From a virus (lineage: Duplodnaviria > Heunggongvirae > Uroviricota > Caudoviricetes): DNA of 64,000 bases. A model generated the notes under the pieces. That model did no database searches. It saw only the letters and a program-made list of their open reading frames with translations, and was not told the DNA's origin. Location of the stretch: positions 1 to 64,000 of IMG/VR virus record IMGVR_UViG_2778261179_000006. One strand, written 5' to 3'. Positions 1-64,000 of this stretch are shown here, in pieces. The position numbers were made by a program, and so were the translations under genes. How positions within the stretch are numbered: the first letter of the stretch is position 1; the number at the start of each line of letters is the position of its first letter.

Positions 1-316
1 TGACAAAGTCATCGGGCATTATCTGAATATAAAACACTATCAATAAGTTGGAGTCATTACCACACCAGAGAACACCACCCTTTAATTTATATGCGCGAAG
101 CTCGACTTCCCTTTCAAAATCAAGCCTAGCAACGAAGCTTGAGTGATCGGCTACTAGCCCGAACGCCAAAAATTCCGGCAACCCCTCAACTAGGATATGG
201 AAGTCATATACTTGATCAATACGCGAAGACACTCTCACCGATGCATTATAGGACTCGCCACCGAATAACACGTCAGCATCACCTGACAGCCCTGAAATCT
301 TTCCAGCCAAGTTCAT
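1..316 (-). CDS. hypothetical protein, 5' part only (3' end beyond window); first gene downstream of the recombinase operon, likely island cargo
   Basis: Minus-strand ATG at 316 with GGAGG 4 nt upstream; frame stays open for 105 codons to position 1. Not in ORF track because the stop lies outside the window. Confidence 0.4.
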   Translation of the reverse strand, partial: MNLAGKISGLSGDADVLFGGESYNASVRVSSRIDQVYDFHILVEGLPEFLAFGLVADHSSFVARLDFEREVELRAYKLKGGVLWCGNDSNLLIVFYIQIMPDDFV

Positions 317-352
317 ATCGCCTCCAATCCAGTGAGTAGAGTTACCCTTGAG

Positions 353-829
353 CTAAACACGGCCCGAAGGCGGTATTTCCTTATCAAACATTTTCAGAAT
401 TTTGGCTGACTCGGTATTTGACGGTAAATCTGCACCTTCAGGTGGAGTTTTATCGACACTTGCCATTTGTATACCCTTTTGCCTTACATGAAAGGCTATT
501 TGCTGCCAGCGGCGCTGCCACAGCTCTTCACGTTGCTTGTATGCTTCCAGCTCTGTTCTAAGGCGTGCTAGCTCCACCTGTAGCTGTTCGGCCTCTTTGG
601 TTGCTTGTTCTTTTGTTTTAACCAAGCCACCTGACAATGCTCTTTTGGCGTTGTCATAGGCTGCTTTAATTTCTGATTTTGCTTGAAGTGATTGGCGACT
701 AAACCCGAAACGCTCTTCCAGCACTGCCCAAGTTAACTTGGAGCCAAGCTCGCCCATAGCCCAGCGATCTAAATCAGCAACAATGGTATTGATATCACTA
801 TCCGACATACGTCTGAAACGCTTAGCCAT
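353..829 (-). CDS. small coiled-coil protein, fourth gene of the recombinase operon (ginD-like accessory protein)
   Basis: 158-aa ORF overlapping the stop of the upstream recombinase by 8 nt; charged/helical C-terminal half. Confidence 0.5.
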   Translation of the reverse strand: MAKRFRRMSDSDINTIVADLDRWAMGELGSKLTWAVLEERFGFSRQSLQAKSEIKAAYDNAKRALSGGLVKTKEQATKEAEQLQVELARLRTELEAYKQREELWQRRWQQIAFHVRQKGIQMASVDKTPPEGADLPSNTESAKILKMFDKEIPPSGRV

Positions 830-2831
830 GTTTCACCTCTATTAGATATTGCTCAGGGTCAAAATGCTCAACCCCATTGTCCGCTAATTGGGTTTTTAGG
901 GTTTTAAGTTTTTTATCATTGTGCGCAAGCCAGTCGGCACTTTTCTTTGGCTTTTGACTACTCATTTGCTGCTCAGCGTTTTTGCGAGCAATTGCCGTGA
1001 GTGCATATTGCCGTTTTAGGTCTTCCAATCGACCAGCGTCGCCTTTTGCCCACACATAGTCCTTGCAGTCTGCTGAACATTGCAAATGGCGCTCACAAGG
1101 TGTTTGCGAGAAATTATGGATACAAATACCAGTACCGACATCATGCACCGCCTGTACCCTTGCTTTGAGGAAAACATCCTGAACATCAACCGGAATCGCT
1201 TGAATCTGCTCTGCTATTTGCCCACCGACGAGTCCTTTCTTTATGTCTTGGCGCAGCATAAGCGCTCGCTTTTCTCGTGACGTATGCTGATACGCTTTTG
1301 TGTCTCGTGAATTCGTCCTACCAAACCATTCCGTCTGCAGTAGATCACTCAAACCGCCTTCATCAAGCAAGGTATTGAGTGTGTGTCGAAAATGGTGACT
1401 GGTGAAATCCACCTCGACACTAGCAGATGCATATTCCGCCGCGAGGTCAGGGAAATAGCGAAGGAATGTCGAAAACATTGACTGGCTGCAACTGGTCGCA
1501 AGCCAATGAGCATAAGTGCCACTCGAAAGGCCGAGTGGACGGAGGAAAAGTAAATCTTTCAGGTAATATTCTTTACCGAATTGATCGGTATGAATGGCCG
1601 AGAGACAGGCACCCGAAAAATCACGGGCACAGTACTTTTTCAAACCTTCCTTATTCGTGAAATGAATGGGGTTTCGTGGGCGTTGCCCTTGTTTGGTTCG
1701 CGCATCGACGTCTGGCCAAGCTAGGTTTTGTTTACGAAGCCAACCCGTTGACGTTAATCCTGTATCACTAATCCCTAATTCCTTTATATCGCTAGCATAG
1801 AGCCGCTGTTCACTCGGAATTTGCTCCAAAAAGCGTAAATCCGGCCCACGTGTTTTATGCATCTCTTCTGCCGTCTCGCGAGCCGCAGCGGTGAGATCTG
1901 CTAATTCATTGAGCACTTCTTCAACGATAGGTTTCACCTCTGATGGTAGGTACAATTTGCGTTTCGGAGTGAATACATCTCCTCGACTTGTTTTACGCGG
2001 GAAGTACTCGATATAACCGTTCCCTTCGTCATCAACAGACAGTGTTTGATTTGGTAAAAGTGAAACCTCACTAAACCGTCGCCCCGTGCACGCAAGCAAA
2101 GTCAATAACAAAACATACAGCCGGTATTTATGAATTTTCGGTACATTTTGATAAAGCTCTCCCATTACACGGAATACTTTTGGATCAACCAATTTGTCCG
2201 ATTTGGTCTCAATAACCTCTGGATCATCAAGCCGCTTGTGGCTTAAACCGTCCGTGCTCGCTGGGCGCTTCATTCGCGCGTATTTAAATTGCAACAGAAC
2301 CCGGCACAAGCCGTTGGCATCGCAATGCGCTGCGAACTCTGCAATATGTTTATGGAGGTTATATGCGGTCGCCTCGCGGTAATGTTTTGAAATTAACGCG
2401 CATGCATTATCAAGTGCTTCGGGAGTCAGGTTGAGTAGTTTCTGACCCAATTGAGTTGCAGCCGCGGCAACATAACCGACTGCTGTTATGAAGTTACGCT
2501 GATTGGGCGTTGACTGATGTTTTCTATGAAATCTTAAAACGAATAACGCCTTACACACTTCACCCCAACTATCCACTAGAGACTCGGCGCCTAATTTTGG
2601 TGATAAGGTAAAGACAAAAGACGCTGCTTTGATATTTTTTCCAGTCAGCTTCACAAGTCTGCCAGATGTTATCTTCCAATTCGATTCATGCCATTTAACC
2701 GACTCGAAACCATCTAACTTCAAAAGCTGGGCTTTGCTGACTAGGGCTTGTAAATTTGCATTCCGATCGCGTTCTAAACGATCAATAAAGGGAATAACTT
2801 TGGCTCTGCGTTGCGAGCGACCATCAGACAT
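822..2831 (-). CDS. tyrosine recombinase (third of trio)
   Basis: 669 aa; C-terminal HHFRHT...GRTN...AYQH resembles tyrosine-recombinase catalytic box; overlaps neighbours by a few nt. Confidence 0.75.
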   Translation of the reverse strand: MSDGRSQRRAKVIPFIDRLERDRNANLQALVSKAQLLKLDGFESVKWHESNWKITSGRLVKLTGKNIKAASFVFTLSPKLGAESLVDSWGEVCKALFVLRFHRKHQSTPNQRNFITAVGYVAAAATQLGQKLLNLTPEALDNACALISKHYREATAYNLHKHIAEFAAHCDANGLCRVLLQFKYARMKRPASTDGLSHKRLDDPEVIETKSDKLVDPKVFRVMGELYQNVPKIHKYRLYVLLLTLLACTGRRFSEVSLLPNQTLSVDDEGNGYIEYFPRKTSRGDVFTPKRKLYLPSEVKPIVEEVLNELADLTAAARETAEEMHKTRGPDLRFLEQIPSEQRLYASDIKELGISDTGLTSTGWLRKQNLAWPDVDARTKQGQRPRNPIHFTNKEGLKKYCARDFSGACLSAIHTDQFGKEYYLKDLLFLRPLGLSSGTYAHWLATSCSQSMFSTFLRYFPDLAAEYASASVEVDFTSHHFRHTLNTLLDEGGLSDLLQTEWFGRTNSRDTKAYQHTSREKRALMLRQDIKKGLVGGQIAEQIQAIPVDVQDVFLKARVQAVHDVGTGICIHNFSQTPCERHLQCSADCKDYVWAKGDAGRLEDLKRQYALTAIARKNAEQQMSSQKPKKSADWLAHNDKKLKTLKTQLADNGVEHFDPEQYLIEVKHG

Positions 2832-4422
2832 TCTCTTGGCCCTCTTCGCAGATTTTCACAACTTGTGCTACCGCCGATATCACTTCGTCGAGTTGAATCC
2901 CTAGGCGAGCATTTTCGTATTTTTCAAGTCGCTCTGTCCGACTCGCCAATAGGCAATCCAACACCTGCTCATGATCGGCATGTCGATAGGGCTGAAATTT
3001 AGGGCATAAATAGCAAGAGTATGGTGGGTCGAGGTGGCAAACGCTAGATTCTCCACAAACGCCGATATCGGACTGTACCGTCGGATTTTGTTCGTCAACA
3101 AAGATTAGGTGTTTGTCGTCACGATCACCATTGACAGCCTCAATATCGCTATCGACTACTTTACCTTTGAAAAAGTTTAGGTAATTAGACAAGGCTTTTG
3201 TGGTTGCCTTATCAAGGTGCTCAACAATTCTGCCAGCCATTTCAAAATAAACCTGCACATGCTGGGTATCGGTATGATCGAGAATCCTCGCCAGCTCACG
3301 CTTGCTAATTCCCTCAACTGCTAACCCTGTCGCAAGCGTATACCGCAGTCTTCGGGGGGTAACGTGCATCAATTCACCGGTAAGTGGGGAAATTAGATTG
3401 TGTCGTTTGATAAAGCCTCTGATGAGATTAGCTATACCTGTCGACATCATATTGAAGGCGTCATCCCAACGCTTCGACTCTAATGCATAAGAATTTTCGG
3501 TTGGTTTAATAAACAAAGGTCTCTCGATTTCTCTAACACTTCCATCAGCATCAACCACTAGCTTTTTATGTTGCGAAGCGTTGATAAGCGCCACTAGGTG
3601 TTTGGCAATATCCGGTTCCAAATATTCATCCACCATATCGTCTCTTGGCGCTAGTTGCCTCTTTTTAATTCTGGGCATTCGTAAAATATAGCAAGGTGAA
3701 TCGGAATCAGGCGTCAGGTTAATTAAGTCCGTTTCTTTTAGAAAAGTTAGGTTAGCTGGATTTCTTCCGAAAGCAATTGAAAGAGCTATAGCCGCCTTCT
3801 GTTGCAGGTGCTCATACTCCATACTGTTGTCTTGCTTTAACGTATTGATTATGAGTTGAAGCTCAAGAGTTCTATGAAGAGGTCCTCTATCAGGATCTTC
3901 TTGTCTAACTGCCTCCCCTTTTGGATTTCCCGGAATTTCCATCGCTTCTAACTCGTGAGCATAAATCTCCGAAAACCCAAATTCTGGGTAGTTTTCCGCG
4001 CACCAAATATACCACTGTATTGGTCTATACAATGCCCAAAGGCGGTGCCTTTTACGAGCTTCATTTATTGCGGCTTCCATCACCGCAATTAAACGTAATT
4101 CAAGATCATCAATGGAAAGATCGGAGACGAGGGAATAATCGGTCTGTTTCGAGAAAATTGCGGCAGATATATCACTCCAATATTGCACTCCAGCGTGCGA
4201 TGACACTCGCGTCGCTTGATCAATAATACAGCTTTTTACTACAACTTTAAGAGTGCCGCTTTGGATGCGAGAGAAGTCGAGCCGACTGTGTCGATATAGC
4301 AAGGGCAACACCCAAACATCTCCAGCACTCTCAACCTTAACACCCTCACGAGTAAAAAAAGTATCAGGTAAATTCAGCCTAGAATCATTATTATCTCTAG
4401 CTTGTTGAAGCAACTGGTTCAT
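2824..4422 (-). CDS. tyrosine recombinase (second of trio)
   Basis: 532 aa; RRLRYTLATG ... LDHTDTQHVQVY motif arrangement typical of integrase-family catalytic domain. Confidence 0.75.
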   Translation of the reverse strand: MNQLLQQARDNNDSRLNLPDTFFTREGVKVESAGDVWVLPLLYRHSRLDFSRIQSGTLKVVVKSCIIDQATRVSSHAGVQYWSDISAAIFSKQTDYSLVSDLSIDDLELRLIAVMEAAINEARKRHRLWALYRPIQWYIWCAENYPEFGFSEIYAHELEAMEIPGNPKGEAVRQEDPDRGPLHRTLELQLIINTLKQDNSMEYEHLQQKAAIALSIAFGRNPANLTFLKETDLINLTPDSDSPCYILRMPRIKKRQLAPRDDMVDEYLEPDIAKHLVALINASQHKKLVVDADGSVREIERPLFIKPTENSYALESKRWDDAFNMMSTGIANLIRGFIKRHNLISPLTGELMHVTPRRLRYTLATGLAVEGISKRELARILDHTDTQHVQVYFEMAGRIVEHLDKATTKALSNYLNFFKGKVVDSDIEAVNGDRDDKHLIFVDEQNPTVQSDIGVCGESSVCHLDPPYSCYLCPKFQPYRHADHEQVLDCLLASRTERLEKYENARLGIQLDEVISAVAQVVKICEEGQENV

Positions 4423-5600
4423 CTATCGCTTCCCATTGTCAGTTTCTTTTGGTAATCAGATAATGCTTGCCGAGCCCGATCTTCAATTTCTTGAGCAATA
4501 TAAACCGTTTGAGACTCTAAACTTGAGTCGCCACGTAACATTGCCAAAGCTTGCTTTCTACGGTCCTCTTCAAGACCTGCCTCTCGCAATGCCCTTTCCA
4601 TTCGAGTCGAGAATGTATGCCGCAATGCTTTCGGAGTCAGTATTTCTGGCAAGTAGTCCGGATATGCACTCCTTAGACGAGTAAAAAGTTGTGTCAGTGA
4701 TGAATGGGACAACGGGTTGCCTTCATCACTTAAGATCAAATAATCACTAGATTTACTCGATTTAGATTCTAGGCTCTCCCTCATTTCGACAATGTATCTG
4801 TCTAACATCCGTAGAAAGTGGCTACCCTCAAGCGGCAATACTCGACCACTGCGCTTAACACTGGGTCTGGGCCTTCTCTCGTCATTTGGATCGGGTGGTC
4901 TTCGTTGAATAGTTACCGACGAAATTGCCCCAATATTAATATCTTCAACCCGAAGACTAAGAAGCTCCCCTGGACGGAGTCCACAGTTAAGCATCAATGA
5001 TACTGCGACAAAGTTTCGATACTTAATCGGCTCGTAAAAAGCGAAAGAGTCAGCGCTCTCAGGGTTGAGACAATTAACTAAGAATCTGGCTTCATCCTCT
5101 GTCAAAGCTTTTCGGCTAATACCAGCACTCTTTGGACTATTAATAAAACCTTTCTCAATCCACGCGATGATTCGCTTTCTAGACTCTTGTATCGAGTCAT
5201 ACTGGCTATCATTCGATGGTAGAGACGACAAATAGACATCAATCTCCCAGACGAAATACTGGCGTATTGTGGCTAATCGACTATTAAACGTATGCGGGGC
5301 AACAACCTTGCTTTCGATCTCCATGTCTTTTCTCAAAAACTCTAGCAAGCTTCCTCTAAATTCAGCTTCCGAGAAAAGCGCACCGTTTTTTAGTCTCGAG
5401 TGCATGTCGATCCGATGAACGTTGAACCATCGATACAAAACAGACAGCTCACGAAGGTTTCTAATGAGGGTATTTGTGCTTAAGTTTCGTCTTCCCATCA
5501 CAAACTCGTTAGGAGACGGGATTGGTAAACCATCATCATCTAGAAGTATTGGTAATAGATCACCAGAACTGTGTACAACGGTTTCAACTCTCACAAACAC
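4419..5600 (-). CDS. tyrosine recombinase (first of trio)
   Basis: 393 aa; KALRHTFSTR ... QTVYIAQE C-terminal integrase-like box; first gene of a 4-gene overlapping operon. Confidence 0.75.
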   Translation of the reverse strand: MFVRVETVVHSSGDLLPILLDDDGLPIPSPNEFVMGRRNLSTNTLIRNLRELSVLYRWFNVHRIDMHSRLKNGALFSEAEFRGSLLEFLRKDMEIESKVVAPHTFNSRLATIRQYFVWEIDVYLSSLPSNDSQYDSIQESRKRIIAWIEKGFINSPKSAGISRKALTEDEARFLVNCLNPESADSFAFYEPIKYRNFVAVSLMLNCGLRPGELLSLRVEDINIGAISSVTIQRRPPDPNDERRPRPSVKRSGRVLPLEGSHFLRMLDRYIVEMRESLESKSSKSSDYLILSDEGNPLSHSSLTQLFTRLRSAYPDYLPEILTPKALRHTFSTRMERALREAGLEEDRRKQALAMLRGDSSLESQTVYIAQEIEDRARQALSDYQKKLTMGSDR

Positions 5601-5690
5601 CCCTTTGTTTACACTTTAGTCACCAAAGAACTTTTATATTTACATTTAATTTTATAAGCGAACTTTTATAATTACACAACCTTCGGACAA

Positions 5691-5730
5691 TAAAAAGCCC
5701 TCTTTTAACTTTACAGAAAAAAGAGGGCTC
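5691..5730 (-). terminator. hairpin terminator downstream of ssb
   Basis: Inverted repeat AGCCCTCTTTT / AAAAGAGGGCT with A-run on plus strand (U-run on minus transcript). Confidence 0.45.
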
Positions 5731-5812
5731 GAATGCTTATAACACACTAATTTAATTGGTTATTTATTTAGATAAATCTGTAAATAAATTTACATTTAAA
5801 TATTTATCAGGG

Positions 5813-6301
5813 CTAAAACGGAATATCGTCGTCAAAGTCCATTGGAGGTTCGTTATTGGCGTTGCTCTGAGGTTTACCGCCACCACTGTATTGCTGGTGG
5901 TTTTGAGGTTGGTTTGATTGCCCCCAGCCATTTGAGGACTGTGAATCGTCACGGCGAGCGCCTATCATTTGCATGGTGCCGCCCTGGCTGACGATAATTT
6001 CCGTCGTGTAACGTTCTACACCGGCGTCATCTGTCCACTTACGGGTTTTAAGTTTCCCTTCGATGTAGACCTGAGAACCTTTTCGTAAATATTCACTCGC
6101 AATTTCAGCAAGTTTTCCGAACAAAACGACTTTATGCCATTCTGTTTGCTCTTTCTGTTGGCCCGTTTGCTTGTCGCGCCATGATTCATTCGTTGCGATG
6201 CTGAGTATTCCGACCGCTCCGCCATTTGGTATATACCTGATCTCCGGGTCTTGCCCCAGGGTACCAATCAGGATGACTTTGTTTACACCGCGTTGTGCCA
6301 C
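5813..6301 (-). CDS. ssb: single-stranded DNA-binding protein
   Basis: 162 aa; OB-fold SSB N-terminus, Gly/Gln-rich linker, acidic C-terminal tail DFDDDIPF. Confidence 0.9.
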
Positions 6302-6320
6302 TTATCTTACCTAATAAAAT

Positions 6321-6337
6321 AAATTAATTAGAGCAAT
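6321..6337 (-). promoter_or_regulatory. C1 repressor operator-like site upstream of ssb
   Basis: AAATTAATTAGAGCAAT, one mismatch to reverse complement of ATTGCTCTAATAAATTT. Confidence 0.6.
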
Positions 6338-6470
6338 AATGTATATCTTTGAAACGTAGCTAACAAGTGATTTGCATTATCCTGTGCCTTCTAAAGGGAT
6401 CGAGTCAGTCGGTATTGGCTGTGAATGGGTGTTTGTCCTGGAGCGTAAAAAATTCGCTTATGAGGTCTTT

Positions 6471-7028
6471 ATGAAGGGAAAAACAGCCGCAGGGGGCGGT
6501 GCAATTTGCGCTATCGCGGTGATGATTACCATCGTGATGGGTAATGGCAATGTGCGAACCAACCAGGCGGGGCTTGAGCTGATTGGTAACGCTGAAGGTT
6601 GCCGACGTGATCCATACATGTGCCCGGCAGGGGTATGGACTGACGGGATCGGTAATACACACGGGGTAACGCCGGGTGTGCGAAAAACAGACCAGCAAAT
6701 CGCCGCTGATTGGGAAAAGAATATCCTGATCGCTGAACGCTGTATTAACCAGCACTTCCGGGGCAAAGACATGCCCGATAATTCCTTCAGTGCAATGACA
6801 AGCGCGGCATTCAATATGGGATGCAATAACTTACGGACCTACTACAGCAAAGCGCGAGGCATGCGAGTAGAAACGTCCATCCACAAGTGGGCGCAGAAAG
6901 GGGAATGGGTGAATATGTGTAACCATCTCCCTGATTTCGTGAACAGTAACGGCGTCCCCCTGCCCGGGTTAAAGATTCGCCGTGAAGAAGAACGCCAGCT
7001 TTGCCTGACGGGACTGGTCAATGAATAA
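6471..7028 (+). CDS. lyz: SAR-type endolysin (T4-lysozyme-like)
   Basis: Internal ATG at 6471 gives 185 aa starting MKGKTAAGGGAICAIAVMITIV (signal-anchor-release segment) followed by E...C...T lysozyme catalytic region; ORF track start at 6372 is an upstream TTG. Confidence 0.85.
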   Translation: MKGKTAAGGGAICAIAVMITIVMGNGNVRTNQAGLELIGNAEGCRRDPYMCPAGVWTDGIGNTHGVTPGVRKTDQQIAADWEKNILIAERCINQHFRGKDMPDNSFSAMTSAAFNMGCNNLRTYYSKARGMRVETSIHKWAQKGEWVNMCNHLPDFVNSNGVPLPGLKIRREEERQLCLTGLVNE

Positions 7029-7272
7029 ACTCCGGCAGCTCCGCAGACTTTCGACAATGAAGTTATCGCTGGCGGCGATAGTTTTCGACTCGATTTTCAT
7101 GGCCGTATATGTGCTCAATGAGACGTGGCCACTGGAACCGCTCTTGTATGCCGGGCTTAGGCTGTGCCTGACATTTTTGAGCATGGCCGCGAGATTGATG
7201 CAGCAGAAAGAAACCGCTTCAGATTGTCCACGCCGCGCGGTGCGCAAATATATGGCACGCAGACGAAGGTGA
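7021..7272 (+). CDS. small membrane protein, translationally coupled to lyz
   Basis: ATG overlaps the lyz stop (ATGAATAA); 83 aa with a hydrophobic helix; followed by an intrinsic terminator. Confidence 0.35.
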   Translation: MNKLRQLRRLSTMKLSLAAIVFDSIFMAVYVLNETWPLEPLLYAGLRLCLTFLSMAARLMQQKETASDCPRRAVRKYMARRRR

Positions 7273-7286
7273 TAATAGTTAACGAG

Positions 7287-7315
7287 AACCCCGGCAGCCG
7301 CCGGGGTTATTTTTG
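7287..7315 (+). terminator. rho-independent terminator
   Basis: CCCCGGC-AGC-GCCGGGG stem followed by TTATTTTT. Confidence 0.7.
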
Positions 7316-7319
7316 GTGG

Positions 7320-10050
<2,731 letters not shown>

Positions 10051-10117
10051 TTAATTAGAATAATTCGCATCGTGTTTGAACGGAAATTTAACACTAGTCA
10101 CTTGTTAAGGATTACCA

Positions 10118-13100
10118 ATGAACAAGCTATCTATGGGAGTGTTTCGCTGTTCAAGTGTCAGCGAAATATTGAAATACATTAGGGCAATAACATCTCACCG
10201 AGCGCCGATTAAATACGGCGTGGAAAAGGTGGAAGGCAAAAGCTATGACCGACTGCGCCGTGAGGCGAATCAGAAGGCGATAGATTTGCTTAATTCGCTG
10301 GTGGACGGCGCGACACTGACAGATGAACAGCGCCAGATCCTGGCTGGGTACACCGGTGAAGGCGGCATTGGCGGGTCCGTCTCCGAATATTACACACCAA
10401 AGCCGATAGCTGAAGGTGTCTGGGAGATCATGAAGCTCTACGGCGCGGACGTAGGTAACACTCTGGAACCATCGGCGGGCACCGGCGTTTTTAATGAGAC
10501 AAAACCGGTTGGCACGGTGATGACCGCGACTGAGATCAGCAGTGTTTCCGGTCGTATAAACCAGCTGTTACATCCGGAAGACAGCGTACAGATTTCCCCG
10601 TTCGAACAACTGGCTGTAAGCACGCCTAACGATTCATTCGACCATGTTGTGGGTAACGTTCCGTTCGGTGGTCGTGATAACACACGCAACATCGATAAGC
10701 CTTACGCAGAAGAAACGGACATGGGTTCTTACTTCATGCTCCGCATGCTGGACAAGATAAAGCCAGGCGGATTCATGTGCGTGATTGTGCCGCCGTCCAT
10801 TGTTTCAGGTTCAAACATGAAGCGGTTACGCCTGCGCCTATCACGGAAAGCTGAATTTCTTGGTGCCCACCGCTTGCCTACCGGTACTTTTGACGCAAAC
10901 GGGACCAGTACGGTCGTAGATGTGGTGCTGATGCGCAAACATCCGGCAGAGATGGCTGAGAAAATCCCCCTGGTGGATGAAAGCACTCTTGAATCGGCAA
11001 ATGTGCTTTGGCCAACGTTTATTTCTGGCAAGTGGTTTGAAAAGGACGGCCGCCGGTTTGTTCATGGCACCCAGGAAAAGGGCTTCCAGGGGCGTATTGA
11101 GGTTCGTGCCGACGGTCAGATTGATAACCAGGCTCTTAAAGCGAAGCTGATTCATCGTTTCGAAAGCCGTATCGACTGGTCTTTGCTCGATATGGCTGAA
11201 CCGTCACCGACCGCAGATGTTGTTGGTGAAGGGGAAATGCGCCTGATTAATGGCGTATGGCAAAAATATGCTGGTGGTCGCTGGATTGAAGCTGATGCCG
11301 GGAAGGAGCTGAAGATTGATGTTGCCAGTTATGGCGCGGATAGCTGGGAGGCTCTTCAGCGTAACCTGACTACCACAGAAGGTCGTCTCGGCATGACATT
11401 TACCCAGATGGCAAATGTCCGCGATAAGTACACCACATCAATCAGCGACGATATGGTGCAGCTGGTGGACTGGATTAACAGCCAGCCTGAAAAATACCGT
11501 GAACGCTTGTATCGTGGGGCGATGATTGGCCGGATGTTAATTGAATATCAGGACATGAAGGCCGCCGGGCATAGTGCTGAACAAATCGAACAGCAGCGCC
11601 TTTCTCTGGTATCCCGTTTACAGGCAGAGATTGACCGTTTTGGTAACCCCGGTCGCGGTCCGATAGCGAAATTATCGGGGAGCGGTGCGCGCGCCTGGTT
11701 TGCTTTCCGTGGTGCAATTAAGCTGGATGGCACTATTTCTGACGAGCTGACAGGAAAACTGGTTACGCATGATTCCAGCGCCAGTTATGACTCCACCAGC
11801 TATCAGGACACCCTGCGTTATCTCTACAGTGATCTCACTCGCGATCCAATCCAGCTCGATGATTTCCGCCTTGCGTTTACCGGCGAACTGCCAGCCAGTG
11901 ATGACGAGTTGCTTAATTTATTGGCCAGCATCCCTGGTATTGCGGTTTCACCGTATGGCGGGATTGTTCCGTTCGCCCGCGCCACCAGCGGCGACATTAA
12001 CGAGATAGTGGCTCCAAAACAGGAATTCCTTGCCACACTCCCCGACGGTCCAGTAAAGAACAACGTCCTTAATCAGCTGGCAGCGATCGAAGAGAAGCGC
12101 ATCAAGACGCCAGCAGAGAATATCCGCTTTAAGCTCAATAGCCGTTGGTTCGACCGCTCCGTCATTCTGGAGTTTTTGCAGGAAAACGGCTATCCGGATC
12201 TGCGCTATGTGCAGTCAGTGCAGCTGGAAGGCGACGAAATGGTTTCTGACACCTATCACGGTGGTGATGGTCTGTTCGTCGGGCACCGATACGGTGTCGT
12301 CCAGCGCAAGGATAAAGAAACAGGCGAGATCCGCTACGAGTGGGACCGTAAATCAGGTGAAAACGCGACCGGGTTCCCGGCACAGCTGGAAAAGTATCTC
12401 AATGGTGCGCGTATCGGTGGCAAAGATAGCGCGACGGCGAACGGCTACCGCGAGCAGATGGCACTGCTTGAGGACCAGTTCAATAAGTGGATCAAGACGC
12501 ACGATCGCTACGATGAGCTGGTTGCCAAATACAACGATGTGTTCAATAGCAATATCCCGTATGAACACTCTGGCGATCCGCTTGGGTTGAAGGGATTAAG
12601 CGGTAAGCGCCAGCCATTTGATTACCAGAATAGCGAGGTGCGCCGACTGTCCGAAGATGGGCGCGGCATCCTTGGCTTCGGCACCGGGCTGGGTAAAACC
12701 ACGACCGCGCTGGCGCTTGAGGCGTTCAACTATGAGAACGGTCGCTCCACCCGTACTGCGTATGTAGTGCCTAAATCAGTGCTGGAAAACTGGTATTACG
12801 AAGCAAAAGAATTCCTGAGTGAAGAGGCATTCAGTAACTACCTGTTCGTCGGTCTTGATGTGCTGATGGATGGCGATCAGATTCGCCAGGTGCCGGTGCT
12901 CGATGAGAACGGTAAACCTGTTCTTGGTACTGATGGCACTCCAGTTATGCGCGATGCTCTTAAGCTGGCAGATGAAGCCACTATCACGGCGCGGATGAAC
13001 GCGATCCCGCACTCAAATTACCGTGCAGTCGTGTTTACCAAAGAACAATACGCCCGCATTCCGCTACGTGATGACACCGTAGATGAGCATGCACAGGATA

Positions 13101-16100
13101 TGCTTTATGACTTCGTTGCCGCCGGACGCGTAGCCAGCGCAATGGACTCCGACTCCCACCGCAAAGAGGCCGCGCGTCGCCGGGTATTGTCGGAGTATTC
13201 AGATACCGGCACCGAAAAAGCAGAGAAGTATCCGTACTTTGAGGATATGGGCTTCGATAGTGTGATCGCTGACGAAGGTCACAACTACCGCAATAGCTAT
13301 AAAAATGGTCGCGAAGCGTCACAACTGGCCTATCTGCCCACCAGCGCGGTGGCGCAATCGGCGCGAGATATGGCAATTAAAAACGCGTACCTGATGAAAA
13401 AGAATGGCGGGCGCGGGCCGGTTCTCCTGACTGCAACGCCAGTCGTTAACACCCCGATCGATGCATACAACATGCTTTCTCATGTTCTGCCGAAGGAATA
13501 CTGGCAGAACATGGGGATCTACGGTCCTGATGACTTCGTTAAATTCTTCGGCAAGACCAGGCTGGAAACGGTACAGAAAATCAGCGGTGAAGTTGAAGAA
13601 AAAATGGCGCTGGTGGGCTTTGAAAACCTTGATGCGCTGCGCGGTATATTCCATCGCTGGGTAACGCTTAAAACGGCGGAAGACGTTAAGGATACCGTGG
13701 AGATCCCGGAGCTGGACGAACACCAGCAGGATGCACCACTTACTGAAGAACAACTGGCGGCGTATGAAGAATTGCGTCAGCAGGCGGAAGCGGCGGCCAA
13801 AGCCAACAATGGCGTAACGACCTCGGTCAATGAAGACGGCGTGATTGAGCACGAGAAAGCCCGTCCGATCTTCTCAATAATCAGGGATATGGACCGCGTA
13901 TGTACTGACATGGACCTGTACTATCGCCGGATCACCTATCGTTTCCTGCCGGAGTACGCCGATGCGGTGCAGCAGCTGGCGGACAGTTTGCCTAAACAAG
14001 CCACCAGCGAAGACGACGACAGTGATGATTCAATCACGCAGCAATCGCAATACTCCCTGATAGATAAGGGCGAGTTTATTCAGTTGCAGGTTCCGGAAGC
14101 GTTCGAGCAGGAAGTGAATAAGCGCCTGGCCAGGTTTGGCATTGACGAACAGACCGTAACTCACCCCGTTACGCCCAAATACGCGAAGCTGATCGCCACG
14201 CTGAAGGAGTTTTTCCCGGAAGGTAAGCAAATCATCTTCACCGATGAAAAAACGCAGCACCAGAAGCTCAAGCGCATTATCTGCAATGCTCTAAACCTTG
14301 AACCTTCAAAGGTGGGGATCCTGAATGCTCAGACGGTTGCCGAGGCAGGTAAAACCGGTAAGAAACTGAAAGCGGTTAAACCGCCGAAAGAGCTACCGGA
14401 TGAACCAACAGATGCACAGATAGCGAAATACAACGAGCAAATGGCTCTGTATGACGCCTATATCGCGCAGCAAAATGAAATGTCGTTGGGCGGTCTGGAA
14501 AAGATTGCAGCCGACTTCCAGGAGGGCCGGACTCCGATCATCATCTGCAACAAAAAGGCAGAGGTGGGTATCAACCTGCATCGAGGAACGACGGATATCC
14601 ACCACCTGACGTTGCCGTGGACACCAGCCAGTATCGCACAGCGTAACGGTCGCGGTGCCCGAGTTGGTTCCAACCGTGCAAGCGTTCGCGTTCACTACTA
14701 CTGCGGCAAGGGGTCTTTCGATGAATACCGACTGAAGACGCTGAAGCGTAAAGCAGGCTGGATCTCCGATATCCTCCGTTCAGATAAGTCAGAAATGGAG
14801 AACGCCGACGCCAATGACATGATCGAAATGCAGATGTATACCGCGAAGGATGACGGCGAACGTCTGGCAATGATGCAGGTTCAAATGGATAAGGCGAAAG
14901 CTGCGAAACGCGCTCGCCAGAAAGAACAGGCTACTATCGACCTTCAGAACTACATCAAGGCGCAGCACGCAGCTGGCGAGGATGTGGAGGTACTTACCGC
15001 TGAATTAGAGCGAAGCAAAGCGGAACTTGAAAAGACCACCGCCGAGGTAGCTAAATTCAAACAGGCGGCAATGGCCAAGGCAGCGGATAACGCAGACTGG
15101 AAGGCCCGCTGGGGGAGTGTCCATCACACAGACCGTATGTTGTTAGCACAGTATCGCGCGTCGTTGAAAAGCGCCATTCAGCGCAAGGCTAATATCTCTC
15201 AGGCCATCTCCCGCTATGAGAAATTATTGAACCGTACTCAGAAGGCCGCGACGGATATCAAACGCCTGCGCCCGCTGGTGGAGGATGCAATAAATAAAGG
15301 CATTCTGGATATTGATCCTGACATGGTTAACCATGCGAGTGAGTTCCTTGTTATCGGCGATCGCTCATGGCGTGTAGGCCAATACTACGATTGTGCCGGT
15401 GATATCGTTCGCATTAAGTCGCTGGACTTCGACAGCCAGCGCGCAGACGTGGAGATCATCTTTACCTTCAAAGGCACCAAATCGGGTAACTGGGATGTGA
15501 AGACGCTGGATAAACAGGTTGATGTAACTCCTGATGAAGATGCTGTTATGCAGAAAATCAGTGGTGGCGTCTCCATCGCCGGGATTAACGACATCATTTC
15601 CTGTGACGATTTCTACCGTTTCCAGCAGCGCGGCATGATCAAAATCACTGACTCATACGGCGTTCAGACTACAGAGTCAGGCTATAGCATTGATTTAGTT
15701 GGTACCTATACGGACCCACTGAAGCATGCGGTTTACCCGGATCGCCGTGACGGCGCGCTGAAGTCGTCAATTGCAAAATGGGTGCTTGGTATGATGTCGG
15801 AAGGGAATAACCGCCAGATCCGTTCGGCAGAAACATTCCTGGTTGAATTGTTTGGCTCCAATTATGGCGATGTAATCGCGTCATACGGAGATACGCTATC
15901 CCCTGAAGCAATTCAGGAGAAAATAGCGGATGCGATCGCAAAAATGCCGGAGAAAACAAGCCAGGGGGCTACTCGTAACGGGGATTCTGAACTTGAGGTC
16001 ACCAATGCCATTTTCGGTACCCATGAGTTCCGGGCGTCAGATTATGAGATCACCACAGCACAGTTTGGCACCATTGGCATTTACAGCAATAAAGCCGAGA

Positions 16101-16885
16101 TCAAGCAGGCAATGGACGCAGCAAGCGCGCGCATCGCAGCAGAACGGGAAGCCAATCTGAATCATGCAGTCGCCGCACTGACTCAATCGTGGGTAACAGC
16201 AATCAGGGAGGCCGCCACCACAGGGAAAATCACACCTGCAATTGCGGATGTCGTAAACGACGGCTCTAAATTTATGGATGCCTATCAAATGGATGCGGTG
16301 CAGTTGCCATCAGCCTATGGCCAACTCAGCTATCGCATGACCTACAACCTGGTATCAATGTTTTCCGACCTTGCCATCCTTGGGCTGGTGGATCTTAACG
16401 AGGTTACGCCGGAATTGCTCAGCATGCGCAAGAATCATGTGGAGATATTGCAGAGAATTAACACGGTTCTTGCCGGGCGCACCGATGAAGAGAAACAGGC
16501 CGACGCTGATCGGATAAACCTGGCCCTTGGCAACATCACGGAGGAAGAAATTGCCGCCAGAAACGAGAAACAAGAAGAGTTATCATCAATACAGGGTGAT
16601 GCCACCAGCATAGCTCAGTCTCTTGGTCTGAATTATCGCGTATCCACCGCCGACCTGAAGATGATGTACGCACCGAAATTCGCCGCTGGCGAGGTATTTG
16701 GGCTTCAGGAAGCCTCAGGCATGAAAGGCGTTCTTTTCCGTGCGAAAGACGCAATCAAGGCGAAATTCGGCGCTCGCTGGCTGCCAGCGAAGGCGAAGAA
16801 CAGCGATTTCCCGGGTAACTGGTGGATTATCGAGACAAAACACAACGTGGCGGACGTTCTGGCCGTCATCCAACAATACGCATAA
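10118..16885 (+). CDS. darB: DarB-like antirestriction protein: N6-adenine methyltransferase + SF2 helicase fusion
   Basis: 2255 aa; NVPFGG methyltransferase motif near N-terminus; helicase Walker A GFGTGLGKTT, DEGH box IADEGHNY, motif VI QRNGRGARVGS; size matches P1 DarB from memory. Confidence 0.8.
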   Translation: MNKLSMGVFRCSSVSEILKYIRAITSHRAPIKYGVEKVEGKSYDRLRREANQKAIDLLNSLVDGATLTDEQRQILAGYTGEGGIGGSVSEYYTPKPIAEGVWEIMKLYGADVGNTLEPSAGTGVFNETKPVGTVMTATEISSVSGRINQLLHPEDSVQISPFEQLAVSTPNDSFDHVVGNVPFGGRDNTRNIDKPYAEETDMGSYFMLRMLDKIKPGGFMCVIVPPSIVSGSNMKRLRLRLSRKAEFLGAHRLPTGTFDANGTSTVVDVVLMRKHPAEMAEKIPLVDESTLESANVLWPTFISGKWFEKDGRRFVHGTQEKGFQGRIEVRADGQIDNQALKAKLIHRFESRIDWSLLDMAEPSPTADVVGEGEMRLINGVWQKYAGGRWIEADAGKELKIDVASYGADSWEALQRNLTTTEGRLGMTFTQMANVRDKYTTSISDDMVQLVDWINSQPEKYRERLYRGAMIGRMLIEYQDMKAAGHSAEQIEQQRLSLVSRLQAEIDRFGNPGRGPIAKLSGSGARAWFAFRGAIKLDGTISDELTGKLVTHDSSASYDSTSYQDTLRYLYSDLTRDPIQLDDFRLAFTGELPASDDELLNLLASIPGIAVSPYGGIVPFARATSGDINEIVAPKQEFLATLPDGPVKNNVLNQLAAIEEKRIKTPAENIRFKLNSRWFDRSVILEFLQENGYPDLRYVQSVQLEGDEMVSDTYHGGDGLFVGHRYGVVQRKDKETGEIRYEWDRKSGENATGFPAQLEKYLNGARIGGKDSATANGYREQMALLEDQFNKWIKTHDRYDELVAKYNDVFNSNIPYEHSGDPLGLKGLSGKRQPFDYQNSEVRRLSEDGRGILGFGTGLGKTTTALALEAFNYENGRSTRTAYVVPKSVLENWYYEAKEFLSEEAFSNYLFVGLDVLMDGDQIRQVPVLDENGKPVLGTDGTPVMRDALKLADEATITARMNAIPHSNYRAVVFTKEQYARIPLRDDTVDEHAQDMLYDFVAAGRVASAMDSDSHRKEAARRRVLSEYSDTGTEKAEKYPYFEDMGFDSVIADEGHNYRNSYKNGREASQLAYLPTSAVAQSARDMAIKNAYLMKKNGGRGPVLLTATPVVNTPIDAYNMLSHVLPKEYWQNMGIYGPDDFVKFFGKTRLETVQKISGEVEEKMALVGFENLDALRGIFHRWVTLKTAEDVKDTVEIPELDEHQQDAPLTEEQLAAYEELRQQAEAAAKANNGVTTSVNEDGVIEHEKARPIFSIIRDMDRVCTDMDLYYRRITYRFLPEYADAVQQLADSLPKQATSEDDDSDDSITQQSQYSLIDKGEFIQLQVPEAFEQEVNKRLARFGIDEQTVTHPVTPKYAKLIATLKEFFPEGKQIIFTDEKTQHQKLKRIICNALNLEPSKVGILNAQTVAEAGKTGKKLKAVKPPKELPDEPTDAQIAKYNEQMALYDAYIAQQNEMSLGGLEKIAADFQEGRTPIIICNKKAEVGINLHRGTTDIHHLTLPWTPASIAQRNGRGARVGSNRASVRVHYYCGKGSFDEYRLKTLKRKAGWISDILRSDKSEMENADANDMIEMQMYTAKDDGERLAMMQVQMDKAKAAKRARQKEQATIDLQNYIKAQHAAGEDVEVLTAELERSKAELEKTTAEVAKFKQAAMAKAADNADWKARWGSVHHTDRMLLAQYRASLKSAIQRKANISQAISRYEKLLNRTQKAATDIKRLRPLVEDAINKGILDIDPDMVNHASEFLVIGDRSWRVGQYYDCAGDIVRIKSLDFDSQRADVEIIFTFKGTKSGNWDVKTLDKQVDVTPDEDAVMQKISGGVSIAGINDIISCDDFYRFQQRGMIKITDSYGVQTTESGYSIDLVGTYTDPLKHAVYPDRRDGALKSSIAKWVLGMMSEGNNRQIRSAETFLVELFGSNYGDVIASYGDTLSPEAIQEKIADAIAKMPEKTSQGATRNGDSELEVTNAIFGTHEFRASDYEITTAQFGTIGIYSNKAEIKQAMDAASARIAAEREANLNHAVAALTQSWVTAIREAATTGKITPAIADVVNDGSKFMDAYQMDAVQLPSAYGQLSYRMTYNLVSMFSDLAILGLVDLNEVTPELLSMRKNHVEILQRINTVLAGRTDEEKQADADRINLALGNITEEEIAARNEKQEELSSIQGDATSIAQSLGLNYRVSTADLKMMYAPKFAAGEVFGLQEASGMKGVLFRAKDAIKAKFGARWLPAKAKNSDFPGNWWIIETKHNVADVLAVIQQYA

Positions 16886-16918
16886 CAGGAGCGCCCGGTT
16901 CGCCGGGCGTCGCATAAT

Positions 16919-17359
16919 ATGGCCACACTATCTGATACAATAAAACCGAATAAAACATATCTTGAGGCGGTACTCCGTACAGCGTTGTTAGGAAAGACAG
17001 AAGACGAATACGTTGATTTCTTCCTGTCAGGGCTACGCGGGCGATTACTGAAAAATCCCCGCCTGTACCGCAGCTATGGTCCATACTGGCCGGAAATTAA
17101 AAAATTATTACTGGAGCGCGGTTATGGTAATTTCGGTCGTCTCGTTGACCGTGACGTTCGCAAAATTTACCGTTATGACCGCCCGGCTCTAACACTCATA
17201 GCCGCGACGCTCTACAGCCAGGAGCGTTTTGATAATGGTCAGATATACTCAGCCTGGCATTTACTGCCAGTGTCTGAAGAAGTTGACGACCAGGACTATG
17301 AATTTGAGTCTTACGATTTGGAAGTTGAAGCCTTGGCACAGGCTGGAGAGAAAACTTGA
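16919..17359 (+). CDS. ulx: hypothetical protein (ulx-like, upstream of lxc)
   Basis: 146-aa ORF right after darB, overlapping the start of the 82-aa ORF; name from synteny only. Confidence 0.4.
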   Translation: MATLSDTIKPNKTYLEAVLRTALLGKTEDEYVDFFLSGLRGRLLKNPRLYRSYGPYWPEIKKLLLERGYGNFGRLVDRDVRKIYRYDRPALTLIAATLYSQERFDNGQIYSAWHLLPVSEEVDDQDYEFESYDLEVEALAQAGEKT

Positions 17360-17604
17360 AAAAGCGATACTACACAGTAAAGCATGGGACGCTACGAGCA
17401 TTACAAGAGTTTGCTGATAAGCATAACGTTGAAGTGCGCAGGGAAGGGGGAAGTAAAGCTCTGCGCATGTACCGCCCGGACGGGAAATGGCGTACGGTCG
17501 TCGATTTCAAAACTAACAGCGTTCCCCAGGGCGTCCGCGACCGGGCATTCGAAGAATGGGAGCAAATCATCATAGATAATGCATTGCTCCTGAATGCTGA
17601 TTAA
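17356..17604 (+). CDS. lxc: Lxc/Bof-like C1 co-repressor
   Basis: 82-aa basic protein at the position and size remembered for P1 lxc (bof). Confidence 0.45.
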   Translation: MKKRYYTVKHGTLRALQEFADKHNVEVRREGGSKALRMYRPDGKWRTVVDFKTNSVPQGVRDRAFEEWEQIIIDNALLLNAD

Positions 17605-17610
17605 GTTTGT

Positions 17611-17640
17611 CTAGCCCGGTTAATACCGGGCTGGTTTAGA
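17611..17640. terminator. stem-loop between convergent lxc and the accessory cassette
   Basis: AGCCCGGT-TAAT-ACCGGGCT hairpin; weak U-tract on either side. Confidence 0.4.
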
Positions 17641-17662
17641 CATCTTAAGTGGGTGTTAATTT

Positions 17663-18172
17663 TTAATTATGGTTAATCATATCTAACAGTATTTTTAGCT
17701 TCCTGCATGTGTTATCAATATCTTTACATAATATGACATCAAGGATGTTTGGTAGTCCTAATACCATATGAGAAATGAAACCCTCGCCAACTTGTAGATT
17801 ATGGGTAGTCTCATCTGGATTCACGTATTCAATGGTTTTAGTTTTATTTATCCCATAATCTTTATAACAGATGATTACAGGAATGTTCTTCTGTTCAGCA
17901 ATCTGCAACTCTATTCCTAGCCCTGTTGATGGAAAACTACATTCTGCAATTATTACATCAGATTTCTCAACCATATCTCTGTCCCAAATGTAACAAAGTT
18001 TAGATTTGTTACTTTCAGGGCGCTTTGATAATTCTGGGTCACTATTTATCAAAGCATATTTTACGTTGTTATTTTGAGATAGACCTTTTGCAAGGCTGTG
18101 AATCCAATTACTGTACTCATGGAAAATTTCCCTTGGAACATGAGTTAAAGCGCATGCGATATATATATTCAT
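17663..18172 (-). CDS. nucleoside 2-deoxyribosyltransferase-fold protein (NDT/Rcl-like), candidate effector of accessory cassette
   Basis: 169 aa; MNIYIACAL N-terminal strand and DVIIAECSFPSTGLGIELQIAEQ resemble the NDT catalytic-Glu motif; strongly AT-rich; ATG overlaps stop of upstream gene (TAATG). Confidence 0.6.
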   Translation of the reverse strand: MNIYIACALTHVPREIFHEYSNWIHSLAKGLSQNNNVKYALINSDPELSKRPESNKSKLCYIWDRDMVEKSDVIIAECSFPSTGLGIELQIAEQKNIPVIICYKDYGINKTKTIEYVNPDETTHNLQVGEGFISHMVLGLPNILDVILCKDIDNTCRKLKILLDMINHN

Positions 18173-19212
18173 TAAGAAGCAGACCTTACGTTTGGGATAA
18201 GAAATTGGTGTCCAGTAATTTCAGATGAAATTGCATCTATAAACTGTGACGGAGATTGTTGAATAAATTCAGCAATAATCCAGTTTTCTTTTTCATTTAG
18301 TAACTGTCTTAGCTTAAGTGGGTCATACCGACATAGCTCACTTAATCGATGCATAGCTGCTAGGGTTATAACCAATGGCGATATTGAAACAGAAGTATGC
18401 TCAGATTGATTGTTTTTACGTTTGAGATACCAAAGAGTCTCTGCGCCATTGATATAGTAAAGATTTCTTCTTATTTTTTGATGAAATTCAGTTAATTGCG
18501 GCATGTTGGACGATTGATTTTCATTATAATCAAGTAATGACTCTACTGATTTTATTTTGTACTTTTCTCTTTCAAACAATTCGAACGCTGGCGGTAGAAT
18601 GTCGAAAACTGTGTCGAACCGAAAATCCTTGGATAAAATCGCAGTGAAAAACAGGCTATTGTCTGACTCATTCAGAACGAACTCAGCATCGATCAGTGGA
18701 ATAAATATATCATCAGTTACATCATAAGTAAGGCAATATGTACGATGAATATATGGCAATCCAGAAAAAAGGTTTTTTATATTGTACACCCCCTCATGAG
18801 AGGTGCCGTCAATATATTTTGAAAAAGACGGAAGTATACCCTCATTTTTTATTTTTACTTTTATATCAGATAAGTTATCAATTTGGGCTGCATTTTCACC
18901 CCTAGCAACACCATGATGCTGTTTGAAGTTTATATTGCGAGATGAAAGTAACGCCTTTACTGCATTCATGAATGAATAATAGTGCAAAAGTGGGGCTGAT
19001 TGGTTGGGTAAACCATTGGCCGCCTGATTAAATACTTTTGCTTGCTCCCAATAAAAAAGAGCCTCATCTTTTTCGTTTCGCTTTAACCAGAGTTCGACAA
19101 AATCCCAATGACTGTATGTAAGTACATTCCTTGCGGTTAGGTCAGGGTTTAATGATGCTTTATGAGGCTTCATGACCTTGTTCCTAATTTTCAGCGGCTT
19201 AATATTCATCAT
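18172..19212 (-). CDS. hypothetical protein, first gene of accessory cassette
   Basis: 346-aa ORF, AT-rich, GGAGG 9 nt upstream of ATG; no motif recognised by eye. Confidence 0.55.
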   Translation of the reverse strand: MMNIKPLKIRNKVMKPHKASLNPDLTARNVLTYSHWDFVELWLKRNEKDEALFYWEQAKVFNQAANGLPNQSAPLLHYYSFMNAVKALLSSRNINFKQHHGVARGENAAQIDNLSDIKVKIKNEGILPSFSKYIDGTSHEGVYNIKNLFSGLPYIHRTYCLTYDVTDDIFIPLIDAEFVLNESDNSLFFTAILSKDFRFDTVFDILPPAFELFEREKYKIKSVESLLDYNENQSSNMPQLTEFHQKIRRNLYYINGAETLWYLKRKNNQSEHTSVSISPLVITLAAMHRLSELCRYDPLKLRQLLNEKENWIIAEFIQQSPSQFIDAISSEITGHQFLIPNVRSAS

Positions 19213-19241
19213 TGTAATAATCCTCCACCCAAAGTTACTAG

Positions 19242-19270
19242 ATTGTAAAATATATATTTTTGTTCCACAA
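19242..19270 (-). promoter_or_regulatory. candidate sigma70 promoter of accessory cassette
   Basis: Minus strand TTGTGG (19270-19265), 17-nt spacer, TACAAT (19247-19242); no C1 operator motif nearby. Confidence 0.35.
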
Positions 19271-19302
19271 CAAAAATCTCTATTGGCTACTGACGTAATT
19301 AA

Positions 19303-19944
19303 TTATAAATAGTTTTCTTTGCCGGTAAGTAAGCCTTGAGGAACTCGCTTGTCGGCTAGACATTGGGTTCCGCGAATTATGTTAATCAGAGGGCTTAGTA
19401 ACGATGTTTCCTGGCGGGCCTCAACTTCTCCAGCCATTGCCCTGATGTAGTCGGCGCTTGCAACGTTGTTATATTCCGTTGCGAAGCAGCATAACAACGA
19501 CAGAACGTGCTCTGTCGTTATTTCGCTCCAGTTGATGTTGAAAAATTCATCGCCTTTTTTGTCGTGTTCGGAATCGAAGATGCTTTGGTGGAGGATGTAT
19601 TTGCCGGATTCTTTGCGCGGTAACTTGATCGCTTTCTGGCGTTCCAGCTCCTTGTAAATCTGCATTGCTTCAATTAGTACCGGCCTGCCGTTCATGAAGG
19701 GATCGCGCAACCTTACACGCTGGCCAACTCGACCCGTAATAAAGCTGTTTTCCTCTTCCACCAGCACGATAAAACCCTTTTCCTCTTTTTCTCGCAATTC
19801 GCGCAGCAGCTGGAGTTCCATATCGCGGCGGCGTTCAGGGTAGCTGGTCCGCTCAGCCATTATCAACTCGTTGTTGATCCATGCAGCAGTCATTGACGCC
19901 GGTTTGCCGACGCTCATCGAAACAACGCATATTTTCTTATCCAT
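19303..19944 (-). CDS. mat: particle maturation protein-like
   Basis: Gene between ref and the cassette, backbone-like GC; internal ATG at 19944 preferred over ORF-track start at 19971; name from P1 synteny. Confidence 0.45.
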   Translation of the reverse strand: MDKKICVVSMSVGKPASMTAAWINNELIMAERTSYPERRRDMELQLLRELREKEEKGFIVLVEEENSFITGRVGQRVRLRDPFMNGRPVLIEAMQIYKELERQKAIKLPRKESGKYILHQSIFDSEHDKKGDEFFNINWSEITTEHVLSLLCCFATEYNNVASADYIRAMAGEVEARQETSLLSPLINIIRGTQCLADKRVPQGLLTGKENYL

Positions 19945-20132
19945 AGCGCCCCTACAAAAAAGAAAAGCCACCAGCGGCGGCTTAGCAATACAACTGAAGG
20001 TAGCGCCCGGTACTCAGACTGTGCCGTCCATGGAATATTTGAAAAGGGATCCATCCGTACCGGGCGTGTGATGATTCTGACTCAAGTCACTTGTCAGTTG
20101 TCAATCATTTATCATTAAAAATAATATATTTA

Positions 20133-20693
20133 TTAGTGCATGATGTTTGCCATCTCATAGGCGTCAGCCAGTAACTCCATCTCTGACTTGTTCAGCAGGG
20201 TGAATTCTTTCTTGCCTCCAACCACACCATCGGCATGAACAGGGACCAGCCAGGGGTATTTTGCTCTTACTTCAGCCGGTGCTGCATGCTGGTGGTGCCA
20301 TCTACAAAGTGGCAATTGCTTTTTGTGACAACCAGGCGCGGTACGACCGGAAATATGGTGCAGAGACACCTCTTCAGATATTACTCCATGCATATAGCAC
20401 GCAATGCAGGGGAGAGCGCCAAGAGCATTGGCTATGTGCCGTTCCTCTGCCGTCGGTGTTCGTCCCTTCAAGCCACGAGATTTTATTTTTACCGCACTTT
20501 TCCGCGTTTTGCTGGCTGGTGGGCACTCTTTCTGTTTAGCGATACGGCGGTCGATAGAATCCCGCATTTTCTGATATTGCGATTCTCGCCAGGCGGGGTC
20601 AGCCAACTTTTCCCGTTGCCGAGCGATCGCTCGTTCTCTGGCTGCCTTCTGCCACTCGCGGCGCTGTTCAAGTTTTTGTTCGATTGTTTTCAT
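20133..20693 (-). CDS. ref: Ref recombination enhancement function (HNH endonuclease)
   Basis: 186 aa from internal ATG at 20693 (MKTIEQK...); Cys/His-rich HNH-type region CIACYMHG...HHISGR...CRWHHQH. Confidence 0.85.
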   Translation of the reverse strand: MKTIEQKLEQRREWQKAARERAIARQREKLADPAWRESQYQKMRDSIDRRIAKQKECPPASKTRKSAVKIKSRGLKGRTPTAEERHIANALGALPCIACYMHGVISEEVSLHHISGRTAPGCHKKQLPLCRWHHQHAAPAEVRAKYPWLVPVHADGVVGGKKEFTLLNKSEMELLADAYEMANIMH

Positions 20694-20790
20694 ATGGCAA
20701 AAAAAAGGCGGCCTAATGGCCGCCAATGATGTCAAGGAGTGAAGTAATGGCAACGTCTTCGTAGTTGACAAAAACTGCGGCTCAATTATA

Positions 20791-20807
20791 GCAATCAATT
20801 AGAGCAA
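20791..20807 (+). promoter_or_regulatory. C1 operator-like site in ref promoter region
   Basis: Conserved core ATTAGAGCAAT; minus-strand TATAAT lies immediately adjacent. Confidence 0.5.
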
Positions 20808-20914
20808 TGGTAGATATTTTATTTATCGCGAATCACATTTTTTCACTTCAGTACCCGTGTGCTATACTCCTTCTTGATTGATTGGATGCGGAATACAAAC
20901 CCGCTCTTTTGTGC

Positions 20915-20943
20915 AGCCTGGCTCCTTGCCAGGCTTTTTTTTA
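20915..20943 (+). terminator. strong plus-strand intrinsic terminator with no upstream plus-strand gene
   Basis: AGCCTGGC-TCCTT-GCCAGGCT followed by T8. Confidence 0.6.
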
Positions 20944-21252
20944 TTTCATCATGGAAGTTGTTAACGCTTTGGACCTTGCTGAACTGATTGAGAGGGCTTT
21001 GTCAACGTGCCCCAAAAATTCGCCAAACTCAGACATCACTTTAGCAAAACCGCGCCGTGCTTCTTCCTCGGTGGCATTCATCACGAAATGTTCAGCACCA
21101 CGCATACTTTTGACAGGGAACGCAACGGATATTGAATCAATATCAGGCATTCTATCGCTCAGCTTTACAGTGACAATGACGGCTGGCGACTGAATATTAG
21201 TGCTTACAGACAGCACTACATATTTTCCGTCGATGTTGAAATCCTTTCTCAT
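20941..21252 (-). CDS. cra: Cra-like small protein
   Basis: 103-aa ORF between cre and ref, same strand; name from synteny. Confidence 0.45.
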   Translation of the reverse strand: MRKDFNIDGKYVVLSVSTNIQSPAVIVTVKLSDRMPDIDSISVAFPVKSMRGAEHFVMNATEEEARRGFAKVMSEFGEFLGHVDKALSISSARSKALTTSMMK

Positions 21253-21268
21253 ATGTCACCATAAATAT

Positions 21269-21285
21269 CAAAGAATTAGAGCAAT
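21269..21285 (-). promoter_or_regulatory. C1 operator-like site between cre and cra
   Basis: AGAATTAGAGCAAT core match. Confidence 0.45.
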
Positions 21286-21302
21286 CATTTACGCGTTAAT
21301 GG

Positions 21303-22334
21303 CTAATCGCCATCTTCCAGCAGGCGCACCATTGCCCCTGTTTCACTATCCAGGTTACGGATATAGTTCATGACAATATTTACGTTGGTCCAGCCACCAG
21401 CTTGCATGATCTCCGGTATTGAAACTCCGGCACGGGCCATATCTCGCGCGGCTCCGACACGGGCACTGTGTCCAGACCAGGCCAGGTACCTCTGGCCAGA
21501 GTCATCCTTAGCCCCGTAAATCAATCGGTGAGTTGCTTCAAAAATCCCTTCCAGGGCGCGAGTTGATAGCTGGCTGGTGGGTGATGGCGAGGCAACACCA
21601 TTTTTTCTGACCCGGCAAAACAAGTAGTTATTCGGATCATCAGCCACACCAGAGACAGAAATCCATCGTTCGACCAGTTTAGTTATCCCCAGGCTAAGTG
21701 CCTTCTCTACACCCGCGGTACTAACCAGCGTTTTCGTTCTGCCAATATGGATTAACATTCTCCCACCGTCTGTACGTGAGATATCTTTAACCCTGATCCT
21801 GGCAATTTCGGCTATACGTAACAGGGTGTTATAAGCGATCCCCAGAAATGCCAGATTACGTATATCCTGGCAGCGATCGCTATTTTCCATGAGTGAACGA
21901 ACCTGGTCGAAATCAGTGCGTTCGAACGCCAATGCCTGTTTTGCACGTTCACCGGCATCAACGTTTTCTTTTCGAATCCGCCGCATGACCAGTGAAACAG
22001 CATTGCTGTCACTTGGTCGTGGCAGCCCGGACCGACGATGAAGCATGTTTAGCTGGCCCAAATGTTGCTGGATAGTTTTTACTGCCAGACCGCGCGCCTG
22101 AAGATATAGAAGATAATCGCGAACATCTTCAGGTTCTGCGGGAAACCACTTCCGGTTATTCAACTTGCACCATGCCGCCCACGACCGGCAAACGGACAGA
22201 AGCATTTTCCAGGTATGCTCAGAAAACGCCTGGCGATCCCTGAACATGTCCATCAGGTTCTTGCGAACCTCATCACTCGTTGCATCGACCGGTAATGCAG
22301 GCAAATTTTGGTGTACGGTCAGTAAATTGGACAT
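21303..22334 (-). CDS. cre: Cre site-specific tyrosine recombinase
   Basis: 343-aa protein starting MSNLLTVHQNLPALPVDATSDEVRKNLMDMFRDRQAFSEHTWKMLLSVCRSWAAWCKLNNRKWFPAEPEDVRDYLLYLQARGLAVKTIQQHLGQLNMLHRRSGLPRPSDSNAVSLVMRRIRKENVDAGERAKQALAFERTDFDQVRSLMENSDRCQDIRNLAFLGIAYNTLLRIAEIARIRVKDISRTDGGRMLIHIGRTKTLVSTAGVEKALSLGITKLVERWISVSGVADDPNNYLFCRVRKNGVASPSPTSQLSTRALEGIFEATHRLIYGAKDDSGQRYLAWSGHSARVGAARDMARAGVSIPEIMQAGGWTNVNIVMNYIRNLDSETGAMVRLLEDGD, recognised as Cre; loxP 420 bp upstream. Confidence 0.97.
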   Translation of the reverse strand: MSNLLTVHQNLPALPVDATSDEVRKNLMDMFRDRQAFSEHTWKMLLSVCRSWAAWCKLNNRKWFPAEPEDVRDYLLYLQARGLAVKTIQQHLGQLNMLHRRSGLPRPSDSNAVSLVMRRIRKENVDAGERAKQALAFERTDFDQVRSLMENSDRCQDIRNLAFLGIAYNTLLRIAEIARIRVKDISRTDGGRMLIHIGRTKTLVSTAGVEKALSLGITKLVERWISVSGVADDPNNYLFCRVRKNGVASPSPTSQLSTRALEGIFEATHRLIYGAKDDSGQRYLAWSGHSARVGAARDMARAGVSIPEIMQAGGWTNVNIVMNYIRNLDSETGAMVRLLEDGD

Positions 22335-22752
22335 TTAACACTCAGATAATAGTTTTAAGTAAAGTGTACAGGATTGGCTCTGCCTTTACCTGTTTATGGT
22401 TCTCGTCATAGAAACGCCAGCGACCGCGCGTGCGTTCTATTTTCTCTTCACCGCGCGATAATGACAGTTGGCAACTATCACGATCAAACCCTTTTGCCCG
22501 CCAGTAACCACGGTTTTTCTCAAGCTCAAGATGAGTGGACACTTTAGCAGCTGAATATCCCATTTTTCACCTCTGATTGATTGGTGGTGCTAAGTGCGCT
22601 ACGCGAAATCTGGAGCACTAACACTGCCAACATTTCGCAGATTTTACGTAGCGCAACCTTGATCAAATGATCAAGTGATCACTATTTGACCTGATAAGGT
22701 ATTGAACTGTATGGATTTACAGGTAAATTGATCATGTTCAATAACCCTTAAG

Positions 22753-22786
22753 ATAACTTCGTATAATGTATGCTATACGAAGTTAT
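22753..22786 (+). other. loxP: loxP recombination site
   Basis: Exact ATAACTTCGTATA-ATGTATGC-TATACGAAGTTAT. Confidence 0.98.
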
Positions 22787-22829
22787 TAGGTCTGAAGAGG
22801 AGTTTACGTCCAGCTGCGCATAAAAATCA

Positions 22830-22846
22830 AGAATTATTAGAGCAAT
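22830..22846 (-). promoter_or_regulatory. C1 operator-like site
   Basis: GAATTATTAGAGCAAT followed by AAATTTT. Confidence 0.6.
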
Positions 22847-22906
22847 AAATTTTGAGAGAAAAATCCCACTCCACCAGCCAAAAACTGGATTGTTTTTCAT
22901 AGTTGT

Positions 22907-22935
22907 TTGACAATTGCTCTAATAAATTATAGTTT
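22907..22935 (+). promoter_or_regulatory. C1-repressible promoter toward coi-c1 (operator within spacer)
   Basis: TTGACA, then ATTGCTCTAATAAATTA (16/17 to operator consensus) as spacer, then TAGTTT. Confidence 0.6.
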
Positions 22936-23167
22936 TGCCGCCGTTTCGTAATACGACTTTGGATTCACTATTTAATGTGTCTTCAGCGTTGTAGAGCGGC
23001 TCAGAAGGAAATGAGCAAACAGGGAAACCTTATACAACGGCATTACAGCTATGCATTGCTCATCTTACACACAGCGCAATGTTGTTAGATTACCCCAGCA
23101 TGGATCATGGGTGAAACAGTAGGTCAGAGCTTCAGGCTCTGTGTTGTCAATACAGTGAGGCATAATT

Positions 23168-23377
23168 ATGGCTTTCATTCCACCAACCATCGACGACGTT
23201 AGACATTGCTCTAACGCTTTATCTGTAGACCCCGCCGAAACCGACGCTGCCCGCGCCATTGCTGAACACTACTCAAAGATATCCAATCAGGAGTACCGCA
23301 TCACCCAAGACGACCTGGATGATCTCACTGACACAATCGAATATCTCATGGCCACTAACCAGCCAGACTCACAATAA
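23168..23377 (+). CDS. coi: Coi, C1 inactivator
   Basis: 69-aa acidic protein directly upstream of c1 on the same strand; size and position match P1 coi. Confidence 0.7.
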   Translation: MAFIPPTIDDVRHCSNALSVDPAETDAARAIAEHYSKISNQEYRITQDDLDDLTDTIEYLMATNQPDSQ

Positions 23378-23394
23378 ATGCACTAATAAATCTA
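23378..23394 (+). promoter_or_regulatory. degenerate C1 operator-like site between coi and c1
   Basis: ATGCACTAATAAATCTA, partial match. Confidence 0.35.
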
Positions 23395-23487
23395 TTATTT
23401 TCGTTGGATCCTTCTATAATGGTGGTCAACAACTCCCAGTGTAATCCGCTGTGAGTTGTTGGCCATGTCAATTCTGGAGGAGGATCA

Positions 23488-24339
23488 ATGATAAATTATG
23501 TCTACGGCGAACAACTGTACCAGGAGTTCGTCAGCTTCAGGGATCTCTTTCTAAAAAAAGCTGTTGCACGCGCCCAACACGTTGATGCCGCCAGCGACGG
23601 TCGTCCTGTTCGCCCGGTTGTCGTTCTGCCGTTCAAAGAAACGGACAGCATTCAGGCTGAAATTGATAAATGGACTTTAATGGCGCGGGAACTGGAACAG
23701 TACCCAGACCTCAATATCCCAAAGACTATTTTATATCCAGTGCCTAACATCCTTCGCGGTGTGCGTAAGGTTACTACTTATCAGACAGAAGCTGTGAACA
23801 GCGTCAACATGACCGCTGGCCGCATTATTCATCTGATTGATAAGGACATTCGCATCCAGAAAAGCGCGGGGATCAATGAGCACAGTGCGAAATACATAGA
23901 GAACCTGGAAGCAACAAAAGAGCTAATGAAGCAGTACCCGGAGGATGAAAAATTCCGTATGCGTGTACACGGCTTTAGCGAAACAATGCTGCGCGTCCAT
24001 TACATTTCCAGTAGCCCTAACTACAATGATGGTAAATCAGTTAGTTACCATGTACCGCTGTGTGGTGTGTTTATCTGCGATGAAACTCTCCGTGATGGAA
24101 TCATCATCAACGGTGAATTCGAGAAAGCAAAATTTAGCCTTTATGACTCTATAGAACCGATCATCTGCGACCGCTGGCCGCAGGCAAAAATATATCGCCT
24201 GGCAGATATTGAAAATGTAAAAAAACAAATTGCCATCACTCGCGAAGAGAAAAAGGTCAAATCAGCCGCATCAGTTACGCGCAGCCGTAAAACTAAGAAG
24301 GGGCAGCCAGTAAACAGCAACCCCGAAAGCGCGCAATAG
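23488..24339 (+). CDS. c1: C1 repressor of lytic functions
   Basis: 283 aa, GGAGG SD; position relative to coi, loxP and pacB and size match P1 C1; many operator motifs in window. Confidence 0.8.
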   Translation: MINYVYGEQLYQEFVSFRDLFLKKAVARAQHVDAASDGRPVRPVVVLPFKETDSIQAEIDKWTLMARELEQYPDLNIPKTILYPVPNILRGVRKVTTYQTEAVNSVNMTAGRIIHLIDKDIRIQKSAGINEHSAKYIENLEATKELMKQYPEDEKFRMRVHGFSETMLRVHYISSSPNYNDGKSVSYHVPLCGVFICDETLRDGIIINGEFEKAKFSLYDSIEPIICDRWPQAKIYRLADIENVKKQIAITREEKKVKSAASVTRSRKTKKGQPVNSNPESAQ

Positions 24340-24363
24340 TTTCCATCCGGCATGGTTAATGAG

Positions 24364-25848
24364 TTATTCATTAAGCCATGCCAGAGCTTCATCAACCTGC
24401 GCTTCGTCTTCGACGCTAAGCACTTCATCTTGGGGAACATAGTTCGCCAACATAGCGAAACAATATGTATCCCAATGGTCCGGTGAGTGCAGGTTGAGTT
24501 TTTTCTTCATATCTTCCTTTGACATCACCTTCCATTGACCTGCGGAATTTATCCCTACCGGTATCTTTGATGCTTCCTCTATAGTCGCAGCCCCCTTATC
24601 AAGCCTCATACGCCCTGATTTTACAGCTTCTGCCGCCTGAATATTCGCGAAAGCGCGCATATCGAAATAAAGGCTTTTATCTTCACGGCTGTGCATCTTT
24701 TTACCCCAGCGGATACGCTGGACGGTAATGCCATAGCGTTCGTACATTAGATCAGCCGTCGATTTCCCCAAGCCATCGCCATCAATAGCTATGGTTATGT
24801 TCGGGAACCGTTCTGGGTTACATTCTGCGAAAATCTTGGCGGCTAACTGCGTTTCTGTAACGTCTGTGTATTCCAGCATACGATAGTTGATTACACGGCG
24901 TTTATTTCGCTGGCCGGACACCATCATGATATTAATAACGGACTTATCTCGTCCTGTGCCACCAGCAACGTCAACACATGCAACCCAGCCCCATCCTTTG
25001 GCAATCTTGACCTTTCGCCGCGTCGCCCGCTCAACCTCATCACGACCAAGAAGAAAGCCATCTTGAGATTTGGGAAATTCACCACGTACTTTGATCATGT
25101 ACATGGGGTTATCACGACCGCCATACTCTGCAAGTTTTGCTCGTATAAATTTTGCATCTACAAGCGGAGATTCTTCACTATTCAGTATTATCGCAGTAAA
25201 CAATCCATCAGGATTTCCCGGGCGAATAGCTAGTCTGTGGTGTGAATCGTAGAAATAGCCTGAAGGTCGCGTAGGCTGGGAAAGAAGCAGAATACGGTTA
25301 TCCTTACCGGTCAGCGCACCTGTTATCACACTGAATGCTTTATCACTCACACCCGACGCTTCGTCGATGATATACAAGAGATGATCGGCGTGTTCACCAG
25401 CCAACGCCTCCTCATTTCCGGGGCGACAGGACTTTATCAATATTGTCCAAACACCCTTGCCAGTCACCTCAAAAAAAGACGTTTCTGTAAGAATGAAATA
25501 CTTCGACAACCACGGGAATCTGCTAACAGCAGTAGCCCAATTGCTCTTTATGTATTTGAAAATACCATCAAGGACTTGCTGTCTTTTGTTAGCGACCAGA
25601 ATGACGCGAGCGCCGGGGAAAAACATGATGAAGAGTATTGCAATGATACTCGTCATATCCGATTTACCAGTACCATGGCCGGAGGTCACACTTGTCCAAC
25701 TGCCGTCCTGCTGCGTGGACTCAATGATCTCATCCTGCTGCCAGGTTGGTGTCTTCCCAAACAACACATCAGCGGCCGCAATCCAGTCATAACGATATAG
25801 CGCCACCAGCTCGCGCCAACGTGGGTCCGTTACGCAACTTCTGGCCAT
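24364..25848 (-). CDS. pacB: terminase large subunit
   Basis: 494 aa; Walker A-like SGHGTGKS; start overlaps pacA stop. Confidence 0.8.
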
Positions 25849-27041
25849 TAATCATCATCCCCGTACAGTTTGCGGGTAACTTCTTCGTCTTCCTCCTCGT
25901 CTTCGTCCAGATCCTGTTCAAGCCATGCTTCGTTTGATATGCCTTCCGCATCGACATCACCATAACCACCCGTATCGACGATATCGGCAATTTCTTCTCT
26001 ACGATGCTCAATCCACAATGCCGCATCAGCGCGGCGGCTGGCGGCCCGTTCTCGCGCGATTTTATCCAGATCTTCAAGTGATGGAGCGCCAGATGCTGTT
26101 TGGTTTTCCTCATCATCGGTATTGGTCTTAGGAGCACGCAGATCGGCTTTGATTTGCTCCAGCATCAGGGGCGGCACTTTTCCTCCATGCGCCTCGATGA
26201 ATTCAGCCGCTTCCAGCACTGACCAGTTATTTTCACGCTTTCGTTCGTATGCCAGCTTAACAATGCCAGCTTGCCCCATAGATAAAGCGTGCTTTTCCGC
26301 CTCCCGGCTTTCTTTTCGATAGTTATTCCGGATGCTGTAAATGGTGTTGATCAGGCTGCTTATCTGCGCGGAACAGCTGTTTAGCATGCTCGCGATACGG
26401 TATTCAGGCGGAGTACCTTCATCATCGTCTTTTTGCTGATCGCGCATTTCCTGCACCAGGCGAATACACGTATCCCTGGCGTTCTCCAGCATAAGGAGAT
26501 GAGAAAGAGACTTTTCCAGAAGAGTGGTTTCCAGAACATCGGCCCCGGACCGACGCAACATAGCGCGCGCGGCCTTCCGCGCTTCAACGTTATCTATCAG
26601 GTAATCGCCAGCTTCGAATTCAAAGCGTTCACCATCATCATCCAGGGTGTCGCGTTCCAGGCGATCACGTAAGGTCCGGTGGGCGCGGGTGATCACGTCA
26701 TGATCATCTGAACGATCATTTATGCGCTTATTTTGGCGCTTCGCATTCTCGACTGCGGCACTGATAACGGCATTAACTCTTTGTTTTTCCGCTGTTTCAG
26801 CCGCAATGTGATCACCTGCATGTTGATCATTAGAGTGATCAATGATCATGCTTTTTAGAGGCTTCCTGACTGGCTTATTTGGCTTGCGGCTGTCCGCTGT
26901 CCTGGTGTCTTCTTTGAAGGCACGGAGATAACGACGTGCGGTATTAGGGTTAAGATTAAACTCGGCGGCATACTGTGCGATGGTGTAACCACCATCTCGC
27001 GCCAGGCGAGCAAAATTCTTCTTGTGATCGTCCCAGGTCAC
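25848..27041 (-). CDS. pacA: terminase small subunit / pac-recognition protein
   Basis: 397 aa; acidic C-terminus; contains the pac hexamer cluster. Confidence 0.8.
26660..26850. other. pac: pac packaging site (clustered TGATCA/G hexamers with Dam GATC)
   Basis: GATCACG, TGATCACG, TGATCA, CGATCA on one side and GTGATCA, TGATCA, GTGATCA, TGATCA on the other, about 100 bp apart. Confidence 0.75.
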
Positions 27042-27126
27042 TTATGCTTCCTTTCGTAAAAACTCTTTTTGACGCGAGGGTAACGAAAGTCACATGTCAA
27101 AAGGCCCGGAACGGGCAAGCAATCAA

Positions 27127-27579
27127 TCAGATACGTGCGGATGTGGCATTACCGTAATGACGGTGCTGACGGGCTACCTTATTGAAAAGTTGACGCGCCA
27201 TTACCCAAGGCTGGTGTTCCCGGCGTTCCTTTTCGTCCTGCGTCATATAGAGTTCGTTCTGGAGTTTTTCATCAAACCGGCGCGGCGCGCGGCTGCGGCG
27301 AAAGAATTCAGGATTCAGAGAGTGGATCTGAAATCTACGTGGGCGTGTACTGTCATCAATCAAAACAGACGAATACTTAGACACAGCGATAGCCTTTAAG
27401 CGCAGATAAACATCGCGCTTATCGACATCCAGATGCGGGTATTCCTTTTCAAGAATTGCTGCGAGTTCTTTCGCTGATAGAAGAGATTTAGTGCGGATCA
27501 TGTAATCCGCAATCTCGTACGATGTTATTCGTGAGTGATTTATTTCCATGAAGTGGCGTCCCTGCCAGTTAAGTAACAT
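27127..27579 (-). CDS. lpa: late promoter activator-like protein
   Basis: 150-aa ORF upstream of pacA with a C1 operator-like site upstream; name from synteny. Confidence 0.45.
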   Translation of the reverse strand: MLLNWQGRHFMEINHSRITSYEIADYMIRTKSLLSAKELAAILEKEYPHLDVDKRDVYLRLKAIAVSKYSSVLIDDSTRPRRFQIHSLNPEFFRRSRAPRRFDEKLQNELYMTQDEKERREHQPWVMARQLFNKVARQHRHYGNATSARI

Positions 27580-27649
27580 CCTGTCACCTACTGATTAGCC
27601 CATGTCAACTAATCAACGTCGAATATAATACCCTCGATTAAAGAAATAG

Positions 27650-27666
27650 CAATACATTAGAGCAAT
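27650..27666 (-). promoter_or_regulatory. C1 operator-like site upstream of lpa
   Basis: AATACATTAGAGCAAT. Confidence 0.5.
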
Positions 27667-27667
27667 T

Positions 27668-28711
27668 TTATCTAACGCTCGACGAGTGACTTGTGATAGC
27701 GCCGACTCCAAGCGCGTAATCAAAGAACAATCGTTGATGCATCGCCAGCCTACCGTGCGTCTTCTCCCAATTATCGCGGTCACGCTCAATATCACGCTGG
27801 CATGACTGGCACAGAGGAATAGCATAAATGTCATGCGCGCATAATCGACTATGACGAACGATATAAGGCGTAATGTGAGCGCCAGCTCCCGCAGCCCCAC
27901 AGCCACAGCATGGACGGGAAGCCACAAAGTCCATGTACTCGGGCAATTTTAGCGATTGAAGTTTTGGTATTTTGAAATGCGCCATACCTGGGTCGGAGTC
28001 AACATCCACAGGGCATACTTTTGCACGCATCGGCGCGGCGCGTTCTTCCATCATCTGAACATATGCTGTAGCGCGATCGTCATACGGGCGAATATCCGCC
28101 TCTTTCAGAGGTCCGCTATCCTGCGGAGTAGCCTTCATCTTATTTATTGATATGCGGCAGACTTCTTCCGGCATCAGGTGCATCATGTTGCGCATGAAAG
28201 CCCACCAGCACAGCTCCTGAATACTTAAATCATGGCTATTTGAAAGGCCCATTTCCTGACGGGCGACATCCAGTATCCAGTTAACGCGATTATTGTGCAG
28301 CGTTTCTTTCAGCTCATTAAAACCACGCATCCGGTAATGGTTATCGTGATGCCAGCACAACAACACCGCGCTATTGTCTCGTTCTGCGTGGACAATATGG
28401 TTGTCACACCAGCTACGATCTGCGGCCTGGCATTGCCCCTCTTTCCTGCGCAACCACGCCACCAGCGCGTCAATTCCACCAATACGGCGAAACAGTTCAT
28501 CGCTGTTAAAAAACGGCTGCAACGCCTCATTTGTTGCCATAGTTTGCTCGGAAACAACGAGGCCGTCGTCCATGTGCTCGATTAACTCACGCGGCACCGG
28601 CTCCATAATAAATTTACGGCCAGCCTCCACCAGCTTTCTGACTTCCTGATCCACTTTGAATGTGGCGACGCCAAGCTCTTTTTGTACAAAGGGAGTAATT
28701 ACGGCTTTCAC
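27668..28711 (-). CDS. hypothetical Cys-rich protein (pdcB-like, downstream of doc)
   Basis: 347 aa; C-terminal CCGCG...CQSCQ cysteine cluster; follows the phd-doc operon. Confidence 0.4.
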
Positions 28712-28738
28712 ATCACACCTTTCATCACTGATTGGGCT

Positions 28739-28939
28739 TTATCTGCTGCCCGGCATTCTCTGTTTAAGCACAACCATTTCCTGACGGCATAACACAGCAA
28801 TAGCGGTCCTGGCACCAATTTGCTTACCAACCAGGTATTGCTTTACCTTGCGGCGACTCACGCCATCAAGAAGCATCTTTAACGCTTCACGGGACAATTT
28901 GTTGTATTTGCGTGCCATTAATCTACTCCGCAGAACCAT
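28739..28939 (-). CDS. small basic protein downstream of doc
   Basis: 66-aa ORF overlapping the doc 3' end by 17 nt. Confidence 0.3.
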
Positions 28940-29303
28940 ACAATCTACGTAACGTGTCGGCGACAGAAGATACAGATATCTCGCCAGTTGCAGCGCCTAC
29001 AGTAAGGTCTGCCAGTTCAGGTGAATCAAATACCTGCACCCCGTTACGGCGTAGAAATAGCAGCGCACTGTTTAGCGCAGTACGCTTATTGGCATCATTG
29101 AATATATGCCCTCTCGCTGTAGCCACCAGGTAGGTGGCGGAGACTTCGAAAAGGTCGGTGATCTCTTCGTAGGCAACTCTGGCCTGAACTCTCCCGATAA
29201 TGGCCTCTGCCCTACCCGGATCTGACATTCCCGGCAGGCCGCCGTAGCGGCTTATATTCGCATCATGAAGCGCAATAAGTTCTTCCGGTGATATATGCCT
29301 CAT
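28923..29303 (-). CDS. doc: Doc toxin (Fic-family kinase)
   Basis: 126 aa; Fic motif [11 protein letters not shown]. Confidence 0.9.
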
Positions 29304-29524
29304 TATCGGTTAACCAGTTCCTTGTTGGTGGAGTCCAGGGTGTCAAACAGGGATGCAAATTCAGCATCCAGCGCCGCTTTTTTGTAGGCTTCGAAAGTAG
29401 CCTTGCTGACAATTACTGCTGGCTCACGGCCTCTGCGGGTGATTTCAACCTCTTCCCCGGCTTCAACATTGTTGAGCACTTCAGAAAGGTTGCCGCGCGC
29501 GGTACGGAAGTTAATGGATTGCAT
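29303..29524 (-). CDS. phd: Phd antitoxin
   Basis: 73 aa starting [73 protein letters not shown]; stop overlaps doc start by 1 nt. Confidence 0.9.
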
Positions 29525-29596
29525 AAACACCTCGTGTACTCGTTATGTGTACACAATTATAAACTTCACAGGCATAAAGCACCAGCACTTTGCAGC

Positions 29597-29986
29597 TTAA
29601 ATAACCGGACAATCATCAAATTCCCCACTTCGGGCATCATTGATGACATGAGTGATCACACCAAAAACAGCATTACTGCCCGTGTATCCATCGTCATCTA
29701 CTGGTAACGCCTCTTTCTTCCCGGTGCTTAAGTCCTCCAGGTGCTGGCGCGGATACTTCCTGTATCTCTTTATGCGATATTCACCCTCCATAGCGCACAC
29801 AAGCAGAGAACCATCAACCGGAGTAAGCGAGGAATCAACCACCAGCAAAGCACCCTGCAATATTCCCTCACGGTGATGGCTATCAGCTGCCCGCATGAAG
29901 TAGGTCGCTGAAGGATGTCTAATTATCTGCTGATCAAGAGAAATTCGGCTTTCAACATAATCCGCCGCAGGAGAAGGGAAGCCCAT
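29597..29986 (-). CDS. humD: UmuD-like SOS mutagenesis protein
   Basis: 129 aa, peptidase S24/UmuD-like C-terminal domain; LexA box immediately upstream. Confidence 0.7.
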   Translation of the reverse strand: MGFPSPAADYVESRISLDQQIIRHPSATYFMRAADSHHREGILQGALLVVDSSLTPVDGSLLVCAMEGEYRIKRYRKYPRQHLEDLSTGKKEALPVDDDGYTGSNAVFGVITHVINDARSGEFDDCPVI

Positions 29987-30006
29987 AGCGTTTTACCTCA
30001 ATGATA

Positions 30007-30022
30007 CTGTTTATTCATACAG
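30007..30022. promoter_or_regulatory. LexA (SOS) box
   Basis: CTGTTTATTCATACAG fits CTGT-N8-ACAG. Confidence 0.75.
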
Positions 30023-30109
30023 TATACATTGAAAAGGCATAGTTTGTGAAAGCGGGGTTTGTAGGCGCGCCACGCTGGGGGCTAATCACATTTCTCCCCC
30101 ATCTTGCCG

Positions 30110-30382
30110 TTATTTTTTTGGTGCATCCTCGTTCTGATACACCGGATCGCTCCCTTTTGGCAACCGGAGGTTTAACTGCCGATAGTGCCGTAACCGTTCC
30201 ATGAAATAGGTGCGCAGATTCTCTGGTTGCTCGCGGGCTACCTGTTCAGCTATGACAGGTATGTTCAATCGCTCTTTGTACGCCACACCGCTGGCAGCCA
30301 GATCAACGTTAACCTTATCCCGTTCTTCCTGACTTTTAGCTGCAATATTCCAATCGTGCATATCAAATCCCATCCAGAACAA
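30110..30382 (-). CDS. hot: Hot, homologue of DNA polymerase III theta subunit
   Basis: [43 protein letters not shown] resembles HolE/theta; real start probably the internal ATG at 30361. Confidence 0.7.
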
Positions 30383-30810
30383 TTGCGTAACGACTATTAT
30401 TTAACCAGCAAAGTAACTTTTAATTTTTTTTCTTTTCCCATTGATTTTTGTGCACAGCTTATCTGCCTTGCCGTGCACAGAATCAACTTTTTTCTTCCTG
30501 ATTTATCCACAAAGTTATGCACTTGCAAGAGGGCCATTTTCTAAATATTGTGATGTTTCACAAATGAAATGAATTTTGATTAATGAAGATAAGGAGAAAA
30601 TTTGAGATGCAATCATGACGTTAATAGATAGGGTCTGCATTACAGACCCCATCCGCATCAAGGAATTAGCCGTTCCCTGATGTTGTTCCGAAAACATGTG
30701 CCGTAAGCTCACGTTAACGACTTTCTTTCACCGAATCCAACTATATAGGGGTTGGGTTTCTACGTCAACGTGAGCAAGTGCTCCTTTACATTTGACAAGG
30801 AACCACCTTA

Positions 30811-30948
30811 ATGACTGCTTTTTTTCAGTTCCTGAGTGCATTTTTAGATGCGCCTGTTATTAGCCAGATTCTGGCGATCATCCTCATCATCGTTTTGATT
30901 TTGCTTTTAAGGTCAGTAAAAAATGGAATTATGCACTGGCTTACTTAA
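30811..30948 (+). CDS. candidate 45-aa single-pass membrane peptide
   Basis: ATG with AAGGAA SD 8 nt upstream; MTAFFQFLSAFLDAPVISQILAIILIIVLILLLRSVKNGIMHWLT; too short for the ORF track. Confidence 0.3.
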   Translation: MTAFFQFLSAFLDAPVISQILAIILIIVLILLLRSVKNGIMHWLT

Positions 30949-31022
30949 TGTTCAGTGAAACATTAAAATCTCCTTGATGTGGAAACAATCATTTTCTGTA
31001 TGTGCTGGTGGGTACCTGTAGT

Positions 31023-31385
31023 TCAGCTTTCGTTGGCATTTAACTTCGTCTTTGCTTTCTCCACCAGCAACTTCCAGATGCCTATTTCATTAGCAGCCGC
31101 CTTGATGGCGGCATAAAAAGCATCTTGCTGATCGTAACGCTGAATCTGTTTTTTCAGTTTTGCCTCCACCAATTTAATTTCATTACGTGCTTTCTGAAGC
31201 CGCAGCGCCGCCCGGTTACGTCTGTTCTTGTATAGCGCGTTAATCTCTGATAATTGCTTTAATTTACCAGCCTGACTGCGGATTATCGCCTCTCTGACTT
31301 CTGCCGTGCGTCTCATCTGATCTCTTAAGAGTTCACCGTTTTCGATAATTCTTTCAAGGTGTTTGATGTGATCTGCAACTCTCAT
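31023..31385 (-). CDS. hypothetical coiled-coil protein
   Basis: 120-aa ORF, start of a long minus-strand operon. Confidence 0.4.
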   Translation of the reverse strand: MRVADHIKHLERIIENGELLRDQMRRTAEVREAIIRSQAGKLKQLSEINALYKNRRNRAALRLQKARNEIKLVEAKLKKQIQRYDQQDAFYAAIKAAANEIGIWKLLVEKAKTKLNANES

Positions 31386-32314
31386 ACTTCACCCTCGCTT
31401 GTATCGCCAGCATCCACCAGCGGCAATAAAGCCCTGGCCATCTTATGAACCAATAGTGCATCAATAATGCCAAGCGTATGCCCCGGCTTAATGTTTAATG
31501 CCGCCTCAAGGTGACACCTTTCCAGGCCACTTTTCTCGGCTTGTTTATGATGATCTGGTGTAATAACGTCGCCCAAAACACGGCTAATTCTTTCTCGTAA
31601 TTGCTGGGTGCCAGCACACTTGATCGCTGTATCGTGGAGACGGTTAACCAGTTCGCGATAAACATGCGGCTTAATTCGGATACGTTCACCGGTGACGCCC
31701 TTTCCTGGTGCTGGCACCGAACTATCCGGAATGTCCGGATAGTTGCCAGCCTCGTAAGCTACCCGCAGCCAGTGCATGAATGTTTCAGTGGACACACAAC
31801 CACAGTCCACATCGATTTTCCCGCGTTGCTGTTCCAGCCATTGCCCAAAATCCAACCTGTAAGTCTTACTTTCAAGTTCATCACCATTGAACTCGACTTT
31901 CTGCGACGCTATGAGAGCTGATTCGTATTGTTCGCGAGTGACAACTGACTGGTATTCATCGCTATCAAGGTCACCAATTGGAAGCTCAATCTCACAACAA
32001 AAATTGCGCCCAAAGAAAGTGTCTTTTTTGTGGTCTGAGCCAAAAGCAAAAGTCGCGCATGGTGCCATTAAATTGACACTGGGTAGGTAACAATAACTCA
32101 TTCCATCAGGCCACCCGCCGCACTTAGGCAGCTCCTTCACTAACAAGTCGATAAGCTTCATTTTTTTATCATCTTTGCAAGCCGCCAAAGCCATTTGGGC
32201 AAGTGCCAATACTTCATCTGCCGTATATCCAGCACCGTGACCATACATTTCGATACGGGAAATAATCTCTGATATACGCTCTTCAGTGATTCTGGTCATT
32301 TCTTTTTGCGCCAT
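31382..32314 (-). CDS. hypothetical protein
   Basis: 310-aa ORF, 4-nt overlap with downstream gene. Confidence 0.45.
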   Translation of the reverse strand: MAQKEMTRITEERISEIISRIEMYGHGAGYTADEVLALAQMALAACKDDKKMKLIDLLVKELPKCGGWPDGMSYCYLPSVNLMAPCATFAFGSDHKKDTFFGRNFCCEIELPIGDLDSDEYQSVVTREQYESALIASQKVEFNGDELESKTYRLDFGQWLEQQRGKIDVDCGCVSTETFMHWLRVAYEAGNYPDIPDSSVPAPGKGVTGERIRIKPHVYRELVNRLHDTAIKCAGTQQLRERISRVLGDVITPDHHKQAEKSGLERCHLEAALNIKPGHTLGIIDALLVHKMARALLPLVDAGDTSEGEV

Positions 32315-32670
32315 TTCTTTTCACATTCCTTAGTCCATTTTTCAATGTTCATTTTGGCAATATCAGTCATTCCATCACCTAAGAAATACTTTCTCCGGTA
32401 CGTCTTGCACTTAAACCACACTACAACAGCCACCAGCCAGAAAATAAAAGGCCATACAGCAATACCAACTCCAGCCGCGATAAAGCCCAATAGCCATAAA
32501 TGAAGCTCTCCAACTTCTGTTTGCGGCAATATTCTTAAAGAATTAAGCAGCAGACTGAAGGAATAGTCGTATGCATTGGCGGTATAAGACATGCAATCCA
32601 TATAATTAAAGTCATAGCCTGCGGCTGCCGCCCATAATGGGCGGTCAAGAAAATGTTTTAGTGTCATCAT
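32296..32670 (-). CDS. hypothetical membrane protein
   Basis: 124 aa with two hydrophobic helices and a Lys-rich tail. Confidence 0.4.
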   Translation of the reverse strand: MMTLKHFLDRPLWAAAAGYDFNYMDCMSYTANAYDYSFSLLLNSLRILPQTEVGELHLWLLGFIAAGVGIAVWPFIFWLVAVVVWFKCKTYRRKYFLGDGMTDIAKMNIEKWTKECEKKWRKKK

Positions 32671-32676
32671 ATAAAT

Positions 32677-33066
32677 TTAAGGTTCAGACCAGTTATCTTC
32701 AATAGCAATGCTTAATCTTTGTAGCCATTCTGCTAATTTCAGCATTGCTTCTCTTTCGCTTAAACCACGCGGGAAATCATCAAGCGCAATTGTTGGCTTG
32801 AAGTTCCCAAAATTATCCATTTCAACGGTCAGATTTTGCTCCAGCACGGTATTCCTTACGCGGCTATTGTGCCGAAGCAAATATACTGAACGTGATTTAT
32901 TGGTTTTGTGGTCGAGCTGATATTCGGTAAGTATCATCTGGCTTTTGCCATGACTATTACCTCTCCACATACCTACCTCACTTAATAAAACAACTCCATG
33001 CGTAGTTGATGATTTTTCCCCACGTAATATAAATCTGCACTCCGGCAGTAAAACCAAAGCCAACAA
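32677..33066 (-). CDS. hypothetical protein
   Basis: 129-aa ORF; start uncertain; an alternative 40-codon hydrophobic ORF starts at 33100 in another frame. Confidence 0.3.
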   Translation of the reverse strand: MLALVLLPECRFILRGEKSSTTHGVVLLSEVGMWRGNSHGKSQMILTEYQLDHKTNKSRSVYLLRHNSRVRNTVLEQNLTVEMDNFGNFKPTIALDDFPRGLSEREAMLKLAEWLQRLSIAIEDNWSEP

Positions 33067-33148
33067 TTGCTGAAAAAATCAAAGCATTTACTTTTGACAT
33101 TATAAATTTTCTCTCGGCGTCGTAGGTGATAGCACCATAATTGATAAT

Positions 33149-33400
33149 TTAGTGAGTTAGCAGTTCCATTTTTTGGATGATTTCCGCATGAGCATCATCG
33201 TTATCAACACTTAAATCGTTTAATGCCTTTCGCACTACATCAACTTCTTCTGGTTGGAAGAAGTCATCTCGGTAGTCACCAAATAGAACCGAAACAAGCC
33301 TGCCACCAGCAACATCAAGATTGGCGCTAACAGGTGGCTCTTTGCCATCCTCAAATTCGACTACAAAAGTTATTTTTCCCATCGTTACCACCAGCGACAA
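33149..33400 (-). CDS. hypothetical protein
   Basis: 83-aa acidic ORF in operon context. Confidence 0.35.
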   Translation of the reverse strand: MSLVVTMGKITFVVEFEDGKEPPVSANLDVAGGRLVSVLFGDYRDDFFQPEEVDVVRKALNDLSVDNDDAHAEIIQKMELLTH

Positions 33401-33464
33401 ATTGAATACAAACCCAGTGCTGCCGCCATCACAATTCCTACCGTTGCGAATGCTTCAGGCCAGC

Positions 33465-34043
33465 TCATTGACCTGCCTCCTGGGAAGGTTCTGGTAGCAG
33501 CATCCAGAACAAGGCGTTCCCTAACCAGGATAAAGTGCCGTCGCTCAACTCCACGTATTCCCCTTGCACCTGTCCTGCCATATACTCACCGTGCTTTGAA
33601 TAAATTAAAATCCAATCATCTTGAGCGGGCATTCGCTCACTACAGCTTATCCAACCATCCGGAGTTACCGGAGAGTTGCCATTCACAAGGTCAGCTCGAA
33701 CATATAGCGTGTCATCATGGTGCTGATTGTGGCTGCACCACGTTAATTCGCTTAACTCGCCATTTTCTGGCCATACTCCAGCCGTTTGCAGCCAGATATG
33801 GGCTGGCGCATCCTGGCAAGGTGTATTAACTGGAAACTTGTAAGTTTGGCTTACAGGTTCTGCACTATCAGCTTCGCGCCGCTTCTGTAGCTCTGCTGCC
33901 ATCGCTCTCACGACTTCAACTGGTGCCCTTGCAGCAAACTCTATGTTGGTGATCAGCTCATTAAGATATTGCTCGCCTGGATACTGTTTCTTATCGGTTA
34001 TAGTGGTCATATCACTCTCCTTTTCCCTGAAGCATAGCGGCAC
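33465..34043 (-). CDS. hypothetical protein
   Basis: 192-aa ORF in operon context. Confidence 0.4.
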   Translation of the reverse strand: MPLCFREKESDMTTITDKKQYPGEQYLNELITNIEFAARAPVEVVRAMAAELQKRREADSAEPVSQTYKFPVNTPCQDAPAHIWLQTAGVWPENGELSELTWCSHNQHHDDTLYVRADLVNGNSPVTPDGWISCSERMPAQDDWILIYSKHGEYMAGQVQGEYVELSDGTLSWLGNALFWMLLPEPSQEAGQ

Positions 34044-34608
34044 GGCAGGCGTTCCAGCCTCTCACCTCTGCAATAGCGGCAACAGCATCGACCGCGTACA
34101 TGCTAAGAGGATTAGGTATTGGTTTTTCTTCCGGTACTACTGGAACGAGGGGAGCGGCGTAGACCTCAATAATTCCATTATCAATAGGCCATTCTCCATC
34201 CTTGAGGTAGTCACTTGTGCCGTCAACTTGCTGTTCTGCAATGTGGAATGCACCTATTGGTTTTGCTTCCAGCGATGCCAGAGCAATTCGTGCCAGTTCT
34301 TCCGCTTCTTCTGCTGGCAGTACAACGTTGCTACCAGGTCCGTATGTTTCGCGCCACTGCTTGATTGTCAGCAGTCGCTCTTTGGTTATAGTGGTCATGG
34401 GTTTTCCATCCGCCATCTCTTCATCGGTTTCCCATAAAACTCGCGCCTGCCCCTCACAGACTTGAATGACTCCGCCACGACCGCAGGAGTTGCACTTAAC
34501 GGCATCGTCATCCCACAAGGCGGTTTCATTTCCGCGAGCTGTTTTGACCGTGTGTGATTTATTCCCGCAGCGGCATTTGTTGAGCCAGTCAATAGTGAAA
34601 GTTTTCAT
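34012..34608 (-). CDS. hypothetical Cys-containing protein
   Basis: 198-aa ORF; N-terminal CRCG...CNSCG zinc-ribbon-like pattern. Confidence 0.4.
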   Translation of the reverse strand: MKTFTIDWLNKCRCGNKSHTVKTARGNETALWDDDAVKCNSCGRGGVIQVCEGQARVLWETDEEMADGKPMTTITKERLLTIKQWRETYGPGSNVVLPAEEAEELARIALASLEAKPIGAFHIAEQQVDGTSDYLKDGEWPIDNGIIEVYAAPLVPVVPEEKPIPNPLSMYAVDAVAAIAEVRGWNACRAAMLQGKGE

Positions 34609-34904
34609 GATGCCTCTCCTTTACCCGCTGCTTTCGCCTGCTCTTTAGCAAGTCGCTCCGCTTCTCTGAAATCCCAATCCACTCGATGTGCTATATCAAT
34701 TGCAGAGCGCACGGTTCGCTCAATTAGCGTATCCAGATTGTCAATTGTCATTGCCATATCTGGATTGCGAGATAAAATCTCCGCCCTCTGAATCTGCCAG
34801 TTGTTGCAGGTTTCAAGTAATGAGTTAGCCATATCACTCTCCTTTAGTGCGCAAGTGGTTTTTCCAGCGGTTTTGCGCCGCGCTGGGCTTTTTGCAAAAA
34901 CCAC
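34605..34904 (-). CDS. hypothetical protein
   Basis: 99-aa ORF, 4-nt overlap with downstream gene. Confidence 0.35.
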   Translation of the reverse strand: MVFAKSPARRKTAGKTTCALKESDMANSLLETCNNWQIQRAEILSRNPDMAMTIDNLDTLIERTVRSAIDIAHRVDWDFREAERLAKEQAKAAGKGEAS

Positions 34905-35367
34905 AATCCATCATCCCGTAATATTTCATCAACCCCATCCGTCGGTTGCTGAGTCTCACCAACTGCCAGACGCCAGGAGCGTTTCTACGAACTAACAGAA
35001 TCTTTGCTTTACGGTTTTTCATCTTACAGCGTACCCTTTCTTCCGCCTGTTCTGTGACGCAGTAGGCTTACGCTTTGCGGCAAAAGCCACCTGACCAAAT
35101 GGATGGAGTACCGCTATCTTATGGTTGCTAATAACCAGCTCCACCACACGCACAGGTCGCTGTAAAAAAAGTCGTTTTGCCTTACGGTTTTTCATCGCTT
35201 TGCTCTCCTGCGTCTCTTTGCTGCTCGTCGTGCCGCTGCAATACCGGTATGGCGGCGCTTTGGTGCCGGGATGATGTTGTCAGCCATCAGGACATGTGGC
35301 TTTGCAATTAGCGCAGAAGCCCAAAAACGAGTCGGGTACGGTAACAAGCCGATACATGCCACACGCA

Positions 35368-36015
35368 CTACTCACCTCCGTTGATGCGAATGCCAGCGGC
35401 ACGGGAATCATTCCATCGCTTTACTTCTTCACGAATTACGTCAATGCATTCTTTCGAATCCATTAGGTAATCTTCATCAAAAAGCCTTTCCTGTTCGTTT
35501 TCTATCGCAACAATGATTGCTTCAACTAACTTTTGTGCCTGAGAACCACTTTCTAACTCTGCAATGCGCTTCTCTGCGGCTTCCAGCTTCTCGCGCATAT
35601 CGTCAACGTACTCGACCAGAGATCCGCCAGCAGGAATTTCGCACTCCTCGACCAGTTGGAAGTAGATATCAGCTGCGGCCCGTGTGTTGCTATGCCTAGC
35701 GTCGCCCATCTCACCTTCACGAAGAGCATCGCGTTCGGCGGTAAGATTGGCTATTTTGCTGTCTTTGCCTTCCAGCTCAACGCGAAGCCTCCCTACCGTT
35801 AGCGCAATTTCCTCGTTCTCCTGGTCACGGCGTTTGATGTATTGCTGGTTTCTTTCCAGTTCATCCAACAATGCCAGCGCGATATCTGGCGAAAAGTGCT
35901 TCATAAAATCGTTAAGCGCATTAATTCGCTGATCGAAAGGCATTACAGGTGCTTCACCAGCAATTTTTGTTTTTTCAGCGATTTCACGAAGCTTTTGATA
36001 ATCAATCTTGCTCAT
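35368..36015 (-). CDS. hypothetical protein, member of a paralogous family (N-terminal INYQxLREAAE motif)
   Basis: 215 aa; N-terminus MSKIDYQKLREIAEK shared with two neighbouring genes. Confidence 0.45.
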   Translation of the reverse strand: MSKIDYQKLREIAEKTKIAGEAPVMPFDQRINALNDFMKHFSPDIALALLDELERNQQYIKRRDQENEEIALTVGRLRVELEGKDSKIANLTAERDALREGEMGDARHSNTRAAADIYFQLVEECEIPAGGSLVEYVDDMREKLEAAEKRIAELESGSQAQKLVEAIIVAIENEQERLFDEDYLMDSKECIDVIREEVKRWNDSRAAGIRINGGE

Positions 36016-36713
36016 TGGATGACTCCTTTACGAAGCTGTTCGGCGATATCTTCGAGAACGCCATCAGAGAATGAACGGTCAAAATCGCCTTCCGGCGCAT
36101 TGGCCATAAACTCAGTAGAGGTAAGAATCATCCGGGCAATATCCGCAGCGTTCTTCGCAGTATCATCAATAAAACCAGCTTTCCAGGCTGCCAACATTCT
36201 GTTCGCCACAAAATAAGCGCCTTCCTTGCGTGCTTCAGTCTTCACTTCAGCTAGAAAAGCATCGGTAGCTGGAGTTTCGCTGTGGTGCAGGGCATCGTTG
36301 ATAATCATTGCAGCAACTCCGGCCTGCCCTGCATCCGTGACCGACACATGCTCAAGAGTTACGGCCATTGCGTGTTTCAGCCCGGCGTTCTCTGCCACCA
36401 GCGCCGCGAGATTAGTCTCAAGCTCTGCAATTCGACACATAGCATCAATATTTGTGTCCTCCAGGCACTTAATTTCACCAAGCAGCTCCAGTGCAACCTT
36501 TGGGTTGAACGCGGCAACATGACGAGCGTTGTTCTCTGCATTTTTCTGTCCATCAAAGCCGGTCCATTTGATAACGTCTTCACATCGTTCATCACCGGGC
36601 GTGTGCACCGCATAAGTACCAGTCTCCGTCGAAATAAATGCGACCCATTCGTCTGGTGTTGCCTTTTCTGCCGCCTCACGCAGTACCTGATAGTCAATTG
36701 TCATTCTCGCCAT
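36012..36713 (-). CDS. hypothetical protein, paralogous family member
   Basis: 233 aa; MTIDYQVLREAAEKATPDEWVAF N-terminus and ETPATDAF...AEQLRKG C-terminus shared with the 37342-38174 locus. Confidence 0.45.
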   Translation of the reverse strand: MARMTIDYQVLREAAEKATPDEWVAFISTETGTYAVHTPGDERCEDVIKWTGFDGQKNAENNARHVAAFNPKVALELLGEIKCLEDTNIDAMCRIAELETNLAALVAENAGLKHAMAVTLEHVSVTDAGQAGVAAMIINDALHHSETPATDAFLAEVKTEARKEGAYFVANRMLAAWKAGFIDDTAKNAADIARMILTSTEFMANAPEGDFDRSFSDGVLEDIAEQLRKGVIQ

Positions 36714-37345
36714 CCTTCACAGTTGTAATCACTACAGCCTTCAAAATCATATGGGCTGTACTGCCAGGTTATTTTTCCGCAATGCGGACAATTCCAACGC
36801 ACCTTCCCGCTTCGCGACTTCTTTCTTCTGTTCTGCTCTTCCAACCAGTCAGGCATGACCAAACCTGCGCCCTGAACCATTGTTCTGCGGTTAAAGTTAT
36901 TGATATTGAACGTCCGACGCATTGCTGCATCAGCAATGGAAAATGGCAACCAAACTATTCCTGGTTCGTTTTTGTTGGCGACGCTAAAGATGGTCGCTTT
37001 ACTGAAGTCATCTGTTGGCAATCCACCGTGTTGAAGCCAGTAAACATCGTTGCCGTTCCAGCTACCTTTTTTGTAGGCCACATACGCAGTGCAATCTGAC
37101 TCAATCAGGCTTTCTGTAGGGATGTACTGGCAATCAACGTGCCACACAGCCATTGCATCCACACTATCGGCACAAACAGGCTGATCGATATCTCGACCAC
37201 AATTCCAGGCTTTTTGGGCTTCTTCCAGCGTGTAAACATGAGCGCGATCGATATTAGAACTGTAACCATTGCCGTTATGGCAATGGAATGAAGCGTTATT
37301 ACCCACAGTTTCACGCAAGCACATCATGTAAAAGCGGTTATTCAC
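36701..37345 (-). CDS. hypothetical Cys-rich protein
   Basis: 214 aa; C-terminal CPHCG...CSDYNCEG. Confidence 0.4.
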   Translation of the reverse strand: MNNRFYMMCLRETVGNNASFHCHNGNGYSSNIDRAHVYTLEEAQKAWNCGRDIDQPVCADSVDAMAVWHVDCQYIPTESLIESDCTAYVAYKKGSWNGNDVYWLQHGGLPTDDFSKATIFSVANKNEPGIVWLPFSIADAAMRRTFNINNFNRRTMVQGAGLVMPDWLEEQNRRKKSRSGKVRWNCPHCGKITWQYSPYDFEGCSDYNCEGWRE

Positions 37346-38115
37346 TGGCTGCCTCCTTTGCGAAGCTGGGCAGCAAAGTCAACTAACCACTCAGTCATTT
37401 CAACCTTCCCTACCAGGTCTGAACCAGGGTGCATACAGCAATCACTCTGCGCCGCTTTGAAATCCTTACACTCATATTCTTGGGCCACCAGATTTTTTGC
37501 AGCTTCTATAGCAGCATCCACCCCCTGCGCCCGGACTTCAGCCATGAAAGCGTCGGTGGCTGGGGTTTCGATATTAGGCAGAAGCGCATAATCGCAAATC
37601 GTATCGATCGCAGGATCACAACAGTCATCCTCGTTGCGTGGTCGTTCGCCAACCTTCGTTGACGATTGCATGATGATTCCCCAGCAAATACTATCGACCT
37701 CTTCGCTCCATCCATCGCAAGCATCACCGCGATAGTCGTCGATTGCAGCCTCAGCCGATTCGATAGCTTCCTCAGCAGTTTTGTGCCATTCGAAATTATG
37801 CTCAGAGCCATATGAGAAATATGAATGTCCCGCCTTCAGCCCCGCATTCTCAGCAGCCAGCGCCGCGCACTTGGCCTCAAGAGCGGCAACCACTTCCTGA
37901 TGGTCTTTGTACTTAACGTATGAGCCGGAGATGTCATCACCTTCGGTGTTTAGCCATGCGTCATTGCAATTCACTGCGTAGGTTCTGATGCTCATGCTGA
38001 TGCTCTCCCGCCCCTGACAGACGCCAGGCCAGTCAATAAAGTATCCGCAATGCCTACCCTCAGACGTGCGCGCAGGATAAATGCCGTTATGACCGGCAAA
38101 ATATATGCTACCCAT
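37342..38115 (-). CDS. paralogous family member, apparently frameshifted relative to its N-terminal segment (37992-38174)
   Basis: C-terminal two-thirds align with the 36012 gene product; the family N-terminal motif MSKINYQELREAAEQATQDEWVAY is encoded in a different frame at 38174-37992. Confidence 0.35.
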   Translation of the reverse strand: MGSIYFAGHNGIYPARTSEGRHCGYFIDWPGVCQGRESISMSIRTYAVNCNDAWLNTEGDDISGSYVKYKDHQEVVAALEAKCAALAAENAGLKAGHSYFSYGSEHNFEWHKTAEEAIESAEAAIDDYRGDACDGWSEEVDSICWGIIMQSSTKVGERPRNEDDCCDPAIDTICDYALLPNIETPATDAFMAEVRAQGVDAAIEAAKNLVAQEYECKDFKAAQSDCCMHPGSDLVGKVEMTEWLVDFAAQLRKGGSQ

Positions 38116-38160
38116 TCATCTTGCGTTGCCTGTTCCGCCGCCTCGCGCAGTTCTTGATAG

Positions 38161-38748
38161 TTAATTTTGCTCACTGGTTGCCCCCTGAATACGCTTAAAC
38201 TCGATTACCCACACCCAAGGATTAGCGTTCCAACTATCTTCGCCATAAATTGATTTCCATAGGCTACGGAAACTTGGGTAATGCTTATCGCCAATGAGGG
38301 TCGATTCTGTTGGTGCGCCCTCAGCCCTTGCATCGCATTCGCTGATATCGTTCAACCGCTCAACGCGCACGTTGGTAATTTCCAGAAGAATGCGCGATGC
38401 CCAGCGCGGCATGTGAATTGATGGCGTCCACTTTTCTGATACTGGTTTATTACAGACCTCGACCGGAACCCGGTGCGTTTGTTCTGTCCAGGAGTTACGC
38501 ACGCTTGCGCGATAAACCAGCGTTGCGACGTCCGTCGCTTTGCCATGTACCCGGTAGGTTTCGCGAACCCAAATACGATCGCCCGGTTGACCATATGGAC
38601 AATGCTTGGCAAGCAACTCTGCGGCCACTGCCCGTCCATAGAATTTTTCTTCAACAATCCTGCGAGTCTGTGTTTTATTCCCGCCAAGAATTGCCCGGAC
38701 CATCTCATCGTTAAAAATCATGCCGCGCTCTTTCACTTCGCCTTTCAT
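38161..38748 (-). CDS. hypothetical protein (ASCH/PUA-like N-terminus)
   Basis: 195 aa; MIFNDEMVRAILGGNKTQTRR...PGDRIWVRET. Confidence 0.4.
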   Translation of the reverse strand: MKGEVKERGMIFNDEMVRAILGGNKTQTRRIVEEKFYGRAVAAELLAKHCPYGQPGDRIWVRETYRVHGKATDVATLVYRASVRNSWTEQTHRVPVEVCNKPVSEKWTPSIHMPRWASRILLEITNVRVERLNDISECDARAEGAPTESTLIGDKHYPSFRSLWKSIYGEDSWNANPWVWVIEFKRIQGATSEQN

Positions 38749-38760
38749 GCATCCCCCTTA

Positions 38761-38847
38761 CCCATGTGCGACGATGCCGCCAAAAGTGATAGAGAACAGC
38801 CAGAAATAGATCGCGGCCATAATGATTTTGAATGCCGTGTTCATATT
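38761..38847 (-). CDS. candidate 28-aa membrane peptide
   Basis: AGGAG SD then ATG; MNTAFKIIMAAIYFWLFSITFGGIVAHG; lies between a C1 operator and the operon. Confidence 0.25.
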
Positions 38848-38921
38848 TTCAGCTCCTGTGATTGGATACATGCCGCGCCTTGCGGCATGTTTTTATTTTC
38901 ACTTTCTCTGTTTTAAAAATC

Positions 38922-38938
38922 AATATTTATTAGAGCAA
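38922..38938 (-). promoter_or_regulatory. C1 operator-like site
   Basis: ATATTTATTAGAGCAAT, one mismatch to consensus. Confidence 0.6.
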
Positions 38939-39445
38939 TTATTGTTGATGGAGAAGCGCGTTTTCATACTCCCTGACCATTAACGTAAGCACGCCGTGCC
39001 TCCTGAATACACGCGCCACTTCAATCTTATCTTCCAGCGCGAACGCAATTTTACTTAGACCAATTTTCTTAAGGAGATCAATCTTTGCTGGACCGTCATT
39101 TCTGTCATCGGTGGCAGGACGCATAGATAGCAAAGGCTCAGCCCCATTTGTTACGTGCTTACGCAACCAGGCTCGTGTTTTATCCCTGGCTATCTCACAG
39201 CGCCCGGTTACAAACCAGAGGGTGTAAATGCCGGACAACTGGCGCACCATATCAATAACTGGAGTGATGGGAGCATCAGTGTCACAGGCAAGGTTAAACT
39301 CGTTCCAGTGCTCTGTTAATGCACCTTTGCCAGGTGGTGGAAGTAAATGCAGCCTGTCTTCCGTTGCCTCTGATATCGTCCCATCAATATCTACTATGAC
39401 GATGTACGGACGTTCCTGGTGTGCGTGTTTATTGAAAATACTCAA
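38939..39445 (-). CDS. HAD-superfamily phosphatase-like protein
   Basis: 168 aa; N-terminal IVIVDIDGT (DxDGT) motif. Confidence 0.5.
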   Translation of the reverse strand: MSIFNKHAHQERPYIVIVDIDGTISEATEDRLHLLPPPGKGALTEHWNEFNLACDTDAPITPVIDMVRQLSGIYTLWFVTGRCEIARDKTRAWLRKHVTNGAEPLLSMRPATDDRNDGPAKIDLLKKIGLSKIAFALEDKIEVARVFRRHGVLTLMVREYENALLHQQ

Positions 39446-39517
39446 ATGCCCTCCTCATTGGACGAAAAAAATGCTGGTGGGAGCACTCCACCAGCATTAA
39501 AAGTGACACTGTAACTA

Positions 39518-40780
39518 TCAGCGAACGTAAATAGTGCCGCCGTTCTCTTTTTCCCATGCATCGCTACGTGCATAGCAAACATCGAGAAGTCTTCTTGCCG
39601 CAGTTTCCTCTAAACCCAATTCGACAACCAACTGCTCATGACGGCGGGTAACCACATCAAACAGGGTATGCAGCCCTTTAGTTGCCAGATCATCAATGAA
39701 TTCCGGTTCGAACGGCAGCTCTGCATCTGCCAACATAACCTCTTGCGCCCACTCGACACGGCGGACCAGTTCCGGGCGGCGGCTTTCCATCTCTTTACAG
39801 ATCAATTCATGGAAGAACTCTACCCAACCTTCCGGCTGGAACTCGCGGAAAATTGCCAACGGCTGGAAGTTTGGCATCAACCATTCGTTGATTCGGATAT
39901 CAATGGCATAGCCCATGTCGCAGCAGAACTGATAAGCAAAGTCCAGCTTAGAAACGATATAAGGACGCTCGTTATTGAACTCTTTAGGCGATGAGATCCC
40001 ATAAGCCAGGAGACGCGGGAAGAAGGAGATTTGCCCTAACGTCGGATGAAGTTTGCTTGCAGGGAAACGGTGCTCAGTAATGCCATACATTTCCTTCTTG
40101 AGCGTCGCAAATTTGGCATTCTCATTAACCAGCGCGGTAACCTCTGCTTTTTTATTAGCAAATGCCACGCGCGCTTCGCTTGCATCTTTAATAGTTTTTT
40201 TGAGCTGTTGGTTAAGGTCGGCGACCTGCTTACGCAGTTCCTGTCGCTCGCTTTTAGCTTTGTTATAGCGTTTCTCAAGGTTAAAAGGATCAAGTTTCAT
40301 GATCTCTTTATATTGAGATTTTAGCGTTGAAATCTGTGAGTTCCGCAGTTCAACCATCGCGGTCATTTCATTGAGTTTTGTTTCCAGCTCAATGCTTATA
40401 CGTTCGGCATTATCAGCACGCTGGTTGGCGTCATGCGTCGCATCGTCGATCGCGTCCTGTTGCTGGCGTTTCAAATGTTCAATTTCCAGCTGAAGCTCTT
40501 CAATTTCTTTACCCTTCAGACCGAGATCCAACTGCATATTTTCAGCTGCATCTACCAGGGAGTTATGGCTATCAGCTTCTGCGTTATAAACATCAATAAG
40601 CTGTGCGTGAAGCATCTCCGCTGACTGAACCGCATTATCAAAAAAACGCGCTGTGAGGTCATCACAACTAACGCGGCGTTGCGCGGCCCGGATGTTCTGG
40701 ATAATGGCCGGGATACCGGCATTCAGGACGTCAGGGATAGATACATTTTCGATTGATTGGTTTTGTGCTGAAGTGCTCAT
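39518..40780 (-). CDS. hypothetical coiled-coil protein
   Basis: 420 aa with an extended heptad-rich central region. Confidence 0.45.
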   Translation of the reverse strand: MSTSAQNQSIENVSIPDVLNAGIPAIIQNIRAAQRRVSCDDLTARFFDNAVQSAEMLHAQLIDVYNAEADSHNSLVDAAENMQLDLGLKGKEIEELQLEIEHLKRQQQDAIDDATHDANQRADNAERISIELETKLNEMTAMVELRNSQISTLKSQYKEIMKLDPFNLEKRYNKAKSERQELRKQVADLNQQLKKTIKDASEARVAFANKKAEVTALVNENAKFATLKKEMYGITEHRFPASKLHPTLGQISFFPRLLAYGISSPKEFNNERPYIVSKLDFAYQFCCDMGYAIDIRINEWLMPNFQPLAIFREFQPEGWVEFFHELICKEMESRRPELVRRVEWAQEVMLADAELPFEPEFIDDLATKGLHTLFDVVTRRHEQLVVELGLEETAARRLLDVCYARSDAWEKENGGTIYVR

Positions 40781-40781
40781 T

Positions 40782-41000
40782 TCAAAGTTCCGTATTAGCT
40801 TGTGCTTCGGTCATTTTTCCTAAGTATGAAGGAGGAAGGACTACGCAATTTGTATCCAGTCCCTCACCTATGGCAGCCTGTAAAATTCTGGCTAAGGTGA
40901 GTCTCTTGTTGCGATACCTGGTGATGACATGCCTGATACCGCCGGTCGGCGTAACAAAGGCGATCAGCCAGTAGTGATATTTCCGTCGGAATGGCCACAT
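40782..41000 (-). CDS. small hypothetical protein
   Basis: 72-aa ORF abutting the downstream gene, preceded by two operator-like sites. Confidence 0.3.
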   Translation of the reverse strand: MWPFRRKYHYWLIAFVTPTGGIRHVITRYRNKRLTLARILQAAIGEGLDTNCVVLPPSYLGKMTEAQANTEL

Positions 41001-41014
41001 AGTGCACCTTGTAG

Positions 41015-41031
41015 ATTGCTCTAATAAAAAA
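41015..41031 (+). promoter_or_regulatory. C1 operator-like site
   Basis: ATTGCTCTAATAAAAAA. Confidence 0.5.
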
Positions 41032-41063
41032 CGTGATGAGTGTACATCACGTTTTAAAAATAT

Positions 41064-41080
41064 GGAATTATTAGAGCAAT
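41064..41080 (-). promoter_or_regulatory. C1 operator-like site (inverted relative to 41015 site)
   Basis: GGAATTATTAGAGCAAT. Confidence 0.5.
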
Positions 41081-41081
41081 A

Positions 41082-41783
41082 TTATTCTGATTCTCGCTCA
41101 AAAAATGAGCTGATAAGGGGAAGCCAATCCTCTGACACTTCGCGAGGTCGCGGTTTGCCGTGGAAAAAGATTATTCGGCAGTCTTTTGGTAATGCCCCAT
41201 TCCCCCTGGAGTAACGCGCGCTCGCATATTTTGAACCAGGTTCCACAACATCGGCCTTGTAACTTACAAACCATCCTGGATACAGATCCTGAAATGCTGG
41301 TGTATCATCGCCCATAACCTTTCGTAAGAACCCCTGGTCACCCCAGCACTCAGTAGTGACACAACGAGAAATCCAACCTTCCGGATCTTGCCAGAATGAA
41401 CTCCAGATATGCGCTTTAACACTATTTGGTATCCACAGGGCACCGCTGCCACGATATTGTGGATGGTAAAAATCCCTAAGCATGGTGAAGCTGGTTGGTG
41501 GATGCTCTAGGATTGGGCGTATATCACCGGCAATAACCGTGTCCAAATCCAGATAGAACAGATCATCGGTTATATCCGGTCGGAACAACTCGATTTTCGC
41601 CCACCAGCCACGGCACTTTTGCCACTGGTTGATCAATGGGACAACTTTGACGCCAGGTACATGTAAACGCTTCAGGTCTGTCAGGCAAATAATTTCATAG
41701 CCTTTTGGCAGTTGATTAACCAGCCACTGCACATCGGAAGCGTTATAGTCACCACCAGAGCGAAAAACTAAAGCAATCTTCAT
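41082..41783 (-). CDS. hypothetical protein with DxD motif (possible GT-A-like glycosyltransferase)
   Basis: 233 aa; FYLDLDTV after a beta-alpha N-terminus. Confidence 0.4.
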
Positions 41784-42472
41784 GCTGCACCATCACCTTT
41801 CACTTTCATCAATGTCAGGTTTCCGCAAAATACGGCACCAGTGTCGATATACTGCTGATTCCAGAATGTCTTCGGGCTTTTCACCGGAGTGTGGCCAAAG
41901 ATAAAACGATCTGCGCCCGAAATTTCGCCACCAATATCATCCATCGAATCACTGATACGCTCGCGCGCCCAGACAACGTTGAAAAGCGGTACCTCCTTAC
42001 CGAATTGGTATTCATTATCCGGATAGTCGGCATGGGCTATAACGATAGTTTCTTGCCCGGTGTTCAACTCAATGATATAGGGCAGACGCTTTACCAGCTC
42101 CACCAGCGCCCAGGCTAATATTTCCTGATCAGTGTCCAGCATGAAGAACCATTGTCCGCCATTCATTAGCCAGTTATTCACGTTGCCATCTGGACTTAAC
42201 GCATCAATCATCAGCCGCTCATGGTTCCCCATCACTGCCCTGAACCAGGGCATCTGCAATAGTTCCAGACATTCGACATTTTCAGTACCGCGATCGATAA
42301 GGTCGCCGACCGATATCAGTAAATCCTGCGCCGGGTCAAAATCCACACGATGGAGTTCGGACATCAGTCTGGTGTAGCAACCATGCAGATCACCAACAAC
42401 CCAGACATTCCTGTATTTGGTACCGTCGATACGGTGATAAATTGTGGGTGCCATCATGTATTCTTCAGCCAT
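41780..42472 (-). CDS. ppp: Ser/Thr protein phosphatase (metallophosphoesterase, lambda-PPase-like)
   Basis: 230 aa; GDLHG, GDLIDRG, GNHE motifs. Confidence 0.8.
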
Positions 42473-54940: not shown

Positions 54941-57195
54941 ATACCCAAAACGTCATGAGCTACACCTCGAGTGTCCCCCTTACAAGACACAGAACGTCTG
55001 GCAAAAAGATGTTCCACTCTGAAGCCACTGTCATGATAAAGCTCTCTGATGTTTGGCGCGCCACTGTTAGTAATGAGAACCTTTGCACCTCGACGATGAG
55101 CATCCGTCAACAGAGACACCAGGCGTTTTTGCTCTTCAAACTTAAAGTCATGACCGGAATAGTTCGTGAATCCCTCTGTATTTGGAAGCGGTTCATACGG
55201 CGGATCGCAAAAGATGACATCTCCTTCTCCGGCAGCTTCAATCACCGCTGCAAAATCACCGCATACAAACTCAGACCGCCCTTCCGCACCGAGGAAGGCT
55301 TCCATCTCCTGTAATGGGAAATACGGAGTTTTATACTTCCCATAACCGACATTGAACTCACCGGCCTGGTTGTAACGCGTCAATCCGTTAAAACAATGTC
55401 GGTTCAGGAACAAAAACGCCGCTGCGCGATGTAAATCATCATAGACTTGTTTGTTAAACGCATTCCGTACTGCCAGGAATCCCTCCTGGGTGTTGTAGTC
55501 CTGGAAGAAACGATGTGCCAGAGTGATAAGTGAATGCGCCTCGCGTTGCAGAGTCTTGTAAAAGTTAATCAGGTCAGCATTCACATCATTTAGCAGATTT
55601 TCCTGGTATCCGGCATTCATGAAGACAGCTCCACCACCGACGAAAGGTTCAATCAGGCGCTTCCCTTCTGGCAAATAGCGAAAGATTTGTTCCAGAACAC
55701 CAAATTTTCCACCAGCCCATTTGAATATGGACCGTTCGAATTCTGCCGCTGGTTTAACTTTTCGCTCTTTTGTTTCACGCCCTTCATTCTGCCGACATGC
55801 AGCCTTGGTTATCCGCTCGCCAATCCAGCGCATTACTGGTATCGCCATACTATTGCCGATCGCTTTGTAACGCGGTCCGTCAGCTGCAAGCATCGCGGCC
55901 TCTTCTTCGCTTAAATCTGGATAGTGATTGCGAAGATATGCCAGTTCATCTGAATTAACTTTTTTACGCTTTTCCGTCGGGATCAACGTATGCCCATCAG
56001 GAAAACCTTGCAGCCTTTCACATTCGACAGGGGTAAGACGGCGGACAGCTACTTCTGCGTTTCTTACTTCATAGCAAACAGCTGTTGGATTTTTAGCCAT
56101 TAGAGATGGTGAAGTATTCTTAGTTGCAGCATGTTGTGTACCGCTCATACGCTCAGGAAAAGCCAATGTAACAAGATGCTCATGGCTTTCTTGCTCACGT
56201 GCCCGCAATGTACCATGCCCTTCTGACCAAAAACCTGCTCCTGTGCTGCTAAAAACGGCAAGGTCAGTGGCATCTTTAAAATCTCTTGCCTTTACTGTCG
56301 ATGCGGTTTCATCGTCAATATATTCCCCAAATGCTGCCATCCTGAAAGCGTTTACGGCTTTCGTCGATTTCATACCGGGTGGCATGTCAGCGTGTAGGCA
56401 TGGATTTAGGCTTTCGCCACTGATTGCAGCGCCATTTGCAATAATGGCGGAAGCGATTTCCTTCTTTTTTCGGCTCGGCGCAATATTCCGGCGCACGCCT
56501 TTGAACTCAAAAAGTACCGTTGCGGGATCGAGGTCTGTTCGAGCACTTGCGACAACAAACACGCGTCGGCGTCGTTGTGCCACTCCGAAGTATTGGGCAT
56601 CAAGGATTCTCCAGGCCACCTTTCGCTGCGGTCCATAAATACAACCACACTGCGGCCACTTTGGAGCATGGCAACCGGTTTTGCCATCCCACCGCCAGAA
56701 CGCGTTACTTTTTCCTGATTCAGGTCGATCACCTGGTTCAAATGGCGCATCTTCTCCAGCCAATCCGGCAAGGAAACATCCGAAGGCGTTATCTGCCGAT
56801 GACAGGACTCCTGGGACATTTTCCCAGACGATAACTGTCGGTTTGAGGAAGGACTCAGACCGTTTGTCGTCAATTGCATTTGCAAGCTCCACATACTTCA
56901 AAGTTAGCGCGCCGCGTTCATCATCAAGCCCACCACGTAAGCCCGCGATACTGAATGCCTGACAAGGCGTACCCCCGACGAGCACATCAGGGGATTCGAT
57001 TTCCCCAGCCAGGACTTTTTTGGCAAGTTTTGTCATGTCGCCAAGGTTGGCGACATGGGGCCAGCGGTGCGCAAGAACGGCAGATGGAAAAGACTCGATT
57101 TCAGCAAACCACACCGGACGCATACCCAACGGTTCCCAGGCAATACTCGCGGCTTCAATTCCACTGCAAACAGATCCATAGCACAGCTCTTTCAC
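54931..57195 (-). CDS. dmt: dual-domain DNA methyltransferase (N-terminal C5-cytosine MTase, C-terminal Dam-like N6-adenine MTase)
   Basis: 754 aa; [12 protein letters not shown] and ENVPG (C5 MTase); [25 protein letters not shown] (Dam-like). Confidence 0.85.
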
Positions 57196-58097
57196 TGCTT
57201 AGCCTCTCCACCAAGGGCATTTACCAGAGCATCAACCAGGCACGAAATTTCACTGGTCAACAGGAAGAAATCTGCGTCCAGTCGCTGCGCAACATCTTCA
57301 CTATCAATATCAGAGTTCTGCTCAAGCAATTCATCCGCAAATTTGACGCTGGTAAGGCTGAAGTTATGGTCCAGTGTAAATTTAATGCGGTTCTGCCAGT
57401 CGAGTGCCAACTTTGTGACGAGCTTGCCAGCTTCCAGGTGTGTGGAAATTTCATCGCTTCCCAAATCCTGCTTTTTCACTCGGGCAATACCGCCATCCTC
57501 AAGCACTGCCTTAAGTTCTGCCGCATCCCCCATTTGAAATCCCTGTGGAGCACTACCATCACGTACCCAGTCGGTTAGCGTTAATTCAATGGGATTTTCA
57601 ACACTTAGGGGAACAACAGGAAGAGAACCCAGAGATTTACGCATAAGCGCGAGCATATCCTCTGCCTGCCGCGAGCTGGCATTGATATAGATACGTTTAG
57701 TTGAACCGTCGTAGATCGCCTGGATAACAGAAAACTTTGAAAAAGCCCGTGGCAGAAGAGAATGCAGAACTTCGTCTTTCAGGGAGTCCTTCTCTGTTTT
57801 CTTCAGTTTACGCGCTTGTTCTTGCTCAAGTTTTTCAATTTTTTCTTGAATAGCTCGCTGGATAACCGGCGGGGGAAGAATTTTTGTTTCGCGCTTTGCT
57901 TCAACAAGGATAAAACCATTTCCATGCATAGCGATAACTTCGGAATTATCACCAAATGGAGATACAAAACCGAACTTGGCCATATCCTGACTACCGCATG
58001 GCGTGAAAAGGATCATTTTCTTTTTATCTTCTAAGTCGGTCAGATCCGCCTCACGAGAAAGTTTATAAATAGTAATGTTTTTCCAGTGCTTAAACAT
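57192..58097 (-). CDS. hrdC: RdgC-like recombination-associated protein
   Basis: Internal ATG at 58097 gives [16 protein letters not shown]..., RdgC-like N-terminus; ORF track start at 58211 is upstream. Confidence 0.65.
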
Positions 58098-58446
58098 GTT
58101 GTAACCCTTGAATATCAACCACAGAAAGCTCGTCTTTGTAGAAAAAGGCCAGGTTGTGGCACCCCCTCGTTTGAGCGTATGAGCTGGGACCAATTTCGTT
58201 CTTCCAGACAAATGGCTTCAAATCCGTACGGCGAAGCATAAAAACGCGATTTGTTCCGCTCTGATTCCCAATGAGGCAAAAGCCTTCTTTCACCTTGATA
58301 GCCTGCAAGTTGTCGAGTTCACCGCTGGTTACACGGCTATCGAACTCCTTGCGGCTTATTAGCTCCATCTGCATCTGACGACTCCAAACAAATGCCCATT
58401 GAAGGGCGATGGCTGAATGGTACCGAAAACACGACATAAAAAACAA
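58090..58446 (-). CDS. hypothetical protein upstream of hrdC
   Basis: 118-aa ORF with a C1 operator-like site at its 5' end; true start probably internal. Confidence 0.35.
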
Positions 58447-58461
58447 TATTTATTAGAGCAA
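58445..58461 (-). promoter_or_regulatory. C1 operator-like site
   Basis: ATATTTATTAGAGCAAT. Confidence 0.6.
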
Positions 58462-58543
58462 TTTTGCAATAGTTGAACTCCGTGTAGACCACAAACAACC
58501 TGAGTTAAAATAACGAAAATCAGGGCAAATAATTGGTGATGAC

Positions 58544-58828
58544 GTGGCAAGTATTGCAACAAAAGACAGCATTTGTTCGGGGCACGGAGGATTCCCATCC
58601 AGGCCTCCTGTAGAGAGTGAACCACTACTTAAAGTCAACGGAGTCGAAGTGTTAGTTGATGGTAAGCAATATGCACAGCATACCGATGGAAACAGTACGC
58701 ACGGTGGGCAAGCTATATCAACCAGGGCATGGTTTACCGTCAATGGTAAAGGGATCGTATGCGTTGGTGACCCTGTTTCATGCGGATCTACCGTAGCGTC
58801 CGGAGACGGCCTGGTTCAGGTAAGTTAG
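58544..58828 (+). CDS. PAAR-like domain protein
   Basis: 94 aa; repeated GD/HGG motifs (GHGGFP, THGGQ, VCVGDPVSCGSTVASGDG). Confidence 0.4.
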   Translation: MASIATKDSICSGHGGFPSRPPVESEPLLKVNGVEVLVDGKQYAQHTDGNSTHGGQAISTRAWFTVNGKGIVCVGDPVSCGSTVASGDGLVQVS

Positions 58829-58836
58829 GAGATATC

Positions 58837-59625
58837 ATGCTGGAAAAAGACTACCAGTTATCCGCATATAAAAAATTGGCCGCCGCCGGTGGGATGAAAA
58901 CACCTGGTGCCATAACATCGGCACGAAACAGTGCTAACACAGCAAAACTGCTTGCAGAAGAATTGACCGGATTAATTCTGGATACAATTGTCTATCCCGA
59001 CACTATTACCAGCTATGTTTCAACGATCAGAACAACCGCAACCGGTTTAACGAATATTGGAGGGCTGGCAACTCAGCACGCGGACCTGTTGGCTGGTTAT
59101 GCTGATCTGTCAATGCTCCTTCAACTCGATATTGGTTGGGATGTTTACTGTCGTGCTAATGAGCGAGAAGTTTCAGAACTGCCGATCTCTATTGCCATTG
59201 GTGATGTGACTATTACTAAATCGCTTGAGGACGCTGTAAACGCGCTTAATACATCAAGTTTAGTCGCTGCTATGGGGGAGATTAACCAGACCCTTAACAC
59301 TGGCTCAGGAAGCTCGTCAGGCTCTGGTTCAGGCGGCGGCACTGCCACTCCCCCACCAGCACTAACAGAAGAGCAAATTGAATCTCTGAAAGTAGCAACT
59401 GAACAGTTTGGGGTTGTTTTCAACCAGACAACAGCACCCACAACTGCGTTACAACAGCAGTATGAACGAGCGAATGAAAGCGCCAACGTAGCCATAACTG
59501 CTTATAACCATGCTATCGGTACCGCGCTTGCGGAAGCATCAGCAAATAAGGCCAGCACAGCCAGCGCAATCGCCGCTTTGGTTCCTGATTCTGTTCTTGA
59601 TGAATTAAACAAAGCGGCACAGTAA
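58837..59625 (+). CDS. hypothetical protein with Gly/Ser-rich linker
   Basis: ATG at 58837 with AGGAG SD (ORF track start 58780 is upstream); GSGSSSGSGSGGG linker. Confidence 0.4.
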   Translation: MLEKDYQLSAYKKLAAAGGMKTPGAITSARNSANTAKLLAEELTGLILDTIVYPDTITSYVSTIRTTATGLTNIGGLATQHADLLAGYADLSMLLQLDIGWDVYCRANEREVSELPISIAIGDVTITKSLEDAVNALNTSSLVAAMGEINQTLNTGSGSSSGSGSGGGTATPPPALTEEQIESLKVATEQFGVVFNQTTAPTTALQQQYERANESANVAITAYNHAIGTALAEASANKASTASAIAALVPDSVLDELNKAAQ

Positions 59626-59664
59626 CAAAGGACTTCATTGATAATTTTTCTTCAGGAGGAAGAC

Positions 59665-60087
59665 ATGTCATTCTTTTCTACATTAAAAACAGCTTTGTCT
59701 TTGAAGGAGAAACTTGCTGCTACTGGTGTTCTTGTTCTGATTTGCGCACTTGTTGGTGCTGGGTTTGCGTGGGAACGTCATCAGCTAAAGCAAGCCATGG
59801 AGAAAATTGGCAGTCTTGATCAGGCTGTTAAGGAACGTGATAAGTCAATAATGGATCTTAACCAGGCCATTGAGACGATGAACAAAGCAGAGCAACATTT
59901 TCACAGCCAGGAAGTGAAAAATGAATCAGAACAAGCCAAGTATGCTGACAGGCAAATGGAACGAAAAGCTGAAGTTCAGAAACAACTGGTTGCGGCGGGT
60001 AATGTTCGCCAGCGTATTCCTGCTGACACTCAGCGGTTGCTCCGGGAGTCGATCAGCGAATTTAACGCCGACGCCGACAAAGGTTAA
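59665..60087 (+). CDS. membrane-anchored coiled-coil protein (i-spanin-like architecture)
   Basis: ATG at 59665 with AGGAGGA SD; N-terminal TM helix then coiled coil. Confidence 0.4.
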   Translation: MSFFSTLKTALSLKEKLAATGVLVLICALVGAGFAWERHQLKQAMEKIGSLDQAVKERDKSIMDLNQAIETMNKAEQHFHSQEVKNESEQAKYADRQMERKAEVQKQLVAAGNVRQRIPADTQRLLRESISEFNADADKG

Positions 60088-60253
60088 CCACCCTGCCCCC
60101 AAAAGTGCATTTATGTGCAGGATGCCAGAATTTAGCAGTGAATATTTTGATGATCTGCCAGCCTATATCCTTGATACAGAAACGATGCTGAAGGGGATTA
60201 ACAGGAAGAATCGCAACGTTAATGATTACAACCGCGCTATCAGCGGTAACTAA
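60002..60253 (+). CDS. small lipoprotein encoded in alternate frame overlapping the 3' end of the upstream gene (o-spanin-like / mlp-like)
   Basis: Internal ATG at 60002 gives MFASVFLLTLSGCSG lipobox; Pro-rich mature region. Confidence 0.4.
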   Translation: MFASVFLLTLSGCSGSRSANLTPTPTKVNHPAPKSAFMCRMPEFSSEYFDDLPAYILDTETMLKGINRKNRNVNDYNRAISGN

Positions 60254-60264
60254 AAGGGATTTTT

Positions 60265-60657
60265 ATGTCTGATAAAGTAACAGTAAAGCAAACTATCAAC
60301 AAAGCGACTTCAATCTACAAAATTGAGCACATCACTGTTGGCAAGCCAGGATCTGAACAATACCGTCATGCTTTCGAGCTTGCCGATCAGCTTGGTTTAA
60401 AACACCCGGATTGCATCGAGCATGTATTTCCGACCTATGCTGATGAGCAATGTACTCATGTTCTTACCGAAGAGGATTTTTTCAGCACTGAAGAACGAGA
60501 AGGCGTTGATCGCTGCATTGGTGTGATTTGTTCTTCGGTAAGTGATGAGTTATTCCCTAATGTGCCTGAATATGGTGGTATTGGATACCAATTCCTGTAC
60601 GAGGGCGATGAGCTTAAATGCTATGAACATGGTCTTCTCATCGAAAGCGTAGAATAA
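60265..60657 (+). CDS. hypothetical acidic protein
   Basis: 130-aa ORF followed by an intrinsic terminator. Confidence 0.45.
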   Translation: MSDKVTVKQTINKATSIYKIEHITVGKPGSEQYRHAFELADQLGLKHPDCIEHVFPTYADEQCTHVLTEEDFFSTEEREGVDRCIGVICSSVSDELFPNVPEYGGIGYQFLYEGDELKCYEHGLLIESVE

Positions 60658-60673
60658 TACGACTGCCTTCCAA

Positions 60674-60696
60674 CCGGCTACGTTGGCCGGTTTTTC
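60674..60696 (+). terminator. rho-independent terminator
   Basis: CCGGC-TACGTT-GGCCGG followed by TTTTT. Confidence 0.65.
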
Positions 60697-60698
60697 AC

Positions 60699-60716
60699 TT
60701 ATCCACATTATCCACT
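60699..60716 (+). promoter_or_regulatory. tandem DnaA boxes of plasmid origin oriR
   Basis: TTATCCACA TTATCCACT. Confidence 0.75.
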
Positions 60717-60780
60717 GGATAGATCCAATAATCAGGTCCATACAGATCCCAATTAGATCCATATAGATCCCTGATCGTTG
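60717..60780. repeat. GATC-containing heptamer repeats of oriR (Dam methylation sites)
   Basis: AGATCCA, AGATCCC, AGATCCA, AGATCCC, TGATCG within 60 bp. Confidence 0.7.
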
Positions 60781-60825
60781 CAGGCCGCGCCACGTCTGGC
60801 TTAGAAGTGTATCGCGATGTGTGCT

Positions 60826-60920
60826 GGAGGGAAAACGATGTGTGCTGGAGGGATAAAAATGTGTGCTGACGGGTTGCTAATGTGTGCTGGCGGGATATAG
60901 GATGTGTGCTGACGGGAAAG
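60826..60920 (+). repeat. incC: incC iterons, five direct 19-bp RepA-binding repeats
   Basis: Five copies of GATGTGTGCTGGAGGGAAA-like units. Confidence 0.85.
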
Positions 60921-60975
60921 CCTGGGTAGTTATCACCACTTATAAAAACTATCCACACAATTCGGAAAAAGTAAT

Positions 60976-61836
60976 ATGAATCAATCATTTATCTCCGATA
61001 TTCTTTACGCAGACATTGAAAGTAAGGCAAAAGAACTAACAGTTAATTCAAACAACACTGTCCAGCCTGTAGCGTTGATGCGCTTGGGGGTATTCGTTCC
61101 GAAGCCATCAAAGAGCAAAGGAGAAAGTAAAGAGATTGATGCCACCAAAGCGTTTTCCCAGCTGGAGATAGCTAAAGCCGAGGGTTACGATGATATTAAA
61201 ATCACCGGTCCTCGACTCGATATGGATACTGATTTCAAAACGTGGATCGGTGTCATCTACGCGTTCAGCAAATACGGCTTGTCCTCAAACACCATCCAGT
61301 TATCGTTTCAGGAATTCGCTAAAGCCTGTGGTTTCCCCTCAAAACGTCTGGATGCGAAACTGCGTTTAACCATTCATGAATCACTTGGACGCTTACGTAA
61401 CAAGGGTATCGCTTTTAAGCGCGGAAAAGATGCTAAAGGCGGCTATCAGACTGGTCTGCTAAAGGTCGGTCGTTTTGATGCTGACCTTGATCTGATAGAG
61501 CTGGAGGCTGATTCGAAGCTGTGGGAGCTGTTCCAGCTTGATTATCGCGTTCTGTTGCAACACCACGCCTTGCGTGCCCTTCCGAAGAAAGAAGCTGCAC
61601 AAGCCATTTACACTTTCATCGAAAGCCTTCCGCAGAATCCGTTGCCGCTATCTTTCGCCCGAATCCGTGAGCGCCTGGCTTTGCAGTCAGCTGTTGGCGA
61701 GCAAAACCGTATCATTAAGAAAGCGATAGAACAGCTTAAAACAATCGGCTATCTCGACTGTTCAATTGAGAAGAAAGGCCGGGAAAGTTTTGTAATCGTC
61801 CATTCTCGCAATCCAAAGCTGAAACTCCCAGAATAA
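60976..61836 (+). CDS. repA: RepA replication initiator
   Basis: 286-aa ORF flanked upstream by DnaA boxes and iterons and downstream by incA iterons. Confidence 0.85.
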   Translation: MNQSFISDILYADIESKAKELTVNSNNTVQPVALMRLGVFVPKPSKSKGESKEIDATKAFSQLEIAKAEGYDDIKITGPRLDMDTDFKTWIGVIYAFSKYGLSSNTIQLSFQEFAKACGFPSKRLDAKLRLTIHESLGRLRNKGIAFKRGKDAKGGYQTGLLKVGRFDADLDLIELEADSKLWELFQLDYRVLLQHHALRALPKKEAAQAIYTFIESLPQNPLPLSFARIRERLALQSAVGEQNRIIKKAIEQLKTIGYLDCSIEKKGRESFVIVHSRNPKLKLPE

Positions 61837-61837
61837 G

Positions 61838-62121
61838 TGTGTGCTGGAGGGAAGCTGCATTAAAAAAATGTGTGCTGCCGGGAAGGCTTGTCCAATTTCC
61901 TGTTTTTGATGTGCGCTGGAGGGGGACGCCCCGCAGTTTGCCCAGACTTTCCCTCCAGCACACATCTGTCCATCCGTTTTTCCCTCCAGTGCACATGTAA
62001 TTCTCTGCCTTTCCCTCCAGCACACATATTTGATACCAGCGATCCCTCCACAGCACATAATTTAATGCGACTTCCCTCTATCGCACATTCTGGTCCTGCA
62101 TCATCCCTCCAGCACACATCT
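61838..62121. repeat. incA: incA copy-control iterons (nine, in both orientations)
   Basis: Three forward units (TGTGCTGGAGGGAA-like) and six inverted (TCCCTCCAGCACACAT-like). Confidence 0.85.
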
Positions 62122-62229
62122 AATAGCCACATCGCCATTTCTTTACGTGCAATAATTGACGCACGAATCAAAAAAAGTTGCACGTAGCAGAATCAAACGT
62201 ACAATTCACTCATACGAAATGATAAGGAG

Positions 62230-63441
62230 ATGATGATGAAACGCGATTACGGCGGTGTCGGCACCATAGCTCTTCGTGCAAGCGCATTACTTAAGGCCAT
62301 GAGTCAGGATATTGAAGATCAGCGCAAAGAGTTCAATCAGACCGAGTATTATCAGACGTTCACTCGTAACGCTGTGGCAAAGTTGCCGAAGCTGAGCCGC
62401 CGTATTGTGGAGCAGGCCATCAAAGAGATGGAAGATGATGGGTACCAGTTCAACAAGAAACAGGTCGGTAACGTTGAACAGTACGCGCTGACCATCCAGA
62501 ACGTCATTGATATCTATGCCCACCGTAAGATCCCCAAATATCGCGACATTCACAAATCGCCTTACGTTATTTTTGTCGTAAACCTGAAGGGTGGCGTATC
62601 CAAAACGGTTTCCACAGTCACGTTGGCGCACGCTCTGCGTGTGCATCAGGATTTACTGCGTCACGATCTACGCATTCTGGTAATTGACCTTGACCCTCAG
62701 GCATCCAGCACAATGTTCCTCGACCATACTCACAGTATTGGTTCCATCCTGGAAACCGCCGCGCAGGCGATGCTGAACGACCTGGACGCGGAGACGCTAC
62801 GCAAAGAGGTGATTCGTCCGACCATCGTTCCTGGCGTAGACGTGATTCCAGCCTCTATCGACGATGGCTTTGTTGCCAGCCAATGGAAAGAGCTGGTTGA
62901 AGAGCATCTTCCCGGACAAAATCAGTACGAAATCCTTCGACGCAATATCATTGATCGTGTTGCGGATGATTATGACTTTATCTTTATTGATACCGGTCCA
63001 CACCTGGATCCGTTCCTGCTCAACGGTCTGGCGGCCAGCGATTTGCTGCTTACCCCTACCCCACCAGCCCAGGTTGACTTCCACTCAACACTGAAATATC
63101 TCACCCGTCTGCCAGAAATGCTGGAGCAACTGGAGGAGGAAGGCGTAGAACCGCGTTTGAGCGCCAGCATTGGTTTTATGTCGAAGATGACCGGCAAGCG
63201 CGATCACGAGACATCACACAGCCTTGCGCGTGAGGTTTACGCCAGCAACATTCTGGACTCTTCTCTGCCTCGTCTGGATGGCTTTGAGCGATGCGGCGAG
63301 TCTTTCGACACCGTAATCAGTGCCAACCCGCAATCGTATCCAGGCAGTGCAGAGGCGCTGAAGAAGGCACGAACCGAGGCCGAGCGTTTCACTAAGGCTG
63401 TGTTTGATCGAATTGAGTTTGTTAGGGGTGAGGCGGCATGA
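62230..63441 (+). CDS. parA: ParA partition ATPase
   Basis: 403-aa ORF; deviant Walker A NLKGGVSKT; extended N-terminal regulatory region. Confidence 0.9.
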   Translation: MMMKRDYGGVGTIALRASALLKAMSQDIEDQRKEFNQTEYYQTFTRNAVAKLPKLSRRIVEQAIKEMEDDGYQFNKKQVGNVEQYALTIQNVIDIYAHRKIPKYRDIHKSPYVIFVVNLKGGVSKTVSTVTLAHALRVHQDLLRHDLRILVIDLDPQASSTMFLDHTHSIGSILETAAQAMLNDLDAETLRKEVIRPTIVPGVDVIPASIDDGFVASQWKELVEEHLPGQNQYEILRRNIIDRVADDYDFIFIDTGPHLDPFLLNGLAASDLLLTPTPPAQVDFHSTLKYLTRLPEMLEQLEEEGVEPRLSASIGFMSKMTGKRDHETSHSLAREVYASNILDSSLPRLDGFERCGESFDTVISANPQSYPGSAEALKKARTEAERFTKAVFDRIEFVRGEAA

Positions 63442-64000
63442 AAAAAATAGTTTCCCGTGGACGAGTGCTGGGCAAGAATAGCTCCGAGTTTGCTCGCATG
63501 CTTGAAGGCAGTGAAGGCACCAAAACCTTTACCCTAAAATCTGGCCGCCAGGCTAAATTCTTGCTTACCGTCGTGCTGAGTGGTGAGATTGAGTCGCGCA
63601 CGTTCGTTGACCCGGCAGTTAACGGCCGCGATCAGTCTCTGCTCACCCCTGAGTCGGTAAGCGATATTTCCCGCACCATTAAATTGCAACAGTTCTTCCC
63701 GGCTATCGGTCGTATGGTTGGGGAGCGCATTGAGGTATTGGACGGATCGCGTCGCCGCGCTGCGTGTATCTTCAATGAAACGAAATTTGAGATTCTGGTG
63801 ACGAAAGATGAGATCAGCCTGGCGGATGCCCGCCAGCTGGCCATTGATATCCAGACAGCCCGCGAACACACTCTGCGCGAGCTGGGTAAACGCTTCGAGG
63901 TTATGTACGGTAAGAATATGACCAAAGAAGAGATCGCCCGAGCTGAGAACATCTCAAAGGCAAAAGTGACGCGAGCTTTCCAGGCTGCCGCGGTGCCGGA
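63438..64000 (+). CDS. parB: ParB partition protein, N-terminal part (continues beyond window)
   Basis: ATG overlaps parA stop (ATGA); frame open to the window end, translating MKKIVSRGRVLGKNSSEFARMLEG...; ParB-like. Confidence 0.8.
   Translation, partial: MKKIVSRGRVLGKNSSEFARMLEGSEGTKTFTLKSGRQAKFLLTVVLSGEIESRTFVDPAVNGRDQSLLTPESVSDISRTIKLQQFFPAIGRMVGERIEVLDGSRRRAACIFNETKFEILVTKDEISLADARQLAIDIQTAREHTLRELGKRFEVMYGKNMTKEEIARAENISKAKVTRAFQAAAVP

Follow-up and report, generated by a model that had tools for sequence, protein, structure and literature searches.

The closest described relatives of the locus analysed here are the GInts, genomic islands with three integrases, defined by the genes ginABCD (Bardaji et al. 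2017, PMC5385486). In the published criterion, the insertion of a GInt is flanked by imperfect direct repeats of 10–17 nt (attL and attR), and in published ssb-borne GInts the insertion lies at the ssb 3′ end and the repeats share the core CCGTTYT. GinA and GinB are described as having the catalytic motif RHRHY, with GinC divergent. Their cargo includes defence systems, virulence clusters and resistance genes, while no transfer functions are encoded; the GInt authors stated that the route between cells was not known, and plasmid association had not been shown. In Escherichia coli, hotspot #39, located between yjcB and ssb, is occupied by GInts (Hochhauser et al. 2023, PMC10121019). [quoted passage not shown] 2023, PMC10214605). 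Tn554 has been described in Staphylococcus and Enterococcus. Donor-core behaviour has been reported for GInts, SEs and Tn554, and GinD has been reported to resemble TnpC of Tn554. The target of Tn554 is att554 in radC. RIT elements reportedly possess long inverted repeats and three recombinases of normal size, with no fourth gene.

We analysed a 64,000-nt stretch of viral DNA (IMGVR_UViG_2778261179_000006:1-64000), hereafter the window. Four genes near its first base are the ginABCD module of a GInt (Tn6571-family element), and positions 62–5814 very probably represent the recombination end of a GInt inserted site-specifically in a P1-like phage-plasmid, at its ssb gene. The features are as follows.

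1–61, plus strand: terminal 61 bp of IS1, insB-proximal end (matches the IS1 ends of numerous records at 98%)
62–316, minus strand: 5′ remnant of the first cargo gene, 85 codons, reading through into IS1 (translation)
353–829, minus strand: ginD, 158-aa auxiliary protein (ORF)
822–2831, minus strand: ginC, 669-aa divergent tyrosine-recombinase-like protein (ORF and Pfam)
2824–4422, minus strand: ginB, 532-aa tyrosine recombinase (ORF and Pfam)
4419–5600, minus strand: ginA, 393-aa tyrosine recombinase (ORF and Pfam)
5601–5814, minus strand: non-coding left end of the island (sequence; 74% A+T)
5813–5821, minus strand: attL core CCGTTTT-AG (alignment of occupied and empty sites of P1, K-12 and plasmids)
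5813–6301, minus strand: P1 ssb, the target gene, intact (Pfam SSB, E=1.9e-39; 98% identical to P1 ssb)

The sequence-only reading had described four overlapping minus-strand genes of 393, 532, 669 and 158 aa, and the ORFs were found as such, all four full-length and with overlaps of 4, 8 and 8 nt. The RefSeq orthologs of ginA start at the GTG at 5594, giving 391 aa. The three large genes had also been described as integrase-type, and all three products matched Pfam Phage_integrase (PF00589): GinA with E=1.3e-15, and GinB (E=2.1e-5) and GinC (E=3.2e-4) under the Pfam gathering score. GinB further matched NCBIfam NF041502, ‘site-specific integrase’, over its full length with 271 bits, against a cut-off of 350 bits. 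GinC was identical at 666/669 residues to WP_001469675, and GinD at 152/158 residues to WP_001565354; the published ginC–ginD catalogue lists these two proteins as GinC and GinD, respectively. This catalogue was built by PSI-BLAST from the reference GinC and GinD of P. stutzeri DSM 4166, and the window proteins are linked to it via their catalogued orthologs. GinD, with a coiled-coil-like C-terminal half, showed 82–84% identity across four genera, and in its orthologs (5/5 tested) DUF6262 was the first or second match, each time under the gathering score (E=0.002–0.01). The same layout of SSB, a spacer of approximately 220 nt, genes of 390/527/669/158 aa and defence-type cargo recurs in V. cholerae, P. 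aeruginosa and Neisseria.

Next to these matches, candidate catalytic residues were identified in each of the three large proteins. In GinA, residue-level alignment to Tn1549 Int (PDB 6en0) pointed to R209, K324, R327, D358 and Y367, all invariant among homologs. For GinB, the candidates R220, R357, R360, H383 and Y392 are invariant columns among 22 homologs, with R357 at the position where His is usual; the alignments were weak, box II aligned to XerA (PDB 4a8e), and four cysteines (C456, C462, C470 and C473) form a C-terminal cluster. For GinC, the candidates R252, H479, R482, R505 and Y514, again from weak alignments, are invariant among 20 homologs of 59–78% identity, and a C-terminal Cys/His cluster spans C570 to C589. 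The AF2 model of GinC was of low confidence (pLDDT 62), its best Foldseek matches being Cre, Tn1549 Int and Flp (E about 1e-2), and a sequence search with the GinB and GinC family profiles reached no solved recombinase. Catalysis by GinC is disputed, one paper describing the protein as lacking the first Arg and another as lacking RHRY or the catalytic Tyr; contrary to these statements on Pseudomonas GinC, the GinC of the present clade retains an invariant R...HxxRH...Y. The sequence-only reading had proposed that a lack of R-H-R-Y residues would speak against it, and candidate R-H/K/R-R-Y residues were present and invariant among homologs. The catalytic roles of the Gin proteins are putative.

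We then compared the module with each of the described systems. It resembles the GInts in gene order (integrase, integrase, large divergent integrase-like protein, small protein) and in protein sizes, in the cargo that starts straight after ginD and is of defence type, in the AT-rich character of both ends, in insertion at the end of ssb with SSB unaltered, and in imperfect repeats with the CCGTTYT core. Apart from the GinC residues, it differs in that the window copy is broken by IS1 after 255 bp of cargo. With SEs it shares four co-oriented core genes at the left end, tyrosine-recombinase chemistry, few target sites and, in each new copy, a right end that repeats a few bases of the donor left flank. 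With Tn554 it shares site- and orientation-specific tyrosine-recombinase transposition without inverted repeats or target duplication, carry-over of the donor core and a small auxiliary protein, and with RITs three adjacent, overlapping tyrosine recombinase genes. A four-gene recombinase module with donor-core carry-over as in SEs and Tn554, a GinD with a weak DUF6262 match and a reported likeness to TnpC, and a weak GmtY match of GinA (30 bits) could therefore also be read as an SE, Tn554 (tnpABC), RIT (ritABC) or gamma-mobile-trio element, but we consider membership in any of these classes highly improbable. SE membership is ruled against by the second protein, which has box II, a Tyr and an invariant RxxR...H...Y, whereas Tfp, the second protein of SEs, is without the motif; it is also ruled against by the published survey, in which the orthologs group with GinC/GinD, a protein similarity cluster separate from that of Tfp/Srap. 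SE hosts are mainly marine Gammaproteobacteria. The strict Tn554 family has two recombinases (TnpA and TnpB) against three recombinase-like genes here, is set apart by description, and the DUF6262 match on GinD was sub-threshold. RIT membership is ruled against by the fourth gene and by the lack of a terminal inverted repeat above chance, the left 200 bp of the island scoring 11 against the reverse-complemented right 200 bp, compared with a shuffle mean of 12.1 and a maximum of 22. For the gamma-mobile-trio, GmtY matched GinA only, with 30.3 bits, far under its cut-off of 340 bits, and GmtX and GmtZ gave no match in the NCBIfam profile search. Of the families named at the outset from the sequence, GInt is therefore retained on gene order, sizes, the fourth gene, the ssb target and the catalogued orthologs, while RIT and Tn554 are not.

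The position of the island was defined to the base pair by comparing occupied with empty ssb ends. Empty sites read CCGTTYTGA (K-12, ...CCGTTCTGA then TTTGTC; P1, ...CCGTTTTGA then ATGTGT), whereas occupied sites, in five different ssb genes, read CCGTTYTAG followed by CCCTGATAAAT. In the attL of the window, ATTCCGTTTTAG, P1 ssb contributes CCGTTTT (5821–5815) and the element contributes AG (5814–5813), so that the ssb stop codon TGA is changed to TAG on insertion, the AG of the element completing the new stop. Because the element joins ssb inside the stop codon, the SSB protein is unchanged. P1-family homology begins at 5815, with ssb followed by lyz. The island had initially been taken to end at 5740; since the junction falls within the ssb stop codon, it extends to 5814. 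It had also been placed beyond the ssb terminator. The terminator-like hairpin and T-run at 5690–5730 (‒23.1 kcal/mol, z=‒4.4) is, however, element sequence and not the ssb terminator of P1, in which isaA starts 29 nt after ssb. This hairpin is unaltered whether the ssb in front of it is chromosomal or plasmid-borne, and it is kept in E. coli, V. cholerae, P. aeruginosa and Neisseria with five compensatory pairs; in these same organisms the ssb-to-ginA spacer measures 207–220 nt. The left end further contains a candidate promoter and Shine–Dalgarno sequence for ginA, as well as repeated TGTAAA motifs that include the palindrome TGTAAATTTATTTACA. A consensus scan detected no promoter on this strand and did not flag the predicted terminator.

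We next examined relatives of the island in other replicons. The 5,751-bp segment 62–5812 recurs full-length, at 98.3–100% identity, in 22 records that represent 17 E. coli genomes, and the module is thus not a product of chance. At every locus inspected, this unit lies directly 3′ of an ssb gene, and its left end was found behind five ssb genes, namely, the yjcB-adjacent chromosomal ssb1, that of P1, those of two F-like plasmid types and that of a 34.7-kb plasmid. In isolate AF43, the island is present behind three ssb genes, one on the chromosome and two on F-like plasmids. The sequence-only reading had raised the case that these genes might be general to P1-like phages; the gin genes were absent from 19/19 P1-family phage records. 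Intact relatives measure approximately 18.5 kb, including approximately 12.5 kb of cargo with a type I restriction-modification system and GmrSD/DUF262 genes, and their final 100 bp are 69% A+T. In these intact copies, attR reads ...GTGAACTA then CCGTTYTGA, beyond which the sequence continues as it does natively after ssb in K-12 or P1. The att sites of the relatives are ATTCCGTTCTAG (attL) and ACTACCGTTTTGA (attR), with the native flanks restored beyond them. One core base distinguishes the two sites: in chromosomal copies it is C at attL and T at attR, while in the P1-like plasmid pZ1323CEC0011-3 it is T at attL and C at attR. This difference in the core base shows that the repeat did not arise by target duplication but is a hybrid att site; the core at the right end of the island is that of another ssb type. 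The occupation of three ssb genes in AF43 and the transfer of att cores from one ssb type to another are comparative traces of mobility.

The window segment is 100% identical to chromosomal copies, the IS1 junction included, and P1 carries IS1 and ssb in matching order and orientation. An alternative to site-specific integration is homologous recombination with a chromosomal IS1-ginDCBA-ssb1 segment, in which IS1 and ssb would have served as the arms. A crossover within ssb would, however, leave chromosomal-type 3′ codons, whereas the ssb end in the window is of P1 type, GACGACGATATTCCGTTTT, and not the chromosomal GATGATGACATTCCGTTCT; moreover, in another P1-like plasmid the 18.5-kb island is complete, and its attL and attR fall on the same bases. 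The P1 type of the window ssb up to its last base argues for site-specific entry, and homologous recombination appears very unlikely.

Site-specific insertion would proceed as follows. The element, of which window 62–5814 represents the AT-rich left end, the ginA-ginB-ginC-ginD operon with its translational coupling and the first 255 bp of the cargo, would form a circle whose junction, ...GTGAACTA-CCGTTYT-AGCCCTGATAAAT..., recombines with the final codons of ssb (Pro-Phe-stop, CCN TTY TGA). Strand exchange is predicted after the T of the ssb stop codon and ahead of its GA, which would leave SSB intact with TAG as its stop. The hairpin and T-run behind ssb, and after them the predicted promoter region of ginA, would both be supplied by the element. 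By analogy with the Pseudomonas GInts that have been studied experimentally, all four Gin proteins may be needed for circular excision and re-insertion. In the context of P1, a complete island would be expected to end ...GTGAACTACCGTTYTGA, joined to the isaA flank of P1. Because the target encodes the conserved C-terminal tip of SSB, any ssb in the cell may serve as a landing site, whether chromosomal or carried by a phage-plasmid or a conjugative plasmid. Circle formation and the route by which the window copy arrived are inferred.

GInts, their targeting of the ssb end and the E. coli yjcB–ssb hotspot have been published already. Two points are new: GInts are carried by a phage-plasmid as well as by conjugative plasmids, and the core at the right end may preserve the type of the donor ssb. 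The presence of one GInt lineage next to ssb in a P1-like phage-plasmid gives a hint of the way in which these islands pass from cell to cell, and a phage-plasmid can gain a restriction-modification or defence island and still keep its ssb. We lean slightly towards the view that GInts of this clade use any ssb Pro-Phe-stop end and hop between the chromosome and the ssb paralogues of P1-like phage-plasmids and F-like leading regions, in which case the C/T base of attR would record which type of ssb the island occupied in its previous host replicon. If so, ssb hopping would give GInts the missing intercellular vehicle, via transduction/lysogenisation or conjugation; a shuttle role for the ssb paralogues of mobile replicons is a testable hypothesis. 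Taken alone, the window calls for an ordinary annotation, that of a known element type damaged by IS1.

The damage lies at the cargo side. Bases 1–61 are IS1 and fall outside the GInt core and the island, although the feature had first been taken to begin at 1; the IS1 terminal inverted repeat GGTAATGACTCC... reads inward from 61, as seen directly in the sequence. The first cargo gene begins 36 nt beyond ginD, at window position 316, and is interrupted by IS1 at 62, so that below 353 the window contains only the 255-bp remnant and then IS1. The remnant is identical at 72/85 residues to the N-terminus of the intact gene of island L004, annotated there and in the other uninterrupted islands L003 and L010 as a 437-aa ‘YopA family’ protein. 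Both attR and the native post-ssb flank of P1 were looked for and were absent within the window. With no attR in the window and IS1 abutting the island 255 bp beyond the start of the cargo, the window copy may be an immobile relic, a GInt by descent from which an IS1 deletion or IS1–IS1 recombination removed cargo and attR. P1 itself carries an IS1 in the same orientation approximately 1 kb beyond ssb (its order is ssb-isaA-IS1-isaB; the sequence-only reading had likewise noted an insertion sequence there), and in an IncY P1-like plasmid (L013/L014) with the same island lineage, ginA, ginB and ssb have been lost in an IS1-driven rearrangement. On the other side, the four gin ORFs are full-length, the window simply stops within IS1, and a chromosomal copy with the same IS1 junction, described below, has kept its cargo and attR. 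We judge the loss of cargo and attR less likely than not. The IS1/island junction of the window is common to the chromosomes of A29 and MDK9L1 and to plasmid pKTa005_2. It is plausible that the rest of the cargo lies downstream, mostly outside the window, because the 100% identical copy on the chromosome of strain A29 keeps its cargo past the same IS1 junction: in that copy, both the type I restriction-modification cargo and a regular attR lie past a nested IS1-mrk-IS1 segment.

The left part of the window carries four consecutive minus-strand ORFs, with ssb and the phage lysozyme gene (lyz) to their right and the end of an IS1 to their left. The features are as follows.

1-61: terminal 61 bp of IS1
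353-829, minus strand: ginD, ORF of 158 aa
822-2831, minus strand: ginC, ORF of 669 aa
2824-4422, minus strand: ginB, ORF of 532 aa
4419-5600, minus strand: ginA, ORF of 393 aa
5813-6301, minus strand: ssb (Pfam SSB, E=1.9e-39)

Consecutive gin ORFs share overlaps of 4, 8 and 8 nt, which confirms the four overlapping genes of 393, 532, 669 and 158 aa described in the sequence-only reading. The G+C content was 44.4% in the island region and 48.5% in the remainder of the window, and the window from 5815 rightward showed 97-98% identity to P1-family phages. The proposed comparison with P1-family genomes bore out an insertion, since the island segment (62-5814) was found in none of 19 P1-family phage records and the module is thus not general at the P1 ssb locus. 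In P1, ssb is followed by isaA, IS1 (in the same orientation as in the window) and isaB; because isaA begins 29 nt past ssb, the two genes are probably co-transcribed. The insertion (window 5804-5830 compared with P1, L007:2960-3010) parts ssb from its former downstream sequence and places a hairpin with a T-run behind it. Because the window extends from ssb round the P1 map in the other direction, and not into the isaA-IS1-isaB region, whatever lies past IS1 is outside the window. No record combining IS1, the island and a P1 ssb was found in the phage, plasmid and E. coli collections.

The hallmarks of GInts (genomic islands with a ginABCD module) are an operon of three integrase-like genes and a gene for a small protein, cargo from the ginD stop onwards, imperfect flanking repeats of 10-17 nt and a far end that is short and AT-rich; all four gin genes are needed for excision and integration, and several unrelated GInts sit at the end of ssb and leave its product unaltered (Bardaji et al. 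2017, PMC5385486). Repeats with the same core as in the window are listed in Table S3 of that work for GInts of Ralstonia (left, CCGTTCTAAT; right, CCGTTTTGAAT), Opitutus (GTGCCGTTCT) and Shewanella (CCGTTTTTAATT) (PMC5385486). A ginC-ginD catalogue, built by PSI-BLAST with GinC and GinD of P. stutzeri, includes WP_001469675 and WP_001565354; in the same study, the proteins of GInts and of strand-biased circularizing elements (SEs; intA-tfp-intB-srap) formed distinct clusters, and 7.5% of Escherichia replicons held GInts (Idola et al. 2023, PMC10214605). These two entries are the GinC and GinD encoded by intact islands in E. coli, and they agree with the window proteins at 666/669 and 152/158 residues, respectively. 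The E. coli defence hotspot #39, between yjcB and ssb, is filled in 38/1,292 genomes, and its occupants include GInts under the name 'Tn6571-family' transposons (Hochhauser et al. 2023, PMC10121019). The ginABCD layout, the core repeats at the ssb end and the catalogued GinC and GinD orthologs together support the assignment of the recombinase module to GInts. Membership of the recombinase-in-trio (RIT), SE, Tn554 and gamma-mobile-trio (GMT) groups was also weighed, and was rejected by membership tests. The source cited for the name Tn6571 is reportedly a paper on Pseudomonas plasmids. A search of the literature on three-tyrosine-recombinase islands and on GInts at ssb gave nothing further than the works cited here; as the papers of Bardaji, Idola and Hochhauser and their colleagues cover all three, the element type, its ssb target and its chromosomal form in E. 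coli are already known.

All three large proteins matched Pfam Phage_integrase, in agreement with the integrase-type box noticed in each of them, with a strong match for GinA (E=1.3e-15); GinB (E=2.1e-5) and GinC (E=3.2e-4) were matched in their C-terminal boxes only and scored below the gathering threshold. GinB also matched NCBIfam NF041502 'site-specific integrase' over nearly its full length (271 bits; cut-off, 350), and GinA gave a trivial score only with NCBIfam GmtY. The alignment of GinA with Tn1549 Int (PDB 6en0) spans both catalytic boxes and points to R209, K324 (where His is usual), R327, D358 (where His or Trp is usual) and Y367 as candidate catalytic residues; box II of GinB could be aligned to XerA (PDB 4a8e). 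By motif-based assignment, the candidate residues are R220, R357, R360, H383 and Y392 in GinB, invariant among 22 homologs of 54-74% identity, and R252, H479, R482, R505 and Y514 in GinC, invariant among 20 homologs of 59-78% identity. The R-H-R-Y residues, whose loss would have spoken against three recombinases, thus appear to be represented by candidates in GinA, GinB and GinC. Searches of PDB with the GinB and GinC family profiles gave no recombinase match at E<=1, and comparison of the GinC family with GinA and GinB by hhalign yielded just local, non-significant alignments of box I and box II. The AlphaFold2 model of GinC (20 homologs) was poor (pLDDT 62, pTM 0.33, catalytic segments <50); its top Foldseek ranks were Cre, Tre, Tn1549 Int and Flp (E ~1e-2, TM ~0.2), a ranking that lends weak support to a recombinase fold. 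GinC has been stated to be without the first Arg (Bardaji et al. 2017, PMC5385486), and without the RHRY motif and the catalytic Tyr (Idola et al. 2023, PMC10214605); these statements do not obviously fit the clade of the window. Past the catalytic region, GinB (2824-4422) carries an invariant cluster of C456, C462, C470 and C473, and GinC (822-2831) one of C570, C579, C585 and C589, also invariant, with His572 invariant and His582 nearly so; both clusters are possible zinc-binding modules. GinD is similar to TnpC of Tn554 (Bardaji et al. 2017, PMC5385486), and DUF6262 matched five of five GinD orthologs near full length at sub-threshold scores (E=0.002-0.01).

The unit 62-5812 was found full-length, at 98.3-100% identity, in 22 E. 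coli records (17 genomes; chromosomes and plasmids), and all loci inspected had it immediately 3' of some ssb: chromosomal ssb1 (uvrA-ssb1 region), a P1-type ssb on the IncY plasmid pZ1323CEC0011-3, the plasmid ssb of the IncFIA plasmid pKTa005_2, and the leading-region ssb on two F-like plasmids of isolate AF43. The intact island is 18,552 bp long (19,760 bp where IS5 is present) and encodes, in this order, ginA-D, a 437-aa 'YopA family' protein, a small HTH protein, hsdM, hsdS, two DUF262/GmrSD proteins, hsdR and an M48/SprT peptidase; in chromosomes it borders yjcB, the spot of ssb-yjcB in K-12. Plasmid p98219-contig_6 (34.7 kb; L012:2501-2555; also NZ_OZ547045.1) retains just the left-end 55 bp and the TAG stop behind ssb, a scar of an old insertion followed by deletion. 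A 330-bp remnant corresponding to window 5483-5812 (left end and start of ginA) lies unannotated in chromosome NZ_CP061749.1 at 4676189-4676518. The exact ssb/island junction string occurred in only three species-representative genomes and was absent from IMG/VR viral contigs. An exact E. coli-type ssb/GInt junction was seen in the 18.6-kb contig CALJDJ010000001.1 (L027), labelled as an uncultured Collinsella MAG; its presence in this actinobacterial bin is probably a binning error.

The junctions, written in the direction from ssb to the island with a slash at the boundary, are as follows.

Empty K-12 site: ...GACATTCCGTTCTGA/TTTGTCATT
Empty P1 site: ...GATATTCCGTTTTGA/ATGTGTAAAA
Occupied chromosomal site: ...CCGTTCTAG/CCCTGATAAATATTT
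Occupied site, window and P1-like plasmid: ...CCGTTTTAG/CCCTGATAAAT
Occupied IncFIA site: ...GCCCTTTTAG/CCCTG
Occupied AF43 plasmid sites: ...CCCGTTCTAG/CCCTG
Site behind ssb of the remnant: ...ACCGTTTTAG/CCCTG
Far end of intact islands: ...GTTTATGTGAACTA/CCGTTYTGA, then native K-12 or P1 flank

Host sequence ends at the T of the ssb stop (window 5815), and the following AG (5814-5813) belongs to the element, so that insertion turns the TGA stop into TAG and the SSB protein is unchanged. A complete island in this replicon would be predicted to end in ...GTGAACTACCGTTYTGA joined to the P1 isaA flank ATGTGTAAAAAACG. Neither attR, the far-end junction (GTTTATGTGAACTACCGTT), nor the native P1 post-ssb flank was found in the window at <=3 mismatches, the far end being outside it. 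Excision would be predicted to join the ends in a circle as GTGAACTA-CCGTTYT-AGCCCTGATAAAT and to restore the P1 ssb end as CCGTTTTGAATGTGT. The att repeat is imperfect and about 10-12 nt long. In the chromosomal lineages A29, Z1323CEC0011 and APEC_AN-25, the core at attL (the ssb-side junction) has the host's C and that at attR has T; in the P1-like plasmid of strain Z1323CEC0011, attL has P1's T and attR has C. The chromosomal and P1-like plasmid copies of this one strain therefore carry reciprocal cores. Target duplication was rejected as the source of the repeat because the polymorphic core base differs between attL and attR. From this mismatch it follows that the right-end core is brought in by the element, and it fits another ssb type than that of the current host. 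Such import agrees with the heteroduplex and attI variation (attI being the joined ends of the circular form) reported for GInts (Bardaji et al. 2017, PMC5385486) and with the copying of ~6 bp of the donor's left flank by SE and Tn554 (Idola et al. 2023, PMC10214605). Since the window ssb remains P1-type to its final base, the evidence argues for site-specific entry of this copy, and not for homologous exchange within ssb.

The same layout as in E. coli was found in V. cholerae, P. aeruginosa and Neisseria animaloris with close GinC relatives: SSB, an AT-rich spacer of 207-220 nt, genes of about 390, 527, 669 and 150-158 aa, and then large cargo genes, which in these three species are defence-like, e.g. 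NACHT and ResIII proteins. The spacer contains a hairpin with a T-run, constant in position in four genera and with compensatory changes in five pairs; the window copy, at 5690-5730, folds at -23.1 kcal/mol (z = -4.4). A consensus promoter/terminator scan of the minus strand flagged neither this hairpin nor a ginA promoter. Despite this result, folding and cross-genus conservation support the hairpin as a predicted element-borne terminator, which would give ssb a new downstream context and be followed by a putative ginA promoter region. GinA proteins share 73% identity between E. coli and Neisseria, both with left end CCCTGATAAAT, and 79% between Vibrio and Pseudomonas, both with left end ATGACATAAAG, and 49-54% across the two groups. 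GinB also splits with left-end type (loci L016, L018 and L020 of other records, set against window 5595-5812), less than GinA, whereas GinC (69-81%) and GinD (82-84%) are not divided in this way. As GinA tracks the left-end type and GinC and GinD do not, these comparisons of four taxa suggest that GinA may read the element's own end and that GinC and GinD may serve conserved functions. Elements with left end ATGACATAAAG leave the TGA stop of ssb in place.

IS1 adjoins the window island at 61/62, 85 codons into the first cargo gene, and the identical junction is shared by plasmid pKTa005_2 and the A29 and MDK9L1 chromosomes. The A29 copy of the island is 100% identical to that of the window; there (L015:15400-25200), the junction IS1 bounds one side of a nested IS1-mrkABCDF-IS1 segment (type 3 fimbriae), beyond which lie restriction-modification cargo and a proper attR. 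On the IncY P1-like plasmid of strain 873.10 (L013/L014), which has an island of this lineage, IS1 events deleted ginA, ginB, part of ginC and ssb, and left IS1 about 470 bp from lyz. Because A29 keeps cargo and attR and the 873.10 plasmid lost genes through IS1, the window island may continue past IS1 or may be a remnant. Both the MDK9L1 chromosome (L002:1-4000) and pKTa005_2 (L009:780-5050) have the same IS1 and polysaccharide-export genes to the left of the junction, and this shared left side suggests that whole rearranged islands travel from ssb to ssb.

The window module adds one more case to an established type of element, though the replicon that carries it is noteworthy, and its interest comes from the hypothesis that plasmids and phage-plasmids act as shuttles for such islands, not from the gin module itself. 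A comparative trace of activity is seen in isolate AF43, where complete copies of the island follow three ssb genes: one is chromosomal and the other two lie on F-like plasmids. On its chromosome (L023:1-2500, L025:750-15000), and likewise in GYB01 (L024), another GInt, distinct from the first, lies in tandem before yjcB, with genes of 415, 519, 677 and 139 aa and DRT3 (DRT3a/b) and Hachiman as cargo. This second GInt directly follows the first island's attR (CCGTTCTGA), where the regenerated ssb-like core seems to have been reused as a landing site.

Follow-up and report, generated by a model that had tools for sequence, protein, structure and literature searches.

An IS1-truncated YopA-family gene behind the recombination genes of a GInt on a P1-like phage-plasmid

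Introduction

GInts are islands with the genes ginABCD at one end, cargo that begins at the ginD stop codon, transcription that runs into the cargo, and frequent restriction-modification (R-M) genes within that cargo (Bardaji et al. 2017, PMC5385486). They insert preferentially at the end of ssb, and in the published system the four genes are enough for excision and integration (PMC5385486). Catalogued ginC and ginD orthologues include WP_001469675.1 and WP_001565354.1 (Idola et al., PMC10214605, Additional file 10).

Among defence proteins, ApeA is a single-gene HEPN anti-phage system that cleaves tRNA anticodons (bioRxiv 10.64898/2026.01.26.701840). ApeA is found in bacteria more than in archaea and is embedded in R-M operons; its ApeA-NTD1 domain, of about 300 aa, consists mostly of beta strands with conserved aromatics and is fused to the ApeA HEPN domain (Anantharaman 2013, PMC3710099).

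The DNA analysed here, called the window, comprises 64,000 nt of a Caudoviricetes record (IMG/VR IMGVR_UViG_2778261179_000006, positions 1-64,000). At its left edge a minus-strand open reading frame (ORF) runs off the sequence from position 316, and the original prediction took it for the start of whatever the recombinase island carries. Positions 62-316 are very probably a 5′ stub, left from the gene that opens the cargo of a GInt (ginABCD at 353-5600), inserted at the ssb 3′ end of a P1-like phage-plasmid and truncated by IS1, with the history and function set out below. GInts as an element type and YopA as a protein family have both been catalogued before, identical sequences stand in RefSeq, and nothing here is new. 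The consequence is one of annotation: the edge ORF should be recorded as an IS1-disrupted pseudogene and not as an unknown gene running off the window.

A GInt at the ssb gene of a P1-like phage-plasmid

From position 5813 the window is P1-like backbone, with ssb (5813-6301, minus strand; the island's integration target), lysozyme, a head-processing protein, portal, a DarB-like methylase, and tail and replication genes. Where a P1-like plasmid lacks the island, it matches the window from 5813 onward only. The AT-rich left end of the island and its attL junction with the host replicon lie at 5601-5824, overlapping the ssb stop codon, as judged by comparing junction sequences.

Beside this junction, the minus strand carries four ORFs of 393, 532, 669 and 158 aa that overlap by 4-8 nt, the ginABCD arrangement at one end of the island. 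The first encodes a ginA-like tyrosine recombinase (4419-5600; Phage_integrase, E 1.3e-15), the second a ginB-like tyrosine recombinase (2824-4422; Phage_integrase, E 2.1e-5; NCBIfam integrase_1, 1.3e-80), the third a ginC-like protein with a tyrosine-recombinase fold (822-2831; 99.6% identical to WP_001469675.1, with a weak Phage_integrase match) and the fourth a small ginD-like protein (353-829; 96.2% identical to WP_001565354.1, with a weak DUF6262 match). All three large Gin proteins match Phage_integrase, though the Pfam cut-off is exceeded only by the one of 393 aa. [quoted passage not shown] Because these alleles are listed only among GInt orthologues, the island is classed as a GInt, and identity as an SE or a Tn554-like element was rejected.

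The resemblance to described GInts extends to three overlapping genes with a tyrosine-recombinase fold followed by a small fourth gene, cargo placed right after ginD, R-M genes within that cargo, and insertion at the ssb end without change to the ssb product. The window copy differs in that its replicon is a P1-like phage-plasmid and not a chromosome, and in that IS1 has invaded its cargo; its excision is putative. Here a GInt, supposedly non-mobilisable, rides on a phage-plasmid of P1-like type that is itself transmissible. Copies of the island abut the stop codon of three ssb genes: chromosomal ssb1 (ssb1/uvrA), the P1-like ssb and that of the non-P1 plasmid pKTa005_2. Imperfect direct repeats with an A[A/G]AACGG core lie at both island ends in locus L012 and in E. 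coli A29.

What the cargo looks like when complete can be read from the P1-like plasmid NZ_CP148442.1, where the order is ssb, ginABCD, a YopA-like gene, HTH_73, hsdM, hsdS, two DUF262/GmrSD genes, hsdR, an M48 peptidase gene and P1 genes. The YopA-like gene is likewise the first after ginD in E. coli, in a marine gammaproteobacterial MAG and in Aliidiomarina.

The junction footprints are reciprocal: the P1 copy ends with the chromosomal-type TCAGAACGG, and the chromosomal copy of A29 with the P1-type TCAAAACGG (window 5601-6301 compared with L012 9650-9700 and 28200-28240, L005 7320-7345 and L001 14800-14830). This pattern of sequence suggests that the GInt may shuttle between P1-like phage-plasmid and chromosome; if so, the phage-plasmid would be a transfer vehicle for a supposedly non-mobilisable GInt.

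The GInt of Aliidiomarina quisquiliarum (L015 4816-11302) is a mosaic, in which GinA and GinB are 51% and 66% identical to the proteins of the window, against 94% for GinC, 96% for GinD and 93% for the YopA-like protein. Given the 93-96% identity of the latter three, ginC-ginD-yopA therefore moved as a block between enterobacterial and marine hosts. One contig labelled as an uncultured Collinsella MAG (CALJDJ010000001.1, L013) encodes ginABCD proteins 100% identical to those of the window together with an intact YopA-like gene, and almost certainly reflects misbinning, with E. coli or plasmid DNA placed in an actinobacterial MAG.

The ORF at the window edge

The start of the edge ORF is as the original prediction described it. 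Its ATG occupies 316-314 on the minus strand, preceded by a Shine-Dalgarno-like GGAGG at 325-321 with a 4-nt spacer, both read directly from the sequence. The 158-aa ginD-like ORF ends with a TAG stop at 355-353, leaving a spacer of exactly 36 nt (352-317, minus strand) before the ATG, and translation of 316-1 gives 105 sense codons without a stop, in agreement with the predicted open frame of at least 105 codons. The explanation offered for its absence from the ORF track, a stop beyond the window, also holds, because that list omits frames that run off the source.

Co-transcription with the recombinase operon, which had been called probable, is plausible. A promoter and terminator scan of the 36-nt gap between ginD and the ORF found no promoter-like or terminator-like site, and RT-PCR on another GInt follows transcription from ginD into the cargo (PMC5385486). 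The same scan places one weak terminator-like hairpin at 288-271, within the edge ORF, and its total site count for the region does not exceed that of shuffled sequence. On the opposite strand, a 66-aa TTG-initiated ORF (139-339, plus strand) overlaps the remnant in antisense orientation; it is probably a chance frame.

Truncation by IS1

The first 61 positions of the window read TGACAAAGTCATCGGGCATTATCTGAATATAAAACACTATCAATAAGTTGGAGTCATTACC on the plus strand. Positions 61-39 carry GGTAATGACTCCAACTTATTGAT with 0 mismatches, where 0 matches are expected by chance; this 23-bp motif is taken here to be the IS1 terminal inverted repeat. An IS1 end has a 23-bp terminal inverted repeat beside the 3′ end of the transposase gene; the complete element also carries a second inverted repeat, makes its InsAB′ transposase by programmed frameshift and is flanked by a 9-bp target duplication. 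Window 1-61 (plus strand) is accordingly the right end of IS1, with its terminal repeat at 39-61 and the remainder of the element beyond the window edge. Megablast of positions 1-400 returns 7,983 E. coli records, nearly all of them with IS1 transposase annotations and a match confined to about the first 60-95 nt, and uninterrupted homologues of the gene match the window from position 62 only. E. coli A29 has an IS1 copy, annotated as IS1A, that is identical to positions 1-61, and the adjoining IS1 is complete in relatives.

The same boundary emerges from comparison with the intact gene. Counted from the ATG, nt 1-255 are identical between the window and the intact gene, and the two then diverge: CTCTGGTGT (ending in TGGTGT) is followed by GGTAATGACTCC in the window and by AAGCCTATAAAG in the intact gene. 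In protein, the intact sequence continues ...LWCKPIKAEI... and that of the window ...LWCGNDSNLL... Since identity stops at nt 255 and IS1 follows, codons 1-85 (316-62) belong to the gene and codons 86-105 to IS1. The latter (GNDSNLLIVFYIQIMPDDFV) are stop-free in this frame by chance; both alternative frames of positions 1-63 are interrupted by stops.

An intact gene whose 3′ part and stop merely lie beyond the window, forming the first functional cargo gene here, would account for the 105 codons open to the edge, the good start and the SD-like site. Such a gene is scarcely tenable, being refuted by the boundary at 61/62 and the IS1 terminal sequence that makes up codons 86-105. The A29 chromosome, identical to window 1-400, has the same junction, with ...LWCGNDSNLL... 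in place of the intact ...LWCKPIKAEI..., and there the chimeric frame ends after 111 codons, 6 past the window edge. With A29 as a proxy for how long the chimeric ORF is, the supposed continuation of the gene beyond the window is absent, and the in-frame stop just outside the window that had been named beforehand as counting against it is present.

That the edge ORF is an IS1-truncated pseudogene, a dead remnant of 85 of 437 codons (a 19% stub), is close to certain. The remnant lies at 62-316 on the minus strand, and its 255 nt are identical to the intact gene. IS1, whose right end is window 1-61, has removed everything beyond codon 85. The claim that the ORF begins the island's cargo stands in part: it has a genuine coding start and is the first gene after ginD, yet IS1 cuts it after codon 85, so that in this replicon it is not the start of carried cargo. 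A search of E. coli and plasmid collections found no record that joins the junction of nt 255 and IS1 with a P1-like ssb.

The intact gene and the YopA family

An intact gene of 437 aa, its 5′ end identical to the window, is carried by the E. coli P1-like plasmid NZ_CP061756.1 at 28424-29737 (L003 7942-9255). The homologue search proposed for the edge ORF bears out its coding origin, in that this conserved 437-aa protein begins with the very 85 residues of the window (100% identity). At 88-94% identity to the intact gene, full-length homologues are present in E. coli, Aliidiomarina and the marine MAG, with precomputed matches to both YopA_M and YopA_C. A word-seeded homology search gives 15 relatives, all with precomputed Pfam assignments to PF26308 (YopA_M) and PF27216 (YopA_C), and RefSeq names a 95%-identical allele "YopA family protein" (PGAP). 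An exhaustive profile search recovers 3,707 representative clusters (50% identity) at E<=1e-3, of which 2,001 reach E<=1e-30; among the best 150 of the 3,707, lengths are mostly about 440-460 aa with near-full-length matches. Family loci are found in many bacterial phyla and in methanogenic archaea.

These homologies decide against the idea that the ORF is non-coding island DNA that happens to be open. Chance ORFs of 60-160 aa are numerous in the window, and an antisense 66-aa frame overlaps at 139-339, but 85 residues identical to a conserved N-terminus, homologues that are 88-94% identical over their full length and the 3,707 remote relatives refute a chance origin, which can practically be dismissed.

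The family takes its name from yopA of the SPbeta prophage of Bacillus subtilis. The intact protein aligns with SPbeta YopA by tblastn to yopA (E 1e-7, residues 136-431) and belongs to the same sequence family, although identity is 24% and the setting is a Bacillus prophage there and a GInt in Enterobacteria here. A literature search on YopA, PF26308 and PF27216 found no relevant paper and no experimental work on the YopA family. Scans of the intact protein against Pfam (a set without the YopA_M and YopA_C models; E<=0.01), NCBIfam, PADLOC (E<=1) and PHROGs gave no match.

Two alleles of the island can be compared at window 62-400 and L012 22400-22770. The first 85 YopA-like codons and the end of ginD are 86.7% identical in nucleotides, against about 98% elsewhere, and 13 of the 31 amino acid differences between the two YopA-like alleles fall in residues 1-85. 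This stretch would be a local diversity hot spot or a recombination patch.

Motif, fold and likeness to known RNases

Across 143 diverse members, G205, E300, N371 and H375 are invariant, and R370 is present in at least 90%. The intact homologue carries R370-N371-D-L-V-H375, a HEPN Rx4-6H motif with a polar residue after R, and R-N-x-L-V-H-P in the family is the textbook form of that motif. The upstream acidic element Ex3[KR], which the motif definition places in the first core helix (PMC3710099), corresponds to the invariant E300, and reads E-L-L-A-K in the E. coli protein. The window fragment ends at residue 85 and lacks the entire catalytic half with its HEPN motif; it contains no invariant family residue, the first being N111/F112 and the catalytic motif lying at 370-375.

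An AlphaFold2 model of the intact protein (mean pLDDT 85.4, pTM 0.85) has a beta-rich part at 10-230 and a helical part at 248-407. The predicted architecture would pair a beta-rich domain of about 240 aa at the N-terminus with a helical domain carrying RNxxxH at the C-terminus. Foldseek of the model against PDB and BFVD returned nothing at E<=0.001, the highest-probability PDB matches being Csm6 and non-significant; a profile search against PDB sequences returned only OhrB, insignificantly.

Against this architecture, the truncated product can be judged. Read as a functional protein of about 111 aa (85 native and 26 IS1-derived residues), for example a dominant-negative fragment or an antitoxin, it would profit from intact start signals and plausible transcription from the gin operon, and both the window and A29 have retained this junction. 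In the model, however, the fragment would span only part of the first beta domain, with strands at 11-87 of a domain reaching 230; it has no invariant family residue, and its tail is fortuitous IS1 sequence. The junction common to the window and A29 is identical because of common descent, which explains its presence in both. A functional stub is very improbable. The preferred reading is a dead remnant: a stub transcript from the gin operon is possible, and the sole possible product would be a non-functional chimeric peptide of about 111 aa.

One close counterpart of the intact protein is ApeA. Both have a C-terminal RNxxxH and a mostly beta N-terminal domain of about 240-300 aa with conserved aromatics, both occur in bacteria more than in archaea, and both are embedded in R-M loci. 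They differ in that characterised E. coli ApeA is about 580 aa, predominantly helical and forms decamers, whereas YopA-family proteins are about 440 aa with a beta-rich N-terminal half. When 141 relatives were scanned one by one, the sole Pfam families matched were HEPN_Apea (3 relatives, best E 7.5e-4) and ApeA_NTD1 (1 relative, 3.7e-3), and 1 of the 141 matched the PADLOC model Cas13-ApeA (1.5e-3). With those 4 weak Pfam matches among 141 relatives, and with no Pfam (E<=0.01) or PADLOC (E<=1) match for the intact protein itself, the family falls outside ApeA by HMM. Because its architecture matches the ApeA-NTD1 plus HEPN plan described in PMC3710099, the YopA family is regarded as a remote ApeA relative of the same domain plan and not as a member by HMM.

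A second likeness is to the anticodon nuclease PrrC of the EcoprrI type Ic R-M locus, which is also a HEPN-motif protein adjoining hsdM, hsdS and hsdR. In the PrrC model, the RNase is a second line of defence once the R-M system has been neutralised. PrrC differs in having an N-terminal ABC-ATPase and in sitting between hsdS and hsdR; the YopA-like protein has a beta-rich N-terminal domain and is encoded upstream of an HTH gene and hsdM, and its coupling to the R-M system is putative.

Neighbourhoods and candidate function

The genes around family members are often defence genes. The neighbour scan covered 123 neighbours of 35 distant loci and 2 from the Aliidiomarina GInt. Families with 3 matches each are PglZ, N6_N4_Mtase, SNF2/ResIII/Helicase_C and AAA_15/AAA_21, those with 2 each are N6_Mtase, MmeI, ThsB_TIR and Methylase_S, and SMODS has at least 1; Eco57I is also found beside distant members. 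Recurrent neighbour families (more than one match) are mostly defence families, including R-M and BREX types, and eight of the ten large adjacent same-strand neighbours are methyltransferases or helicases of R-M type. One distant member lies between an SMC/AAA_15 ATPase and KAP NTPase on one side and an N6_N4 methyltransferase and ResIII on the other; another lies in a sugar-biosynthesis (polysaccharide) cluster and not in a defence locus. In the marine gammaproteobacterial MAG the order is uvrA, MFS, ssb, four gin-like genes (391, 532, 669 and 158 aa), YopA (440 aa), HTH genes and a different type I R-M system. These settings support a defence role for the family and are compatible with a putative PrrC-like coupling to DNA-modification systems.

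The position behind ginD admits another reading, in which the YopA-like protein would be a fifth, lineage-specific GInt recombination accessory, such as a regulator or directionality factor, and not a defence RNase. The place directly after ginD is kept in three hosts, and in Aliidiomarina the GinC, GinD and YopA-like proteins are 93-96% identical to their counterparts, as against 51% for GinA and 66% for GinB, three genes moving as a block. Yet gin genes are absent from the surroundings of 46 of the 49 family loci detected across 185,579 species genomes, the E. coli gene is broken at six or more points in islands that keep ginABCD, the conserved RNxxxH and the defence neighbourhoods point to an RNase toxin, and four genes sufficed for excision and integration in the published system (PMC5385486). 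A recombination accessory is improbable.

On motif, fold and neighbourhood, the intact protein is, with moderate confidence, a HEPN endoribonuclease in abortive-infection defence, possibly backing the type I R-M system. It would act as a metal-independent enzyme in anti-phage abortive infection, with the N-terminal domain sensing infection, and by analogy with PrrC it may serve as a second line of defence after the type I R-M system encoded next to it. The YopA family is large (3,707 clusters) and has only been named; its HEPN motif and defence context make it a reasonable phage-defence candidate.

A more detailed version is tentative and rather doubtful: a single-gene abortive-infection RNase whose N-terminal PilZ-like beta-barrel region would sense a nucleotide or phage cue, which would guard the type I R-M system, and whose recurrent disruption by insertion sequences (at least 6 breakpoints, 19 E. 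coli genomes) would be a sign of autotoxicity or of a cost. If that were true, GInts on P1-like phage-plasmids would spread a two-layer defence module.

Breakpoints, a proposed disruption history and the IS1-mrk transposon

The 19 E. coli genomes with the YopA-like gene show at least six distinct breakpoints, with ginABCD usually intact. IS1 accounts for the break at nt 255 and, as a different copy seen in five records, for that at nt 260; IS3 interrupts the gene at about nt 465, IS5 at about nt 907 and IS1-mrk at nt 927, and one further break lies at about nt 707. The disrupted E. coli loci compared are L001, L002, L004, L006 and L062. Repeated breakage could mean that the gene carries a cost, or simply that the region is prone to insertion sequences. 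The IS1 insertions at nt 255 and nt 260 are independent and 5 nt apart.

Two strains allow the order of events behind the window's junction to be proposed. In E. coli EC2001, nt 1-927 of the gene are followed by IS1-mrkABCDF-IS1 and then yjcB. In A29, nt 1-255 are followed by three IS1 copies with mrk genes between them, then by the gene from nt 919 and the R-M genes. The two fragments overlap by 9 nt (919-927), fitting the 9-bp target duplication of IS1. An IS1-flanked mrkABCDF composite transposon would first have inserted at nt 919-927 of the YopA-like gene, to judge from these close relatives, and an IS1-adjacent deletion would then have run back to nt 255, giving the junction common to A29 and the window.

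Because A29 shares the junction at nt 255, what lies immediately beyond the window edge is most likely IS1 and then a type 3 fimbriae operon, the presence of mrk being read from relatives with an identical junction. The original island cargo is interrupted here at least by IS1, and probably by the IS1-mrk fimbrial transposon. Type 3 fimbriae (mrkABCDF) are typical of Klebsiella. The IS1-flanked mrkABCDF transposon occupies different sites in different strains: it lies inside the YopA-like gene in chromosomes (L001/L062) and inside ginC on the P1-like plasmid NZ_CP061756.1 (L003 9761-12399).

Follow-up and report, generated by a model that had tools for sequence, protein, structure and literature searches.

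A YaaC-family protein paired with a predicted N-glycosidase in the lxc-mat slot of a P1-like phage-plasmid: a candidate defence module

What does a P1-like phage-plasmid carry at the site where P1 itself holds its restriction-modification (R-M) genes, and could this cargo also serve defence? The question is raised by a 64,000-nucleotide stretch of viral DNA (hereafter the window), comparison of which with P1 shows it to be a P1-like phage-plasmid whose locus of interest lies between the genes lxc and mat. The features of the locus are as follows.

17356 to 17604, plus strand: lxc, P1 backbone and left boundary of the slot (97-98% identical to P1 and RCS47)
17611 to 17640, no strand assigned: GC-rich hairpin with an AGCCCGG-N6-CCGGGCT core (RNA folding)
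17663 to 18172, minus strand: gene 2, N-glycosidase-like protein of NDT/DNPH1/MilB fold, 169 aa (open reading frame and fold)
18172 to 19212, minus strand: gene 1, YaaC-family protein, 346 aa (open reading frame and PF14175 match)
19213 to 19302, minus strand: cassette-specific upstream region with a putative sigma70 promoter and Shine-Dalgarno sequence (sequence reading)
19303 to 19971, minus strand: mat, P1 backbone and right boundary of the slot (homology to P1 relatives)

The backbone genes that flank the cassette, namely darB, ulx and lxc to its left and mat, ref, cra/c8 and cre to its right, are 93-98% identical to their P1 counterparts, so that the match to P1 proposed in the original prediction holds on both sides. 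Homology to the backbones of P1, RCS47 and SJ46 ends at the lxc stop (17604) and the mat stop (19303), and the variable cassette is therefore taken to be 17605-19302; the 3' end of mat is mosaic, the breakpoint falling at 19303, 19363 or 19435 according to the relative compared. Since homology to all three relatives stops on either side of them, the two genes are variable cargo of the slot. In P1 the slot is occupied by res and mod (EcoP1I) and an IS5 element, in agreement with the earlier proposal that the cassette replaces res-mod. The cassette consists of two minus-strand open reading frames only, in 1.7 kb, and its foreign, AT-rich composition, also previously remarked upon, is borne out by a GC content of 0.34-0.38 over 17600-19400, the flanks being at about 0.50. 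A search for transposon-type repeats flanking the cassette found none. The two genes overlap by the single base 18172, where, as first read, the stop of gene 1 and the start of gene 2 share the string TAATG.

The putative promoter of gene 1 comprises a -35 element, TTGTGG (19270-19265), a 17-nt spacer and a -10 element, TACAAT (19247-19242), and is followed by a GGAGG Shine-Dalgarno sequence (19226-19222) upstream of the ATG at 19212. The strings and spacing are thus as originally described; a consensus scan, however, made no promoter call, because the -35 element matches only three of the six consensus positions. An AT-rich inverted repeat (19249-19284) overlaps the spacer and the -35 element. 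As had been predicted, the cassette contains no C1 operator at up to three mismatches, while 15 are found elsewhere in the window against 0.27 expected by chance. The cassette probably relies on its own putative promoter for expression in the lysogen. At its other end, the hairpin at 17611-17640 separates the convergent 3' ends of lxc and the cassette; it has a folding energy of -21.2 kcal/mol (z=-5.7 relative to shuffled sequences), lacks a T-run and was not called by a terminator scan, and is probably a bidirectional transcription stop. An Rfam search of 16800-20200 yielded no match, and no retron-like or other RNA was found.

The 169-residue product of gene 2 has, by fold comparison, the flavodoxin-like alpha/beta fold of the NDT class. 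Its scores lie below the Pfam gathering thresholds (22.0 bits against 28.8 for PF05014 and 12.5 against 30 for PF15891), the match covering residues 4-106, and a precomputed PF05014 match is present in many of its homologues. Residues Y4, D64 and E88, the last within PSTGLGIELQ, are invariant in 42 sequences. In a profile alignment E88 falls on the Glu of the Rcl motif SLGVGYE and D64 on an Asp that precedes this Glu by 24 residues, both of which we take to be catalytic in Rcl. The IYIA and GIELQ motifs highlighted in the original prediction are accordingly located at the family's invariant Tyr and Glu, and the NDT/Rcl-type fold proposed on their basis agrees with both the fold comparison and the invariant triad. 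We therefore assign the protein, on modelled fold and conservation, to the NDT/DNPH1/MilB fold as a predicted N-glycosidase. Its best structural match is MilB, an hmCMP hydrolase. Identity to DNPH1/Rcl, MilB, BcmB and the NDTs is only 13-20%, and the protein carries a loop specific to its own family (T10-H11-V-P-R14) together with a beta-hairpin at the C-terminus (Y116, N118-P-D120, H124 and Q127). Proteins of the NDT-type fold include enzymes that transfer nucleosides, enzymes that hydrolyse dNMPs or NMPs and, at a greater distance, NADases, and for this reason the substrate cannot be read from the fold. The enzyme is clearly nearer to the NDT/MilB class than to the TIR domain of the TIR/SIR2 NADases (Thoeris, TIR-STING, TIR-SAVED), and neither protein of the cassette has a TIR or SIR2 match in Pfam or PADLOC; NAD+ is a possible substrate but an unsupported one.

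In the 346-residue product of gene 1, no motif could originally be named. It proves to be a member of the YaaC family, matching PF14175 with E=1.4e-45 (156.5 bits, cutoff 27) over the full length of the domain (residues 34-332 on profile positions 18-307 of 307), and its RefSeq label is 'YaaC family protein'. Fold comparison reveals the up-down helical bundle of a HEPN domain, and the HEPN nature of YaaC is visible in this way only: the family profile, searched against PDB sequences, retrieves nothing even at E<=10. As modelled, the HEPN-fold bundle is split, with segments at approximately residues 35-91 and 279-333, and an alpha/beta domain is inserted at approximately residues 100-270. A number of residues are conserved both in YaaC proteins coupled to the N-glycosidase and in a clade of solo YaaC proteins, namely H100, H156, R157, R248, K264, M287-H288-R289-L-S-E292, R295, Y296 and E315. 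Among the polar residues of this set, H288-R289 and R295-Y296 lie in the preceding helix and H100, H156, R157 and R248 in the insert. Conservation of N341 and R343, at the C-terminus, is confined to the coupled clade. Since the two clades keep the same constellation of His, Arg, Glu and Lys residues, YaaC is, to judge from its sequence conservation, probably an enzyme in its own right and not merely a regulator.

YaaC nonetheless differs from the proteins of the HEPN-containing Abi systems (AbiA/D/F/J/V-type), HEPN-MNT and nucleases embedded in R-M loci such as PrrC in having no conserved Rx4-6H motif, as assessed over 40-62 aligned sequences; the sole R-x(4-6)-H string in the cassette protein, R265-H272, falls in a variable loop. 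A further difference is the splitting of the bundle by the insert of approximately 170 residues with its conserved His and Arg, and the HEPN models of PADLOC are not matched. HEPN-MNT toxin-antitoxin systems were considered and ruled out, the partner here being of NDT fold and not a nucleotidyltransferase.

The two proteins form an obligate unit. YaaC is encoded directly upstream of the N-glycosidase in all 46 homologues checked, which come from many bacterial phyla, and in a scan of GTDB species genomes the N-glycosidase lies immediately downstream of each of the 33 YaaC genes scoring at least 436 bits. The pair is likewise intact in eight of eight neighbourhoods of N-glycosidase homologues and in five of five viral contigs. 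YaaC is also found alone, but among the 46 homologues the N-glycosidase never occurs without YaaC. A third gene conserved with the pair was sought and not found; nor does solo YaaC have a conserved partner, the open reading frames downstream of it being mutually unrelated. No fusion of YaaC with an NDT domain was encountered, longer NDT-like relatives bearing unknown coiled-coil tails rather than YaaC, and in the HEPN survey of Anantharaman et al. NDT domains are fused only to AbiJ-NTD1 and not found with YaaC. The pair occurs in Alpha-, Beta- and Gammaproteobacteria, Myxococcota, Campylobacterota, Bacteroidota, Planctomycetota, Spirochaetota and Armatimonadota. Its distribution is patchy, with most homologues chromosomal, and some 2% of complete E. 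coli genomes contain the cassette. Both genes are under purifying selection, with pN/pS values of 0.07 for the N-glycosidase and 0.23 for YaaC. Several observations relate to the roles of the partners: YaaC is encoded first, its stop overlapping the start of its partner; it occurs alone; its N341 and R343 are kept in the coupled clade only; and the N-glycosidase is under the tighter purifying selection.

How might such a pair work? Tentatively, YaaC, as the ancestral component, would sense infection and regulate the system; made first, it would bind the N-glycosidase and keep it inactive in a putative complex. On phage infection the 169-residue enzyme would become active, its Tyr4/Asp64/Glu88 triad cutting the N-glycosidic bond of a (deoxy)nucleotide. 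Its closest structural relatives, MilB and DNPH1, use nucleoside 5'-monophosphates, including hydroxymethylated pyrimidines, so a pool required for phage DNA synthesis would be expected to be lost and phage replication blocked, possibly at a cost to host growth. In a more far-reaching version, which we think rather unlikely, this would be a widespread immune system in which a DNPH1/MilB-like enzyme destroys nucleotide monophosphates, possibly the hydroxymethylated pyrimidine nucleotides of T-even-type phages, under the control of a non-canonical HEPN-fold YaaC that would act by itself in defence in other lineages.

The roles may also be the reverse of these, although we consider this rather unlikely: YaaC would then act as effector, being a nuclease or phosphodiesterase of non-canonical HEPN fold and sufficient by itself in the solo clade, and the N-glycosidase would be an accessory that might sense or process a phage nucleotide (hm-dCMP or hm-dUMP) or act on the products of YaaC. 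Such an arrangement would suit the solo clade, which lacks a conserved partner and is also seen in defence contexts, the sharing of putative active-site residues by both YaaC clades, the standing of HEPN domains as classic defence RNases and the identity of the partner's best structural match as an hmCMP hydrolase. It is less easily reconciled with the want of a conserved Rx4-6H motif in YaaC, R265-H272 being confined to a variable loop, or with the N-glycosidase having a full catalytic triad and being better conserved than YaaC. That triad and that conservation suit an effector whose target is an invariant metabolite better than they suit a sensor.

An N-glycosidase effector restrained by YaaC would have a close parallel in the retrons, where an NDT-fold N-glycosidase is again the toxic effector (Retron-Eco1/Ec86, Ec73, Eco9, Sen2), kept in check by its partner until a phage trigger. 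In retron Ec86 the effector resembles NDTs, has a catalytic Glu and is reported to deplete adenine derivatives (bioRxiv 10.1101/2023.08.16.553469). Unlike retrons, the cassette has neither a reverse transcriptase nor msr/msd, and no reverse transcriptase was present in the Pfam-annotated neighbourhoods. The cassette enzyme also differs from DNPH1 and MilB in context, being tied to an obligate YaaC partner in defence islands and mobile elements rather than placed in a biosynthetic or housekeeping setting.

The neighbourhoods of the homologues speak to function in several ways. The pair is found inside or adjoining type I R-M loci (L027, L039, L043 and L045), beside a Gabija-like combination of an AAA_15/AAA_21 ATPase and a UvrD helicase, beside PycTM (a Pycsar-type effector gene), beside BrxR and a Dpd island, beside BrxL (BREX) and in the immunity region of a prophage, together with methyltransferases. 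By raw counts, the PADLOC or Pfam families met most often among 123 immediate neighbours are mad2 (MADS), type I restriction endonuclease and methyltransferase, PbeA, ResIII and SWI2_SNF2, and HamB (Hachiman) is also present. Solo YaaC has comparable company: it sits between hsdM and hsdS in L037, and its neighbours include, again as raw counts, type I methyltransferases (six), mad2 (six), type IIG enzymes (five) and Drt1a (three). About one third of pair neighbourhoods consist of housekeeping genes, as in Beijerinckia and L096 and in many of the neighbour families, which speaks against a defence role.

No paper describing the pairing of YaaC with an N-glycosidase was found in a literature search, nor one describing the function of YaaC (PF14175), and nothing relevant links YaaC to HEPN or phage. 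Neither family turns up in the supplementary data of a defence screen based on metagenomic selection. For neither protein is there a meaningful match in PADLOC v2, PHROGs or NCBIfam, PADLOC-DB v2.0.0 returning zero families at E<=1, which counts against the defence reading. The earlier description of the module as undescribed stands for the pair and needs qualifying for YaaC: Table S10 of DefensePredictor has an entry, untested, for an E. coli YaaC family protein of 346 residues, labelled 'predicted novel defense gene' and given log-odds of 11.0. This is probably the cassette protein, the lengths being identical and the protein of the other E. coli YaaC clade having 350 residues.

A role in nucleotide sanitising or salvage, or one that benefits the phage or counters defence, would see the enzyme removing non-canonical (d)NMPs or an immune signal nucleotide with YaaC as helper. 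DNPH1 and MilB are indeed metabolic enzymes, and nucleotide-metabolism genes are near some pairs: a PF06189 5'-nucleotidase adjoins the pair in two variants (L094 and L079), deaminases and an isochorismatase are near it in L096, and an IMPDH gene is within 6 kb in L005. The 5'-nucleotidase, for its part, fits an attack on nucleotide monophosphates. Anti-defence was weighed because the slot in P1 adjoins the anti-restriction genes darB-ulx, and is rated unlikely in view of the R-M and BREX surroundings of chromosomal pairs. Roles of this kind are as a whole improbable, given the patchy distribution and foreign composition of the cassette, its restriction to about 2% of complete E. coli genomes, the embedding of the pair in type I R-M operons, the high DefensePredictor score and the mutual exclusion of the cassette and known defence cargo in the slot.

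That slot is a fixed site at which related elements hold different cargo, validated defence systems included. It is empty in RCS47 and in SJ46 holds a RelA/SpoT gene, taken to be CapRel; in a spread sample of 60 of 703 P1-like plasmids it contained SIR2, PIN, RelA/SpoT, GNAT, DUF2971 or EAL genes, or nothing. The EcoP1I res-mod genes of P1, CapRel, SIR2 and PIN share the insertion point of the cassette and are, like it, compact modules, CapRel of SJ46 also having the same orientation. The fused CapRel of SJ46 has been validated by experiment as a defence system (PMC9712102). All of these cargoes are unrelated to the cassette in protein and chemistry; those of P1 and SJ46 have been tested experimentally.

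The nature of the cargo in sister plasmids also weighs against a selfish toxin-antitoxin or addiction module, one that would secure the phage-plasmid through post-segregational killing and play no part against phages. What occupies the slot there is R-M, CapRel or SIR2 and not maintenance genes, and most homologues of the pair are chromosomal, lying in islands of R-M, BREX or prophage genes and not on plasmids. Toxin-antitoxin and defence functions can coexist in one system, but we regard addiction by itself as very unlikely.

On balance, we lean towards the cassette being a self-contained, horizontally mobile two-gene module, directed against phages or other mobile elements and lodged in a defence-cargo slot, a function we infer from context. 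The original suggestion of a candidate defence module thereby gains support, at the level of sequence, from the conserved pairing, the defence-island and type I R-M contexts and the other cargo of the slot.

If this is correct, a compact and widely distributed two-gene system of 1.7 kb would enter the defence catalogue and the lxc-mat junction would become a hotspot to be mined for defence genes, with R-M, CapRel, SIR2, PIN and the present pair already to its credit. As some 2% of complete E. coli genomes carry it, the cassette may affect phage therapy and P1-based tools. YaaC (PF14175) would become a defence family, its solo clade often lying within type I R-M loci. Defence N-glycosidases would extend past the TIR, SIR2 and retron effectors to a DNPH1/MilB-like class whose target would be the nucleotide-monophosphate pool or modified phage nucleotides. 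On the more far-reaching and rather unlikely version given above, base excision from the free nucleotide pool would be a chemistry new to bacterial immunity, and human DNPH1 would gain a prokaryotic immune relative.

Two genes make up the cassette, which occupies the slot between lxc and mat as follows.

Genes of the cassette and its borders in the window
17356-17604, plus strand: lxc, left neighbour of the cassette
17605-19302: cassette, two ORFs, both on the minus strand, between lxc and mat
18172..17663, minus strand: N-glycosidase gene, second ORF, 169 aa
19212..18172, minus strand: YaaC gene, first ORF, 346 aa
19971-19303, minus strand: mat, right neighbour of the cassette

Base 18172 is common to the stop of the YaaC gene and the start of the N-glycosidase gene (TAATG), and the GC content of the cassette is 0.34-0.38 compared to around 0.50 in the flanks. 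The flanking genes (darB, ulx and lxc on one side; mat, ref, c8/cra and cre on the other) show 93-98% identity to P1-family phages. In pairwise BLAST against P1, RCS47, SJ46, JL22 and Ro157c2YLVW, backbone homology extends as far as the stop codon of lxc (17604) on the left and that of mat (19303) on the right, and in P1 the same slot holds res, mod and IS5. The coupling of the genes, the strong AT-richness, the P1 backbone on both sides and the replacement of res-mod, all put forward in the original prediction, are thus borne out. In RCS47 only 39 bp separate lxc and mat, so that its slot is empty. At the 3' end of mat (window 19303-19435) homology breaks at 19303, 19363 or 19435 depending on the P1 relative compared, and this end of the gene is therefore mosaic; cargo has probably been swapped by recombination inside mat and at the lxc stop. 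No flanking repeats were found at the cassette, nor any Rfam matches in its region (16800-20200).

Candidate regulatory features
Minus strand, upstream of the first ATG: putative promoter and ribosome-binding site, read from the sequence (TTGTGG, 17 nt, TACAAT, then GGAGG, 9 nt, ATG)
19249-19284: AT-rich inverted repeat with 16-nt arms (88% complementary) separated by 4 nt, overlapping the -35 and spacer of the putative promoter
54924-54940, 22913-22929 and 6321-6337: examples of C1 operator matches (consensus, up to three mismatches)

The sigma70-like promoter and GGAGG strings are present as had been claimed; the promoter was missed by a consensus scanner because its -35 fits at only three of six positions, and function here is predicted. 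The inverted repeat may serve as an operator or have arisen by chance in AT-rich DNA. A stable hairpin (17611-17640, z=-5.7) lies between the convergent 3' ends of lxc and the cassette. As anticipated, no P1 C1 operator occurs within the cassette at up to three mismatches; elsewhere in the window the consensus yields 15 such matches, against 0.27 expected by chance, a pattern that fits an element whose P1-type immunity network is intact.

The 346-aa protein, originally thought to lack a nameable motif, proves to be YaaC-like in Pfam (PF14175, E=1.4e-45), and its RefSeq annotation agrees. In its structure model (pLDDT 92) only around 115 residues align to the HEPN fold and helices lie at approximately 35-91 and 279-333, which suggests a HEPN bundle interrupted by an α/β insert at around 100-270. 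No Rx4-6H motif is conserved in YaaC family alignments; the conserved residues are H100, H156, R157, R248, K264, M287-H288-R289-L-S-E292, R295, Y296 and E315.

The 169-aa protein matches Nuc_deoxyrib_tr (PF05014) at E=1.9e-4 and 22 bits, under the Pfam cutoff of 28.8, and belongs to a tight family of approximately 170-residue members, 47-70% identical across phyla. Searched against the PDB, a 42-member profile of this family finds Rcl/DNPH1 (E=3.6e-5), aligning E88 (PSTGLGIELQ) with the Glu within SLGVGYE of Rcl and D64 with an Rcl Asp 24 residues upstream of that Glu; both are catalytic residues of Rcl. Y4, D64 and E88 are invariant in the 42 sequences, and Foldseek matches of the AlphaFold2 model (pLDDT 96) include DNPH1, the E. 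faecalis NDT-like protein 7m5h and BcmB. The earlier reading of an NDT-like catalytic-Glu motif was correct. Distant relatives of the domain (P0321-P0343, P0348, P0355, P0361 and P0392) have in common GGITNVP, CY-x-x-DQ and VPSTGTGQELERA motifs; their C-terminal tails of 100-350 residues are charged and coiled-coil-like in appearance, with no further Pfam match and no similarity to YaaC. NDT-like effectors are already known in retrons: for that of Ec86, with E106 as the catalytic residue, depletion of adenine derivatives is reported (bioRxiv 10.1101/2023.08.16.553469).

Searching a single genome from each GTDB species with the YaaC profile gave 74 loci, distributed over Proteobacteria, Myxococcota, Campylobacterota, Bacteroidota, Firmicutes, Cyanobacteria, Planctomycetota, Spirochaetota, Nitrospirota, Armatimonadota and others. 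Full-length YaaC genes of at least 436 bits are followed immediately by an N-glycosidase gene, overlapping or a few bases off, in 33 of 33 cases; all YaaC genes of 405 bits or fewer lack one. YaaC is likewise upstream in all eight neighbourhoods of N-glycosidase homologues and in five of five viral contigs. No conserved third gene was found beside the pair. A PF06189 5'-nucleotidase adjoins it at two unrelated loci (L094:5410-6882 and L079:8909-9835), co-directional with a 23-nt gap at one and divergent at the other, and may be an optional third component acting on nucleotide monophosphates.

Neighbours of the pair at individual loci
Bradyrhizobium: AAA_15/AAA_21 ATPase and UvrD helicase
Chryseobacterium: PycTM and DUF2726 helicase
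An E. coli chromosome: BrxR, integrase, Dpd island
A prophage immunity region: methyltransferases and HATPase_c_3
A further locus: BrxL and PLDc_2

At locus L027 the pair sits inside a type I restriction-modification cluster, preceded by an hsdM-like gene and one more ORF and followed directly by an hsdR-like gene; type I genes also adjoin it at L039, L043 and L045. Among the two nearest ORFs per side at 34 loci (123 ORFs, raw counts), the top PADLOC families are mad2 (5), type I REase (4), type I MTase (4) and PbeA (4), with HamB also present (2); the top Pfam families are ResIII (5), SWI2_SNF2 (4), HSDR_N (4) and N6_Mtase (3). Housekeeping genes surround the pair in other neighbourhoods.

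The cassette is present in 77 of 703 PLSDB plasmids with matching flanks and in 106 of 5,426 complete E. coli genomes, where it is plasmid-borne at 109 of 112 places. Sixty of the 703 plasmids, taken as a spread sample, show what the slot can contain: it carries RelA/SpoT, SIR2-family, PIN-domain, GNAT, DUF2971 or EAL genes, or is empty. Its occupant in SJ46 is a RelA/SpoT family gene, taken to be the gene for the fused CapRel of this element, a toxin-antitoxin whose anti-phage action has been validated (PMC9712102). The lxc-mat slot is a defence hotspot. Among slot hits H107-H146 are SIR2-family, PIN-domain, DUF2971 and GNAT acetyltransferase proteins and an EAL-domain gene, the last accompanied by a transcriptional regulator in at least one record; several of these kinds of cargo are uncharacterised and may be further defence candidates. 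In NZ_CP062902.1 and CP057689.1 (H97, H98) the match covers just the initial 214 bp of the cassette, at 100% identity and at two places each; this stretch is the 3' portion of the gene for the N-glycosidase, and the pattern suggests disrupted or rearranged copies.

Conserved pairing, restriction-modification and BREX neighbours and slot cargo together support the proposal that the cassette is a two-gene defence module, its function being predicted; a pure addiction role or a metabolic role for the pair is less likely. As to its being undescribed, no PADLOC v2 model matches either protein, and full-text searches found no papers connecting YaaC with phage or HEPN. That part of the claim is qualified by a probable listing as a prediction: Table S10 of DefensePredictor, 1,041 clusters described there as awaiting validation, includes WP_059338150.1, an E. 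coli 'YaaC family protein' of 346 aa given as 'predicted novel defense gene' with log-odds of 11.0. This is likely the YaaC of the window, because both are 346 aa, a length that sets them apart from E. coli YaaC of the other clade (350 aa). YaaC is absent from the DefensePredictor tables of tested transcription units.

We favour a mechanism in which YaaC would be an ancestral sensor and regulator, possibly a nuclease too, restraining a nucleotide N-glycosidase effector. The N-glycosidase is never found alone; its gene comes second, the start overlapping the YaaC stop; it is more tightly constrained (pN/pS 0.07, compared to 0.23 for YaaC, between two cassette alleles 95.9% identical); and some YaaC C-terminal residues are conserved only in the coupled clade, whose specific positions are T158, R277, E327, Q336, N341 and R343. 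A serious alternative reverses the roles, with YaaC as an enzyme in its own right, as suggested by the solo clade and by putative active-site residues common to both clades. This second clade (33 solo loci among L031-L083) has neither the N-glycosidase nor any conserved partner, and its downstream ORFs are unrelated to one another. In Aureitalea sp. (L037:10004-11038) a solo YaaC is flanked by hsdM and hsdS, and neighbours of solo genes match type I MTase (six), mad2 (six), type IIG restriction-modification (five) and Drt1a (three). YaaC by itself may be a single-gene defence protein. For the favoured YaaC-restrained effector, the proteins nearest in structure use NMP and dNMP as substrates, hydroxymethyl-pyrimidine nucleotides included, and these substrates, along with the 5'-nucleotidase of two variants, point by analogy to the nucleotide-monophosphate pool as its probable target.

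Follow-up and report, generated by a model that had tools for sequence, protein, structure and literature searches.

A 640-bp stretch of P1-like phage-plasmid DNA (30383-31022) carries a conserved reading frame for a predicted 45-residue membrane peptide on its plus strand and, opposite the leader of that reading frame, a predicted promoter for a strongly folded minus-strand RNA. We tentatively interpret this stretch as a type I toxin-antitoxin-like sense/antisense module of P1-type phage-plasmids. This interpretation was ranked first because of its type I-like geometry and the generic type I traits of its peptide, and we regard it as possible rather than probable. The original prediction had recognized type I architecture in a small membrane peptide antisense to the flanking transcription. 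The features described there are largely real, and their interpretation is plausible and partly supported, since the reading frame is conserved in three clades and has its own predicted sigma70-type promoter and a conserved leader, with an invariant predicted promoter and a stable predicted fold on the opposite strand. The interpretation is weakened by the lack of any match to a toxin or sRNA family and by a modest dN/dS of 0.45. All coordinates refer to the window, which is the whole 64,000-nucleotide stretch analysed (positions 1 to 64,000 of IMG/VR record IMGVR_UViG_2778261179_000006).

P1 is among the oldest phages used as models. E. coli and Salmonella frequently harbour P1-like phage-plasmids, often with resistance genes. 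If the module is a true toxin-antitoxin pair, these elements would have, 0.9 kb away from phd-doc, a second system for addiction or defence, whose toxin family would be new and whose DnaA-box promoter would be unusual. The module offers a good and inexpensive target for experiments in a classic phage, and it is not a categorically new kind of system.

Identity, annotation and distribution of the 640-bp stretch

The whole window is a P1-like (IncY) phage-plasmid. Positions 30383-31022 matched 85917-86557 of the P1 record AF234172 with 98.8% identity, and many IncY P1-like plasmids from E. coli and Salmonella matched the same positions at 99.8%. On the minus strand, the gene order is pmgV (31023-31385), the 640-bp stretch, hot (30110-30373), humD, phd and doc. 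This segment has been known for decades, and its 640 bp are far from empty, as the following features illustrate.

30396-30419, minus strand: LPhot (former LPr91), the late promoter of hot, with a -22 box AAGTAACTT (30411-30419), a -10 (30396-30401) and the mapped P1 start at about 30387; P1 annotation transferred via the 98.8% identity
30397-30537, minus strand: upfO, P1 annotation
30427-30541, plus strand: captured copy of E. coli sequence from upstream of nrdA, reaching from upstream elements to just past the -35; sequence identity
30446-30482, either strand: two copies of GTGCACAG (30450-30457 and 30473-30480); motif search
30503-30523, plus strand: two DnaA boxes, TTATCCACA (30503-30511, perfect) and TTATGCACT (30515-30523, 8 of 9 positions); motif and P1 records
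30515-30712, minus strand: upfN, P1 annotation
30523-30551, plus strand: predicted sigma70 promoter with -35 TTGCAA (30523-30528), a 17-bp spacer and -10 TATTGT (30546-30551); sequence reading
30558-30810, plus strand: predicted 5' leader of the peptide mRNA, about 250 nt; position between promoter and reading frame
30591-30618, plus strand: SD AAGGAG (30591-30596) followed by the mini-ORF ATG CAA TCA TGA (30607-30618); motif
30620-30733, minus strand: predicted structured RNA that forms three stem-loops and lies antisense to the leader of the peptide mRNA; fold
30627-30653, either strand: GC hairpin with core GGGTCTG/CAGACCC (30631-30637/30643-30649) and loop catta; fold
30656-30682, either strand: second hairpin, CATCAAGGAA / TTCCCTGATG; fold
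30707-30775, either strand: large imperfect inverted repeat with outer arms 30707-30719/30763-30775 and inner arms 30734-30742/30750-30758
30728-30841, minus strand: upfM, P1 annotation
30740-30768, minus strand: predicted sigma70-type promoter, TTGACG (30768-30763), 17 bp, TATAGT (30745-30740), start at about 30733; 'PupfN' in P1
30797-30948, plus strand: SD AAGGAA (30797-30802) and the 45-residue single-pass membrane peptide frame (30811-30948); ORF list, motif and PGAP call

P1 records annotate this region with LPhot, the hypothetical minus-strand genes upfO, upfN and upfM, several predicted sigma70 promoters and, oriented along the plus strand, an nrdA-like promoter that includes a DnaA box. 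Window and P1 have the same sequence throughout 30396-30419, and the -10 and the conserved -22 box of LPhot lie at the position mapped in P1. Comparison with P1, which the original prediction had proposed, revealed a conserved P1 segment whose left end has a known non-peptide function, the mapped LPhot, together with the annotated nrdA-like promoter and its DnaA box. This counts in part against the original prediction, although these features span no more than about 160 of the 640 bp. The operon direction had also been described as free of reading frames of 60 codons or more; this is contradicted by upfN, a 65-aa frame with a GTG start (30515-30712, minus strand). The plus-strand 45-aa frame is missing from the P1 reference annotation, which lists minus-strand frames only. 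As judged from sequence, two aspects are new: the conserved coding potential on the strand opposite to the annotated frames, and the identification of the predicted non-coding leader with its antisense promoter as the most constrained element.

The module was seen solely in P1-type elements across phages, plasmids, IMG/VR, metagenomes, complete E. coli genomes and 1.84 billion protein representatives. Its copies formed three clades, consisting of the window with P1, a P7-like clade (about 92% identical over the stretch) and the RHB27 clade (about 77%). Among complete E. coli genomes, 216 of 5,426 carried the module, and 222 of the 223 copies in these genomes were plasmid-borne. Searches for wider relatives of the peptide with HMMER (1.84 billion representatives), plasmid tblastn and a degenerate-pattern metagenome scan returned only the three known clades and C-terminally disrupted copies, and a 21-mer from the leader had zero matches in species-representative genomes. 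In our literature search, the publications on this locus were confined to the non-essentiality of upfN, upfO and upfM.

Predicted plus-strand promoter and leader, and the reading frame

Positions 30427-30541 matched 2344627-2344741 of K-12 at 94 of 115 positions (82%, plus/plus), and P1 records label this segment 'nrdA-like promoter' and give it 94% identity with the DnaA-box region of E. coli. The K-12 counterpart stops 124 bp short of the nrdA ATG and about 17 bp short of the nrdA start site. The DnaA boxes (consensus TTATNCACA) immediately precede a -35/-10 pair homologous to that of nrdA, which is the arrangement of an nrdA-type promoter at the sequence level, and the register of the plus-strand promoter equals the -35/-10 register of E. 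coli nrdA. Transcription is predicted to start at about 30558. Both DnaA boxes were invariant across all clades, as was the -35 TTGCAA. The -10 reads TATTGT in the window, P1 and P7 clades, TACTGT in RHB27 and TACCGT in L021, a member of the RHB27 clade. The two DnaA boxes, the -35 and its spacing to a -10-like hexamer are shared with the E. coli nrdAB promoter, whereas the homology ends at about -17, so that neither the -10 nor the transcribed region nor the product is related to that of nrdA, and no nrdA 5' UTR follows downstream. SSU5-like phage-plasmids carry the same promoter copy beside a humD homologue with different sequence downstream. Extended homology with the SSU5-like locus was rejected, as the promoter segment alone is common to both.

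The segment derived from nrdA also contains the paired octamer GTGCACAG, the sole direct repeat in the 640 bp. Two copies 15 bp apart are present as originally described, but their palindrome is limited to the GTGCAC core and the pair is unconserved. The copies also form a 13-nt imperfect inverted repeat (30446-30458 with 30470-30482), and the whole window holds 5 copies of the octamer against 2.3 expected. In P1, the second copy reads GTGCGCAG; P7 and the sequence upstream of E. coli nrdA deviate in both copies. Because of this lack of conservation, no function was assigned to the pair.

The predicted leader contains the best-conserved part of the whole stretch, its core at 30610-30775. Between the window and RHB27, this core differed at 16 of 166 positions (9.6%), compared with 31 of 138 in the 45-codon frame (22.5%; Fisher p = 0.002 against the leader core) and 29 of 101 in the left flank (p = 9e-5 against the leader core). 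With flank divergence of about 30%, the leader core is two to three times less diverged than the frame and the flanks, and 30691-30775 holds just 2 of its 16 differences. Recombination between mosaic plasmids, instead of selection, could have produced this low divergence, and one mosaic sequence (L024) was seen. The leader fold on the plus strand had z = -2.4. Near its 5' end, the SD AAGGAG and the mini-ORF that follows, which in the RHB27 clade becomes a start-stop (ATG TAA), may possibly serve as a ribosome standby or loading site. Pairing of the leader with the start codon as a translational lock was predicted by RNAalifold and rejected, as the duplex energies were no better than those of shuffles. 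Two further leader frames on the plus strand, of 21 and 25 aa, showed mostly non-synonymous replacements and were therefore not treated as peptides.

The 45-codon frame itself was found where it had been predicted, at 30811-30948, with the SD AAGGAA 8 nt before the ATG. It encodes MTAFFQFLSAFLDAPVISQILAIILIIVLILLLRSVKNGIMHWLT, whose mean Kyte-Doolittle hydropathy of 3.0 over residues 14-33, followed by R/K residues, fits a single-pass membrane peptide. PGAP calls the frame as WP_000123562.1, and phage JL22 annotates it as gp107. It is the only reading frame of the stretch kept in all three clades, with the ATG, SD, 8-nt spacing, length and stop conserved. The RHB27 frame shares 77.5% DNA identity and 60% amino-acid identity with that of the window, and every replacement in the helix between clades exchanges one hydrophobic residue for another, with the basic tail kept. 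dN/dS was 0.45 on 31 changes and 0.18 on 5 changes. These values, taken with the simulations described below, point to a coding constraint that is real though modest.

Traits typical of type I loci, according to Fozo et al. 2010 (PMC2887945), are toxins of fewer than 70 aa with one transmembrane helix and a polar or aromatic C-terminus, and an sRNA gene that coincides with a local minimum of folding energy. The peptide, with 45 aa, one predicted helix and then RSVKNGIMHWLT, has the size, the single helix and the C-terminus of such small hydrophobic toxins. Apart from chance transmembrane matches, it had no Pfam or NCBIfam match at E <= 10, and searches of PHROGs and PADLOC gave no significant toxin match.

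Predicted minus-strand promoter and folded RNA

Within the leader core lies the predicted minus-strand promoter. It agrees with the sigma70 consensus at 10 of 12 positions, and both hexamers are invariant in all clades. Positions 30753-30772, which contain its -35, are without a variable column, and the large inverted repeat at 30707-30775 that surrounds the promoter is almost invariant.

RNA from this promoter is predicted to fold strongly. Local folding-energy minima have been used to find the sRNA genes of type I loci (Fozo et al. 2010, PMC2887945). The minus strand of 30620-30733 had an MFE of -43.8 kcal/mol (z = -5.43), and 0 of 200 shuffles were as stable. Over the 134 nt of 30600-30733, the minus strand reached -45.8 kcal/mol (z -3.8) and the plus strand -32.4 kcal/mol (z -2.25). 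This gap arises because nine of the 39 predicted minus-strand pairs are G.U, which become A x C mismatches on the plus strand.

The GC hairpin that had been noted at 30633-30652 exists, with its core arms placed 2-3 nt away from those coordinates (30631-30637/30643-30649), and it reaches 13 bp on the minus strand via G.U pairs. In the RHB27 clade, a T-A pair at 30634/30646 is replaced by C-G, a compensatory change, and a T-to-C change at 30652 in P1 retains a G.U pair on the minus strand only. The second hairpin has 10 contiguous pairs on the minus strand; on the plus strand it contains an A x C mismatch. The clade differences fall within its loop. A covariation test found 1 compensatory pair, equalled by 103 of 500 shuffles; with only three shallow clades, covariation is statistically empty. 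Given this result and possible mosaic recombination, the structural claim rests on thermodynamics and strand asymmetry.

No canonical intrinsic terminator was found for the minus-strand RNA, nor between its promoter and hot, so this RNA may be a long transcript and not an sRNA. Rfam searches of 3.5 kb at E <= 1 and of 651 bp at E <= 10 gave chance matches only, far below the gathering scores; one of these, to BsrG, had 15 bits against a threshold of 55.

Alternative readings and known systems

Hot is a phage homologue of the polymerase III theta subunit. A somewhat doubtful alternative to the toxin-antitoxin-like reading holds that the peptide is a harmless accessory ('moron') membrane protein made from a host-type promoter, that the minus-strand promoter serves hot in lysogens, and that the folded RNA is the 5' leader of hot mRNA, any antisense effect being incidental. 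Most small membrane proteins are not toxins, and this peptide is without toxin homology. Expression of hot was reported in lysogeny, in early lytic growth and late (Chikova & Schaaper 2007, as cited in PMC7556043); therefore, a non-late minus-strand promoter must exist upstream of hot. Within the 640 bp, the sole conserved candidate is the promoter at 30768-30740; the absence of a terminator before hot agrees with such a role, and the promoter behind the unexplained lysogenic expression of hot may now be located. However, the P7 clade retains the promoter, fold and reading frame at 96% identity with hot absent nearby, so the module is not merely the upstream region of hot, and the conservation of the leader above that of the peptide is left unexplained by this alternative. 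The two readings are compatible, as a single minus-strand transcript could encode Hot and oppose the peptide mRNA. In a combined form, which we consider quite unlikely, the toxin would be transcribed from the captured nrdA promoter and would therefore be gated by DnaA, that is, by the replication-initiation state of the host; the antisense RNA would double as the leader of lysogenic hot mRNA, and a single 640-bp unit would couple maintenance or defence of the prophage-plasmid to host replication status.

Two further readings are less likely. One, which we judge unlikely, dispenses with the peptide and leaves only regulatory DNA and RNA, comprising the late and lysogenic promoters of hot, a relic of the nrdA promoter and a structured RNA, with a chance reading frame in T-rich sequence. 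Hydrophobic frames readily arise in T-rich DNA, 44% of mutated copies retained an open frame in a neutral simulation, a dN/dS of 0.45 is weak evidence on 31 changes, and the strongest nucleotide constraint falls outside the frame. Several natural copies also have the 3' end of the frame changed by IS1, frameshift or recombination, but the helix is spared in all of them. When the simulation additionally demanded as few replacements and as hydrophobic a helix, only 4% of runs remained open (p ~0.04-0.06). The retention of the ATG, SD spacing, stop, helix and basic tail at the divergence of RHB27, the exclusively hydrophobic replacements and the choice of this frame by gene callers likewise argue against chance. 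The other reading, very improbable in our view, takes the P1 annotation at face value, with upfM, upfN and upfO as small genes of the pmgT-to-hot operon and ordinary coding sequence. All three appear in AF234172 and were passed on to later P1-like records, and upfM has its own PHROG family, but the members of this family are P1-type copies of the same DNA only. None of the three is called by PGAP, and they had zero Pfam or NCBIfam matches. The RHB27 clade shortens upfM to 12 codons and upfN to 9, the ends of upfN and upfO differ in P7, and upfO resembles E. coli YpaB because it merely overlies nrdA-like promoter DNA. By CRISPRi, upfN and upfO were non-essential for lytic growth (PMC10695390). 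An earlier deletion survey, as cited in that paper, found upfM, upfN and upfO non-essential for lytic growth; upfM, without a PAM site, was outside the CRISPRi set, and its non-essentiality comes from the survey alone. These frames are probably not genes, and on a modest reading a single small gene on the plus strand, with an antisense promoter, should probably take their place. The P1upfM and P2upfM promoters predicted in P1 were set aside because their hexamers are weak and because P1upfM has lost its -10 in the RHB27 clade.

For the toxin-antitoxin-like module, the mechanism we infer comprises two transcripts, translation of the 45-codon frame into a toxic peptide, and control of that peptide by antisense RNA and by DnaA. 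The captured host nrdA promoter with its two DnaA boxes would start a plus-strand mRNA at about 30558, carrying an SD with the mini-ORF, the structured and conserved leader of about 250 nt and the 45-residue membrane peptide. From about 30733, the invariant minus-strand promoter in the leader would yield a strongly folded RNA with perfect complementarity to the leader, extending from 30733 to about 30620 or beyond. As in ldr/rdl or timP/timR, the antisense RNA would pair within the 5' UTR, at a site far ahead of the toxin start codon. Such pairing may block ribosome loading, perhaps at the SD and start(-stop) of 30591-30618, and/or trigger cleavage of the peptide mRNA, and DnaA at the promoter may act as a further gate on peptide synthesis.

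The known type I families (Ldr, Fst, Hok, TisB, Ibs, ShoB and others) and their sRNAs gave no significant sequence or profile match in Pfam, NCBIfam, PHROGs, PADLOC or Rfam. The likeness to ldr/rdl is one of arrangement. Both have a small single-helix peptide (35 aa in Ldr, 45 aa here) and form a unit of about 0.5 kb apart from neighbouring genes. The predicted 5' leader is long, as in ldr, and the candidate antisense RNA gene likewise lies on the opposite strand, facing the 5' UTR upstream of the toxin start. In K-12, rdlD occupies the strand opposite to ldrD, 49-112 nt upstream of its start; the predicted antisense of the present module lies 78-191 nt upstream. The peptides share a short local resemblance, L.APVI..ILA. 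Membership in the Ldr family was nevertheless rejected, as Pfam Ldr was silent at E <= 10, BLASTP returned a 15-residue hydrophobic patch, hhalign against LdrA-D gave a probability of 7%, and no Rfam rdl was found. The P1 module also differs in being a single copy on a phage-plasmid, whereas ldr/rdl are chromosomal tandem repeats, in its DnaA-box promoter, and in a predicted antisense RNA that is longer, with three stem-loops and no clear terminator.

In tisB/istR-1, zorO/orzO and timP/timR, the toxin mRNA has a long structured 5' UTR, and the site of sRNA action is a ribosome standby or loading region some 100 nt ahead of the ribosome-binding site of the toxin. The predicted leader of the present module resembles these in its conserved strong SD and start(-stop) about 200 nt upstream of the reading frame. 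It has no sequence or Rfam similarity to them, and the promoter of the P1 module, lacking a LexA box, would be controlled through its DnaA boxes instead.

Possible recombination at the nrdA-like promoter

At 73-75% identity, the nrdA-like promoter also occurs in another phage-plasmid family, directly beside a humD homologue, within a stretch of about 800 bp:

L061 (phage Cyrano) 2376-3176: promoter-bearing stretch of this family, also found in L062 and L063 (SSU5-like plasmids)

No gene is annotated in this stretch in two of the three records, and in the third, L062, one 80-aa plus-strand ORF is called. The promoter is followed by a putative transcript of about 75 nt, whose end is a strong intrinsic terminator (about 2709-2737), and farther along there is a hydrophobic ORF of 27 aa, MVNLLFKIVPPMFAIIKAIIEYVNQRP (3039-3122), which has a separate terminator. 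Homology between the window and the Cyrano/SSU5-like locus is limited to the promoter. In the P7 clade, hot is absent beside the module (DNA records L089, 1547-2000, and L004, 1-1500). The left flank, with a LexA box and the remains of a humD 5' end, is similar to the Cyrano/SSU5-like sequence. Based on this resemblance, the P1-type and Cyrano/SSU5-like phage-plasmid families seem to have been joined by recombination at the nrdA-like promoter. L024, an IMG/VR contig, is a mosaic that is P7-like until about 30590 and window-like beyond, placing recombination breakpoints inside the 640-bp stretch.

The hot-humD interval of P1 holds a 573-bp plus-strand gene, lxr. This gene is missing from the window, where the hot-humD gap is only 123 bp (29987-30109). 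Despite the absence of lxr, the LexA box is retained:

Window 30005-30024: LexA box TACTGTTTATTCATACAGTA

Small ORFs over the promoter and around the peptide

Window 30397-30537, minus strand, and L060 (a compared DNA record) 595-738, minus strand: UpfO/YpaB ORF, overlying homologous nrdA promoter DNA
Window 30591-30618: strong Shine-Dalgarno sequence (AAGGAG) followed by a 3-codon ORF
Window 30975-30952, minus strand: mirror-image Shine-Dalgarno sequence and 3-codon ORF (AAGGAG ... ATG TTT CAC TGA)

UpfO of P1 and YpaB (b4605), a small protein of E. coli K-12, represent versions of one ORF, since both sit over homologous nrdA promoter DNA. The P7 version of UpfO is almost identical to YpaB over residues 1-32. 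UpfO and YpaB may each be a spurious ORF across a promoter. In the RHB27 clade, only a start-stop (ATG TAA) is left of the 3-codon ORF at 30591-30618.

Natural 3'-end variation in the 45-aa ORF

Window ~30900-30948: 3'-end variants of the 45-aa ORF (DNA records L085, L086, L087 and L088; protein records P0001-P0004)
Window 30929-30937: second copy of the DnaA-box-like 9-mer TTATGCACT, within the 3' end of the ORF

At least five independent natural variants change the 3' end alone of the 45-aa ORF and leave the hydrophobic helix untouched. These comprise two IS1 insertions (at about codon 37 and close to the stop), two frameshifts (near codons 34 and 38) and a single breakpoint of recombination at codon 31. 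Such variants could reflect chance, IS1 target preference or sequencing error; alternatively, they could represent escape from a harmful product. The 9-mer copy at 30929-30937 is altered in the RHB27 clade.

Follow-up and report, generated by a model that had tools for sequence, protein, structure and literature searches.

The window, by which we mean the entire 64,000-nucleotide stretch of viral DNA that was analyzed, is approximately 98% identical overall to P1/P7-type elements. The DNA belongs to a P1-like (IncY) phage-plasmid, in whose variable accessory region the locus described here forms a mosaic junction. In a six-frame translation of the whole 64-kb window, the N-terminal motif of Ead/Ea22-like proteins occurs exactly three times (38165, 36698, and 36006), always on the minus strand, as do all features given below. 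Two complete genes belong to the Pfam family Ead_Ea22 (PF13935), for which the score of the whole protein must reach the gathering threshold of 27 bits: a 215-aa paralogue at 35368..36015 (66.5 bits for 36015-35368; phrog_250, E=3e-52) and a canonical 230-aa paralogue at 36012..36704 (85.5 bits for 36713-36012; phrog_368 positions 2-239, E=4.5e-60). Both start at an ATGA overlap with the gene upstream; in the second, the ATG at 36704 overlaps the upstream stop, and the mechanically called ORF begins at 36713. The three-part architecture of the family, an N-terminal motif followed by ...LAALVAENAGLK... and divergent C-termini, is evident, and PDB sequence searches with all three Ead-type proteins returned no match of the C-terminal parts to any solved structure, including the C-terminal domain of lambda Ea22. 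An earlier sequence-only reading of this DNA had described three neighboring genes with a common N-terminal motif; the number of copies stands, but the genes are not contiguous, as an unrelated 214-aa gene (36701..37345; phrog_2457, E=4e-118; no match in a Pfam search) separates the second (36012..36704) from the third.

The third member occupies two reading frames, as that reading had correctly described in both coordinates and peptides: a motif-bearing ORF at 38174-37992 and, in the -1 frame, a body at 38115-37342 that includes ETPATDAF...AAQLRKGGSQ. The former is a 60-codon relic ORF (37992..38174; GTG start at 38174, TGA at 37994-37992) that encodes VSKINYQELREAAEQATQDEWVAY..., with a product 100% identical to that of locus L001 (WP_001354544.1) and a match to phrog_14804 (E=1e-41, positions 2-60 of 60). 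Its codons 1-27 (38094..38174; VSKINYQELREAAEQATQDEWVAYILP) hold the true Ead/Ea22 N-terminal motif, still read in the frame that it had originally, as indicated by DNA comparison and by a Pfam match that passes at 35.7 bits over model positions 1-28 only; this DNA and its upstream flank are identical to those of full-length, canonical Ead genes that occupy the corresponding P1-type position (L055, L067). At 38093..38094, DNA alignments reveal GG (allele S1) in place of the GGG found in in-frame alleles and canonical Ead genes. The missing G, scored as a 1-nt deletion relative to L002, L004, L016, and the canonical genes and of the kind that marks frameshift pseudogenes, is one of only two differences between the window and the in-frame alleles over approximately 300 nt, the other being a 6-nt polymorphism. 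The Ead-derived DNA that follows (38030..38093) is now out of frame (VITAFILRARLRVGIADTLLT), and its -1 frame reads GHNGIYPARTSEGRHCGYFIDW, which is homologous to the 36012 paralogue. When one G is added back, the conceptual 277-aa protein scores 63.3 bits against PF13935. Its alignment with the 36012 paralogue spans the shift site (37% identity over 116 aa, E=2e-14), and around ETPATDAF the identity is 63% over 19 aa. The proposed alignment of the body with this paralogue is thus borne out, while the 35368 gene has only its first ~15 residues in common with the other two Ead-type genes (for the third gene, 15 residues at 73% identity, E=5e-4). The suggestion of a frameshift or an insertion of about 100 bp is likewise narrowed to a frameshift, as the DNA alignment contains no such insertion. 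At every shifted site in the alleles surveyed, the in-frame state matches canonical, non-chimeric Ead genes; the frameshifts are therefore derived. From the shift as far as the internal ATG, the -1 frame is the one in which Ead was ancestrally read.

The in-frame parent, as judged from the alignments, is itself a chimera in which approximately 50 Ead codons are joined to approximately 10 codons of an unrelated gene, here called X. In a three-way alignment, a 7-bp microhomology, GCCTGGC (38023..38029), marks the crossover between Ead and the 3' end of X: the window is canonical Ead (L055, L067) to its left and an X-Y junction (L096, L098) to its right, Y being the downstream gene described below. 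The segment at 37992..38022 comprises the last ~10 codons (...SVRGGRASA*) of X, a winged-helix (MarR-like) gene, in their native frame and with their native stop; canonical Ead instead runs on as ...WPGIDGQRNAGANARYIAAIPPKVALA, a stretch absent from the chimera. Gene X matches phrog_1687 (MarR family regulator, 6e-15) with an alignment that reaches residue 102 of 104, and the tail ...CLASVRGGRASA* is also present in the X-family genes that were checked outside Y-containing contexts. Moreover, the tail ...NPLNNLFNQCLASVRGGRA(SA/EV/SV)* followed by ATGA recurs behind varied gene bodies in IMG/VR loci and in Leclercia adecarboxylata, and the X tail plus ATGA forms a conserved boundary between many different upstream bodies and downstream genes. 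That the "full-length" in-frame gene is a recombinant fusion had been missed by the sequence-only reading. The 6-nt polymorphism, AGCATG, was considered as an insertion that created the ATGA, an idea that was rejected: the hexamer is native to the X-Y junction and holds the ATG of Y, and the alleles without it carry a deletion.

Gene Y (37342..37995) encodes 217 aa from an ATG at 37995 that overlaps the relic TGA (ATGA at 37995-37992), with the predicted N-terminal peptide (M)SIRTYAVNCNDAWLNTEGDDISGSYVK. A Shine-Dalgarno-like GGGAGAG (38003..38009), with its core GGAG 9 nt upstream of that ATG, is conserved in native X-Y junctions; relic and Y thus form an AUGA overlapping pair, with the upstream stop overlapping the Y start and the Shine-Dalgarno sequence inside the upstream ORF. 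Y follows gene X in L096, L098, L106, and L122 and starts there at the ATGA, and the same junction is conserved across X-tail loci with varied flanks. The protein is laid out as an MSIRTYAV... N-module, which is one of at least six alternative N-modules in this mosaic family, followed by a coiled coil (LEAKCAALAAENAGLK), a middle domain, and the ETPATDAF...AAQLRKGGSQ C-terminus. It matches phrog_368 at positions 101-239 (E=3e-36), covering the C-terminal 60% of a family that the canonical paralogue matches end to end, and a PF13935 search with Y alone (37995-37342) found no match even at E<=1. A stand-alone 217-aa protein (P0001) with 99% identity to Y has been called on 34 contigs; the family as a whole numbers several thousand members. 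An AF2 model from a 49-sequence alignment predicts one long helix (residues 22-54) and, with confidence, a helical C-terminus (150-212), but is poor overall (mean pLDDT 61.8); a Foldseek search of this model against the PDB gave no match at E<=0.001.

A survey of 87 loci found 39 in frame and 36 split by frameshifts at five sites, namely S1, S2 (+TG), S3, S6 (T-run), and the doubtful S4; other loci carry IS insertions. On these alignments, the relic appears to have been broken by at least four independent frameshifts (S1, S2, S3, and S6), while S4 (L032), which has two homopolymer indels and a disrupted Y, is a probable sequencing error. E. coli matches of 201 nt at 98.5% identity were considered as the T-run allele S6 and rejected; S6 was not counted in E. 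coli genomes because the APEC O1 sequence proved to be S1 with additional SNPs. The frameshifts are unevenly distributed with respect to the start codon of Y: among alleles with the 6-nt deletion that removes this ATG, 17 are in frame and 1 is doubtfully split, whereas among those that keep it, 22 are in frame and 35 are split (Fisher p=2e-5 per locus, although loci are not independent, the 20 loci of S2 representing one event spread by descent and recombination, such that per event the association rests on 4-5 events versus 0-1). Within the relic, the split alleles are ~100% identical to each other.

Several other accounts of the split deserve consideration. A one-base difference in a short homopolymer is a typical sequencing or assembly error, and the two compensating homopolymer indels of L032 resemble such errors; the source DNA could accordingly contain GGG and a single 277-codon gene. 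A sequencing error was among the options of the sequence-only reading. The GG allele is nevertheless carried, as an identical 201-nt sequence, by 20 complete E. coli replicons (7 chromosomes and 13 plasmids) from many laboratories. APEC O1, in which further SNPs accompany it, brings the complete E. coli replicons to at least 21, and several IMG/VR contigs with different backbones have it too; it occurs in at least five upstream contexts and with at least six Y bodies. Because the same allele is so widespread on different backbones, S1 is a natural allele for which error need not be invoked, and we regard error in the window as very unlikely. Programmed frameshifting had also been put forward; as a -1 ribosomal shift (or transcriptional slippage), it would yield both a 60-aa peptide and a full-length Ead::Y protein, and a -1 shift after CCG at 38096-38094 would indeed restore the in-frame protein exactly, within a 124-nt overlap of the two frames that equals the distance between their flanking stop codons. 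In a check for slippery heptamers, however, a scripted scan of 38174-37992 detected neither X_XXY_YYZ nor a relaxed heptamer in frame in the overlap, with homopolymers of at most 4 nt, and an Rfam search of 33000-41000 at gathering thresholds detected no element. Furthermore, 39 in-frame alleles exist, and the other splits shift elsewhere (+TG at GCATTG, T4 to T3, GG to G), as random indels rather than a conserved recoding site would do. Programmed frameshifting at the relic is thus largely refuted, and we consider it extremely improbable.

The remaining two accounts concern the fate of the products. A plain pseudogene, in which the 60-aa ORF and the body are both decaying, would be in keeping with a frameshift relative to intact homologues, the usual mark of pseudogenes, and with the frequent annotation of adjacent accessory genes in related elements as frameshifted or partial. 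Pseudogenization, as earlier suspected, does describe the 5' Ead fragment, but that fragment alone; the body is a gene with its own ATG and Shine-Dalgarno sequence, and other phages have this junction natively. The body is an undisrupted ORF of 125-232 aa in 80 of 81 loci, among them every S1, S2, S3, and S6 carrier with enough sequence, and in the face of at least five different flanking contexts per allele; the unmaintained, further disrupted downstream part expected of a frameshift pseudogene is not what is found. Its stop remains coupled to the GTG of the next gene (GTGA), and frameshifts are nearly absent where its ATG is missing. Decay of Y may simply not yet have had time to show in the split alleles, although the variety of their flanks speaks against so recent an origin, and death of the whole gene is, in our estimation, improbable. 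We assign a comparably low likelihood to the 60-aa ORF being a functional small protein, a free Ead N-motif that would, for example, compete with full-length paralogues for a partner. Such a role can be compatible with the explanation preferred below, and it would fit with the retention of the 27-residue family-defining motif, the presence of two full-length paralogues with the same motif in the window, and a frequency sufficient for PHROG (phrog_14804) and RefSeq entries of its own. Conversely, the peptides differ by allele (S1: 27 residues from Ead, then a shifted tail of 33; S2: 43, then 18), IS elements interrupt the relic ORF in some loci, and the canonical N-domain extends well past residue 27.

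The explanation that we favor, and consider probable, is a two-step mosaic origin, fusion followed by loss of a G, that has left a stand-alone Y under constraint behind a relaxed relic. As the comparisons show, a canonical Ead/Ea22-like gene first recombined at GCCTGGC with the 3' end of X, a gene that natively precedes Y across the conserved ATGA stop/start junction. The Ead frame then read the X tail out of frame (VCQGRESIS), without a stop, into the ATG of Y, giving an in-frame Ead(1-50)::Y fusion. In the lineage of the window, one G of GGG was subsequently lost, and because this loss shifts the Ead fragment into the native frame of X, translation ends at the native TGA of X, which overlaps the ATG of Y; the outcome is a 60-codon relic ORF and an intact 217-aa gene. 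The 217-aa Y protein is most likely produced on its own, with its Shine-Dalgarno sequence and ATG as the start site and with initiation probably helped by termination-reinitiation at the AUGA. Translation of Y may depend on that of the relic, for which the rarity of frameshifts where the ATG is deleted gives indirect support, and the relic peptide itself would have no function beyond the delivery of ribosomes. The Ead fragment would be under relaxed selection and Y under purifying selection. By analogy with the Ea22 proteins of lambda and Stx phages, Y may be an oligomeric coiled-coil protein, made early, that tips the choice between lysis and lysogeny. A bolder version, which we hold to be rather unlikely, is that re-splitting was adaptive rather than neutral: a truncated Ead N-module on Y would be harmful, for example through mis-assembly with full-length Ead paralogues encoded close by; escape of phages and phage-plasmids would have occurred at least four times via frameshifts that restore the native coupled stop/start; and the relic would be kept as a leader that sets the translation level of Y. 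If this were true, the locus would be a natural case of selection undoing a gene fusion by frameshifts, via a fossil gene boundary.

Ea22 proteins combine a common short N-terminal segment and a central coiled coil with unrelated mosaic C-terminal domains (PMC10834534), and lambda Ea22 is a tetramer that is expressed early and favors lysogeny (PMC7093339, PMC10834534); experiments on lambda, Phi24B, and P27 are the sole source for the pro-lysogenic effect and the tetramer (PMC7093339, PMC10834534). Ea22 of lambda and variants V1-V3 of Stx phages belong to the same family (PF13935 / InterPro IPR025153) as 36015-35368, 36704-36012, and the 5' relic; in contrast to them, the genes of the window are present in three copies in a P1-like accessory region, not between exo and xis, and are known here from sequence. 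The same genome position, with partly the same DNA, is occupied by Upf86.8-Upf88.3 of P7, in which Upf88.3 is annotated as ead/Ea22-like and which shares 41% of 35300-38800 at 97.8% identity, and by the variable regions of the P1-like elements SJ46, RCS47, and JL22. Gene content of the segment varies between P1-like elements, and the closest plasmid overall, pA17EC0026-3 (IncY), has other modules at this position, together with a 288-aa Ead-like gene that is not split. The 60-aa "ead/Ea22-like family protein" entries WP_001354544.1 and WP_069723431.1 (phrog_14804), identical to or one residue away from the ORF of the window, are likewise followed by an ATGA-coupled "hypothetical protein"; databases treat them as an ordinary small protein, whereas the ORF here is a frameshifted fragment with the tail of another gene. 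The superficial resemblance to the programmed -1 frameshift genes dnaX and phage tail chaperone G/GT is that two frames overlap and could give a longer fusion besides an N-terminal product; unlike those systems, the locus has neither a slippery site nor a conserved shift position, and in-frame alleles are common.

Conserved gene-boundary linkers and illegitimate recombination are reportedly sources of lambdoid mosaicism, as described in comparative genomics of HK97/HK022 and HK620. Similarly, short conserved junctions (X tail plus ATGA, QLRKGG plus GTGA/ATGA, and the coiled coil ALAAENAGLK) flank exchangeable modules at the present locus; unlike at lambdoid boundary linkers, the crossover fell inside two coding regions and generated an in-frame fusion that was later repeatedly re-split. 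A literature search on lambdoid gene-boundary recombination found nothing specific, and Pas-sRNA, encountered in a preprint, is unrelated to the locus.

Neither the family with its mosaicism nor the 60-aa ORF (phrog_14804, RefSeq) is new to the catalogues, and the locus is ordinary phage mosaicism that reveals no new mechanism and leaves the role of Ead/Ea22-like proteins unexplained. Its main value lies in annotation: the 60-aa entry in RefSeq and phrog_14804 is a frameshifted fragment, not a protein family, and the start of the downstream gene should be placed at the ATG of the ATGA overlap. The locus also offers a clear, small example of a mosaic gene born by microhomology crossover inside coding sequence, in which a conserved stop/start junction lets the fusion come apart without loss of the downstream gene.

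A six-frame translation of the window contains the motif [IVL][DN]Y[QK]xLRExAE exactly three times, in each case at the beginning of an ORF (start positions 38174, 36704 and 36015), and the shared N-terminal motif, coordinates and peptides given for these three genes in the sequence-only reading were correct. Two of the genes, both on the minus strand (36713-36012 as a mechanical ORF, the 36012 paralogue, and 36015-35368), match Pfam family Ead_Ea22 (PF13935; gathering score 27 bits) with 85.5 and 66.5 bits, respectively, as does the relic that opens the third, a 60-aa ORF (38174-37992, minus strand; 35.7 bits, model positions 1-28 only). The body of the third gene lies in the -1 frame relative to this ORF (mechanical ORF 38115-37342, minus strand); its ATG-initiated part, gene Y (37995-37342, minus strand, 217 aa), taken by itself is not a PF13935 member, though it shares the mosaic super-family of these genes (phrog_368). 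RefSeq already lists the 60-aa ORF (WP_001354544.1 and WP_069723431.1), which also forms phrog_14804. Ea22 proteins of lambda and Stx phages combine a common N-terminal segment and coiled coil with unrelated C-terminal domains (PMC10834534, PMC7093339).

The split had been ascribed to a frameshift or an insertion of about 100 bp, and DNA alignment with related loci upholds the frameshift and not the insertion: a GGG run is one G short in the window (CCGGGT to CCGGT, with GG at 38094-38093), and the window is otherwise identical over ~300 nt to in-frame loci, except for a separate 6-nt polymorphism. Adding back the G yields a 277-aa protein (PF13935, 63.3 bits) that, in an alignment of 116 aa spanning the shift site, is 37% identical to the 36012 paralogue. 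In this stretch, then, the ancestral Ead frame is the -1 frame and not the one that encodes the tail of the 60-aa ORF. In E. coli, the single-ORF state, reading ...DEWVAYILPGHNGIYPARTSEGRHCGYFIDWPGVCQGRESI(S/N)(MS)IRTYAVNCND..., is found in pGF60-C and in a chromosomal prophage (locus L004), and the two-ORF state of the window, with the same 60-aa ORF and a downstream ORF, in pEC21Z048-103K and the chromosomes PK8241 and EJN001. Sequencing error, one of the causes proposed earlier, is made very unlikely by the distribution of the exact 201-nt allele (>=99.5% identity, same length), which is present in 20 complete E. coli replicons (seven chromosomes and 13 plasmids), in APEC O1 with extra SNPs, and in IMG/VR contigs, its carriers having at least five different upstream contexts and at least six different downstream bodies. 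Nor does the locus behave as a programmed frameshift: a scripted scan detected neither an in-frame X_XXY_YYZ slippery heptamer, or a relaxed form of one, nor homopolymers longer than 4 nt, and an Rfam search returned no match. Pseudogenisation holds for the 5' fragment only and not for the rest of the locus.

The common endpoint of the shifts, ATGA, is explained by loci L096, L098 and L106, in which Y (MSIRTYAVNCND...) is preceded by a different gene, X. The latter encodes a winged-helix protein (phrog_1687, 6e-15; weak MarR-type Pfam matches, with the gathering score reached by the L098 copy only) whose genuine C-terminus, ...NPLNNLFNQCLASVRGGRASA*, is followed by a TGA overlapping the ATG of Y. 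A scan located the X tail in 29 IMG/VR contigs and in Leclercia adecarboxylata NCTC13032, always ending at ATGA amid varied upstream bodies and many different downstream genes starting MS..., which marks it as a conserved module boundary. In a three-way alignment, the partner switch falls at GCCTGGC (38029-38023): to its left, the window is identical to canonical Ead genes at the same P1-type position and with the same upstream flank (L055 and L067), and to its right, to the X-Y junction. Three parts thus make up the in-frame "full-length" gene, a chimera of Ead codons 1-50, the last codons of X in an out-of-frame reading (VCQGRESIS), and Y, entered in frame via its own ATG; the second half of the canonical N-domain (...IDGQRNAGANARYIAAIPPKVALA...) is missing. 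Because any shift into the -1 frame within ~120 nt brings back the native X frame and its stop, independent mutations converge on one two-ORF layout. The ~50-nt boundary itself (AACCCTCTTAACAACCTATTCAATCAGTGCCTGGCTTCNGTCAGGGGCGGGAGAGCA..ATGA) is nucleotide-conserved in L096, L098, L106, L113-L139 and L. adecarboxylata NCTC13032; the ORFs upstream of it vary widely (30-160 aa), and it is followed by many unrelated genes, a large number of them with the LEAKCAALAAEN coiled coil. It appears to be a module linker belonging to a group of enterobacterial temperate phages.

Splitting is recurrent. Every IMG/VR contig with either of two exact 26-32-nt anchors was collected and its allele classified; the resulting 87 loci, which include the window and seven hand-picked E. 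coli loci and are not a random sample, comprise 39 in frame, 36 frameshift-split into the same frame, at least four interrupted or rearranged, and three with the native X-Y arrangement. The split alleles are +TG at GCATTG (S2, 20 loci), GGG to GG (S1, 10 loci, the window among them), TTTT to TTT (S6, four loci), GG to G in AACGGC (S3, one locus), and S4, confined to one locus and probably a sequencing error. Since the in-frame state is that of canonical non-chimeric Ead genes at every shifted site, the frameshifts are derived. Of the 81 loci at which the downstream ORF is readable, 80 have it intact (125-232 aa), in contrast to the relic. Insertion sequences also break up the relic in some loci. 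In L028, which lacks the Y anchor and so lies outside the 87, an IS10-type end, as judged by its sequence, lies directly after ...IYPAR; L033 and L040 have foreign sequence (possibly from an IS end) after the TG duplication of S2, and the opposite junctions seem to be represented by L108 and L110.

Four lines of evidence point to Y being an independent gene. An SD-like GGGAGAG (38009-38003) precedes its ATG at 37995; a stand-alone 217-aa product (P0001), 99% identical to Y, is called on 34 contigs; and homologues share its middle domain and its ETPATDAF...LRKGG C-terminus, to which at least six alternative N-terminal modules, MSIRTYAV being one and canonical Ead another, are joined at the coiled coil ALAAENAGLK. 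Finally, splitting is associated with presence of the ATG: 6-nt-deletion alleles, which have lost it, are in frame at 17 loci and doubtfully split at one, versus 22 in frame and 35 split among alleles that keep it (Fisher p=2e-5, per locus and uncorrected for shared ancestry). In sequence the locus has the properties of a coupled gene pair, and Y would have its own translation start at ATG 37995, probably through termination-reinitiation at AUGA assisted by the SD; the relic peptide would be functionless, and selection would keep Y, not the Ead fragment. The AF2 model of Y is poor (mean pLDDT 61.8; confident only for helices 150-212), and neither Foldseek nor sequence searches of the PDB found a significant match. 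Close homologues of Y with a different N-module (P0003, P0004 and P0006) are named 'HNH endonuclease' by one source with no Pfam domain recorded, probably a propagated misannotation. The conserved QLRKGG(S/N/V)Q* C-terminus of Ead-type genes is encoded by CTTCG(C/T)AAAGGAG(G/T)C... (37356-37343 and 36029-36013, minus strand; also upstream of 38174), so its codons double as the AAGGAG Shine-Dalgarno of the next gene at the GTGA/ATGA overlap, and part of the reason for conservation of the 'motif' may be a role as translation signal and recombination linker.

The window comes from a P1-like phage-plasmid. A 24-kb stretch round the split gene is ~98% identical to ~97-kb E. coli plasmids and to P1, P7, SJ46 and RCS47, the closest plasmid to the window, pA17EC0026-3, being typed IncY. 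The split-gene segment differs from one P1-like element to another; P1-type phages, P7 and SJ46 for example, align to just 41-47% of 35300-38800, and other pieces match lambdoid and Stx phages. Its genes, all on the minus strand, are linked in a chain via ATGA or GTGA stop/start overlaps. At this locus pA17EC0026-3 (L140, CP088832.1 42094-44568) holds a different module set, namely an unsplit 288-aa Ead-like gene, a DUF4752 gene and another Ead-like gene, which shows how fast P1-like plasmids, otherwise 98% identical, reshuffle this segment. An unrelated 214-aa gene (37345-36701, minus strand; phrog_2457, E=4e-118; no match in a Pfam search) separates the third gene from the second paralogue; it has a Cys-rich C-terminus (CPHCGKITWQYSPYDFEGCSDYNCEGW) and is inserted between Ead-type genes, coupled to both neighbours. 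Three genes downstream lies a DUF551 (PF04448) protein (33465-34043, minus strand); as DUF551 is reported to be the C-terminal domain in one Ea22 variant of Stx phages (PMC10834534), Ea22 mosaic pieces are scattered over separate genes in the window. Two tandem small ORFs (34834-35022 and 35019-35195, minus strand) both begin MKNRKAK and show 41% identity (E=1e-10); the first has a tail (...AAQNRWKNHLRTKGE) that recurs at the end of the Y-type gene at locus L097, which suggests another mosaic junction, and related plasmids have a 'frameshifted hypothetical protein' annotated in this area.

In summary, the earlier observation was sound and its interpretation partly so, and the locus belongs within known kinds, namely phage mosaicism, microhomology crossover, frameshift allele and translational coupling. 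The split gene is nothing out of the ordinary and has a neat evolutionary explanation; what is new, the origin of the catalogued 60-aa ORF and the recurrent re-splitting of the chimeric gene, is of modest interest. By analogy with Ea22, Y could be an early oligomeric coiled-coil protein acting on the lysis-lysogeny decision (PMC7093339, PMC10834534).
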